Shown here piece by piece: positions 1-42,147 of a stretch of 42,147 bases of DNA; position 1 is the first letter of the stretch, and every line of letters starts with the position of its first letter. The DNA is from Parcubacteria group bacterium CG1_02_44_31 (GTDB lineage: Bacteria; Patescibacteriota; Minisyncoccia; UBA6257; Brennerbacteraceae). The stretch covers positions 1-42,147 of the forward strand of contig MNWK01000024.1 of the NCBI GenBank assembly GCA_001872485.1. The letters are read 5' to 3'. Below the pieces are notes generated by a model. The model was not told the origin of the DNA. It ran no database searches and saw nothing but the letters and a program-made list of their open reading frames with translations. The position numbers were made by a program, and so were the translations under genes.

Positions 1-524
1 TTTATACTCAAGTAACAAATCCAAAACTTAAAAATATTAAAAGTCCGTTATAATAAGTAAATTGTAAGTTTTTTAGATGATTTATAAAAGATGGCGCAAA
101 AAATTTTTAAAAAACTTTTGGCGAGCGAGCAAAAATTGGGGGAGTTCAAGGGGAGGAAAATTTTTGCCCGCGAGCCGTCAGCAAAATTACGAAGTAATTT
201 TGCGTCAATCAGCGTCAGGATTTTGCTGGAAAAAAGTTCTGACATCGTCTAGTAGACACCACTTTATACTCAAGTAACAAATCCAAAACTTAAAAATATT
301 AAAAGTCCGTTATAATAAGTAAATTGTAAGTTTTTTAGATGATTTATAAAAGATGGCGCAAAAAATTTTTAAAAAACTTTTGGCGAGCGAGCAAAAATTG
401 GGGGAGTTCAAGGGGAGGAAAATTTTTGCCCGCGAGCCGTCAGCAAAATTACGAAGTAATTTTGCGTCAATCAGCGTCAGGATTTTGCTGGAAAAAAGTT
501 CTGACATCGTCTAGTAGACACCAC
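1..524. repeat. Perfect tandem direct repeat, 2 x 262 bp (1-262 and 263-524)
   Basis: The two units read identically by eye (tttatactcaagtaacaaatcc...gtctagtagacaccac). Each unit contains two long hairpins (ggcgagcgagcaaaaatt / aaatttttgcccgcgagcc, and gcaaaattac-gaa-gtaattttgc). Copy 1 starts at the window edge, so the array may continue upstream. Confidence 0.9.
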
Positions 525-650
525 CTGGGGAGAATCGGACTCCAGCCCCTGCCTGCCGGCAGGCAGGTCGGCAACTTGCCCCGTTAAAAATCAACTCTGT
601 GGACTTGACGAGAATCGGACTCGTGCCTCCGCAACCCCGTATACAAACTT
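525..650 (-). other. Two orphan tRNA 3'-half-like fragments (T-arm with TCCGATT loop plus acceptor 3' strand)
   Basis: Minus-strand reads GGAG-TCCGATT-CTCC (527-543) and ACGAG-TCCGATT-CTCGT-CAAGTCC-A (600-624). Both have the same unusual T-loop as the adjacent tRNA-Ala. No matching 5' halves lie at tRNA distance. A 20-nt perfect palindrome cctgcctgccggcaggcagg (548-567) sits where a variable arm would be. Confidence 0.4.
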
Positions 651-651
651 G

Positions 652-722
652 TGGACTCAGGGAGAATCGGACTCCCGCCTCGGCAATGCGAATGCCGCGT
701 AATACCACTTTACTATGAGCCC
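652..722 (-). tRNA. tRNA-Ala (anticodon CGC), 71 nt, CCA not encoded
   Basis: The manual cloverleaf on the minus strand is GGGCTCA-TA-GTAA-AGTGGTA-TTAC-G-CGGCA-TTCGCAT-TGCCG-AGGC-GGGAG-TCCGATT-CTCCC-TGAGTCC-A. It has the G3:U70 Ala identity pair and discriminator A. The T-loop has C at position 55 instead of the near-universal U, which lowers confidence that it is functional. Confidence 0.65.
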
Positions 723-840
723 ATATAAGTCCACAAGCTTATTTACGGGGCGCAGTGCGAATGTTCCCAATTTGTATAAAAATCCTAAGATTTTTATCTA
801 CAAATTGCAATCCGTCTAAACGTAAATGGTGATGGACGGT

Positions 841-864
841 GTATTACCACTATACTACAAGCCC
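841..864 (-). other. Orphan tRNA 5'-half-like fragment (acceptor 5' strand plus D-arm)
   Basis: The minus strand reads GGGCTTG-TA-GTAT-AGTGGTA-ATAC. Its acceptor strand GGGCTTG is complementary (with G3:U70) to CAAGTCC of the orphan 3' half at 601-607. No T-arm follows within tRNA distance. Confidence 0.4.
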
Positions 865-900
865 TTCATTTTTAACGGGGTGAAAATGCCACGCTATACG

Positions 901-941
901 CCCCGTAGCGTCCTGAGCTTGTCGAAGGACTGCTACTGGGG
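901..941. repeat. 41-nt palindromic element with CCCCGTAGC...GCTACTGGGG ends
   Basis: The sequence is ccccgtagc-g-tcc...gga-ctgctactgggg. It lies directly after the D-arm of the orphan tRNA 5' half at 941-964. Its ends resemble the CCC(T/C)GTAGT termini of the window-wide repeat family. Confidence 0.6.
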
Positions 942-964
942 TAATACCACTTTACTATGAGCCC
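941..964 (-). other. Orphan tRNA-Ala 5'-half copy
   Basis: The minus strand reads GGGCTCATAGTAAAGTGGTATTAC, identical to the first 24 nt of the tRNA-Ala at 652-722. It is followed by the 41-nt palindrome instead of an anticodon arm. Confidence 0.5.
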
Positions 965-1096
965 GATGCGAATGCCTGTCTTTCGAAATCTTGATGAAGA
1001 CGGACCGCGTTCTACCCCTGCCCGCCCTTGGCGGGACTAGACCATAGTTCCAATTGCTGCCTGATTGTAGCGAACAATCGGACCTGAATCAACTAC

Positions 1097-1265
1097 ACCC
1101 TGTAGTAGAAATGCGACAGAATTTGATGCCGTATTTCCGATTCTATTTTATAAACAACGTAATCAACTCTCTATGGTTTATGCGTGTTTATTTATGAATT
1201 CTCTTGTTAAGGCAGTCGCATTTTTCCGCCAAAGGCGGATCTGCCTCTGGCATGACACTACGGGG
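1097..1265. mobile_element. MITE/REP-like element (family with ACCCTGTAGT / ACTACGGGG termini), copy 1
   Basis: The termini are accctgtagtag (1097-1108) and cactacgggg (1256-1265). The interior matches 23311-23508 in reverse complement and 31293-31455. This includes atcggaaatacggcat.aaattctgtcgcatttctac and ggcagtcgcatttttccgccaaaggcggatctgcctct.gcatgacac. Confidence 0.7.
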
Positions 1266-2269
1266 CATATAAGTTTTGACAAAAACGCGCCGAGTTTTTT
1301 CGGACTGTGACGAATCAGACTGCGACGAAGCAACGCATCTGCTTTTTGCTGCATATAAATACCGTTATCTAAAAAATTTCCTCCCAAAAACATCGTGCGC
1401 CCAATCACTTGTTTGCTTTTCCCTTTGAGTAAAATGGGATGCGACCGTTCTTTTTTAAAATACCTCAACAACAACGGCTCAACCGGTTCTTTATTGTTGC
1501 ACACCGCGACATCAACAACGCCATTTCCAATATATGATTCAATTTCTGACGCGAGCTGAAATGGCGTCCATCCATCGGTTTGCCCGAATTTACTCATCAC
1601 ATTTACAATCAGAATTTTTTTTGCTTTTGATTTTTTAAACGCGGCAACCATGCCTGAAACCAAAAACAACGGAATCAAACTCGTATATAAGTTTCCCGGC
1701 CCGACAATAATTGCGTCAGCATCCAGCATTGCGCGACGCGCTTTGGGATTTACGGTCAATTTCGGTTTGATGCAAAACTTTTTGATGCCAATTGCCTGAA
1801 TCACTTCTGCGGGCGTAATTGCGCGCTCTCCTGAAAGCACTGTGCCGTTTTTCAATGTCATTTCAAGCCGACCTTTATCAAGGGCCACGGGGATGATTTC
1901 ACCTTTGATTTTGATAATCTTTCCTATTTCCGCAATGCTTTGTTCAAGCGATCCGGACACTTTTTCCAACGCGCTCAAAAACAAATTGCCAAAACTGTGG
2001 CCGCGCAACCCGCCGTTTTCAAACCGATAATTCATCAATTTGCGGATTATTTCCGGTGCCTCGGAAAGCGCAACCATGCACTGCCTGATATCGCCCGGAG
2101 GCAAAACGCCGAGTTCATCGCGCAACACGCCGCTAGACCCTCCGTCGTCAGTCATAGCAACTATGGCCCTCAAATCAAACTGGGGGAAAACTTTTAACGC
2201 GGAAAGTACGGTAAAGACTCCTGTTCCCCCGCCCATTACAATTACATTTTTCTTTGCCCTGCGCGTCAT
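1178..2269 (-). CDS. yvcK: YvcK/CofD-family (UPF0052, gluconeogenesis factor-like) protein; last ~29 codons are encoded by the repeat element
   Basis: The 363-aa ORF has N-terminal VIVMGGGTGVFTVL and MTDDGGSSGVLRDELGVLPPGDIRQC motifs typical of the family. The C-terminal CPVVSCQRQIRLWRKNATAL... tail recurs in a non-coding repeat copy at 23311-23370. Confidence 0.85.
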   Translation of the reverse strand: MTRRAKKNVIVMGGGTGVFTVLSALKVFPQFDLRAIVAMTDDGGSSGVLRDELGVLPPGDIRQCMVALSEAPEIIRKLMNYRFENGGLRGHSFGNLFLSALEKVSGSLEQSIAEIGKIIKIKGEIIPVALDKGRLEMTLKNGTVLSGERAITPAEVIQAIGIKKFCIKPKLTVNPKARRAMLDADAIIVGPGNLYTSLIPLFLVSGMVAAFKKSKAKKILIVNVMSKFGQTDGWTPFQLASEIESYIGNGVVDVAVCNNKEPVEPLLLRYFKKERSHPILLKGKSKQVIGRTMFLGGNFLDNGIYMQQKADALLRRSLIRHSPKKLGAFLSKLICPVVSCQRQIRLWRKNATALTREFINKHA

Positions 2270-2351
2270 ATATCGTTATGCGACTAAGTATGCATATTAT
2301 ACTCTTTATACCGCATCTTGAAAAATCAATGCAGTATGAGATACTGTATGT

Positions 2352-3059
2352 ATGCCAACCAAGCATAAAGAACGCATAGTTATTTCGCTGGGCGGGTCTC
2401 TTATTGTTCCCAATGGTGGAGTCGACACGGAATTTCTCAAAAAATTCAATGCATTTATACGGGAAAAACTGACAGAAAACAAACATCGTCAGTTTTTTAT
2501 TATTGCCGGCGGTGGAGCAATTGCACGACACTACCGTGATGCGGCAAAAAAGATTTTAAACAAAAAAATTACCCGTGATGACCTTGACTGGCTCGGAATT
2601 CACGCAACACGCTTGAACGCGCATCTTATTCGCACAATTTTTCAAGACATCGCATACCCGCGCATCGTCAAACATTACGAAATAATTATGAAAATAACCA
2701 AACCAATTGTCATTGCCGCGGGATGGAAACCAGGATGGTCAACGGATTACTGCGCAACCGTTATATGCGAAGATTATCACGTCAAAACGCTTATCAATTT
2801 GAGCAACATACCGTATGCATACGATAAAGACCCGAAACGCTACAAAAACGTCAGGCCGGTTACCAGCATTTCCTGGAAAGCATTCAGAAAAATCGTTGGC
2901 GATACGTGGATACCGGGTATGAACTTTCCTTTTGACCCTATTGCAAGCAAAAAGGCGCAACGACTCGGATTACGGGTCCTTATCGTCAAGGGCGACGATT
3001 TCAAAAATCTCAATACGTTCTTCCACGCGGGAACATGTAAGGGAACGATTATTGAATAA
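2352..3059 (+). CDS. pyrH: UMP kinase, archaeal-type (amino-acid kinase fold)
   Basis: The 235-aa ORF carries IVISLGGSLI and FFIIAGGGAIARHYR motifs. Its length and motifs match the archaeal-type PyrH branch. Confidence 0.75.
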   Translation: MPTKHKERIVISLGGSLIVPNGGVDTEFLKKFNAFIREKLTENKHRQFFIIAGGGAIARHYRDAAKKILNKKITRDDLDWLGIHATRLNAHLIRTIFQDIAYPRIVKHYEIIMKITKPIVIAAGWKPGWSTDYCATVICEDYHVKTLINLSNIPYAYDKDPKRYKNVRPVTSISWKAFRKIVGDTWIPGMNFPFDPIASKKAQRLGLRVLIVKGDDFKNLNTFFHAGTCKGTIIE

Positions 3060-3061
3060 CC

Positions 3062-5737
3062 TTACACAACAAAGTTTACAATCTTTCCTTTGACAAACAC
3101 CACGCGCTTGATTTTCTTTGTTTCAAGCCATTTTGAAACTTTTGAACACGCTTGCGCTTGCTTTATCACTTCACTCTGCTCAGCATCAACAGAAATCGTC
3201 AACGTATCGCGGACTTTGCCCGAAACCTGAATTACATACGTCACGGTATTTCTCACGAGCACGGCAGGATTATATTTTGGCCATGGTTGCTTTTCAACAC
3301 GTGATGCATTGCGCATGCTCCATAATTCCGAAGCTAGATGCGGCGCAAATGGATACAAAAGCAATGTAAATATATTAAGAATTTTGTTCATATCCGTGTA
3401 CGCTATGTGCTCACGGTATTCAAGTAACTCGTTTTGAAATTCCATTAAGGCGGAAATAGCCGTGTTAAAACGCATATGCGAAATATCGTCTCCGACTTTT
3501 TTCACGGTCTGATGCATAAGCCGATGCGCGCGTTTTTTGATTTCCGCATTTGATTTTGCAATACGCTTTTTGGGAGCAAGAGATGCATGTTCAAACGCAA
3601 ATGAAAATACGCGGCTCAAAAACCGATGTACGCCCACAATGCCGTTCGTATCCCATGGCTTTGACGCTTCAAGCGGACCCAGAAACATTTCATACATGCG
3701 CAGCGTATCCGCGCCGTATTGTTTGATAATATCGTCCGGGTTGACCACGTTTCCGCGCGACTTGGACATTTTTTCCCCATCTGAACCCAAAACCATGCCT
3801 TGGTTTACCAATTTCGCAAACGGCTCTTTGTTAGGAACAACGCCGATGTCTTGCAAAAATTTATGCCAAAACCGCGCGTAAATCAAATGGCGCGTTGCGT
3901 GCTCGGTGCCGCCCACATAAAAACCAACCCCGCCTCCGCTAAAGCTACGGTGGACAAGCCCGCCTCCGCCAGAGTCTCTACGGCCAGTGGTTAACCAATA
4001 CTTCAAAACTTTTTGGTCCCAAAATAGCTTCGCGCGTTTTGCGGAAAGTTTAAGTTTATCTTGACCCAAAATAAATCCAAGATAATACCAGCACGAACCT
4101 GCCCATTGCGGCATAGTATCGGTTTCACGTTTAGCCGGGCCGCCGCACTTAGGACATTTCACACTAACCCATGTATCTATTGACGCCAAAGGCGATGCGC
4201 CTGTTCCTGTTGGTTCGTAATGTGTGACATTGGGCAATACAACTGGAAGTTTTTCTTCTGGAACGCCGATCCAACCTGGATTCATTACTTCACCAAGGGT
4301 AAAATTCAAGTTTCCAATTTTCCCGCCTGCGCCGAGGCTTCGGCGGGCAGGCAATTTCCAACAGTTCAGCCCTGAATGCAGTAATGGAACTCGGAATTTT
4401 GAATTCTCCACTCGTTTTTTACATTGTTCACAAAAAACGAGCGGGAACGGTTCTCCCCAATACCGCTGACGCGCAAATGTCCAATCCTGCAGTTTGTATT
4501 TTACTGCTTGTTGCGCGCTCATAAATGCTGCTATTTTGGGCGCAGCTTGTTTGACCGACAGCCTGTCAAACGGACCCGAGTGAATAAGCATGCCGGTCGC
4601 GATATCCGTATATGCGGAAGACAATGGTTCATGCGACTTGCCATCAGGTGAAATAACTTCGCGAATCGGCAAGTGGTATTTATGCGCAAACGCGAAATCG
4701 CGTTCATCATGCGCCGGAACTCCCATCACGGACCCGAACGCGTAGTCCATCAACACATAATCTGCAATCCAAATCGGAATTTCCTGTTTCGTAATCGGAT
4801 GAATCGCATACGCGCCGGAAAAAACGCCTGTTTTTTCTTTTTCCGCAGCGCGGTCCAAATCAGTTTTGCTTGCACCTTCGCGCATGTACAGCCGCACTTT
4901 TTCTTTTTGCTCAGGAGTCGTAATTGACTCAACCAACGGATGCTCGGGGGCAAGCACCACGAATGTCACACCATACAACGTATCAAGCCGCGTGGTAAAA
5001 ACCGGAAGCGTTTCACGAGAATTTTTAATGCGAAACGAAAATTCGTATCCAGTTGACTTGCCGATCCAATTGCGCTGCATTTCTTTCACGCTCTCAGACC
5101 ACTCAAGCTGTTTTAAATCATTCAAAAGCCGGTCAGCATACATGGTAATGCGAAGCACCCACTGCCGCATAGGTTTTCGCTCTATCAGAGATTTACAGCG
5201 CTCGCACCTGCCATTTTCCAAATCCTCGTTGGCAAGCGTCGTTTTACACAACGGACACCAATTAATGGGTTCATTTGATTCGTATGCAAGCCCGTGATGA
5301 AACATCTGTAAAAACATCCATTGCGTCCATTTGTAATACGCCGGGTCGCTTGTCGCAAGCTCCCGCGACCAATCATACGACAGCCCGACTGATTGTATTT
5401 GTTTTTTAAACCGCGCGATGTTCTTTTTCATTGCGACATTAGGATGGATTTTGTTTTGAATTGCGTAATTTTCAGCCGGCAGGCCGAACGCATCCCATCC
5501 CATGGGATGTAATATATTCCAGCCGTTCATGCGCAAAAACCGCGCATAGATGTCCGTTGCGGTGTATCCTTCCAAGTGCCCCACGTGCAATCCCTCACCT
5601 GAAGGATACGGAAACATATCCAAAATGAACATTTTTTTCGCAGTTCCGCTGTTTTTGGCGCGCCACGAAGAAAAACCGGATTTCTCCCATGCGCGCTGCC
5701 ATTTTTTCTCAATACGTGCAAAATCGTATTTTTTCAT
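3062..5737 (-). CDS. leuS: Leucyl-tRNA synthetase (with extra in-frame insertions)
   Basis: The 891-aa ORF has the class I signatures PYPSGEGLHVGH and KMSKSRGN. It also has the CP1/editing region, the Zn motifs CPLCKT/CERCKS, and YVGGTEHATRHLIYARFW. Confidence 0.95.
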   Translation of the reverse strand: MKKYDFARIEKKWQRAWEKSGFSSWRAKNSGTAKKMFILDMFPYPSGEGLHVGHLEGYTATDIYARFLRMNGWNILHPMGWDAFGLPAENYAIQNKIHPNVAMKKNIARFKKQIQSVGLSYDWSRELATSDPAYYKWTQWMFLQMFHHGLAYESNEPINWCPLCKTTLANEDLENGRCERCKSLIERKPMRQWVLRITMYADRLLNDLKQLEWSESVKEMQRNWIGKSTGYEFSFRIKNSRETLPVFTTRLDTLYGVTFVVLAPEHPLVESITTPEQKEKVRLYMREGASKTDLDRAAEKEKTGVFSGAYAIHPITKQEIPIWIADYVLMDYAFGSVMGVPAHDERDFAFAHKYHLPIREVISPDGKSHEPLSSAYTDIATGMLIHSGPFDRLSVKQAAPKIAAFMSAQQAVKYKLQDWTFARQRYWGEPFPLVFCEQCKKRVENSKFRVPLLHSGLNCWKLPARRSLGAGGKIGNLNFTLGEVMNPGWIGVPEEKLPVVLPNVTHYEPTGTGASPLASIDTWVSVKCPKCGGPAKRETDTMPQWAGSCWYYLGFILGQDKLKLSAKRAKLFWDQKVLKYWLTTGRRDSGGGGLVHRSFSGGGVGFYVGGTEHATRHLIYARFWHKFLQDIGVVPNKEPFAKLVNQGMVLGSDGEKMSKSRGNVVNPDDIIKQYGADTLRMYEMFLGPLEASKPWDTNGIVGVHRFLSRVFSFAFEHASLAPKKRIAKSNAEIKKRAHRLMHQTVKKVGDDISHMRFNTAISALMEFQNELLEYREHIAYTDMNKILNIFTLLLYPFAPHLASELWSMRNASRVEKQPWPKYNPAVLVRNTVTYVIQVSGKVRDTLTISVDAEQSEVIKQAQACSKVSKWLETKKIKRVVFVKGKIVNFVV

Positions 5738-5894
5738 ATGTTATTTCATATGTTATGCGAAACTTTTTGGACTTACACTTTTGGTTTCTTATTTTATTAT
5801 ATTCAAACAACCTCAAAATGCAAAAATGCTATTTCTTCTATTCTCATATTCTTAAGAATGTAAGAATGGTATCTTATCAGCGGGTAAAATCGAG

Positions 5895-6878
5895 CTATGA
5901 TGAAACGCAATTTTCACGCATTGCCTGCTTTACCATTTGTATAATTTTAGCACCAGAAAGCTTTGTTTTAAACCCTGCTGCGTTGAAATGTCCCCCGCCG
6001 CCAAACCTGCGTGCGAATTCATTCAAATCCAAAACATTATGCTGCGCTCCCCACACGCTTGCTTTCCAATAGCCAGTTTTCGCAAACCGTTTCAAAAAGA
6101 GCGCCACGCGAAGCCCTTTGATACGTTTCATCTCGTACATGACCGTGCGATTCATACCTTCGGGAATTTGCGTACGAATTTTGCACACCCCAAGCCCGAG
6201 CGATGCATCATATGAAATACTCGCAAGCAATTTTCCGTATAAACGAAACTCATCCGCATCCATTTTTTGATGCAGCAATTCCATAATACGCTGTATTTCA
6301 TCTCCTTGCGTCACTAAAGCGTTCACCATACGAAGCAGCCGTTTTGACGCGCGCTGATACGCGAACGCGCCCGTGTCCCCCCATACGCCCAAGAGCAAAT
6401 AATAATTCGCCTGCTCGGGTATGCGCGCTTTGATTTTTGAAAACAACATATGCAGCATTTCAGTTGTAGACACGAATGCCGAATCAACCCACACAATATC
6501 TCCGAACTGCGACTGATATTCATGATGGTCAATGGTAATCACGAACGGTTTTGTTTGTTCAATAAGCCACAGCACAGATGCGTCTATTTTTTCTTTTTTG
6601 CCATAATCAAGCAAAAAAACGACGTCGGGTTTATACAACGCAAGTGAACTCATTTTCACTTGGTTAGGCAACTTGTCCATGGCAACTTCACGCCATATAG
6701 ATTCATGAAAATCAGACGCAATCACAACTCCTTTTCGCATGGCGCGTAATACTTCATACAATGCCAAGCACGAACCTACATTATCAAAATCAGGCCCCGT
6801 ATGCCCTGCAATTATGATTCGGTGCGCGGCATTGATGCGCTGTTTAATGAATGCGAAATAGGGTTTTTGCGTTTTCAT
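5895..6878 (-). CDS. nrnA: DHH/DHHA1 phosphoesterase (NrnA-like oligoribonuclease/pAp phosphatase)
   Basis: The motifs are IIIAGHTGPDFDNVGS, ITIDHHE and GGGHFNAAGF. The ORF-track start at 6902 is TTG and the first ATG is at 6878. The gene overlaps the tatD 3' end by about 35 nt. Confidence 0.8.
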   Translation of the reverse strand: MKTQKPYFAFIKQRINAAHRIIIAGHTGPDFDNVGSCLALYEVLRAMRKGVVIASDFHESIWREVAMDKLPNQVKMSSLALYKPDVVFLLDYGKKEKIDASVLWLIEQTKPFVITIDHHEYQSQFGDIVWVDSAFVSTTEMLHMLFSKIKARIPEQANYYLLLGVWGDTGAFAYQRASKRLLRMVNALVTQGDEIQRIMELLHQKMDADEFRLYGKLLASISYDASLGLGVCKIRTQIPEGMNRTVMYEMKRIKGLRVALFLKRFAKTGYWKASVWGAQHNVLDLNEFARRFGGGGHFNAAGFKTKLSGAKIIQMVKQAMRENCVSS

Positions 6879-7629
6879 ATGTTTTTTGGGCGATGTCGTC
6901 AAGCAACATTCCGCGCACGTATGCTATTTTTTGCGCAATGACAAAAACGTTTTTCGGTTCGTTCACCTGACCCCGAAATCCTTCTGGCGGCAAGTCCGGC
7001 GAATCGGTTTCAATTAAAATTCTGTCTATGGGAGCATTGCGCACTGTTTCAAGAATTCCTTTTCGCGCTTTATACGTAATCATACCTGAAAACGAAATAT
7101 ATAATCCGCATTGCAAAAGCTGCTGGGCATATTCCCATGATTGCGAAAAACAATGCGCAACTCCGCGCAACCCCTGGCTGGCGTACTTTTTCATCAATGC
7201 CAATACTTCATTATCTCCGTTGCGATTATGAATAATGATAGGCAAATGATATTTCATTGCCAATTCAATCTGCATTTCAAACAAATTAATTTGGTCTTGA
7301 ATCTGTCTACCGTTTTCCTTTTCGCTTACATCAATGCCGCATTCGCCGATTGCAACAACTTTGGAACACGAAGCAATTTGCGCAGATAAACATTGCCGTA
7401 AATCCGCAAGCGCAACATCTTTATCCTCGTGAGGATATATGCCGATTGCCGCGTACACGTTTTGATGTTCCTTAACAATACGCAGCACATTTTCGTTTTC
7501 GCAAATTGATGTTCCAATAGCAACACACCCGACAACACCCGCATCCGCAGCATCTTTTAAAATCTGACCAGCGGTTTTTTCATGTCTTCCGTGCGGGGGC
7601 AAATGGCAATGCGAATCAAAAAAATCCAT
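6844..7629 (-). CDS. tatD: TatD-family metal-dependent hydrolase/DNase
   Basis: The 261-aa ORF has N-terminal FFDSHCHL, plus AIGECGID, HCFS and ETDSP motifs. Confidence 0.9.
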   Translation of the reverse strand: MDFFDSHCHLPPHGRHEKTAGQILKDAADAGVVGCVAIGTSICENENVLRIVKEHQNVYAAIGIYPHEDKDVALADLRQCLSAQIASCSKVVAIGECGIDVSEKENGRQIQDQINLFEMQIELAMKYHLPIIIHNRNGDNEVLALMKKYASQGLRGVAHCFSQSWEYAQQLLQCGLYISFSGMITYKARKGILETVRNAPIDRILIETDSPDLPPEGFRGQVNEPKNVFVIAQKIAYVRGMLLDDIAQKTYENAKTLFRIH

Positions 7630-7683
7630 ACTTTTCGTATCATTCGTATCGTTCGCACAATTCGTATATTGGTATCGTGCTTT

Positions 7684-9177
7684 TTATTTTCTTGGAAATA
7701 ACGCGGGGGTTTGTACAAACTTTACTTTTTTACCTTGCCATGTTTCCAGATGAATGTCCACAATCTGCAATGCATCCAAAATGCGTTGAGCGCTCCATGG
7801 AATAAACGGCAGCAACAGCACGGCGCTATGCCCTAACGCAAACGCAAGCGATGATATTATCGCATCAAATTTCTTTTGCTCTTCAAGGTCAATGCTTCTA
7901 CTCAATGTCCATGGCTTATTCTGATTGATATACTCATCCCCTGCGCTTATCAAAAACGATACAGCGGCCAACGCATCGTTAAACTGGAATTGCTCCATAT
8001 GCGCGCGGTATTTTAATTCTGTTTGTTCAATCGTATCTTTCAAGTCGTTTGGGGAAAACGCAATTTCGCGTCCGGACAACACGCCGAGTTTTACAATTCT
8101 GCTCGCAAGGTTGCCAATGCCGTTTGCAAGGTCTCCGTTGTATCTGGCGATGAATTTTTCTTCTGTGTAATCGCCGTCATCCAACGCCGGCACTTCGCGC
8201 GTGAAAAAATACCTCACCGCATCGGACCCGAACCGCAAAATCAAATCAAACGGGTCAACCACATTGCCAAGCGATTTGGACATTTTTTCCCCACCCGATG
8301 TGATGAATCCGTGCACAAACAATGTTTTATACAACGGCACCCCTGCGGACAACAGCATTGCAGGCCAAATCAACGCATGGAACCGTGAAATATCCTTACC
8401 AACGATTTGCACATCCGGAGGCCAAAACCGCTGGAATTGCGCCCCTGCTTCGGCAAACCCTACGCCCGATAAATAATTGGTTAATGCATCGGCCCACACA
8501 TAAATCACCTGCGAATCGTCGTCCGGGACCGGAATACCCCATGCAAGCTTTTCTTTTGGACGCGAAAAACTCACATCTTTGAGTCCGCGGTTAAGAAACG
8601 CCAAAATCTCGTTTTTGCGGCTCAACGGAATGATTCTAATTTCGTCGCATTCAATAAGTTTTTTCAATTCATCCTGATATTTGGAAAGTCGAAAAAAATA
8701 ATCTTCCTCTTTCAATTCCTCCGGAAGGCATTTGTGAATCGGACATAAACCGTTTTCCAAATCTTTATCAGTTAAAAACGCTTCGCATCCGACGCAATAT
8801 TTGCCGACATAAGTATCTTTGTAAATGTCTCCTGCGGAAACCAACGCATTCCACATTTTGCGCGCGCTCGGCCAGTGTTTGTGTTCGTCCGTGGTGCGGA
8901 TAAAATCGCTGTTTGAAATATTCAACGCTTCGCATAATTTCAAGAATTTTGCTGAATTTTCATCTCCGAGCTCGCGCGGGGACTTCCCATGTTCTTTTGC
9001 CACGTGCGCTGCCTTAGAACCATGTTCGTCCGTACCGGTCAAAAAAAATACATCTTTGCCCAATATGCGTTGATATCGGGCGATTACGTCCGCTTGAATC
9101 AGTTCCAATGCAAACCCAATATGCGGCGGGGCATTAGTATAAGGAATAGCTGTTGTAATGTAAAACTTTTCTTGCAT
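7684..9177 (-). CDS. metG: Methionyl-tRNA synthetase (short form)
   Basis: The 497-aa ORF carries TTAIPYTNAPPHIGF, the Zn knuckle CVGCEAF...CPIHK, and KMSKSLGN. Confidence 0.95.
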   Translation of the reverse strand: MQEKFYITTAIPYTNAPPHIGFALELIQADVIARYQRILGKDVFFLTGTDEHGSKAAHVAKEHGKSPRELGDENSAKFLKLCEALNISNSDFIRTTDEHKHWPSARKMWNALVSAGDIYKDTYVGKYCVGCEAFLTDKDLENGLCPIHKCLPEELKEEDYFFRLSKYQDELKKLIECDEIRIIPLSRKNEILAFLNRGLKDVSFSRPKEKLAWGIPVPDDDSQVIYVWADALTNYLSGVGFAEAGAQFQRFWPPDVQIVGKDISRFHALIWPAMLLSAGVPLYKTLFVHGFITSGGEKMSKSLGNVVDPFDLILRFGSDAVRYFFTREVPALDDGDYTEEKFIARYNGDLANGIGNLASRIVKLGVLSGREIAFSPNDLKDTIEQTELKYRAHMEQFQFNDALAAVSFLISAGDEYINQNKPWTLSRSIDLEEQKKFDAIISSLAFALGHSAVLLLPFIPWSAQRILDALQIVDIHLETWQGKKVKFVQTPALFPRK

Positions 9178-9329
9178 ACCCTGTAGTGAATTTTCAACTT
9201 AATTAACGTTCATTCTCATTACATTATTAATCTTTAGTATACATAACTATTTCTTTTTGTGATACCTAGTGTTTTCTTTTGTCGCTTCGCGACTGTTGAA
9301 AATCTACTACGGGGCATACCCTGTAGTGA
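9178..9329. mobile_element. MITE/REP-like element with 20-nt inverted termini, abutting the metG start codon
   Basis: accctgtagtgaattttcaac (9178-9198) is the inverted repeat of gttgaaaatctactacgggg (9295-9314). It is followed by cat-accctgtagtga (9315-9329), which repeats 9175-9189. Confidence 0.65.
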
Positions 9330-9439
9330 TCCCGTTAATTATTCTATTTATTCCATCTTACAAGTTTAAGGTTGTCCTGTTGCATAGTCTCTGGTTGTTA
9401 TGACGACTACAACAATCTACGGGACTACTACGGGACATA

Positions 9440-9665
9440 CTACTTCTTAAATCCTAAATACCAAACTCTAAATCCTAAACAAATCCTAATTTCTAAATCC
9501 TAAATCCTAAACTTTAAGTCCCTTTTCCTAAACTCTAAACTTTGAGTCTTGAATCCTGGATCCTGAATCGTGAATCATATCAAATCACAAATTTCAAACT
9601 GTTTTGAACATTAGAATTTAGAATCTTGTGCTTGTTTAGAATTTAGCGCTTAGGATTTAGTGCTT
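9440..9665. repeat. Low-complexity fold-back region (aaatcctaa repeats vs ttaggattt/ttagaattt repeats)
   Basis: At least 6 copies of a(a)atcctaa(a) lie in 9448-9530. The complementary ttagaattta/ttaggatttag units lie in 9611-9662. Between them are gaatcctggatcctgaatcgtgaatc microrepeats. Confidence 0.7.
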
Positions 9666-9728
9666 TCCTTTACGCGCGAGCGCAAAGTGTTGAGAGAGAT
9701 TTCGCTCTGTGGAAGCCCGTTGAGCCTT

Positions 9729-9760
9729 GCCTTCGCAAGAACTTTGTTCTTGCGAAGACT
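9729..9760. terminator. Hairpin-B repeat copy (cttcgcaagaac-ttt-gttcttgcgaag), about 35 nt downstream of the glyQS stop
   Basis: The stem is a perfect 12-14 bp inverted repeat. The same hairpin occurs at 14076-14106, 21106-21136, 23195-23231, 23399-23429 and 31345-31375. Confidence 0.5.
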
Positions 9761-9797
9761 TTACTATTTGGATAAAAATGAAGAAATGATGCACGGG

Positions 9798-11135
9798 CTA
9801 CGCGCCGGGCATCCTCTCAATCTTTCTCGGAACAACTGTCTTCCCCACTATATACGATTTGAGCTCGGAAATCGAAACCCGTTCCTGCTTGGCAGTATCG
9901 CGGTCGCGCACTGTTACGGTGCTGTCCTCAAGTGTTTGGAAATCAATTGTCACACAATACGGCGTCCCGATTTCATCTTGGCTGTAATAGCGTTTGCCGA
10001 TATTGCCCCTGTCGTCCCATGCAATATTTAACTGACTACCGACTACTGATGACTGATGACTACCTTTTAATATTTCATATACTTTGCGGGCCTTATGGAC
10101 TAAATCCGGTTTATTGGCTAACAAAGGAAAAACAGCAGTTTTATACGGCGCAATGCTTGGATGTAATTTCAAAATGATTCTATCTTTTTCTTCGGTGTAG
10201 GCATCGAGCATCAAAAATAGGAACGTCCGATCAACCCCACCCGATGTTTCAATAATGTTGGGAACAAACTTCTCGCCAGTTTCCGAATCAGTGTAACTTA
10301 AATCCTGACCGGAAAACTTCGAATGTCGCGATAAATCCCAATCGCCTCTCCAATGAATCCCTTCTATCTCTTTGCCAAACGGCGATGCCGTATATTCAAT
10401 ATCAAATGCTTTCTTGGCATAATGCGCGAGTTTTTCATGTTCATAAAAACCCAGATTTTCCGGGTGCGTAAAAATACTTTTATACCAATGCATCCGTTCT
10501 GCTTTCCAATACTCAAACCATTGTTCCATTTCTGCAGGGCGACAAAACCATTGCAAATCCCACTGTTCGAATTCTCTCTGCCGAAACAAAAAATTCTTCG
10601 GTGTCACTTCATTACGAAACGCCTTGCCGATTTGACAAATGCCAAATGGGATTTTTAATCGACTGCTATTCAAAACATTTTTAAAATCCAAATAAATTGT
10701 CTGGCAGGCTTCCCCCCGAAGATACACGTTTGTTTTGTCGTCTTCAACAACGCCAATCTGGGTCGGAACCAATATATTAAACATTTTTGGTTCAGTCAAT
10801 AACCCGCCACAATCCGGACAGGCATTCTTATTAAGGTCGTCTGCTTTAAATCGATGATGGCATTTTTTGCATTCGACCAATGGGTCAACAAAACTCTGCA
10901 CATGTCCACTGGCATCCCAAACCTTCGGGTGAGTAATAATGGCGCCGTCAATCCCAACCACATTATCGTGTTCGCGAGTCATCCAATTCCACCACAAACT
11001 TTTCAGGTTATTTTTCATTTCAACCCCCAACGGGCCGAAATCATAAAAGCCCTGCAACCCGCCGTAAATTTCACTTCCGGGAAATACAAACCCCCTACGC
11101 TTGCACAAGCTGACTATTTTATCCATTGTATCCAT
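9798..11135 (-). CDS. glyQS: Glycyl-tRNA synthetase (class II, dimeric GlyQS type)
   Basis: The 445-aa ORF has N-terminal RRGFVFPGSEIYGGLQGFYDFGPLGVEMKNN. It also has FRNE (motif 2) and IETSGGVDR (motif 3). Confidence 0.95.
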   Translation of the reverse strand: MDTMDKIVSLCKRRGFVFPGSEIYGGLQGFYDFGPLGVEMKNNLKSLWWNWMTREHDNVVGIDGAIITHPKVWDASGHVQSFVDPLVECKKCHHRFKADDLNKNACPDCGGLLTEPKMFNILVPTQIGVVEDDKTNVYLRGEACQTIYLDFKNVLNSSRLKIPFGICQIGKAFRNEVTPKNFLFRQREFEQWDLQWFCRPAEMEQWFEYWKAERMHWYKSIFTHPENLGFYEHEKLAHYAKKAFDIEYTASPFGKEIEGIHWRGDWDLSRHSKFSGQDLSYTDSETGEKFVPNIIETSGGVDRTFLFLMLDAYTEEKDRIILKLHPSIAPYKTAVFPLLANKPDLVHKARKVYEILKGSHQSSVVGSQLNIAWDDRGNIGKRYYSQDEIGTPYCVTIDFQTLEDSTVTVRDRDTAKQERVSISELKSYIVGKTVVPRKIERMPGA

Positions 11136-11322
11136 AGTGTATAAAATTCCAAATTACAAATAATACCAAATGTCAAAATCTCAATGACCATCGCCGCGTT
11201 AGTAGAATCCTTACTCTTGATCACATTGTCTCTGTTTTAAATTTCCTGCACTTAAATTTACAAAGAAGGGGCGAGAAGACCACCGGTTTTAACCAATGGT
11301 AGTTCACTTAGAGTTCATAATT

Positions 11323-13194
11323 CTACAAGGATACTCTTCCAGTAATCGCATCAACGCTTGAGTCGTCTGGCAGGTCTGACATAATTCCCTGCGTATGCTG
11401 TGATACGACGGTTTGCGTAAACGCATCAGTCGCGTTTGAAGTCGCTTGCCCTAAAATGGGAATTGTTCGTCCAACCTGGTCCACGGACGGTACAACATTC
11501 ACTTGGACAATTAGCTCTTTTTCAGTATACGCTGAAATGCTCGGAATTGTCCAAACAATTTCGTTGGTGCGGGGATTGCACAAAAACCCCTGCGCATCTC
11601 CTTTGACATTGCCCGAACAACTTACACCTGCGGGTAAAACGGTTTGCACTGATATATCGCGAAAATCATTTGCCTGAACAGAAACGCGCATATGAACGCT
11701 GTATGCGGTTGTCTGATTCACGCGAAGCGGCATAGGACCGCTTTGCGCAAAACCGCTTGAATACGGGTCACGATACCACACGGTTGCGGTAAGCCCAATC
11801 ATTCCTTGTATCTTACTCACTATATTCGCCTGGCTTGCAATCGCTGTGCCGATATTTTGGGATGTGTTCGGCGCAGAAATATCCGCATGCACTGCAACCG
11901 TATTATTTATTTGCCCTTGCGTAAATCCTTGCCGTATTTTTACGGAAAACGAAACAGCTCCGCTTTGTCCCGGATTAACAACAAGCAATGCAGGGTCTGT
12001 GCCGCCGTTCCATGTAACGGTTTTATCTTTTGACGAAAACGAGCCGTTGCGCGCCTGCATGGTATCAAGTAAAAACCACGGGTTTGATACATCGGACATA
12101 ATCACCACATCTTTCAAAGAAACAGAGGAATTATTTTGAAATGTCAATGTATACTGCGCGATTTCCCCAAGACTGAGCGCATAATCGGGCTTATTGTTCA
12201 CGCTGATGCTCAAGGTTAAAGGACTGCTAATCACCAATACATTTTTCTGGATTGCTCCAAGTTCAATAGAAACGTTGCGCACCAAAGTCGTGACGCGCAT
12301 AGTAATTTGTTTTCCCTGCCCCGCGCTTGACGCAATCACCCCCTGTACAGAAATGATTGTCTCCGCCTTAGGCTCCAGTTGCGCAAACGCCGCTGTCCTG
12401 GCAGTACCGTCTTGCTTCATATCCGGATCTATTTTGGAAACCGCAAATCCTTCAGGAAATTCAATGCGAACCGTTCCCTGCCCAATACGTGCGGTTCCTA
12501 TATTCGCATACGAAGCGGAAAATGAAAACTGCTGGTCCGGAAGCACTTGTTCCGGAACGCTCATATGAAGAAATACGACATCGGATGCGATATGCGGAGT
12601 ATATGAAATTGTTTTTTGAAACCTGGTGCTCAAAGTTCCGAGTTTGTACCAAACCGTCACATCAATAGTCCTTGCATCATTTTGTTTTCCCCAAAAAACA
12701 GCTGAAAACGTTTCTGTGTGTTCCTGATTTGGCTGCAAATTATCAATCAAACGTTGCGTGGTAGCAAATAATGGTTTTTCCGGAAACACCGTACCCGCAT
12801 CTGCCTTGGTAGCAATCGCAATATCGCTTAATGCGTTGGAGCGGTCTATGTTATGAATTGTCACGGTAAAGGTCGTTGTCGCGCCGGGCTGAACCGACTG
12901 CGGACCCGAGGCCGTAATAGAAACCGCATCTTGCTGGCCCATATGCAAAAATACATTAACCGCAAGGAATCCAATTCCTGCAATTGCAAAAAACACCAAT
13001 GCATACAGAGCTATTTTTTTTACATCAAACGGAAATTTTCGCGCACAATGTTCTTGCGCAACAGGCGTTTGCTGTTTTTGTTCAGCAGAGTGAACCCATG
13101 ATGTTTTTGCCCTCGTGGGGTCAATTTGTGGTTTTGATTGCTCGTTTGGCATAGATTGAAAAGAAAAAATTGAACATGCGTATATTCGTTTCAT
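11323..13194 (-). CDS. Hypothetical membrane-anchored surface protein with repeated DUF11/CARDB-like beta-sandwich segments
   Basis: The 623-aa ORF has one N-terminal TM helix (IALYALVFFAIAGIGFLAVNVF). It then has several segments of the type PG....F.V.I.N typical of Ig-like repeat domains. There are no catalytic motifs. Confidence 0.6.
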   Translation of the reverse strand: MKRIYACSIFSFQSMPNEQSKPQIDPTRAKTSWVHSAEQKQQTPVAQEHCARKFPFDVKKIALYALVFFAIAGIGFLAVNVFLHMGQQDAVSITASGPQSVQPGATTTFTVTIHNIDRSNALSDIAIATKADAGTVFPEKPLFATTQRLIDNLQPNQEHTETFSAVFWGKQNDARTIDVTVWYKLGTLSTRFQKTISYTPHIASDVVFLHMSVPEQVLPDQQFSFSASYANIGTARIGQGTVRIEFPEGFAVSKIDPDMKQDGTARTAAFAQLEPKAETIISVQGVIASSAGQGKQITMRVTTLVRNVSIELGAIQKNVLVISSPLTLSISVNNKPDYALSLGEIAQYTLTFQNNSSVSLKDVVIMSDVSNPWFLLDTMQARNGSFSSKDKTVTWNGGTDPALLVVNPGQSGAVSFSVKIRQGFTQGQINNTVAVHADISAPNTSQNIGTAIASQANIVSKIQGMIGLTATVWYRDPYSSGFAQSGPMPLRVNQTTAYSVHMRVSVQANDFRDISVQTVLPAGVSCSGNVKGDAQGFLCNPRTNEIVWTIPSISAYTEKELIVQVNVVPSVDQVGRTIPILGQATSNATDAFTQTVVSQHTQGIMSDLPDDSSVDAITGRVSL

Positions 13195-13225
13195 TAACCA
13201 ACGGATTCATTATTCGTTGATTTCA

Positions 13226-13972
13226 TTATAGCATGAACTGTTCGCTTTGACGCTCAAAATAATCAGCGCATCTGGTTACTGCTTTTGCATAGTGGTCTTT
13301 CAAAACCCATGTGCCGGACATAATTTGTTGGATTGTTTTAAGCACGCTGTATGAAATGCTGTTTGCGCCCGCGCGTAAGGATACGGCGCACGCATCGCAT
13401 ACGAGCTGGTTATCAGCAAGATACGCTCCGCGCGCGGAAAACTGCTTCCCGCATGAATTACATACGGCTACATCTGGCAAAAATCCAAGCAAAGAAAGCC
13501 CGCGCAACACGCATTGCGCCCTGATAAAATCAAAATCCGTTTCATTGAGCTGCTCGGCATATAATTCCATATGGTCTAAAAAATCACCCCACAGCATAAA
13601 TACTTTTTCCTCGTCGCCTTGCTGCTTGCCAACTATATGCTGAAATTCGTATGAACCAACAAGAGCGGGCAAAAATACATTTAAAAACTGGCTACATTGC
13701 AACACGGCTTTTAACGCATCGCGATTTTTCCGTATGCGCGCGTACGCCAGCTGTTCCAATGCCTGTGTAATCTGCCATCCTTTGCTGGTTGCAATCACCT
13801 CAACCCATGAAAAATGCGGCGCGTCCAAATGTCCTGCAAGCTTGGATTGCGGTTTGCGTACGCTTCGCGCAATGGCAACCACTTTGCCCAATTCCCGCGT
13901 TAACAGCGAATATGCGCGGTCGTACTCAAAAACATCCTGCGAGCCCAAAATAAATGCATTCATGAAAGACAT
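13226..13972 (-). CDS. recO: DNA repair protein RecO
   Basis: It has an OB-fold N-terminus (FILGSQDVFEYDRAYSLLTRELGKV) and a C-terminal Zn finger (CNSCGK...CDAC). The ORF-track start at 14011 lies in a repeat. The ATG at 13972 (or 13963) gives the canonical N-terminus. Confidence 0.8.
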   Translation of the reverse strand: MSFMNAFILGSQDVFEYDRAYSLLTRELGKVVAIARSVRKPQSKLAGHLDAPHFSWVEVIATSKGWQITQALEQLAYARIRKNRDALKAVLQCSQFLNVFLPALVGSYEFQHIVGKQQGDEEKVFMLWGDFLDHMELYAEQLNETDFDFIRAQCVLRGLSLLGFLPDVAVCNSCGKQFSARGAYLADNQLVCDACAVSLRAGANSISYSVLKTIQQIMSGTWVLKDHYAKAVTRCADYFERQSEQFML

Positions 13973-14075
13973 TATACAGTAAAAATCCCAAATCCTAATT
14001 TTTTCAGCCAAAGGCTGGTCCGCCTATGGCGGAAAATCCTAAACAAATTTTAAATTCTAATAACCAATGTCCTAA

Positions 14076-14260
14076 GTCTTCGCAAGAACTTTGTTCTTGC
14101 GAAGACCTTAATATTCCAAATTCAAAACTGTTTTGTATTTTAGGTTTTGGAAATTGGAATTTGTTCAAGATCCATGATTCAAGATCCATGATTCAAGATT
14201 CAAGATCCATGATTTGAAAAGAAGCCCGTGGTCTTCTAACTGAAGGGATAAAAACAAACT
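14076..14260. repeat. Composite intergenic repeat (hairpin-B, ggttttggaaattggaatttgttcaagat, ttcaagat(ccatga) microsatellite, gaagccc.tggtcttct..ctgaaggga)
   Basis: It is co-linear with 21106-21236. It includes the tandem ttcaagatccatga units at 14165-14213. Confidence 0.75.
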
Positions 14261-14399
14261 CTGCGAAATACAGAGTTGCTTTTATCCTTTTCCATCCCGC
14301 AATGCAAGACATTGTTCGAAATTTTGCTTTTGATGAACTACCAAAGTTCTCGCATGTTTTTCAACACTCAATCAGAATTAAATGGTTGGGTACCTACTT

Positions 14400-14696
14400 C
14401 TACGCTGTTTCATTTCGTTGTAAACGCTCCTGGGCAACTCTTAATTCCTTCTTTTTTTCAATAATTCTTTTTCTTAATTCTCTTATTCTTTTTCCTGTGC
14501 CTTCCACAGCTGTTCCTTTTTCTATGTTTTGTAATATGTTCCCTAACTCTGCTTGTAAAGAAGCCAATTCCTGTCTGAGCGTTTTGGTCAGGGCCCTTTG
14601 CGCCTCTAAGGCTTCGGGGCTTCGCTCCAATTCTCTTTCTGCTTTTTCAGTATTCCATTCTGGCCTTGCTGGTTTTTTACCAAACAAACTTGTCAT
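14400..14696 (-). CDS. Hypothetical small coiled-coil protein
   Basis: It is a charged heptad-like sequence (ELERSPEALEAQRALTKTLRQELASLQAELGNILQNIEK...). The first ATG is at 14696, since the ORF-track start at 14708 is TTG. The opposite-strand ORF 14302..14712 looks like a shadow. Confidence 0.45.
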   Translation of the reverse strand: MTSLFGKKPARPEWNTEKAERELERSPEALEAQRALTKTLRQELASLQAELGNILQNIEKGTAVEGTGKRIRELRKRIIEKKKELRVAQERLQRNETA

Positions 14697-14828
14697 ATTT
14701 TTATTCAATTAATTTGTGTACATTGATTCGTTCTCTTCTTGGTTGTTCGTGTTAAAAAATCAAGGTTTCAATACAGATATAATGATGCCACAGAAAACGC
14801 TTTTAATCAAACTTTGGAATTATGTTTT

Positions 14829-16385
14829 TTACGCGCATTGCGCAAGCAAGCTCTGCCCGGACATTTCCTGCGGAATTGGCACGCGCAGTAAATCCAAAAT
14901 TGTCGGCGCCACATCAGCCAAGCTTCCCCGAATTTCCCGCTCGCATAATGCGATTTCACGGCTGGTTCTGTCACGATACCATTGTTTATCAATAAGCATA
15001 AATGGGACCGGATTATCATTATGCGCCGTATCGGGCTGGCCGGTTGTCAAATTCATCATTTGCTCAATATTCCCATGGTCAGAAGTTATGATGAGCGTCG
15101 CATGTGCCGCAAGCGTTGCGCGGATGATACGATTCATAAGTTCATCCGTGTACGCAGCCGCTTGCTTGCCTTTTTCGTAATCGGTCTGATGCCCGGCTGC
15201 GTCGCAATGAACAAAATTCACAACCAATAAATCATACACATGTTCGTCCATGGCTTGAAACAAGCGGCTCGCCAATTCTTCTGACTGCAATTTCACATCT
15301 CCGCTTATTTTTTTTGACGGGATGCTGATGCGATATTCGTTCTGAAACGGTCCGCGATGCAGGCCGTTGAAATAATCATTGACTAAATTTGCTTTCATGG
15401 ATTCGCATATTTTGATGCACCGCTTATTCGCACTGCTAAGCGTTTCGCACAATGAATGTGCAATCGCGTCTTGCGGGAAAAAACACGGAATTAAAACGTG
15501 CTCGCCGTACGATGTCATAGCCGCATACGCAACTCCCTGTGGACGCGCCAATGGAAAAAACGGGAAATCCGGCGCGGTCAACGCGTATGCGATTTGATGC
15601 ATACCGTCATCCCGGAAATTGAAAAATACAACAGCGTCGTTTTGACGAATCTGGCTGTCGTATGTTCCGTCAGAACTTGCAATCCCGGTTGGCTCAATAG
15701 TTTCATCGGTCACGCCGCGGCTATACGCGACATCAAGCGCGGACATCACGGTTGATTGCGCTTTTCCGCCCTCAAGCAAAAAACGCGCAAATGTTTCCGT
15801 GCGCTGCCAATACTCATTAGTATCCATGGCGTAATATCGTCCAGACACGCTTGCGATACGCCCAAGGGCAAGCGATGAACATAGAGATTGAATATGGGGT
15901 AATAACGTTTTCGCTTCGTGCGGAAGCGATTCCTTGCCATCGGTAATTGCATGAATGCGCACATCCGAAACACCGCGGTCTTTTGCTGCGCGCAACAATG
16001 CTTCTATATGTTCCGAAGACGCATGGGTTTTTGCCCTCGACACAATCCCAATGAGATGCAAACGGCCATGAGATTGTGTTATATACGATAAAACTTTTTC
16101 CAACTCCGGATTTTTAAAAAAAGTTCCGTCCTGAATAGCCATGGTAATTTTCGGATATTGCTGATACACAATTCTTCCTGTCCCGAGCGTCAAGTGGCCA
16201 ATTTCACTTGACCCGGCATCGCCCCACGCAAGACCAACTGCAATACCAGATGCTTGCAGCCCGAAATACGGAAAATGCGCCTTGACCCAATCATATGTCG
16301 GCATCGGAACTTCACGCATAGGATTGCCTTGCGCTTGCTTTCCAATACCAAGACCGTCAAGAATAAGAAGAATGACTGGTTTCAT
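14829..16385 (-). CDS. gpmI: 2,3-bisphosphoglycerate-independent phosphoglycerate mutase
   Basis: From the ATG at 16385 the protein starts MKPVILLILDGLGIG, which is the canonical iPGM N-terminus. It also has SEIGHLTLGTGR and TSDHGN motifs. Confidence 0.9.
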   Translation of the reverse strand: MKPVILLILDGLGIGKQAQGNPMREVPMPTYDWVKAHFPYFGLQASGIAVGLAWGDAGSSEIGHLTLGTGRIVYQQYPKITMAIQDGTFFKNPELEKVLSYITQSHGRLHLIGIVSRAKTHASSEHIEALLRAAKDRGVSDVRIHAITDGKESLPHEAKTLLPHIQSLCSSLALGRIASVSGRYYAMDTNEYWQRTETFARFLLEGGKAQSTVMSALDVAYSRGVTDETIEPTGIASSDGTYDSQIRQNDAVVFFNFRDDGMHQIAYALTAPDFPFFPLARPQGVAYAAMTSYGEHVLIPCFFPQDAIAHSLCETLSSANKRCIKICESMKANLVNDYFNGLHRGPFQNEYRISIPSKKISGDVKLQSEELASRLFQAMDEHVYDLLVVNFVHCDAAGHQTDYEKGKQAAAYTDELMNRIIRATLAAHATLIITSDHGNIEQMMNLTTGQPDTAHNDNPVPFMLIDKQWYRDRTSREIALCEREIRGSLADVAPTILDLLRVPIPQEMSGQSLLAQCA

Positions 16386-16494
16386 AAGACATCTTTGTTT
16401 ACAGTATAATCTATCCAGCATATTATCTCAATGTGTCAAAAATGAACTATATGATACAATCTGTCCAAGGAATAATAGTGTAGTTCATATAATT

Positions 16495-17166
16495 ATGCGA
16501 CCAGATAAACAAAGAGCATTTCTTCTCCGAAGAGAAAATAAAAGCTATAATTCAATCGCAAAAATTCTTTCTGTACCTAAAAGTACTTTGTCTGATTGGT
16601 TTAAAAAAGAGGGATGGTCCTTAGTTATTAAGAAGAGGTTGATAAAAAAACAAGGTTATAAATCACGAATAAAGATGAAAGGGCTTAATGCCATCGCAAA
16701 ACAAAAACGGGAGGCATTATATCTACAACAAAGGCAAACTGCTTATGCGCAATTCAGACAATATAAAAACCAACCCCTTTTCCAATCCGGTCTCGCAATT
16801 TATTGGGGTGAGGGAGATAACAAGCTTGAAAATGGTATTATTCGAGTTGCGAATACTGACCCATTCATGTTAAAGTTATTTCATAAATTCCTCAAAACAT
16901 ATCTTCCGGAGATCGGCGATCTTATTAAGGCATATCTTATTTTATATCCGGACTTAAATGATAATACCTGCAAAAAGTTTTGGTCCGCCATTATTCGTGT
17001 TACACCGGATAGATTCCTAAAAAGCCACTACATCACGGGACATCACCCGACAAAGAGGCTTCCACACGGGATATGCACAATCTATATTTCTCGAAGGGCG
17101 TATAAGGAAAGGATTTGTGAGTGGATTGAACTTTATAAAAAAGAAATACGTGCTATGCGGGTGTAG
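16495..17166 (+). CDS. HTH plus LAGLIDADG-like (single-motif) putative homing endonuclease
   Basis: From the ATG at 16495 there is an N-terminal HTH (NKSYNSIAKILSVPKSTLSDWFKK). This is followed by GLAIYWGEGDNKLENGIIRVANTDPFMLKLFHKFLKTYL, which fits the LAGLIDADG helix-GxG-beta-beta-helix pattern. The stop codon lies inside tRNA-Gly. Confidence 0.45.
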   Translation: MRPDKQRAFLLRRENKSYNSIAKILSVPKSTLSDWFKKEGWSLVIKKRLIKKQGYKSRIKMKGLNAIAKQKREALYLQQRQTAYAQFRQYKNQPLFQSGLAIYWGEGDNKLENGIIRVANTDPFMLKLFHKFLKTYLPEIGDLIKAYLILYPDLNDNTCKKFWSAIIRVTPDRFLKSHYITGHHPTKRLPHGICTIYISRRAYKERICEWIELYKKEIRAMRV

Positions 17167-17228
17167 TACAACGGTCAGTATGCGATCTTGCCAAGATCGA
17201 AACGGGAGTTCGACTCTCCTCACCCGCT
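17157..17228 (+). tRNA. tRNA-Gly (anticodon GCC), CCA not encoded
   Basis: The cloverleaf is GCGGGTG-TA-GTAC-AACGGTCA-GTAT-G-CGATC-TTGCCAA-GATCG-AAAC-GGGAG-TTCGACT-CTCCT-CACCCGC-T. The discriminator is U73, as expected for bacterial Gly. Confidence 0.9.
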
Positions 17229-17384
17229 CCTTTTACCAAAAAGCTTGAATCCACTTTACCCCGTTAAAGGCAAGTCGCCAATGGCGGCCTTGTGTCGTAA
17301 ACAAAGGTCTCTCACGGGGTTTCACATATTCCTCTTTTGCGTTCAGGGCAGTTTCATGCTATACTTACAGAACATACAGAGCAC

Positions 17385-17747
17385 ATGCCTTCTTTTCTTG
17401 CAAAAATTTTGCTGCAGTTAGTTGCGAATATTGTGGTTCTGCAACTCGCGGTCGCATACATTCCAGGTGTTTCGTTTTCCGGAACGCTCTTAGACATTAT
17501 CAAAGCAGCAGGAATCCTGACACTTTTGAATATAGTGCTCAAGCCGTTCGTTGAATTCATTTTGGCGCCGTTCGCATTTCTGACTCTGGGATTGTTTTCG
17601 TTGATTATCAACGCGGCGATGCTGTGGCTTGCAACGTATTGGGCGCCACAACTCGCATTTGCAAATTGGAAAGCACTCTTGTTAACCGCTGTTGCATTCG
17701 CATTCATCAACTTCCTATTCCACGCCGCTCAAGCGAAAAACGACTAA
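17385..17747 (+). CDS. DUF360-like (phage holin 4 superfamily) small membrane protein
   Basis: It has four predicted TM segments. The pattern MPSFLAKILLQLVANIVVLQLAVAYIPGV... is typical of DUF360/YvlD-type proteins. Confidence 0.6.
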   Translation: MPSFLAKILLQLVANIVVLQLAVAYIPGVSFSGTLLDIIKAAGILTLLNIVLKPFVEFILAPFAFLTLGLFSLIINAAMLWLATYWAPQLAFANWKALLLTAVAFAFINFLFHAAQAKND

Positions 17748-17762
17748 AAACACATTATTCAT

Positions 17763-17978
17763 ATGCAACTCGCACTTCATGCCGCACAAATCATTCTGTC
17801 GCTGTGCATCATTTTATTCGTGCTGCTTCAGCAGCGCGGAACCGGACTCTCCGGCATTTTTGGCGGGTCCGGAGAATTTTACGCAACGCGGCGCGGTTTG
17901 GAAAAAGGATTTTTTGTCGCAACGCTTGTGTGCGCGGCACTGCTTGCTGCGAGCGTTATTGTAAGCTTCGTTGTATAA
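17763..17978 (+). CDS. secG: Preprotein translocase subunit SecG
   Basis: The 71-aa ORF has two TM helices flanking LLQQRGTGLSGIFGGSG, the SecG signature loop. Confidence 0.8.
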   Translation: MQLALHAAQIILSLCIILFVLLQQRGTGLSGIFGGSGEFYATRRGLEKGFFVATLVCAALLAASVIVSFVV

Positions 17979-17980
17979 AC

Positions 17981-18060
17981 GCACCATCCTTGTTAGACAG
18001 GACTGGTGCTGAGGTAAACCCCGCACCATCCTTGTTAGACAGGACTGGTGCGGGGTAAAC
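17981..18060 (+). terminator. Tandem pair of hairpins after secG (2 x ~42-nt unit)
   Basis: gcaccatccttgttagacaggactggtgc occurs at 17981-18009 and 18023-18051. The second copy is extended to ccccgcacca...tggtgcgggg. Both are followed by g(g)taaac. Confidence 0.5.
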
Positions 18061-18080
18061 GCGCCATTGATACGAATCGT

Positions 18081-19829
18081 ATGGAAATAGCTTCCCTACA
18101 TGTTTTGGGAAAACGCATTGCCGCATTTTTTTCGCGTGTACGTCCCGCGCGCGTTATTGCGTTATGGCGGGTATTACGTCCTATGGAAAAAATCATTTTT
18201 CTTGCATGTTTTGGCATCGCATGCGTAGGTATCGTATGGCTCGGCATTCACGCATATGAAACCAACACCACAATCATTCCTGCGCGCGGAGGAGTTTTTT
18301 CCGAAGGCCTTGTCCAACAACCGCAAAGCATTAATCCGGTTATCACAAACGGAAATGAAACGGATGCGCTTCTCGAAGCACTCATATTTTCAGGATTGTT
18401 AAAGCCAGACGGACAAGGGGGCGTGATGCCTGATTTGGCGCAATCATTTGAAATGAAAAATGACGGCACGGTCTATGTTGCGACGCTCCGCGACAATATT
18501 GTATGGCATGACAACCAGCCGCTGACTGCGCAAGACATTCTTTTCACAATTGATATGATGAAAAGTCCTGCGCTCCAGCATCCGCTTGCGAATTTCTGGA
18601 ATTCGATCACGGTGCAAGCGCTTTCGGACAAAACCATCGCATTTACCCTTGCCAAACCCTATGTATTTTTCCCGCAATACCTTACATTCAAAATCATTCC
18701 GAAACATGTGTGGGAAAATGTTCCGGTAAACCAATTTTTGCTTTCCGAACTCAATAGCAAACCTATCGGGTCAGGCCCGTATCAATTTAAAAAACTTACG
18801 CTGGACAGCACAAATGCAACCAAACAATACACGCTTGTGCGTTTTCCGCGCTATTACGGCTCAGGTCCGTATATTGACACGATTGCCATAAAATTTTATC
18901 CCGATACAGCAGCAGCTGAAAACGCTTTGCGCAAAAAGGAAATTGCAAGTTTTGCAAACATCCCATGGGACGATATACGAGCCATAGAGCAAACACAACG
19001 AATCATCACGCTTCAAAAACCTGTTGTACCTACAACAATCGCTTTGTTTATGAACATGAATGCGGATATACTAAAAGATGTGCTATTTCGTAAGGCGCTT
19101 GCGTACGCGATTGATAACAATGCAATTGTGCAAGACGTTTTCCATTCATACGCGGTTCCACTTGACGCGCCTGCGCTCGTCGCAAGCTCAACGCAATATA
19201 TATTCAACCCAACCCAATCACAAATATTTCTGAATGCCCTTGGCTGGAAAGACACGAATAATAATGGCATACGAGATAAAAAAATGTCATCAAGGGCAAA
19301 AACACCAACTGAGCTGGACATATCCCTTATCTATTTGGATGCGCCCGACATGCAGGCTATTGCAGGCCATATTGTCAAAAACCTTCATGACATCGGCGTC
19401 AATGTTGCGCTTACTGCGCTGCAGAAAAACGAATTTATGAACCGCATTGACAATAAATCGTTTGAATTAATTCTTGCAAGCGAAACAACGCTGACCGGGA
19501 GCGTGCCTGATATATATCCGTTTTGGCACTCATCACAACAAGCTATATTGGGCCTTAATATAAGTCAATACACAAACAAGGAAATTGACCGTATCGTAAC
19601 TGACATAAGAAAAGCGAACGACCCTGAACGTATCAATATATTATTGGACGGATTTGCAAACCGCATACGCGCCGATGTCCCGGCAGCATTCTTGGTTCGG
19701 CCACAATGGACGTGGGCAATTGAAAATTATATTCACATGCCAGACATCTTATTTATCAACACGCCCGCACAGCGCTTCGCGCGCGCAAATGAATGGTACA
19801 TATACACAAAACGCATATGGAACAATTAA
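18081..19829 (+). CDS. ABC-transporter family-5 solute-binding protein (peptide/nickel, OppA/DppA-like) with N-terminal TM anchor
   Basis: The sequence GGVFSEGLVQQPQSINPVI...LIFSGLLK...PDLAQSFE...DGTVYVATLRDNIVWHDNQPLTAQD is typical of SBP_bac_5. The ORF-track start at 18048 (GTG) lies in the terminator hairpin. ATGs occur at 18081 and 18183. Confidence 0.75.
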   Translation: MEIASLHVLGKRIAAFFSRVRPARVIALWRVLRPMEKIIFLACFGIACVGIVWLGIHAYETNTTIIPARGGVFSEGLVQQPQSINPVITNGNETDALLEALIFSGLLKPDGQGGVMPDLAQSFEMKNDGTVYVATLRDNIVWHDNQPLTAQDILFTIDMMKSPALQHPLANFWNSITVQALSDKTIAFTLAKPYVFFPQYLTFKIIPKHVWENVPVNQFLLSELNSKPIGSGPYQFKKLTLDSTNATKQYTLVRFPRYYGSGPYIDTIAIKFYPDTAAAENALRKKEIASFANIPWDDIRAIEQTQRIITLQKPVVPTTIALFMNMNADILKDVLFRKALAYAIDNNAIVQDVFHSYAVPLDAPALVASSTQYIFNPTQSQIFLNALGWKDTNNNGIRDKKMSSRAKTPTELDISLIYLDAPDMQAIAGHIVKNLHDIGVNVALTALQKNEFMNRIDNKSFELILASETTLTGSVPDIYPFWHSSQQAILGLNISQYTNKEIDRIVTDIRKANDPERINILLDGFANRIRADVPAAFLVRPQWTWAIENYIHMPDILFINTPAQRFARANEWYIYTKRIWNN

Positions 19830-20827
19830 CTTCACTTTTTGCATACGTCGAACGCATTGGCGAACAATTTCATCATGGATACACCCAGGGCGCATCCATA
19901 CGCGGAATCGCCCGAAAGCGGCGTATCGTGTGCGCGGGCATGGGCGGGTCAATTCTTGGCGCTGAATGTTTCCAAACTTTAGCCCTGTCGGAGCGTATTC
20001 CCGTGCATGTGACCATCTGGCAAACATACGGCCTCCCGCACGAGGTTCTTGCATTGCGTCCTCTGGTATGTTGTATTTCGTACTCTGGGAACACTGAAGA
20101 AACGCTGTCTGCATTTGATACGGCACGTAACCATTCGCTGCCGCTTATGGCATTTTCCACTGACGGAGTATTGCTTCGCAAAGCAAAAAATGCCCATGTG
20201 ATACACCCTGTAATACCAGACGCAATTGTACCGAGATTCAGCGTTGCATATATGTTCGGGTTTCTCACCGGTATGTATGACAAACAAAGCGTAAACCCCG
20301 TTAAATTGCCTTCAGCACTATTTAACGGGGTAAACCCGAACCACATCTTTTTGGCACAAAAACAAATAAGAAAAAAGGCGCGCGCAATTGCCAGAGTTAT
20401 CAATTCCACGCGATGCCTCGTATATACCATTCCCGCCTTGACATCATTGGGACATGTATGGGAAATTAATCTGAACGAAACAGCAAAAACACTCGCTTTT
20501 GCCGACGATATTCCTGACACTGACCATCACGCGCTTGCGGCGCTTGCGTGGCAAAAATCCGTGAAGGATTTTACCGCGCTCGTTATACGCGGATTTGAAG
20601 AATCGCCTGCCATGCGAAAACGGCTCAAGTTATCAGAGCAAACGCTGCGCTCAATAGGGCTGAAAACTATTTCCATACAGCTTGAAGGCAAAACAATACG
20701 CGAGAAAATTCTGTTTGGACTTGCGCTGGCGCAAATGACCGGGCTTGAACTCGCAAAAATAAAACGCGTCAATCCGCTTGAAACCAAAATTCAGGAACGA
20801 TTTAAAAAACAACTGCGAAAACCATAG
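19817..20827 (+). CDS. SIS-domain bifunctional phosphoglucose/phosphomannose isomerase-like protein
   Basis: RIVCAGMGGSILGAECF and CISYSGNTEETLSAF are SIS motifs of the archaeal-type PGI/PMI family. An alternative ATG lies at 19793. The gene overlaps the upstream CDS stop. Confidence 0.7.
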   Translation: MEQLTSLFAYVERIGEQFHHGYTQGASIRGIARKRRIVCAGMGGSILGAECFQTLALSERIPVHVTIWQTYGLPHEVLALRPLVCCISYSGNTEETLSAFDTARNHSLPLMAFSTDGVLLRKAKNAHVIHPVIPDAIVPRFSVAYMFGFLTGMYDKQSVNPVKLPSALFNGVNPNHIFLAQKQIRKKARAIARVINSTRCLVYTIPALTSLGHVWEINLNETAKTLAFADDIPDTDHHALAALAWQKSVKDFTALVIRGFEESPAMRKRLKLSEQTLRSIGLKTISIQLEGKTIREKILFGLALAQMTGLELAKIKRVNPLETKIQERFKKQLRKP

Positions 20828-21006
20828 CGCATGCTTAAATGATGGAACCCGCCTGCACATTTGCCTCATGGAAAAAACCCAAGAAACAAAATGAAAATGA
20901 AAACAACAAAACAGGTCACGATATCACAGCATAGTTTCGGTGGGTAAACCCGCTATGCGCTTCTTGCTAAAGCAACGGAAACTCGCCTTTTTTAAAACCA
21001 AACTAA

Positions 21007-21090
21007 GGGGATATGGCGGAATTGGCAGACGCACTAGCTTCAGGGGCTAGCGGTAGTAATACCATGAGAGTTCAAATCTCTCTATCCCCA
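21007..21090 (+). tRNA. tRNA-Leu (anticodon CAG), type II with long variable arm, CCA not encoded
   Basis: The cloverleaf is GGGGATA-TG-GCG-GAATTGGCAGA-CGC-A-CTAGC-TTCAGGG-GCTAG-CGGTAGTAATACCAT-GAGAG-TTCAAAT-CTCTC-TATCCCC-A. Confidence 0.9.
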
Positions 21091-21105
21091 CAGGAAAATG
21101 TTCTT

Positions 21106-21236
21106 GTCTTCGCAAGAACTTTGTTCTTACGAAGACATTGTTTCGGATTTTAGGTTTTGGAAATTGGAATTTGTTCAAGATTCAAGATTCAAGGTTTGAA
21201 GCGAAGCCCATGGTCTTCTGGCTGAAGGGAAAAACT
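21106..21236. repeat. Composite intergenic repeat, second copy (hairpin-B plus ggttttggaaattggaatttgttcaagat plus tcaagat repeats plus gaagcccatggtcttctggctgaaggga)
   Basis: It is co-linear with 14076-14260. It starts 16 nt after tRNA-Leu. Confidence 0.75.
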
Positions 21237-21384
21237 GCGGCGCAACTATCCCAGTAATGGAGCGAAGATTCAAGTCTTCCTTTATTCATCACAACACAAC
21301 AATATATTATTAACGAACCGATTTTTGTTTCCTATGCATCAACCGGCTCAATAACATAAATTATCATAGGAATAAAAATAAAAT

Positions 21385-23184
21385 ATGATACCAATGAAAA
21401 GAACAACAAGAATGCCGAGAGCTCCCCAAACGCCTTCGCGACGCAGAAACGAACCTTCAAGCGCGCATGAAAAAATCATTCATGAATCAAAAAGACAAGA
21501 GGCAAAACTGCGCATTATTCCGCTTGGTGGACTTGAGGAAGTTGGAGAAAATATGACCGTTATTGAATACGAAAAAAATATCATCATCATTGATATGGGA
21601 TTTCGGTTTGCTGATGAAGACCTGCTGGGTGTTGATTTTTTGATTCCAAATATTGAATATCTCAAAGACAAAAAAGATTGGATTCGCGGCATTTTCATCA
21701 CGCACGCGCACTACGACCACATCGGCGCCATTCCGTACCTGATAGACAAACTCGGGTATCCGCCAATTTATACTACTATGCTTTCCAAAGGCATTATCTT
21801 AAAACGCCAGGAAGATTTTCCGCGTATGAAAAAACTGCGCATTGAAATCATCAACAAGAACGATTTCAAAACCATCCAAGCAGGGCCATTCAAGGTTGAC
21901 GCGTTCCATATCAATCATAATATCCCTGATTCTATCGGACTTGCAATTCAAACGCCCGTGGGGCAAATTATCCACACATGCGACTTTAAGTTTGATTTTC
22001 AGCCCGTTGCGGACAAACCCGCAAACCTCGCGCGCATTGTTGAACTTGCCAACCGCGGAACGCTTTTGCTTATGTCGGATTCCACTGGGGCGGAAAATCC
22101 GGGGTATTCGCTTTCCGAACAGACAGTTATGGAAAACCTTGACGAAATTTTTGATAACGCGAAAGGGCGCATCATTGTATCCACATTCGCGTCGCTCATT
22201 GGCCGTATACAACAAGTTATCTGGCTTGCGGAAAAACATGGCCGCAGAGTTGCTATTGACGGGTACAGCATGCGTTCAAATGTTTCCATCGCGACCGAGC
22301 TGAAATACATTCAGGCGCAAAAACATACCTTGATAAAACCAGAAGAAGCAATCAAGCTTCCTGATAATACAGTCGTTATCATGTGCACAGGCGCGCAAGG
22401 CGAAGACCGGGCATCTCTGATGCGAATTGTCAATAAAGAACATCGATTTTTCCGCATCAAACCAGGAGACTCAATGATACTTTCCTCGTCTATTGTTCCG
22501 GGGAATGAACGCGCGGTGCAATATCTCAAAGACAGCTTATATCGCCAAGGAGCAGAGGTGTTTCATTACAAAATGATGGATATTCACGGGTCGGGCCACG
22601 CGTATCAAGAAGAATTGAAACTGATGCTCAACCTCGTCAGGCCGAAGTTCTTTATGCCGATTCACGGACAATATTCAATGCTCAAATCCCATGCGCATAT
22701 CGCCCAGACCCTTGATATTCCCAAAGAAAACATCGCGGTTGCGTCAAACGGAAATATTATTGAAATCACGCAATCATCCATCAGTATTTCCACGCAGCGC
22801 GCGCCGTCAACATCAATGATGGTCAACAGCTTGGGTACAGATAGCGTAAGCGAGGTCGTGCTAAAAGACCGCCAAGCAATGGCTCAAGACGGCATGATGA
22901 TTGTACTTGCCTTGGTCAAATCAGGAAAGGTTTTGTTTGAACCGGACATTATCTCGCGCGGATTCGTATATATGAAAGAGTCAAAAGACCTGATTTCCGA
23001 AATACGCAGACGCACGCGCCATGTCATTGAACGATACGAATCCCGTCCGCGCCACGCGCAAACGGATCGCGACCAAAATAATGATGGCGCATTGAAAAAT
23101 ATTCTCAAAGAGGAATTGGGGCGGTTTTTATCAGCAAAACTTCGGCGGAGACCAATGGTTATTCCTGTGATTAAGCGAGTATAA
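21385..23184 (+). CDS. rnj: Ribonuclease J (metallo-beta-lactamase / beta-CASP)
   Basis: The 599-aa ORF has LRIIPLGGLEEVGENMTVIEY and ITHAHYDHIGAIPYL (the HxHxDH motif). It also has beta-CASP motifs and a basic N-terminal extension. Confidence 0.9.
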   Translation: MIPMKRTTRMPRAPQTPSRRRNEPSSAHEKIIHESKRQEAKLRIIPLGGLEEVGENMTVIEYEKNIIIIDMGFRFADEDLLGVDFLIPNIEYLKDKKDWIRGIFITHAHYDHIGAIPYLIDKLGYPPIYTTMLSKGIILKRQEDFPRMKKLRIEIINKNDFKTIQAGPFKVDAFHINHNIPDSIGLAIQTPVGQIIHTCDFKFDFQPVADKPANLARIVELANRGTLLLMSDSTGAENPGYSLSEQTVMENLDEIFDNAKGRIIVSTFASLIGRIQQVIWLAEKHGRRVAIDGYSMRSNVSIATELKYIQAQKHTLIKPEEAIKLPDNTVVIMCTGAQGEDRASLMRIVNKEHRFFRIKPGDSMILSSSIVPGNERAVQYLKDSLYRQGAEVFHYKMMDIHGSGHAYQEELKLMLNLVRPKFFMPIHGQYSMLKSHAHIAQTLDIPKENIAVASNGNIIEITQSSISISTQRAPSTSMMVNSLGTDSVSEVVLKDRQAMAQDGMMIVLALVKSGKVLFEPDIISRGFVYMKESKDLISEIRRRTRHVIERYESRPRHAQTDRDQNNDGALKNILKEELGRFLSAKLRRRPMVIPVIKRV

Positions 23185-23194
23185 AAAAGGGTTT

Positions 23195-23231
23195 AAGGTC
23201 TTCGCAAGAACAGAGTTCTTGCGAAGACCTT
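23195..23231 (+). terminator. Hairpin-B copy 11 nt after the rnj stop
   Basis: The sequence is aaggtcttcgcaagaac-agA-gttcttgcgaagacctt, a 17-bp stem. Confidence 0.5.
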
Positions 23232-23310
23232 AATGTTCCAAATTCAAAACAGTTTGGAATTTGTGGTTTGAGATTATTCATGATTCAAGATTCAAGATGT
23301 GCTATAATAT

Positions 23311-23508
23311 ACCCTGTAGTGTCATGCCAGAGGCAGATCCGCCTTTGGCGGAAAAATGCGACTGCCTTGCAAAAGAATTCCATGCATGTTACATATAAGT
23401 CTTCGCAAGAACAAAGTTCTTGCGAAGACAAGGTTCCGCGGACTTCTTGTTATATAAAATAAAATCGGAAATACGGCATAAAATTCTGTCGCATTTCTAC
23501 TACAGGGT
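23311..23508. mobile_element. MITE/REP-like element, full copy with internal hairpin-B, forming the leader of trpS
   Basis: The termini are accctgtagtg (23311-23321) and ctactacagggt (23497-23508). The interior is homologous to 1097-1265 (inverted) and 31293-31455. A tataat box sits at 23303-23308 just upstream, and the trpS ATG is 9 nt downstream. Confidence 0.7.
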
Positions 23509-23517
23509 ATAGCTATT

Positions 23518-24501
23518 ATGCGTATCCTTTCAGGCATCCGTTCATCTGGACAACTCACTATTGCCAATTATCTTGGCGCGATTTCGCAATTCATTGCTCT
23601 ACAAAACGAACACGAGTGTTTTTATTTCATAGCAGACCTGCACGCAATCACAACTCCATACGACCCCAAAACGTTTTCGCACAACGTTCTTGATGTCGCG
23701 GCAATGTACCTGGCATTCGGTCTTGACCCGTTAAAAACCACGATGTTTCTGCAATCGCTTATTCCCGAGCACACGCAACTGCAATGGTTATTAGCAACCA
23801 TCACGCCCATGGGCGAACTTGAACGCATGACGCAATACAAAGAAAAAACGCATCAAGGCGACCCGGCAGATGTAGGGCTGTTTATGTATCCAGTGCTTAT
23901 GGCTGCGGATATTTTGCTGTATAAACCTCAAGCAGTGCCGGTTGGCGAAGACCAAGTGCAACACGTTGAACTTACCCGCTCCATTGCGGAAAAATTCAAT
24001 AAACGATTCGGTGAGACATTTCCTCTTCCTGAACCAAAAACGCTGGATAAAGCATTTTCGCGCATTAAATCATTGCAAGACCCAGCAAAGAAAATGTCAA
24101 AATCAGATGACAATCAAAAAGCATCCATCGGGCTTATGGATACACCGGAACAAATCAGGGCAAAAATGAAATCGGCAGTTACGGATTCTAAAAAAGATAT
24201 AGTATTCAATCCAAACAAAAAACCTGCAATAAGCAATTTGCTTACCATTGCAAGCGGATTTTCTGGACTTCCAATTACTATGCTTGAGCAACAATTCAAA
24301 GGTGCTTCATACGCTGATTTCAAAATGGCTGTTGCTGATATGATTATTGAAAAACTGACGCCCATGCATGAAAAATATTATGAGCTCATCAAAGACAAAA
24401 AGAAATTGAAAAACCTCTTGGTTGACCACTCGCACAAAGCCCAAGTAATTGCCTCGGAAACACTCAAAGAAGTGCAGGAAAAAATGGGGCTGGCATTATA
24501 G
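23518..24501 (+). CDS. trpS: Tryptophanyl-tRNA synthetase
   Basis: The 327-aa ORF starts SGIRSSGQLTIANYLG (HIGH-equivalent region). It also has VPVGEDQVQHVELTR and KMSKSD. Confidence 0.95.
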   Translation: MRILSGIRSSGQLTIANYLGAISQFIALQNEHECFYFIADLHAITTPYDPKTFSHNVLDVAAMYLAFGLDPLKTTMFLQSLIPEHTQLQWLLATITPMGELERMTQYKEKTHQGDPADVGLFMYPVLMAADILLYKPQAVPVGEDQVQHVELTRSIAEKFNKRFGETFPLPEPKTLDKAFSRIKSLQDPAKKMSKSDDNQKASIGLMDTPEQIRAKMKSAVTDSKKDIVFNPNKKPAISNLLTIASGFSGLPITMLEQQFKGASYADFKMAVADMIIEKLTPMHEKYYELIKDKKKLKNLLVDHSHKAQVIASETLKEVQEKMGLAL

Positions 24502-24553
24502 AACTTGAAACGTAAATCTTAAAACTTGAACCACAGGCACCTGATTAGATGAT

Positions 24554-24588
24554 AAACACAAAAACGGGCTGTGCCCGTTTTTGTGTTT
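24554..24588. terminator. Bidirectional rho-independent terminator between trpS and the ybaK-like gene
   Basis: The sequence is aaacacaaaaacgggc-tgt-gcccgtttttgtgttt, a 16-bp stem with A/T runs on both sides. Confidence 0.8.
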
Positions 24589-24607
24589 ATTGTATTCAAA
24601 ATACTTT

Positions 24608-25108
24608 CTATGTTTGATTCCAATGAATAACCTCTGTGACAGAATTTTTTAAGGTGCTAAATACTTTCTGCAGGTCTTCGCCTTTTGCTTGTATGGTTCG
24701 TGTAGGCAATACTGGACTAAACAAAAACCACTCTTGTTTATACACATTTGGGTCAATAAAAATCCTGATGCTTTTGTCAAAACCAAATGGATATGCGCAA
24801 CCTGGTTCTGCGCCAAAATATTCTTTTAATTCTTCCGGGGTTGCTAAACGAATTTTGCTCGCATGCAAATCCTGTTTGACTGCGCTCATATCTGTTCGTT
24901 TTCCCTGCAATGTTACATACACAATAAAAGTATCGTCAGCTTTCAAAACCATGCATTTGCCTTCTGTGCCGAAAAAACCAGTTTCTTTTTGAACCGCAGC
25001 TAAATCTTCGTATGTCAATGCTGCCCGATGTTCAAATAATTTATATTCAACTTTATTGGTATCCAATAATTCGATAAGCTTTTGATATTGTTTAATATTG
25101 TTGTACAT
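24608..25108 (-). CDS. YbaK/ProX/EbsC-family aminoacyl-tRNA trans-editing deacylase
   Basis: K(C)MVLK, VTLQGKRTDM..V and GAEPGCAYPFGF resemble the YbaK-domain core. The first ATG is at 25108, since the ORF-track start at 25114 is TTG. Confidence 0.65.
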   Translation of the reverse strand: MYNNIKQYQKLIELLDTNKVEYKLFEHRAALTYEDLAAVQKETGFFGTEGKCMVLKADDTFIVYVTLQGKRTDMSAVKQDLHASKIRLATPEELKEYFGAEPGCAYPFGFDKSIRIFIDPNVYKQEWFLFSPVLPTRTIQAKGEDLQKVFSTLKNSVTEVIHWNQT

Positions 25109-25161
25109 ACTCAATTTTGTGCATAATAGATTTTGTGCATAATAGATGGATTGCCGGGTTT

Positions 25162-25225
25162 ACTATCCTATTGAACGATCGTCCAATAGGATAGTTATGA
25201 ATGGTTTATTGATTTATTTCTATTT
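25162..25225. promoter_or_regulatory. Shared 32-34-nt palindrome plus conserved flank (copy 1), upstream of the ybaK-like gene
   Basis: The sequence is a-ctatcctattgaacgatcgtccaataggatag-t followed by tatgaatggtttattgatttattt. It is nearly identical to 37190-37250. Confidence 0.5.
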
Positions 25226-25564
25226 TGGGCTTTAGCAAAATTCTCTTTTCTTATTCTATTTTTGTCCCTCACACCAGAGGACCATAGGCTGTGCTTATGC
25301 TTGCACGCCGAAGTGCATTTTAACAACGTAGGCCTGCCTGCGGTAGGCAGGCGTGCCTGCACACTGAAGTGCATTTCGGCACGCAGGCGTGGATGAATGA
25401 CGTTTCGGGATGTCGCCCGTGAGGCTCCACTTTCCCTATTTTGAATTGAGGTGACATTTTTCTGCAAGCAAAGGGCTGCGCCAATTGGGGCGGCCATTTG
25501 CTTTATTCAAGGGTTTACCACGTAGTAGATTTTCAACATAATACATCAACTATATTGTTTATTA

Positions 25565-28500
25565 TTATTTATTGATTCCAATCCACAGTTTTTCTTTGCC
25601 ATCGGCCATTTCAGTTTCATACGCAACTTGATGTTTCTCAAAAATGACTTCTCGTGCTTTTGTTTCTTTTTTAAGCAATTCTACGTACTGTTTTAAAAAC
25701 GCAAACGCACCCAACGCATCGTAGTACAACGTAATCGTATCCTGCGGCAAAAGCCCCATTGCCTGCCTGCCTTCTTGAACAGTTCGTACGAGCTCACGCA
25801 CAATGCCTTCTTGCTTTAACTGCTCCGTGATTTCCGTATCAAGCCCAATTGCGCTGTCTCCTTGACTATCAACGACACATGATGATTTTTCAGAAATACG
25901 GTTAACAAATCGTATTGTTTTTACATTCACTTCATCAGCCAAAATCGCGCACAACTCTTCAGACAATGCTTGTTTTTGCGCAATTTCCACAACACCCAAT
26001 GGTTGACGCACTTTAATCACAGCTTTTGCGCGAAGCGCCAAAATGCGCTCCGCAAGCGCGCGAATTATTTTCATATGATCAAGAATTGGAGCAGAACCGT
26101 TTATGTTTTCAGGTGGTTCGGCTCCGCTCTTCATAAGTGCGGGCCAGGATGCCATATGCACGCTTTCCGGAATCTGGTTTTGGTCTTGCAAACGTCTTCG
26201 AATTTCCTGCCATATGTGTTCTGCCAAAAACGGAACAAATGGAGAAAACATAATTACAAAATCAAGCATCATGCGCGCGCAAAACGCAGACACGTTCATG
26301 AGTTCATCGGCATTTTCCGGCTTTTGAAATCTGCGGCGCGACCTGCGAATATACCAACGTGACAAATCATCAATGAATTCCTGCAATGCCCTGCTTGCTT
26401 CATATACACGATACGCATCCATATGGTTTTTGACAGTTGTTGAAAGCAATGCCATACGCGCATTCATCCATTGGTCCATAACTTCCGTTGCTTGTGCTTT
26501 TGCCATATCTACCTTTTGGGGCGCGTACGTTTGCCAAAACTTCAAAACATTCAGTATGGTCATTAAATCCTGATGCGCGCGGCCTTTCATGTCTTTTTCG
26601 GAAAAACGCTTATACTCTCCAGGGTCGTTTAACGTGTAAAAATACCAACGCAATGCGTCAGCGCCGTATGTGTTAAATATTTTCCATGGATTTATGATAT
26701 TGCCTTTGGATTTGGACATTTTTTCTCCATGCTCATCCATAACATGCCCCATGGAAATAACATTCAAAAACGCAGGACCAACGTCAAGCAAGGTACTGAT
26801 AGCCAAAAGCGTATAAAACCATCCGCGCGTCTGGTCAATCGCCTCGGAAATGTATTGTGCAGGAAACGGCAATTTGTTTCCCATAAGCTTTGCATACGCA
26901 ACTGGTTCGGCTCCGCTCACCACAAGTGGTTCGGCTCCGCTCACCACAAGTGGTTCGGCTCCGCTCACCACAAGCATATTCGGGTCCTGACCAAGTTCAA
27001 TCTGTTCAAACGGGAAATGGAATTGCGCAAACGGCATTGCGCCAGAATCAAACCAACAATCAATCACATCCGTGACGCGATGCATAAGGGCTCCGCATAC
27101 AGGGCATGCGCATACAACCGCATCCACAAACGGGCGGTGCAAATCAACTTCACCTTGGTCGTTATACGGAAAATTTGGCGAGGTGAACTTTTTCATTCCT
27201 GCCAATGCGAATCCGTCTATTTGCCATGTCTGGCTAAGCGAGTGCGTAACAAGTTTTGATTCCAAAAGCCACAACGGGTCTCCGTGGCTGATAATCGCAA
27301 TGGTCTTGCCATGATATTTCGCATCGTACTCGCGTACAACCGCAAGCATCCGTATTTGCACGTCTGATAAACTTTCTCCATTTTCAGGTTTTTTTGAAAA
27401 CAGCGCATCCAAAGATTCTGTTTTTGTCGCATGATAAAATGCGTCGTATTCGGATTCGGGTTGATACGCATATATGCCGCAATTAATTTCGCGCAACCGT
27501 TCATCATATAAAAGTTCTGCATTGGGAAATTGCTTATGTAAAATCTCTGCTGTTTGCCTGGTACGCGCCAAATCCGAACTGATAATCATATCAATATGCG
27601 TATCCCTCATAGATTCGGCAAGCAGCCGCACTTCTTGAATTCCTTTCTTGGTCAGGATGCTGACCATATTTTCTTTTTCTGGCCATGGAGCCAAATACTT
27701 TTCCACATTGGACCGGGACTCGCCATGCCGAATCAACACATACGTATTCGGTTGATACGCATTGCGCGATAAATCCTGAAGCGACCCTATTGCAAGTTTG
27801 TGCGTAGGATTGCGGTCGCACACCCATATCGGAAGCGGCGTTCCCCAATACCGCTCGCGGGAAATCGCCCAATCCTTCACATCCTTCAGCCACTCGCCGA
27901 ACCTGCCTTGTTTGAGATGCTCGGGCACCCAATGAATCAATTCGTTATTTTGAATCAAGCGGTCTTTCAAAACACTCATGCGAATAAACCATGATTGATG
28001 CGCATAATACAACAAGGGTTCATGGCACCGCCAGCAAAACGGATAGGTATGCGTAATAGTTTCGGTTTTATACAGCACGCCATTGTCTTTGAGCCATTGA
28101 CGAATGGCCGGGTCTGATTTTTTCGCGGGCTGATTAGCCCATAACGCAACATCCGAAATGAAATTGCCTTGCGCGTCCACCGTGTGGTATTCGGGCAATG
28201 CATAGCGTTTACCCAAATCATAATCATCAATACCGTACATAACAGCAGTGTGCACGATACCTGTTCCTTCTGTTGCAGTGGCAAAACTCGCTGGCAAAAC
28301 TTGAAATGCGTTTTCAATATTTTTCGGATTCGCGTTTTTGATATACGGAAACATCGGCTCGTACCGCATACCAACCAAATCAGAACCGCGCGATTCCCGG
28401 ATAATCTCATACTCATCCTGCAACACCTGTATACGGTCTTTGGCAATAATGTATGTCGTGCCATCTGTGGTGAGCGGAGTCGAACCGCCTGTGGTGAGCG

Positions 28501-29284
28501 GAGTCGAACCACTATTTTTTTGCTTGAGCCATACATACGCAATATCAGGATGAACCGCCAACGCCACATTTCCAGGCAAAGTCCATGGAGTTGTGGTCCA
28601 AACCATAAAATACGTGTCAGGGTGTTTGCTATCCGCTACTTTGAATTTCACATACACGGATTCTTCTTGCGCATCCTCGTACCCTTGCGCAACTTCATGC
28701 GACGAGAGCACAGTCCCGCATCTGGTGCAATACGGAACGACTTTGTAATCCTGCTGGAGTAATCCTTTATCCCATGCTTTTTTCAAAATCCACCACAGCG
28801 ATTCCATATATGACGCGTCATAGGTAATATACGGATGCTCCAAATCCAACCAATATCCGATGCGTTCGGTAAACTTATCCCATTCTTGTTTAAACCGCCA
28901 CACGGATTGTTTGCATTTTGCGTTAAATGCAGCAATGCCGAATTGTTCAATGTCAGCTTTTGTTTTCGTTTTGATTTCCTTTTCAATTTGAAGTTCAACC
29001 GGAAGCCCGTGCGTATCCCAGCCCGCTTTGCGCAACACATTATATCCTTGCAAGGTTTTATACCTGCACACAACATCCTTAAATACGCGCGCAATCACAT
29101 GATGCAGCCCGGGACCTGCGTTCGCGGTCGGAGGACCTTCAAAAAACACGAATTGCGGACGATCGGTTTGCGCGTTCACACGCTCAAATATCCGTTGTTT
29201 CTTCCAAAAATCCAAAATACGCTGTTCCAAATCCGGAAACGGCGAGGTTTTGTCTTGGTGCGTGTTTTCTTTTTTCATACGCAT
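25565..29284 (-). CDS. ileS: Isoleucyl-tRNA synthetase with an inserted histidine-phosphatase domain and in-frame repeat insertions
   Basis: It has FFEGPPTANAGPGLHHV (HIGH), the editing domain TTTPWTLPGN, WAISRERYWGTPLPIW, DCWFDSGAMP, DQTRGWFY and KMSKSKGN. The ORF-track start is 29329. The canonical N-terminus (MRMKKENTHQDKTSPFPDLEQRILDFW) starts at the ATG at 29284 or 29278, which avoids overlap with argS. Confidence 0.95.
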   Translation of the reverse strand: MRMKKENTHQDKTSPFPDLEQRILDFWKKQRIFERVNAQTDRPQFVFFEGPPTANAGPGLHHVIARVFKDVVCRYKTLQGYNVLRKAGWDTHGLPVELQIEKEIKTKTKADIEQFGIAAFNAKCKQSVWRFKQEWDKFTERIGYWLDLEHPYITYDASYMESLWWILKKAWDKGLLQQDYKVVPYCTRCGTVLSSHEVAQGYEDAQEESVYVKFKVADSKHPDTYFMVWTTTPWTLPGNVALAVHPDIAYVWLKQKNSGSTPLTTGGSTPLTTDGTTYIIAKDRIQVLQDEYEIIRESRGSDLVGMRYEPMFPYIKNANPKNIENAFQVLPASFATATEGTGIVHTAVMYGIDDYDLGKRYALPEYHTVDAQGNFISDVALWANQPAKKSDPAIRQWLKDNGVLYKTETITHTYPFCWRCHEPLLYYAHQSWFIRMSVLKDRLIQNNELIHWVPEHLKQGRFGEWLKDVKDWAISRERYWGTPLPIWVCDRNPTHKLAIGSLQDLSRNAYQPNTYVLIRHGESRSNVEKYLAPWPEKENMVSILTKKGIQEVRLLAESMRDTHIDMIISSDLARTRQTAEILHKQFPNAELLYDERLREINCGIYAYQPESEYDAFYHATKTESLDALFSKKPENGESLSDVQIRMLAVVREYDAKYHGKTIAIISHGDPLWLLESKLVTHSLSQTWQIDGFALAGMKKFTSPNFPYNDQGEVDLHRPFVDAVVCACPVCGALMHRVTDVIDCWFDSGAMPFAQFHFPFEQIELGQDPNMLVVSGAEPLVVSGAEPLVVSGAEPVAYAKLMGNKLPFPAQYISEAIDQTRGWFYTLLAISTLLDVGPAFLNVISMGHVMDEHGEKMSKSKGNIINPWKIFNTYGADALRWYFYTLNDPGEYKRFSEKDMKGRAHQDLMTILNVLKFWQTYAPQKVDMAKAQATEVMDQWMNARMALLSTTVKNHMDAYRVYEASRALQEFIDDLSRWYIRRSRRRFQKPENADELMNVSAFCARMMLDFVIMFSPFVPFLAEHIWQEIRRRLQDQNQIPESVHMASWPALMKSGAEPPENINGSAPILDHMKIIRALAERILALRAKAVIKVRQPLGVVEIAQKQALSEELCAILADEVNVKTIRFVNRISEKSSCVVDSQGDSAIGLDTEITEQLKQEGIVRELVRTVQEGRQAMGLLPQDTITLYYDALGAFAFLKQYVELLKKETKAREVIFEKHQVAYETEMADGKEKLWIGINK
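27185..27748 (-). other. Histidine-phosphatase (PGAM/branch-1) domain embedded in IleS (about aa 528-715 of the long ORF)
   Basis: The motifs are YVLIRHGESRSN (RHG motif), ISSDLARTRQTAEIL, DERLREINCGIY and IAIISHGDPL (second catalytic His). The domain is inserted between IGSLQDL and DLHRPFVD, which are contiguous in canonical type-2 IleS. Confidence 0.8.
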
Positions 29285-29306
29285 GATTTTCAGTATAATG
29301 GATTTA

Positions 29307-31016
29307 TTACATACGAGATAATACGCCAATACCCAACAATCCCAATCCCATTTTGATAACTGTCATTGCCTGCGCAACTAATTTTAATCTGACGCTTTGA
29401 ACTACGGGACCTGCATGAACAACATGATGCGTTTCGTACCATGCATTGACCATTGTGGCAACCTCGTACACATAGTTCGCAATATAATTGGGCGCGTATT
29501 CTTGAGACGCCTGAAGCACGACATCATGGAATTGAATCAATTTTTTCAGCAACACATTCTCTGCGTCATCAAACAATGCGAAATCTTTTTGTGTCCATGT
29601 TGTTTTTTTCGTTTTTACTTTTGCCTTTGCCTTGGCGCAAATACTTGAAAGCCGCGCATAGGTATACTGCACATATGGCGCGCTGTTGCCCGAGAGCGAA
29701 AGCATAGCATCCCAATCAAACAAAACATCTGTGTTTCGATTTTGCGACAAATCATTATACTTGATTGCGCCAATGCCGATGACGCGCGCGATGGTTCGCA
29801 ATTGTTTTTCTGAAATAGTTGGATTTTTCTTTTTGGCAATCGTATACGCGCGTTCGCGCGCTTCAGATATCACATCGCGAAGCGATATAAAACTTCCGTG
29901 CCGCGTGGAGAACTTTTTGCCGTCAAACCCAAGCATCATGCCGAATTTGACATGCACCAAAAGCGCATGCGCGTCCAACGGATGCAAACGGTTAATCGCA
30001 AACAACTGTTCAAAATGAAGCGCTTGTTCATTTGCAACCACATACAGCACCGCATCAGGACGCCATGTTTTGCAGCGAAACGCGATAGTTCCTAAATCGC
30101 TGGTGATATACAAAAACGCTTCATCGGTTTTTTGAATAAGCGCGGGCGGGAGTTTTTCTTGGTCAAGTGGAACAATTAAAGCGCCTTGGCTTTTTTGCGC
30201 AATGCCGCTAGCGACCAAATCTTTGACAATGGAATCTGCAAGCGTTCGGTAATGGCTTTCGCCATACTGATGCTGAAACGGCACAGTTCCCAATAATGCG
30301 TATATATCCGTAAACTCGCGAATGCTTATTTTAACCAAAGCGCGCCAGATTTTCATGTTTTCCTTGTCTTTACGCTGAAGTTTGACTGTTTCTTGTTTTG
30401 CGCGTTCGGTCAGTTCCGGGTTATCTTCTTCCCCGTTCGTAAACCGCACATACAAATCCTGTATATCTTCAAGAGACAGTTGGGCAAGCGATTTTTTTGA
30501 ATATGTTCTGTACGCCGCAATTAATTTTCCAGCAAGCATGCCCCAATCCCCCACATGACTATCCGTGATAACCCTCCACCCCATATACATATATATGCGC
30601 GCAAGCGCGTCGCCGATAATCGTTGACCTGATATGAGCAATTGCAAGCGTTTTGCCAATATTGGGACTTGAATAATCAACAACAATTGTTTTCTTCTTCC
30701 TTTGCTTGATTGCGGCTTGAATATTTTCTGATGCAATGTGCGCAACCCATGCCGGATGCAAAACAAAGTTTATGTATCCGCTTTTCGCCTCAATGGCAGA
30801 AACAAACTTACAAAATCCTTTATTTGTTTCCAACTCTTTTTTTAAATCTTCGGCAAGGGCAAATGGCGAGGCACTGCGATTTTTCGCCAACACAAAAGCG
30901 ATATTCGTTGCATAATCGCCGAACTTGGAGTTTCCTGATGGGAAAACAGAAAAATCACATTCAGAAACATTGAGAATAGCTTGTAACTTCCCTTTTAAAA
31001 AGTCTGCAATAAACAT
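29307..31016 (-). CDS. argS: Arginyl-tRNA synthetase
   Basis: The 569-aa ORF has an N-terminal Arg_tRNA_synt_N-like region (FGDYATNIAF). It also has SSPNIGKTLAIAHIRSTIIGDAL (HIGH region) and a DALR anticodon-binding C-terminus. Confidence 0.9.
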   Translation of the reverse strand: MFIADFLKGKLQAILNVSECDFSVFPSGNSKFGDYATNIAFVLAKNRSASPFALAEDLKKELETNKGFCKFVSAIEAKSGYINFVLHPAWVAHIASENIQAAIKQRKKKTIVVDYSSPNIGKTLAIAHIRSTIIGDALARIYMYMGWRVITDSHVGDWGMLAGKLIAAYRTYSKKSLAQLSLEDIQDLYVRFTNGEEDNPELTERAKQETVKLQRKDKENMKIWRALVKISIREFTDIYALLGTVPFQHQYGESHYRTLADSIVKDLVASGIAQKSQGALIVPLDQEKLPPALIQKTDEAFLYITSDLGTIAFRCKTWRPDAVLYVVANEQALHFEQLFAINRLHPLDAHALLVHVKFGMMLGFDGKKFSTRHGSFISLRDVISEARERAYTIAKKKNPTISEKQLRTIARVIGIGAIKYNDLSQNRNTDVLFDWDAMLSLSGNSAPYVQYTYARLSSICAKAKAKVKTKKTTWTQKDFALFDDAENVLLKKLIQFHDVVLQASQEYAPNYIANYVYEVATMVNAWYETHHVVHAGPVVQSVRLKLVAQAMTVIKMGLGLLGIGVLSRM

Positions 31017-31292
31017 AGAGTATTTATGTATTGTACCATGTAGGTATAAAAAATCCCTTCATAACCGAAGGGCTTGCTTCTATACCATAATATCAAAACC
31101 CCCGGGTCAACACCGAATGCGAATCGCACGGATAATAATGGAGGGTTGAAATATCATATTGATATCATACAAATCAATCCAGTAAAAGTCAAATACTTGT
31201 AAGTAAAACGGCTTTGATTCATGCGTATTACTTACGTAAGTTATATAGTAAAGATTGTTACAATATATAACGATCGTAACATAATGTAACAT

Positions 31293-31455
31293 CTGATGCT
31301 GTATTTCTGACTTTATTTTATAAACAAAAAGTCCGCTAGGCCTTGTCTTCGCAAGAACTTTGTTCTTGCGAAGACTTTACTATTTGGTTACTTTTGCTAA
31401 GGCAGTCGCATTTTTCCGCCAAAGGCGGATCTGCCTCTAGCATGACACTACGGGG
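31293..31455. mobile_element. MITE/REP-like element, copy lacking a clear left terminus
   Basis: It contains tgatgctgtatttctgactttattttataaacaa, hairpin-B (31345-31375), tttactatttgg and ggcagtcgcatttttccgccaaaggcggatctgcctctagcatgacactacgggg. It is co-linear with the reverse complement of 23311-23508. Confidence 0.65.
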
Positions 31456-31459
31456 CATA

Positions 31460-31725
31460 CCATTTCTTGAATCTTAAATCTTGAATCTTGAAGCTTGGGA
31501 TTTGAATCGTGGAACTTGGAACGGTGTAAAACGAAAAGTGTAAAACGGAAAGTTAAAAATAGTTTTACATCTTACGTTTCTTTATTTTGAATTTTTCGCT
31601 TTGCATTTTACGCTTCTTTGTTTTACATCTTACGCTTACCTTTTAAGTCTTGGGTCTTGAACCTGGTGCTTGCTTAGGATTTAGTGCTTAGGATTTAGTG
31701 CTTAGGATTTAGTGCTTCCCTTTAC
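31460..31725. repeat. Low-complexity/microsatellite block including 3 x 14-nt cttaggatttagtg
   Basis: It contains cttgaatcttaaatcttgaatcttgaag. It also has gtgtaaaacg / cgttttaca-type inverted units (31523-31635) and tandem cttaggatttagtg at 31673-31714. The block is related to 9440-9690. Confidence 0.7.
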
Positions 31726-31744
31726 GCACGAGCGCAAGCGGTCA

Positions 31745-31849
31745 GGCGGGATGTTCAAAATCTACTACGGGGTAAACCCTTGTAGTGAATTTTGAACCGC
31801 TTTCAGCTTCCCGCTTTGCGGGATGTTCAAAATCTACTACGGGGTAAAC
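31745..31849. repeat. Two copies of gcgggatgttcaaaatctactacggggtaaac; the first forms a 45-nt palindrome
   Basis: gttcaaaatctactacgggg-taaa-cccttgtagtgaattttgaac occurs at 31753-31797. The second left arm is at 31825-31849. The arms are the same as the termini at 9178-9198, 9295-9314 and 25513-25538. Confidence 0.7.
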
Positions 31850-31966
31850 GCCGTGCTATACTAAAAAACTCAAGTTTGTTATTTGTTTTCAGTATCCACC
31901 CATCTAATCCGCTTTTTCGCCCTATCGGGCCGCAAACCGGAGTAAGATGGGTGTACAATTACTGAT

Positions 31967-32410
31967 ATGGCAGTATATGCTCAAAACCGAAAGGCGCGGT
32001 TTGACTACGACATATTGGAAACCTTTCAAACAGGTATTGTTTTATATGGATTTGAAGTCAAATCGGTTCGGGCAGGACGCGTAGACCTGAAAGATAGTTA
32101 CATAACTGTCAAAAACAACGAGTTATGGCTGTTGAACGCCAAGATTTACCCTTTGCAACCCAAAAACATTCCCGCAACATACCGAGAAAACCGCAGCAGA
32201 AAAATATTGGCGCATGCGGATGAGGTCAAGCGCATGATAGGAAAAATCCGCGAAGCAAGGTTGACGATTGTGCCTTTACAGATGTATAATGTAAAACGAT
32301 ACCTGAAGCTTGAGTGCGGACTTGCCAAAAGCAAACGCGCATTTGAGAAACGCGAACGTATTAAAAAAAGGGATACGGAGCGGGAAATCGAACGTTCTTT
32401 AAAAAACTAA
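31967..32410 (+). CDS. smpB: SsrA-binding protein SmpB
   Basis: The 147-aa ORF has NRKARFDYDILETFQTGIVLYGFEVKSVR and a basic C-terminal tail. Confidence 0.95.
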   Translation: MAVYAQNRKARFDYDILETFQTGIVLYGFEVKSVRAGRVDLKDSYITVKNNELWLLNAKIYPLQPKNIPATYRENRSRKILAHADEVKRMIGKIREARLTIVPLQMYNVKRYLKLECGLAKSKRAFEKRERIKKRDTEREIERSLKN

Positions 32411-32470
32411 AACTCAACCTCGAAACTTAAAATTAGGATTTATGATTTCGTCTTAGGGTTTTACTTTGTT

Positions 32471-32830
32471 GGGGATGACGTGCTTTGACATGTTTGGCAA
32501 TGCGGTATGCGAATCGAGGAATCCTGTACCCCTCGTAAAACACTCGGGAATTCAATATATGCCAATTTCGGCGTAAATTCCTTTGCTCCGGCGTTTGCTG
32601 TTGCATAAAGGCGTCCTGTTTTTGAATGCTCAGTACAAAAATATGGGCGTAACTCAACTGAGCTGCGCGAGCGTTCCTGCTTGAAGAACGCTAGCTAAGC
32701 AATACTCAAGCGCATGAAAGAAACGTTTTCTTGGTTTCGCGCCTTTCTATGAAATAAAATCAAGATGCATTCGGAGAAATATCGCATCTAACCGAGCATG
32801 GACGTGGGTTCAACTCCCACCATCTCCACC
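32471..32830 (+). ncRNA. ssrA: tmRNA (ssrA); predicted tag ANFGVNSFAPAFAVA (32561-32605, stop 32606-32608)
   Basis: The 5' GGGGATG pairs with the 3' CATCTCC (G3:U70). The 3' end GGACGTGGGTTCAACTCCCACCATCTCCACC is a tRNA-Ala-like T-arm plus acceptor. The resume codon GCC lies at about nt 91, and the tag ends in AVA-stop. The gene lies directly downstream of smpB. Confidence 0.9.
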
Positions 32831-32898
32831 GTCCTTCGTTGAAACTACGGAACGGTTTCTGTACCGTCCTTCGTTAAAACTACGGAACGGTTTCTGTA
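32829..32898 (+). repeat. 2 x 35-nt tandem repeat starting in the last nucleotides of tmRNA
   Basis: ccgtccttcgtt(g/a)aaactacggaacggtttctgta occurs twice with 1 mismatch. Each unit has a weak hairpin followed by tttct. Confidence 0.8.
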
Positions 32899-33076
32899 TA
32901 ATCAACGAATACGATTCCGTGATGACAGGTATTCCGAAGCTTTAGCGAAGGATACCCACCGGGTAGCAACCCTGCAATATGCAGGATCACTACAGAAAAG
33001 TTCTGTTGCAAAAAAATTAATTCATACAACTTCTATTTTTAGGCCTTATTTCAAGCCCAAACAAACAAAATTCCGC

Positions 33077-33562
33077 ATGAATGATGCCATCACGGCGCAA
33101 CAGGTCCGTGCCATTGATGATAGCGGCAAAAATCTCGGCTGTATCAGCATTGAACAAGCCCGAACAATCGCCAAGGAACGCGGAGTTGATGTTATCCAAA
33201 TTACTCTTGACCCTGAAACGCCCGTGGTGCGCATTATGAGTTTTGGCAAATTCAAGTATCAACAGGAAAAACAAGAAAAAAAACATAAACCCAAAGAAAA
33301 GAAAATCAACTCAAAAACGGTCCGCATCAGTTTAGTGAGCCAGCTCCACGACTTGCAGGTCAAAGCAAAACAAGCAGAAGAGTTTTTAGAACAAGCCCAG
33401 CACGTGCGAATTGATTTGATGCTGCGCGGCAGACAAAGGGCGCATCAGGACCTAGCGCGCGAAAAAATAAAAAAATTCCTGACACTTATCAAAACGCCCA
33501 TCAAAATCGACCAAGAACGCATGACTCCCCGCGGACCGCAAATTATTATTAGTAAGTCGTAA
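33077..33562 (+). CDS. infC: Translation initiation factor IF-3
   Basis: The sequence VRAIDDSGKNLGCISIEQARTIAKERGVDVIQI...PVVRIMSFGKFKYQ is typical of IF-3. The true start may be an upstream ATT (for example 33035), as is usual for infC. Confidence 0.9.
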   Translation: MNDAITAQQVRAIDDSGKNLGCISIEQARTIAKERGVDVIQITLDPETPVVRIMSFGKFKYQQEKQEKKHKPKEKKINSKTVRISLVSQLHDLQVKAKQAEEFLEQAQHVRIDLMLRGRQRAHQDLAREKIKKFLTLIKTPIKIDQERMTPRGPQIIISKS

Positions 33563-33568
33563 TCATAC

Positions 33569-33763
33569 ATGGCAAAAACATTAAAACTCGTGAGTAAGCG
33601 ACTGCGTGTCACGAAACGAAAAAAGGTCTTATTCCGTTTAGCGCAGCAGGGACATGCAAAAGCCAAAGAAGCCGGCGATACGCGCAGAAACAAACGCCAA
33701 CCACATCAGTCAACAGCGCCGTTTCTTAAAAAGGTCGTCAAAAAGTATCCAATGAAAACATAA
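33569..33763 (+). CDS. rpmI: Ribosomal protein L35
   Basis: It is a 64-aa, highly basic protein with the KRLRVTKRKKV pattern. It occupies the conserved infC-rpmI-rplT position. Confidence 0.9.
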   Translation: MAKTLKLVSKRLRVTKRKKVLFRLAQQGHAKAKEAGDTRRNKRQPHQSTAPFLKKVVKKYPMKT

Positions 33764-33779
33764 ATCATTATCATCACGT

Positions 33780-34136
33780 ATGACACGCGTTAAACGAGGA
33801 GTAAGTTCAATAAAAAAGCGCAAAAGCGTACTCAAACAAACCAAAGGATTCCGCGGCTCGTCAAAAAACAAAGAACGGCAGGCAAAGGAACGTCTCCTAC
33901 ACGCCTACACGCACGCCTACACAGGCAGAAAGCTTAAAAAGCGCGACTTCCGCTCTGTATGGCAAATTAAAATCAACGCAGCTGCTCGCCAAAACAACAC
34001 GACCTATTCACAACTTATGCATGCAATAAAAATAAGCAATATTGCGCTGGATAGAAAAATGCTCGCCTTACTTGCGGAAAAATACCCCAAAGCATTCAAA
34101 GCGCTCGTAAAAGAACTAGCACCAATAACGAAATAA
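33780..34136 (+). CDS. rplT: Ribosomal protein L20
   Basis: It has the N-terminus MTRVKRGVSSIKKRKSVLKQTKGFRG, plus RDFRSVWQIKINAAAR. Confidence 0.95.
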   Translation: MTRVKRGVSSIKKRKSVLKQTKGFRGSSKNKERQAKERLLHAYTHAYTGRKLKKRDFRSVWQIKINAAARQNNTTYSQLMHAIKISNIALDRKMLALLAEKYPKAFKALVKELAPITK

Positions 34137-34139
34137 CGA

Positions 34140-34172
34140 AAAACGTCCCGCGTGCACACGCGGGACGTTTTT
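34140..34172. terminator. Bidirectional rho-independent terminator
   Basis: The sequence is aaaacgtcccgcgtg-ca-cacgcgggacgtttt. It lies between the convergent rplT gene and the gene at 34179. Confidence 0.85.
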
Positions 34173-34178
34173 CATAAA

Positions 34179-34817
34179 CTAATCTGAACGCACTTCGCCG
34201 CTAAGTGATGAATATATAATTTTCCCATTTTCTAAAATGCGCAGTATGCGCTGTTCCTCGGAAATAATATAAACAGTCGTACCTTGCAATCGATATGAAC
34301 ATGCAATGCCTGCTAAATGCCGCGCATGCACTTTCCTTGCAAACCCGAATGCATCTGACAAATCATCTGCCTTACCCGACGCAATTTCTTGCGCAACTTC
34401 TTTTGGCTTCATATTTTCCAAATACACGCCGCTGGCAATGAGTATTCCCTGCTGGCTTATCAATACAGCGCCATCAAAATGCGAAAGTTGCATAAGCAAT
34501 TCAAGCGTATGTTCAGAGGAATGCTTTTCCAGTTGATACGCTTTTTCATGAAATACATTCTGGGTTGCGTCCGGAAACGACGCGTAATCCTTGAACCACT
34601 GCTGTTTCCACCCGTACACGACCAGCATGCCAAATGAAGACCTGCGCTTTTTCATCAACCGCCGCAACAACAAATACATCCGCATTTTTTCTTGCTGCTG
34701 CCTTTCTGTTCCTGAAGATTGCAAAGAGCTCATAACTAAAGACTGCTCCCACAATGGGCTTGCAAAAAGAAACATGCTCCGCATATAGCGCGGAAAAAAA
34801 CGAAACAATGGCTTCAT
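34179..34817 (-). CDS. DisA_N/DAC-like domain protein (divergent diadenylate-cyclase fold)
   Basis: HFDGAVLISQQGILIASGVYL and HARHLAGIACS...VYIISEEQRILRILENGKI align to the DAC patterns HDGAvii and GtRHRAA...vVSEEtG.iS. The signature residues are partly substituted. Confidence 0.45.
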   Translation of the reverse strand: MKPLFRFFPRYMRSMFLFASPLWEQSLVMSSLQSSGTERQQQEKMRMYLLLRRLMKKRRSSFGMLVVYGWKQQWFKDYASFPDATQNVFHEKAYQLEKHSSEHTLELLMQLSHFDGAVLISQQGILIASGVYLENMKPKEVAQEIASGKADDLSDAFGFARKVHARHLAGIACSYRLQGTTVYIISEEQRILRILENGKIIYSSLSGEVRSD

Positions 34818-34833
34818 GACCGCATCATACTAT

Positions 34834-36594
34834 TCATGTTTGCAAAAATGCAATTAGCTGCGCAGATAATTTCGTATTCAAAATGTTTTTTGCTTCCAGC
34901 CACCCGCGGCGCGCAACACCCACGCCAAACCGCATCACATCAAGTTGATGCGTTGTGTGGCTGTCTGTTCCCAAAGAAAACAAAATCCCGAAATCCTTAC
35001 CCATGCGCGTCAAATTGGCGTTCACATCTAACCGGTTAGGAAACGCATTGATTTCAATTGCGGTTTTGGTTTGTTTCGCGCACGCAAAAACTTTCTCAAA
35101 ATCAAGCTCGTATCCTTCGCGCTGCAACAACAATCTGCCGGTTGGATGAAATAAAATATCAACATGGGGATTTTTCATAGCGCGCATCACACGTTCGGTC
35201 ATATCGCGTTTTGACATGGAAAAATGCGAATGCACCGCAGCTCCAACCATATCCATTTTCGCCAACAAGACGTCCGGAATATCAAGCAAGCCGTTTTTTA
35301 AAATATTCACCTCAAGTCCTTTCAAAATTCTCAGTGTGCCAGCGAGTTTTTTGTTGAGTAAATCAATTTCTTTCATTTGCCGTATAATCTGGCGTTCATC
35401 CATGCCAGCCGCAATGCCTAAACTCTTGGTATGGTCAGTTATAGCAATATACGCGTACCCGAGCTGGAGCGCTGCCATTGCCATTTCTTGTATGGTATTT
35501 TTGCCGTCAGACCACGTGCTGTGCATTTGCAAATCGCCATTAATATCTTGTAATTTCACGAGTTCTGGCAATGTTCCTTTTTGCGCCATTTCGATTTCTC
35601 CTTGGTTTTCGCGCATTTCCGGTTCAATATAATCCATGCCTAATTTTTCATAAAGTTCTTCCTCGGTCTTACCTGCAATCATAATCTCCTTATGCGCAGT
35701 TCCGCGTTTTGGCCCGCGTTGACCCGCGATTTTAAAAAGGCCGTATTCGTTGAGTTTCCATCCTTTACTAATTGCAATTTCCCGCAATGCCACATTATGC
35801 TCCTTAGACCCGGTAAAATAATTCAGCGCCGCTCCCCAACTTTCGCTCGGCACAACACGAAGGTCCACATCAATGCCGCTTTCCAGCCGCACGGATGATT
35901 TAGTTATTCCTTTAGCGTATATTTCAACAATAGTGGGAAGTGAAACAAAATAATCCATAAGCGCTTTTGGATTTTCGCTTACTGCAAGCATATCAATGTC
36001 ATGCACGGTTTCTTTCATCCTGCGTATGGAACCCGCAATTTCAATTGCTCTCACGCACGGAACCCGCGCCATACGCTTTCGCATGACCAGCGTATCGTCG
36101 TATACGGCCCCGAGCAAAAAAGTTCCTGCTGATTTTTTTGAAAACGCCACATGTGTTGCAAGTTTTTCCTGCGTTTTTTTGCCAAATCCTTTAATATGCT
36201 CCAACTTTTTTTGCGCAAGCGCACGTTCCAAATCCGCAAGTGTTTTCACTTTAAGCGTTTTATACAATTTCAGTGCGGTTTTCGGGCCAATGCCTTCTAT
36301 TGCAGAAAGCGACGCCATGTCAAACGGAAATTGCTTTTTCAATTGCTCCAATTGTTTTATCTTTTTTGTACGAATATATTCCTGTATTTTTTCCGCAAGC
36401 GCTGTGCCGACTCCGGGGATTTCGTTTAATCCTTTTAACCCATGTTCATGATATACATCAGATACATCTTTTTCGTATATTTCCAATGACTGCGCAGCGC
36501 GTTCGTATGCCTGCGGCTTGAACGCAATGTTTTGCGCGTATAAATACTGCGCAATCAAACGAAACAATTTTGCAATTTCGCGATTCATATACAT
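34834..36594 (-). CDS. polX: DNA polymerase X family protein with C-terminal PHP domain (PolX)
   Basis: It has N-terminal HhH motifs ([15 protein letters not shown]; [12 protein letters not shown]; [12 protein letters not shown]). It also has a Pol-beta palm ([16 protein letters not shown]) and a PHP domain ([11 protein letters not shown]...ITDH). Confidence 0.9.
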
Positions 36595-36686
36595 ATTGTA
36601 GCAAAAATAACGCTATTAAAAAATATAGTTTAAAAAAGCGCCGGTGTGAAACCGACGCTTTATATTTTTGGGGGCCGCGCGCCCCC

Positions 36687-37112
36687 TTATGGTCCGCAAT
36701 AACAATACGGCGGAAATGCCGGGCCGTCTGGCCCGACATCCCCTGCTTTGCAGGGGGTTGGGACATCACCCCATTCGGGGTGAGTCCTATCATTCCCACA
36801 GCGGTCAGAGACCGCCATGGGGTTGTTCTGAGTGAATACCCAGTAGCAAGCTGGGTATTCAATCGGAGTCGGCGTTGTTGCCGACTCCTGTACATCCCAA
36901 CCAGCACTGCTGGTTGGGATAGGGGTAGAAGACGGAGGAGAAGGATTAGTTAAAACAACCCAAACTCCCCACCACCCATCTACAAGAAATATCAGTATTG
37001 CCACCCCTAAGATGACGTAACTTAGGGGTGGTGCCATCGCCATCGCCGCAATGGCGATGGCCAAAGCCACAATCAAAATCAACCCCCATAAAACGGTCTG
37101 CCACCATTCCAT
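36687..37112 (-). CDS. Hypothetical small membrane protein with Cys-rich C-terminus; the coding region is composed of serial palindromes
   Basis: The ATG at 37112 is preceded by AAGGAGGA (37117-37124) and an extended -10 TGGTATAAT (37137-37145). The protein has two TM helices, a P/S/T linker and 5 Cys. Other frames are also open, so coding status is not certain. Confidence 0.5.
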   Translation of the reverse strand: MEWWQTVLWGLILIVALAIAIAAMAMAPPLSYVILGVAILIFLVDGWWGVWVVLTNPSPPSSTPIPTSSAGWDVQESATTPTPIEYPACYWVFTQNNPMAVSDRCGNDRTHPEWGDVPTPCKAGDVGPDGPAFPPYCYCGP

Positions 37113-37116
37113 GGCG

Positions 37117-37145
37117 TCCTCCTTGCGCGGAGTTATATTATACCA
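37117..37145 (-). promoter_or_regulatory. Extended -10 promoter (TGGTATAAT) and strong SD (AAGGAGGA) for ORF 36687-37112
   Basis: The reverse complement of 37137-37145 is TGGTATAAT. The reverse complement of 37117-37124 is AAGGAGGA, 4 nt upstream of the ATG (37110-37112). Confidence 0.5.
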
Positions 37146-37189
37146 CAAAATCATAAATATTACAAAACTTACAAAGCAAAAAACAGCTT

Positions 37190-37250
37190 GCTATCCTATT
37201 TGACGATCGTTCAATAGGATAGTTACGAATGATTTATTGATTTATTTTAG
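37190..37250. promoter_or_regulatory. Shared palindrome plus conserved flank (copy 2)
   Basis: ctatcctatttgacgatcgttcaataggatag (37191-37222) is followed by ttacgaatgatttattgatttatttt. It lies about 50 nt upstream of the -10 box of ORF 36687-37112. Confidence 0.5.
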
Positions 37251-37504
37251 TCCTCGCTAAAATTTAACCTTAGTTAAACATGAAAATGCGCACCTTACCA
37301 TTCCCTGCTATCTGTAAAAACTGTTCCTTTGTTAGCCGATGAAACTAACCCTTATGAGCAACTTGTCGTGCCCCCCTTGTTTATTCACACCTATTACAAA
37401 ATTAACGATCATTATTAATATGATGATATGGTTATTGCGTTCATTTTATGCACGCAGGCGCATAGATATGCGAATTATAAATGTTCCGTGTTACACACCC
37501 TATC

Positions 37505-40045
37505 TTATGCTTTTTGAAATACGATTTCGCTGTTTTCAAATATCACTTGCACCGCATCGTTACGTCCAAGTTTTCCTTGCAGAATCTGGCGTGCAAGCGG
37601 ATCTTTGATACGGCTGGAAATCACGCCGCGCATGGGCCGCGCGCCAAACACTGGGTCGTACCCAAGTTGAGCAATGTAATCAGACACGCCCTGTCCGAAC
37701 GAAAGCGTGATGCCCTGCATGGTAGCAATTTGCCTGCTTAATTTTCCCAATTCAAGCTCAACAATTTTTTTGATTTCATCCTGCGTCAACTGCCTGAACG
37801 CCACCACGCTGTCAAAACGGTTTAACAACTCGGGTTTGAAATAATCAACCAATTTCTTTTTCAGCTCATCGGCAAAATCAGAAACGGTTTTGCCTTGTTC
37901 AATTTGTTCTTTAATATACGCGGAGTGCGCGTTTGATGTGCAAATAATAATTGTATGTTTAAAATCAACGATTTGGCCAAGATTATCCATTATTTTTCCT
38001 TCATCAAAAATAGGCAGAAAAATATCCACAAGCTGCGGATGGGCTTTTTCAAACTCATCAAGCAAAATAAGCGAAAATGGCTTTTGTTTGACTGCTTCAA
38101 TAAGCACGCCGGGTGTTATGCCATCCGGCGACCCTATGAATTGCACAATGGAGCGCTGTTCCTGGTATTCTGACATGTCAAAACGTATCATCATGTCTTC
38201 AGAACCGAAATACAGCCCTGCAAGCACTTTGGAAAGCTCGGTTTTTCCAACGCCGGTCGGTCCCACAAACAAAAACGACGCAATCGGACCTTTGGCGCGC
38301 GCAAGCCCTGCGCGATATTGCCGCAACGCGGATGCGACTAATCCTACTGCTTGGTCTTGGTTAATCAATTTTTCATGAATCGCATCTTCCAAATGAAGCA
38401 ATGTTTGCGCTTCGGCGCCTGTTGCTGTCGCAATCGGAATTTGGGTCTTGCGCGATACAACCGACACAACCAACTCGGGCTTTATCGCGCGCTCGCCGTA
38501 TTGATGCGCCCCAACCAGCACTTCTTGCAATAAGTCAAGCGATGCGCGGGGGAGCGGTTTGGTATGCAAATACATATACGCGCACTCCACTATTTTTCGT
38601 ATCGCGGGGTAGGTAATCGTGATATTCCATTCGCTTTCCAATGCATACGCTTCGTATATTAAAAATTGCGTGGTGAGTTCTTGATTTAATTCCTGTACCT
38701 TGACTGTCTCAAACAGCGATGCGAATTTTTGATTTGTTTCAATGATTTGCCTGTAGAGCTTAGGAGTAGTGTCACCAACGACCGGAATCTGCGATGTAGA
38801 AAATAATTGCTCCAACGCATCAAACGCGCTGATTTCACCCTGGTGCGTGAGCTGTTCAATCGCGTGAATACCTGGAATATACAGCACGATGTTTCCCGCA
38901 GTAATAACCTCGGCAACGATTTTTTTAAACCGCTCAATCACATCCCCTGTCTCCTGCGCGCCCGAAACAAGTTTTGTCACATCAAGCTTGACCAATCGTT
39001 TGTCAAACAATTTTTCAGGCACATCGTCTTTCACCATCGCAAGCGCCAAATGGTCTACAATCGCGCTTTTGCCAATATCTTCATCACCAACCAAAATCAC
39101 ATTGTTGCGCGTGGGTCTGGACAATACTGTCAGCATAGATTGGTATTCGTCTTTATGGCCGATTAAAAAACCTGCTTGCTCTTTCCGCGCTGCTTCAGTC
39201 ATATCTTCAGAAACAGAATCAAGATATGTTGTAGGCCGAGATGTCCACGCGCGATTGACGCGTGAACCTGGACGAATCTCTCCTTGCGCTTTCGCCCGTT
39301 TGGCGCGCATGGTCCGCCCCAAACCACTGACCAACCTGCCGAATATAATTGCGTTGCGAAAATCCTCCGGGCTCAGTCCGAATCGCTGCACCGCATCCTG
39401 CAAATCAGAACGCCGAAGCATGATAATCGCGGCAAACAAAGCAGAGAAAGAAATAGTTTTATCTCCCAGGGCAATTGCTTGCGAAAACGCGTTTTCAAAT
39501 GTTGTTTGAATTTCATTCACGCGCTGCTGTTCGCATCCCAAACCTTTAACCGCATCAACTTGACATACGCCCGTTGCGGCGCGCGCTTTTTGTTCAATCA
39601 TTTTTTGCAATTCGCGCACATCTACACCTAACCTGACCATGCCATTTTGAATCTCGCGTGAATCCAACAGCTCAAGCAACATAAAAAGCGATATGTTCGG
39701 CGAATTGGCAAACTCGGCGCGATTTTGCGCCCTGTCCAAACACCGAATCACGGCAAGGCTGCAAAAATCGTTCACGCGCATTGCCTTGCCCGTATGCGCC
39801 ATTCTAACCACGCGCGAAGTAATTTCCTGATTTCCCGCTATGGCGTGTATAATCGTATCCGCAATAAAAATCAAAATCAAAAAACCGAATGCTCGCACGT
39901 TACCATTTTCATTACTTGCCAACACTAACGCTGAAAATCCAACAGCTGCCAAAAACCCTACGAGAATAATTTTGGTAGCGAGCCGCGCGAAAAACGGCAA
40001 ACGAAAATACCGAGTGTCAAACATGCATGTGAGTGTTTCGTTCAT
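37505..40045 (-). CDS. ClpB/ClpC-like double-AAA+ protein with N-terminal transmembrane segments
   Basis: D1 has VILVGDEDIGKSAIVDHLA (Walker A), but VLYIPGIHAI sits where the hhhhDE Walker B is expected. D2 has FLFVGPTGVGKTELSKVLA, LILLDEFEKAH and a ClpB_D2-small C-terminus. The N-terminus has two hydrophobic helices. The first ATG is at 40045, since the track start at 40069 is TTG. Confidence 0.8.
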   Translation of the reverse strand: MNETLTCMFDTRYFRLPFFARLATKIILVGFLAAVGFSALVLASNENGNVRAFGFLILIFIADTIIHAIAGNQEITSRVVRMAHTGKAMRVNDFCSLAVIRCLDRAQNRAEFANSPNISLFMLLELLDSREIQNGMVRLGVDVRELQKMIEQKARAATGVCQVDAVKGLGCEQQRVNEIQTTFENAFSQAIALGDKTISFSALFAAIIMLRRSDLQDAVQRFGLSPEDFRNAIIFGRLVSGLGRTMRAKRAKAQGEIRPGSRVNRAWTSRPTTYLDSVSEDMTEAARKEQAGFLIGHKDEYQSMLTVLSRPTRNNVILVGDEDIGKSAIVDHLALAMVKDDVPEKLFDKRLVKLDVTKLVSGAQETGDVIERFKKIVAEVITAGNIVLYIPGIHAIEQLTHQGEISAFDALEQLFSTSQIPVVGDTTPKLYRQIIETNQKFASLFETVKVQELNQELTTQFLIYEAYALESEWNITITYPAIRKIVECAYMYLHTKPLPRASLDLLQEVLVGAHQYGERAIKPELVVSVVSRKTQIPIATATGAEAQTLLHLEDAIHEKLINQDQAVGLVASALRQYRAGLARAKGPIASFLFVGPTGVGKTELSKVLAGLYFGSEDMMIRFDMSEYQEQRSIVQFIGSPDGITPGVLIEAVKQKPFSLILLDEFEKAHPQLVDIFLPIFDEGKIMDNLGQIVDFKHTIIICTSNAHSAYIKEQIEQGKTVSDFADELKKKLVDYFKPELLNRFDSVVAFRQLTQDEIKKIVELELGKLSRQIATMQGITLSFGQGVSDYIAQLGYDPVFGARPMRGVISSRIKDPLARQILQGKLGRNDAVQVIFENSEIVFQKA

Positions 40046-40049
40046 ATGG

Positions 40050-40382
40050 TTATACAATACTTCGCACAACTAAAAATATTGGAATGGCGCACCACACTAA
40101 CCACACCGCAACGGCAAAAACGCATATGGCTGCATATACCAATCCCCCGGCGCATACGCGAATCAACCGAAATATGGGCCCAATGAGTTTTCCCATAAAC
40201 GAATAATCACTAAAAAGCGGCTTGAACAAAAGCCGAACATTAACCCCGACACCTAAAAATCGGTCTAACCGGGCGAAAAACGAAATAATCTCATCCCAAA
40301 AATCAAGCGACCCTTTGACATACCATCGCCACACAAAGTTCCTCAAAGCTTCGTAAATGGTAAAGAAAATGACTGAAATCAC
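40050..40382 (-). CDS. Hypothetical small integral membrane protein (GTG start)
   Basis: The 110-aa ORF has 2-3 hydrophobic segments. It is tightly packed between the EndoQ-like gene and the ClpB-like gene. No motif was recognised. Confidence 0.45.
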   Translation of the reverse strand: MISVIFFTIYEALRNFVWRWYVKGSLDFWDEIISFFARLDRFLGVGVNVRLLFKPLFSDYSFMGKLIGPIFRLIRVCAGGLVYAAICVFAVAVWLVWCAIPIFLVVRSIV

Positions 40383-40409
40383 AATTTCAGTGTACCATTA
40401 ATCCCGATG

Positions 40410-41672
40410 TTAAAAAAGGGATTTTTGCATTCCAATATTTGCGCGGTCCTCGTTTGAAAACAGTTTAATCACGCCGTATTCGCCATCGTATCCTGCGATC
40501 TTTTCCACTTTTTCTTGACGCATACGCATGATGCCTTGCGCAACTACATCATATCCGTGACGCGCAATTTCACTCGCGTCCGCATCCAACAACACATTGA
40601 TTTCTCCGCCGAATGTTTTGCATAAATCAATATACGCATCCATAACTTTTTTTGTTTTGGTCGTGACCCCAAACGATTGCGCAATTACTTCGTCAAGCGG
40701 CATGGCGTTGCGAAACGGAATCGCGTTAGGCAGGATAAACCCTTCTGGTCGGTCAGCAAGTTGTTCCACGCGATAAAGTGTTCCGAGCACCAATGATTTT
40801 CCGCATACCGGACACTTTCCTCCGTGCGCTCTTGTTTGTTCCGGTGAAAAACTGATATTGCACAACCGGTGGCCGTCAAAATGATACCTGCCTCCTTCCG
40901 GGTAAAACTCGATTGTGTATAAAAACTTTTTTGGGTCGCGCGACTTGATTGCGTCTATAACGCCCGCGTAGCCCAACTCGGTATCAAATACATTTGCCTC
41001 ACGGCCAATACGCTGAACCGAATGCGAGTCAGAATTGGATATAAGCGCGAGATTATCCAGCTGCGAAAGCCGCCAGTTCATCAACGGGTCTGACGAGATT
41101 CCCGTTTCAATGGCAAAAATCTGCGATGCGTATTCGTCAAAACATTCCTGCAACGAATCAAACCCGGACATTGACCCAAACACGGAAAACCACGGCGTCC
41201 ACGCATGCGCGGGAACCACCATGCATGACGAGTCAATATTCAACACGATTTTGACCATTTCCTTGGCATCAAGGCCCAAAATTGGCCTGCCGTCTGATTT
41301 GATATTTCCTATCCAGGAAAGTTGAGTGTTGATTTTTTCAACTGTTTCAAAACTCGGGGCAAAAACCAAAAGATGCACGCGGTGGCCTTTGCCGTTTTTT
41401 GAGTAAATATGGCTGGTTTCAACAGTAAGCATAAACCGTGTTGCATTGCCGGTTTCGCGTTCAGGGTCTTTATTCCATACGAATAACCCCGGCTCTGCAG
41501 GAATAAGCGACTGTTTCAAATGCTCAAGCCATTGCGGATGCGTAAAATCACCGGTTGCTATCACACGAACGCCTTTGAGCCGCGCCCATTGCGCGATATA
41601 TGGTATTTCCATGGCGGGTGAGGTTGCGCGCGCAAACTTGGAATGAATATGCAAATCAGCAACGAATTTCAT
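40410..41672 (-). CDS. Endonuclease Q-like PHP-domain protein
   Basis: The N-terminus FVADLHIHSKFARATS...IATGDFTHPQW is an EndoQ/TIGR00375-type PHP motif. It also has the Zn finger CNISF...CPVCGKSL. Confidence 0.7.
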   Translation of the reverse strand: MKFVADLHIHSKFARATSPAMEIPYIAQWARLKGVRVIATGDFTHPQWLEHLKQSLIPAEPGLFVWNKDPERETGNATRFMLTVETSHIYSKNGKGHRVHLLVFAPSFETVEKINTQLSWIGNIKSDGRPILGLDAKEMVKIVLNIDSSCMVVPAHAWTPWFSVFGSMSGFDSLQECFDEYASQIFAIETGISSDPLMNWRLSQLDNLALISNSDSHSVQRIGREANVFDTELGYAGVIDAIKSRDPKKFLYTIEFYPEGGRYHFDGHRLCNISFSPEQTRAHGGKCPVCGKSLVLGTLYRVEQLADRPEGFILPNAIPFRNAMPLDEVIAQSFGVTTKTKKVMDAYIDLCKTFGGEINVLLDADASEIARHGYDVVAQGIMRMRQEKVEKIAGYDGEYGVIKLFSNEDRANIGMQKSLF

Positions 41673-41997
41673 AATGTATATACATTATAACACTGAATCT
41701 TCGGTGCCATTAGGAAGCATTGAAACCTCCATTTCAGCATTCGGAGGGTTGCATTCCCTGCCTACTAAAGCTATGTGCAGTATATTGAAAGTAGTTCGAA
41801 TATTTTTCACCGCCGCAGGCGGCGAAATGCGTTCGGACTAATTCAAGAATACTGCACCAGAAAGGAAAAGTCAAAGAGTTTTGGTTCGCCTCGCTTCGCT
41901 CGGCGACTAATTTGTATTCAATTTTGGGGGTAAAAACTAATTCACGATTTCGCATTTTGGGGGAAGAAAATTTTTTAATCCTTAATTTCTAAAACAT

Positions 41998-42147
41998 ATG
42001 AAATATATACTTTATGCACGAAAATCTACCGAGGAAGACGATCGACAGGTGCTTTCGATTGAAGCGCAACTCGTAGAGCTGCAAGAGTATGCCGCCAAAG
42101 AAAAACTTGAAATTGTTGCCTCGTTTTGCGAGGCGAAAACCGCAAAA
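41998..42147 (+). CDS. Serine recombinase (resolvase/invertase catalytic domain), 5' partial at the window edge
   Basis: MKYILYARKSTEEDDRQVLSIEAQ carries the YxRxST...Q active-site serine motif. The ORF runs off the window. Confidence 0.7.
   Translation, partial: MKYILYARKSTEEDDRQVLSIEAQLVELQEYAAKEKLEIVASFCEAKTAK

Follow-up and report, generated by a model that had tools for sequence, protein, structure and literature searches.

Layers of the tRNA-Ala locus

The window, that is, the whole stretch of DNA analysed here, comprises 42,147 nucleotides of contig MNWK01000024.1 from Parcubacteria group bacterium CG1_02_44_31, and all positions given below refer to it. Near its start, the minus strand carries an intact tRNA-Ala(CGC) at 722-652(-), surrounded by inverted repeats and by pieces of further tRNA genes. 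These pieces were located by short-word BLAST of the tRNA-Ala against the minus strand of 1-1400, and they follow one another in strict order on a single strand. Here, we will count the layers from the inside outward, with the intact gene as layer 0.

ARAGORN calls layer 0 as tRNA-Ala(CGC) at 651-722(-), and the covariance model (Rfam RF00005) scores 652-722(-) at 61.4 bits, well over its gathering score (29). It is the sole Ala tRNA among the 38 tRNAs of the assembly according to both ARAGORN and Infernal; a second tRNA-Ala, for which an earlier note on this DNA had suggested looking elsewhere, was not found. The gene is flanked by an inverted repeat of 23 nt (87% complementary in the inverted-repeat search), the left arm of which, CCCCGTAAATAAGCTTGTGGACT at 728-750(-), ends 5 nt 5' of the tRNA, while the right arm at 635-657(-) shares the final 6 nt of the tRNA itself. 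Gene and arms make up an inner cassette of 116 nt (750-635).

Layer 1 is a broken tRNA around this cassette. Its 5' part at 864-841(-), consisting of the acceptor strand GGGCTTG and the D arm, corresponds to nt 1-24 (20/24, E 0.006) and is followed by a hairpin-rich filler at 766-840(-), recognized from the repeat search, the sequence, and the fold, with hairpins at 839-812 and 807-768; the 5' strand of the anticodon stem could not be recovered from this filler. A fragment of the anticodon loop, CATTCGCACTGCG at 751-765(-), adjoins the inner cassette, 763-752 matching nt 29-40 at 11 of 12 positions. The sequence TGCG near the inner cassette recurs at 634-630, a possible target duplication of 4-5 nt with one mismatch. 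On the other side, BLAST places the 3' half at 600-634(-) (nt 37/38 to 73), with the T arm ACGAG/CTCGT and the acceptor strand CAAGTCC; 634-610 corresponds to tRNA-Ala nt 37-61 (22/25, E 3e-5), and a scan for orphan T arms flagged the half as a perfect one. GGGCTTG (864-858) pairs with CAAGTCC (606-600), including G3:U70, and the intact gene lies between the halves of another Ala-like tRNA. This half-pair (864/634) is in turn bracketed by an outer inverted repeat of 16 nt (94%), with the left arm CCCCGTTAAAAATGAA at 865-880(-) and the right arm at 579-594, which together with CAAG occupies 575-594(-). The layer-1 cassette measures 306 nt (880-575), and the unit 884-575 folds as a helix within a helix (-120.5 kcal/mol, z -8.0). 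The junction at its outer right arm, ...TAACGGGGCAAG|TTGC, is also present in the related genomes G018, G033, and G007.

Layer 2 begins with a 5' part at 941-964(-) (nt 1-24, acceptor strand GGGCTCA) that is identical to layer 0 at 24/24 positions (E 7e-10). Its D arm is followed by a hairpin element of 40 nt at 901-940(-), which is polymorphic in the population, and then by the 5' strand of the anticodon stem and the loop, GCGTGGCATTTTCA, read from the sequence at 881-894(-). The alanine anticodon has been lost from this loop, the TTTTYA form of which is also found in G007 and G018. The outermost 3' half at 523-574(-) comprises TTGCCGA (574-568; tRNA-Ala nt 37-43, 7/7), a palindrome of 20 nt (567-548), and the T arm with the start of the acceptor strand (547-523), where 547-528 equals nt 44-63 (19/20, E 8e-6). 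One change breaks its first T-stem pair, and just 5 nt of acceptor are left. These, CAGGT, match the acceptor strand that the syntenic tRNA-Ala has in the same-family genome G002 and do not pair with the GGGCTCA of 964-941.

A probable layer 3 is represented by the 5' half of a resident-type tRNA-Ala(CGC) at about 966-1051(-), in blocks 1047-1036, 1016-1007, and 976-967, with 19 and 30 nt inserted between them. The blocks are identical (32/32) to nt 5-36 of the tRNA-Ala(CGC) of G004, a member of the same family, and 976-966 equals tRNA-Ala nt 27-37 (11/11). At the other end, the nest is truncated by a 262-nt unit that is present in duplicate, without mismatch (1-524), and also ends contig C7. 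The locus therefore holds three or four generations of tRNA-Ala: at least two, probably three, broken copies around the working one.

The earlier note, made from the letters alone, had described the intact gene, the halves on both sides of it, the pairing of the acceptor strands, the flanking inverted repeats, and a hairpin after the D arm of the 964-941 half. All of these stand, with BLAST recovering the halves exactly or to within a few bases and the hairpin lying at 940-901. It had also singled out the T-loop as atypical: the C55 is real, but this loop (TCCGAnn) occurs in 9 of the 38 tRNAs and is therefore a trait of the genome, not of the locus. TruB was not found in the genome.

Small hairpins are inserted throughout the dead halves (940-901, 1035-1017, 1006-977, 839-812, 807-768, and 567-548), and an element similar to that at 940-901 sits at the matching tRNA position of an outer tRNA-Pro on contig C14. 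The proposal that tRNA genes were serially disrupted by such palindromes is right in that these hairpins lie inside dead halves, one of them polymorphic; the main architecture is instead that of inverted-repeat cassettes that carry a tRNA and are stacked in the anticodon region.

One might suspect metagenomic assembly of having produced this layout, for example as a chimera of strain variants of a single tRNA locus. Several strains do coexist in the source environment, and the perfect 2 x 262-nt repeat lies at the contig end, with its unit at the end of C7 too. Against this, contig pieces from independent runs bridge all the nest junctions (496-708, 693-929, and 913-1125) with 0-1 differences, the copies are diverged and not collapsed, and nests of this type occur in many assemblies besides this one. 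Since the layout recurs on contig pieces from four public runs, we consider an artefact extremely improbable. A search for sequencing runs listed 24 DNA data sets, from 24 groundwater or aquifer studies, and no RNA data set. In the four runs, a form without the hairpin (joint 889->941) is found in 4/4 at a depth near that of the main form, and related strains have an uninterrupted tRNA-Ala directly between outer-type arms (joints 725->868 and 591->680).

Nests at other loci and in other genomes

The tRNA-Ala locus is not the only one of its kind. Fragments of older tRNAs are found at 9 of the 38 tRNA loci, about a quarter, of this 0.53-Mb CPR-type genome, and at 8 of these 9 nest loci the inner tRNA is cognate to the outer one. 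When the inserts are removed in silico, ARAGORN recognizes the outer Ile(GAT), Thr(CGT), and Lys(UUU)-like genes as tRNAs. Such perfect outer genes are predicted by recent insertion and are also expected of a functional interrupted gene.

The junction falls exactly between nt 35 and 36 (35|36), and with no target duplication, in six tRNA species (Ile, Thr, Lys-like, Glu, Ser, and, in G038, Ala). The cassette borders are not uniform, however: besides the 35|36 junctions, there is TTTTYA...CAAG in the Ala nests and the possible TGCG duplication at the innermost cassette, and more than one mechanism may be involved. Of the features expected of a MITE, the tRNA cassettes have terminal inverted repeats (23 nt, 87%, and 16 nt, 94%). 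The outer cassette is not flanked by a target duplication, nor are the inserts in the Ile, Thr, and Lys-like genes, and the cassettes are single for each tRNA species, the only multicopy element being the separate CCCYGTAG MITE.

In relatives, filled and empty alleles coexist. The syntenic locus of G002 has one tRNA-Ala directly after the shared upstream gene, and halves are absent at all five of the same-family tRNA-Ala(CGC) loci inspected in detail, which we take to reflect the ancestral state. Ala nests occur in other families of the order (G018, G033, and G007). G038, which is congeneric with G007, has outer Ala halves near-identical to those of G007 and different insert contents; its insert, at 35|36, contains a GIY-YIG ORF bounded by inverted repeats and then a tRNA-Ala bounded likewise. 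Together with the uninterrupted strains in the runs, these genomes show the locus with and without its inserts.

The outer copies are subject to decay. G025 has the Ile nest too, with 27/27 positions of the leader identical, and there the outer copy is broken in its 3' half, with damage to the T stem and the anticodon stem; in G010, the outer acceptor strand of the Ile nest has a 1-nt deletion. The nested anatomy, its recurrence at other loci and in other families, and this decay are all directly observed.

The motif AACGGGGCAAGTTGC, allowing up to one mismatch, gave 27 matches in 24 of the 401 genomes of the order, and the reversed control gave about 16. A tRNA 3' half follows it in only 5 of the 20 loci fetched (G000, which is this genome, G018, G032, G033, and G102), an inspection that left out the exact matches in G277 and G116. 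It is therefore a poor motif for a census of nests.

How did the layers come to differ? Layers 0 and 1 are separated by five compensatory pair changes (6:67, 7:66, 13:22, 49:65, and 50:64), no change breaks the acceptor, D, or T stem of layer 1 relative to layer 0, and the inner and outer Ile and Thr genes differ in the same compensatory manner; they have therefore diverged as working genes. Judged by these alignments, the layers represent separately evolved working tRNA alleles and not local copies.

This bears on the idea that the nest arose in place, by hairpin-driven replication slippage or partial tandem duplication followed by the arrival of unrelated MITEs, with no mobile tRNA cassette at all. 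The genome is indeed rich in hairpin repeats and MITEs, partial tRNA duplicates of 100% identity occur in relatives (loci L037 and L038), and the perfect match between 964-941 and the inner gene is what a local copy would give. The last point is unexpected for an old layer and requires gene conversion or a recent event. The compensatory changes argue against a purely local origin, as do the leader and trailer, which recur across families, and the congeneric pair in which near-identical outer genes enclose different inserts. We regard it as unlikely.

Integration and splicing as alternatives

Integrative elements that insert into tRNA genes reportedly bring along a substitute for the part that they displace, and 3' tRNA halves downstream of an intact tRNA are said to mark them. 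The locus resembles such elements in that the anticodon loop is often the target, function is kept by the tRNA sequence brought in, and an orphan piece is left behind. It differs in that the replacement is a whole tRNA, in units of ~0.1-0.6 kb with inverted repeats, leaving 5' as well as 3' orphan halves, and with no integrase.

On this basis, the halves might be duplications of the attL/attR type left by serial integration at tRNA-Ala, with later loss of the integrase islands or prophages, as the earlier note had considered. The 3' halves downstream of the intact tRNA fit this classic signature, and short 3'-end duplicates are known in the lineage (13 nt after tRNA-Met on contig C9; 14-18 nt in loci L040 and L003 of relatives). 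Elements that carry only the 3' part do not, however, create upstream 5' halves that pair with 3' halves, the inserts measure 116 and 306 nt, and the repeats are inverted and not direct. The short duplicates in L040 and L003 flank GIY-YIG genes, not integrases. No integrase appears in the ORF list for 1-4000, and the only PF00589 (tyrosine integrase) matches of the genome are on another contig, C27. What survives of the proposal is a mobile insert that restores its target; att-type duplication itself strikes us as very unlikely.

The earlier note had ranked a split or intron-containing gene last, and our results also go against it. The outer genes would then be interrupted or split tRNAs, the stack being transcribed, the inner tRNA excised, and the outer exons ligated (e.g., by RtcB), so that one locus would yield several tRNAs. 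There is something to be said for this: the junctions lie in the anticodon loop, the outer Ile, Thr, and Lys-like genes are flawless after excision, and the 0.53-Mb genome retains an RtcB ligase (556.8 bits). In addition, the inverted repeats could keep the exons in contact, a role that leaders play for the split tRNAs of archaea in the portion of a review that describes them (PMC4033280).

Several results oppose it. The splicing endonuclease family PF01974 gave 0 matches in this genome (94% complete), although four archaeal controls were matched, and Intron_gpI gave no match at E<=10 in 1-1600. RtcB was found in only 13 of 41 genomes of the lineage, this one included, and in none of the nest-bearing G007, G018, G033, G035, and G038. 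Layer 2, if joined, would combine a G3:U70 alanine-identity body with a loop of the UUC/UUU type (TTTTCA|T). The anticodon stem of layer 1 lacks a pairing 5' strand, and ARAGORN makes no call after a single excision. In G025 and G010, the homologous outer copies are damaged. Finally, every insert carries a complete tRNA, cognate in 8/9 cases, which is what a non-splicing insert needs. We therefore hold splicing of the outer exons to be distinctly unlikely.

Attempts to model splicing directly should be read with care. In a two-excision scan of layer 1, ARAGORN reported a tRNA for 4,530 of 14,400 boundary combinations, with almost any anticodon; the scan is uninformative because intact acceptor, D, and T arms suffice for a call. 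In its intron mode, the program gave one forced "tRNA-Met with 208-nt intron", on contig C28. Drawn by eye, the C28 nest can be given a bulge-helix-bulge-like form, the implied cut of which leads to an ARAGORN tRNA-??? with a four-base anticodon; the Ile nest has an internal loop of 8 x 3 nt and no central helix.

Archaea provide a parallel, with multi-intron, split, and tri-split tRNA genes as described in sections of two sources (PMC4033280; PMC10714607). As there, several interruptions occur, and complementary leader and trailer could join the halves. Going by those sections, the present case differs in concerning a bacterium with a bacterial tmRNA, in which no splicing endonuclease was found, the interrupted genes are subject to decay, and the insert contains a complete tRNA as a spare. 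The same review, in the part consulted, also describes group I introns in the anticodon loops of bacterial tRNAs, some of the introns containing genes for homing endonucleases (PMC4033280). These share with the nests the anticodon loop, an endonuclease-family ORF in fuller versions, and a patchy distribution among relatives. Relative to that account, the nests have no group I core, inserts that go down to 116 nt and are largely tRNA, and outer exons that decay; the nearly always cognate tRNA in the insert is something that a self-splicing intron, as portrayed there, does not need.

A break-and-replace model and its candidate nuclease

We read the locus as a stack of fossils, built up by repeated insertion of tRNA-carrying inverted-repeat cassettes into the DNA, with the outer copies as pseudogenes, and put the probability of this at about 70%. 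The tRNA-Ala genes would be nested apparently because small mobile cassettes repeatedly cut the tRNA gene and bring their own replacement. That the outer copies are dead is the best reading of their decay in relatives, the non-alanine anticodon of layer 2, the absence of the splicing endonuclease, and the lack of RtcB in the other nest genomes examined.

The history would have begun with an original tRNA-Ala(CGC) downstream of a YvcK-like gene. A cassette made up of a left arm, a complete tRNA-Ala(CGC), and a right arm would have cut the anticodon region of this gene, the incoming tRNA taking over its function and the two outer halves becoming pseudogenes. The new copy was presumably struck in the same way at least two more times, leaving only the innermost gene (722-652) intact and the older halves outside it in order, increasingly riddled with small hairpin inserts. 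The inner tRNA would be part of a transcript that runs through the stack, and the usual enzymes of tRNA processing would free it; in a promoter and terminator scan of 450-1350, the number of promoter-like sites (2, with 1.2 expected) does not exceed chance.

We suppose that the cassettes spread as selfish "break-and-replace" elements, most likely after cleavage at the anticodon-hairpin tip, to which the 35|36 junctions in six species point. The nest in the window has no nuclease, transposase, or integrase genes (the ORF list contains no GIY-YIG ORF in 500-1100), and we therefore infer the agent from other loci and genomes. There, small GIY-YIG genes are linked with tRNA genes and nests. Among the 30 top GIY-YIG loci of the order, 13 have a tRNA within ~205 nt, with only 2 further tRNAs elsewhere in the 30, and partial tRNA duplicates occur at 5 of the 13 tRNA-linked loci. 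A GIY-YIG ORF lies within the insert itself in the G038 Ala nest, the L037 Ser nest, and the Glu nest of contig C17 of the present genome, where the frameshifted ORF separates the intact tRNA-Glu from a 5' half of tRNA-Glu that stops at nt 35.

The encoded proteins have 85-101 aa and a single domain, of the UPF0213 family, with no recognizable DNA-binding domain. NCBIfam has no family for the G038 protein and gives the protein of contig C33 of the present genome, which is intact like that of G038, a sub-threshold match to a group I intron endonuclease (22.1 bits against a cut-off of 56). As a tentative proposal, which we rate as less probable than not, UPF0213 GIY-YIG proteins are candidates for structure-guided homing nucleases that might cut any tRNA gene at the anticodon-hairpin tip (35|36) and so drive previously unrecognized break-and-replace cassettes, each destroying a tRNA gene and supplying a foreign allele in its place. 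In that case, nests would record successive allele sweeps in CPR populations, and a large part of their tRNA gene set would be turned over horizontally. The cut at the locus may have come from such a nuclease, encoded by fuller versions of the cassette, and minimal tRNA-only cassettes would be non-autonomous or degraded derivatives.

REP and REPIN hairpins are reportedly mobilized by Y1 (RAYT) transposases. They and MITEs resemble the elements seen here as short, dispersed hairpin or inverted-repeat units, some with GTAG by the stem, and the genome has two Y1_Tnp genes (C16 and C19) and a MITE with 4-bp duplications. In contrast, the tRNA cassettes are single-copy, mostly lack a target duplication, and keep a fixed tRNA position. 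A Y1 (RAYT-like) driver may also be considered, but in the motif listing no cassette-type hairpins adjoin the two genes: one CCCCGT site lies ~320 nt from the C16 ORF, and there is none on C19.

Free-standing GIY-YIG homing endonucleases are found in phage tRNA clusters, as in the case of SegB of phage T4, according to two sources (PMC13096335, PMC2988022). As here, a small GIY-YIG gene lies beside tRNAs and apparently moves jointly with neighbouring tRNA sequence. Seg-type enzymes have a DNA-binding domain, whereas the proteins considered here are single-domain UPF0213 proteins of cellular genomes, with a tRNA-in-tRNA product. A 2014 review, in the part dealing with bacteria, calls bacterial tRNA genes "surprisingly uniform", with self-splicing introns as the sole notable interruption (PMC4033280). 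Searches of the full text of articles found no paper on tRNA-in-tRNA genes in bacteria or CPR.

If the model is right, a selfish element becomes indispensable to its host, since it breaks an essential gene and brings the spare copy with it. By this route, tRNA alleles could be replaced horizontally in CPR bacteria, and the UPF0213 GIY-YIG proteins, which are widespread, would gain a candidate function. Annotators of such genomes would have to regard orphan halves of tRNAs as likely fossils, together with "intron-containing" calls like that on C28, and the layers of a nest could be used as dated snapshots of former tRNA alleles.

The small hairpins have a distribution of their own. Those that start with CCC lie within 250 nt of a tRNA in 11 of 73 cases, a zone that makes up 4.2% of the genome, which is a modest enrichment, with most of them elsewhere. 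Just outside the nest, a copy of the genome's multicopy MITE at 1098-1265(-) has the terminal repeat CCCYGTAGTGAGAATGCGAC and 4-bp target duplications (9 full or near-full copies aligned), and it supplies the final ~29 codons of the upstream ORF at 1178-2269.

Anatomy of the tRNA-Ala nest

The locus is built from successive copies of a tRNA-Ala gene on the minus strand, which we number from the innermost, intact gene (layer 0) to the outermost halves (layer 3), and we call an inverted-repeat-bounded insert carrying a tRNA a cassette. Layer 0 is a tRNA-Ala(CGC) at 722-652, on which ARAGORN and Rfam agree (61.4 bits), and it is the sole alanine tRNA among the 38 tRNAs of the genome (ARAGORN; also Infernal). 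The assembly comprises 527 kb in 37 contigs and is 94% complete, the window being the first 42,147 bases of the 43,557-base contig C32; a bacterial tmRNA is also present in it. Every element listed in the earlier note was confirmed by BLAST of the tRNA against the region, by repeat search and in the sequence itself, to which we add a second inverted repeat, small anticodon-arm pieces and one more 5' half.

The inner inverted repeat (750-728 and 657-635) bounds a 116-nt cassette around layer 0. This cassette lies within layer 1, which runs from its 5' part (tRNA nt 1-24, 864-841) through approximately 75 nt of hairpin filler to an anticodon-loop piece (765-751), and resumes 3' of the cassette with nt 37/38-73 (634-600). 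All of layer 1 is enclosed by an outer inverted repeat with CAAG (880-865 and 594-579; 306 nt in total), and this second cassette directly follows the 5' side of layer 2, that is, nt 1-24 (964-941), a 40-nt hairpin (940-901) and the anticodon stem and loop (894-881). Downstream of it comes the outermost 3' half, with a first piece at 574-568, the 20-nt perfect palindrome CCTGCCTGCCGGCAGGCAGG (567-548), and the T arm and five acceptor bases (547-523), where a 262-nt repeat cuts the end off.

A probable layer 3 consists of a 5' half only (~1051-966), in three blocks separated by 19- and 30-nt inserts, which match nt 5-36 of the same-family tRNA-Ala(CGC) of a relative, G004, at 32/32 positions. 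The small anticodon-arm pieces found by BLAST with the tRNA as query lie at 976-966, 763-752 and 574-568 (minus strand), and TTTTYA and CAAG recur at the Ala junctions. The 884-575 unit is predicted to fold as a helix within a helix (-120.5 kcal/mol, z -8.0), which is expected by construction given the repeats.

The 262-nt unit occurs as two perfect tandem copies at the contig start (1-524) and once at the end of contig C7 (G000:C7:22177-22435, 259 nt, 100%), ~215 nt past a tRNA-Phe. Since the assembly breaks at this repeat, at both the C32 start and the C7 end, the tandem arrangement could be either genuine or spurious.

The layout of the nest itself is not an assembly artefact. In four public runs, coded as belonging to four different studies, contig pieces spanning 496-708, 693-929 and 913-1125 differ from the window at 0-1 positions; these runs may include the source sample of the genome, so that the support is not fully independent. 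Every sequence holder identified is a groundwater or aquifer metagenome. The nest also varies naturally: a form without the hairpin at 890-940 (889 joined to 941) is present in all four runs at a depth near that of the main form, and related-strain contigs in the same runs carry an uninterrupted tRNA-Ala (8 differences) directly between outer-type inverted-repeat arms, with joints 725 to 868 and 591 to 680.

Former genes and their decay

Layers 0 and 1 differ at pairs 6:67, 7:66, 13:22, 49:65 and 50:64, each change being double and compensatory, and no pair in the acceptor, D or T stem of layer 1 is broken. The layers were therefore working genes once, and, judging by this pattern, layers 0 and 1 are alleles that evolved separately under selection. 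Were the nest a local duplication, one layer would be a copy and the other its decaying twin; the compensatory divergence argues against this, as do leaders shared across families and a shared outer gene whose inserts differ between congeners.

Damage is seen, by contrast, in the features that count once an insertion has taken place. In layer 1 the anticodon stem is left without a 5' strand to pair with, and the loop of layer 2 reads TTTTCA|T rather than TTCGCAT. The first T-stem pair of the outermost 3' half is mismatched and its acceptor strand is incomplete at the end; four of the outer pieces contain hairpin inserts. The CAGGT of the outermost 3' half fits the acceptor strand of the type found in relative G002, not GGGCTCA. 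The 5' part of layer 2 (964-941) is identical to the inner gene at 24/24 positions, for which our guess is gene conversion reaching up to the hairpin insert.

The T-loop with C55 in place of U55, called atypical in the earlier note, turns out to be a trait of the genome, with TCCGAnn in 9 of the 38 tRNAs. A search for TruB (PF01509) gave no match in the 94%-complete assembly, while all 14 control genomes were positive; the trait may reflect a relaxed U55 and plausibly goes with the loss of this pseudouridine-55 synthase. The best Infernal score of the genome's tRNAs (74.7 bits) belongs to a tRNA-Ile for which ARAGORN calls the anticodon UAU (G000:C7:12131-12205). A UAU anticodon for reading AUA is uncommon in bacteria.

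tRNA genes within tRNA genes

Fragments of tRNA lie within ~200 nt at 9/38 tRNA loci of the genome, i.e., Ala, Ile(GAT), Thr(CGT), Thr(GGT), Gly(CCC), Pro(UGG), Glu(UUC) and two Met. The outer Ile(GAT) and Thr(CGT) are flawless tRNAs with the same anticodon as the inner one, broken exactly between nt 35 and 36, and a tRNA-Met on contig C28 sits within a Lys(UUU)-like gene that is also cut at 35|36; ARAGORN calls a tRNA for all three once the inserts are removed in silico. The inserts open with C-rich sequence (CCCGCC, CCCCG) and close with G-rich sequence (GGCGGG, CGGGG), after which CAAG often comes. At the DNA level, tRNA genes have repeatedly received short inverted-repeat-bounded tRNA cassettes, nearly always of their own specificity, and the outer copies decay after insertion and gather hairpin inserts.

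One might instead read the outer genes as interrupted or split tRNA genes that are spliced, which the earlier note considered less likely and to which we also assign a low probability. The three perfect outer genes and an encoded RtcB fit splicing; however, EndA was not found in the genome, no group I intron matches at the locus, and the outer layers of the window cannot yield alanine-decoding tRNAs. RtcB occurs in only 13 of 41 relatives (this genome included), with none found in the nest-bearing G007, G018, G033, G035 and G038, and the insert carries a complete cognate tRNA at 8/9 loci of this genome, where a spliced intron would need none. The RtcB RNA ligase (G000:C31:7170-8477) is full-length (556.8 bits), and is kept in a 0.53-Mb genome. 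The 5' and 3' halves come in pairs, the borders are inverted repeats, the inserts measure 116-306 nt and the locus encodes no integrase, all of which speaks against scars of integrase activity (att duplications).

Halves are absent from all five same-family tRNA-Ala(CGC) loci inspected in detail, and in G002 a lone tRNA-Ala comes immediately after the window's upstream gene; this halves-free arrangement is therefore the ancestral state. Among the nine best tRNA-Ala loci of the order, six lack both halves and a nuclease gene, and one (L003) has a GIY-YIG gene and a 3'-end duplicate. Loci L004 (G033) and L006 (G018) share the junction ...TAACGGGGCAAG|TTGC with the window and have 3' halves, L006 also having nested 5' halves. 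The same cassette type is found in G007, with an outer gene nearly identical to that of its congener G038, whose insert at 35|36 holds an inverted-repeat-bounded intact 85-aa GIY-YIG ORF, then an inverted-repeat-bounded tRNA-Ala(CGC).

The Ile nest recurs in G025 (leader 27/27 identical) and G010 (junction shared). In G025 the T stem of its outer 3' half is broken and part of the anticodon stem is deleted, and the outer copy in G010 is one base short in the acceptor strand; therefore, outer copies decay, with leader and trailer kept or recently shared. Two tandem 24-nt units resembling a T arm and acceptor strand (GGTTCGACTCCGCTCACCACA) also lie inside a coding region of the window (28473-28513, minus strand).

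A full-text literature search found nothing on tRNA genes nested within tRNA genes in bacteria. In the passages concerned, a 2014 review (PMC4033280) describes bacterial tRNA genes as uniform except for self-splicing introns, and a 2023 meeting report (PMC10714607) mentions introns for CPR in rRNA only.

Candidate nuclease and other mobile elements

The junction is fixed at 35|36 in six tRNA species (Ile, Thr, Lys-like, Glu, Ser and Ala); we therefore infer that the anticodon hairpin, rather than sequence, may guide the cut, for which a GIY-YIG nuclease would be the best candidate. Matches to PF01541 occur in 60/61 genomes of the order, usually as several small ORFs each, and the proteins resemble UPF0213 (PDB 1zg2, E 1.5e-7). 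Among the best 30 such loci, 13 have a tRNA within ~205 nt, with only two more tRNAs elsewhere in the ~3-kb loci, and five of the 13 include partial tRNA duplicates (e.g., at a tRNA-Ser(GGA) locus, where a 5' half that stops at nt 35 precedes two GC hairpins, then the ORF and lastly a full tRNA). Contig C17 of our genome has a frameshifted GIY-YIG ORF between a tRNA-Glu 5' half, which ends at nt 35 and is followed by two GC hairpins, and an intact tRNA-Glu.

The cassettes may be selfish: since the tRNA gene that they cut is essential and single-copy, they would persist only with a spare brought along, which would account for the cognate pairing of insert and target. The tRNA-only cassettes of the window could be versions that are non-autonomous or have been stripped, and recombination between direct repeats could give rise to one-sided forms (a tRNA and one orphan half).

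The palindrome CCTGCCTGCCGGCAGGCAGG matches in 14/40 relatives (hand count). By coordinates, GIY-YIG ORFs follow it at a distance of 11-17 nt in G009, G030, G035 and G039, and a dead piece of tRNA-Ile in G035 carries it at tRNA position 44|45, as in the window; it may be a very small hairpin that is mobile or associated with the nuclease.

The innermost cassette may have moved by MITE-type transposition, given its inverted repeats and a possible TGCG duplication. Members of a MITE family in this genome measure ~130-175 nt, have terminal inverted repeats of 20-22 nt (CCCYGTAGTGAGAATGCGAC) and show A/T-rich target duplications of 4 bp; nine copies were aligned. They lie at 1098-1265, 23307-23512 and 31291-31459 in the window and on other contigs. 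The long form includes a module of 31 nt made up of GCCAGAGGC and a hairpin, the 30-nt core of which module also matches many relatives. A MITE supplies the last ~29 codons (1178-1265) of a YvcK-like ORF (1178-2269, minus strand), the G002 homologue of which ends soon past the shared LIRH..KLG..FL motif, with the tRNA-Ala directly next.

The genome is full of hairpin repeats, and Y1 transposase-family proteins could mobilise hairpin elements. Two such ORFs (IS200/RAYT-like) are found at G000:C16:772-1455 (~228 aa) and C19:13105-13884 (~260 aa).
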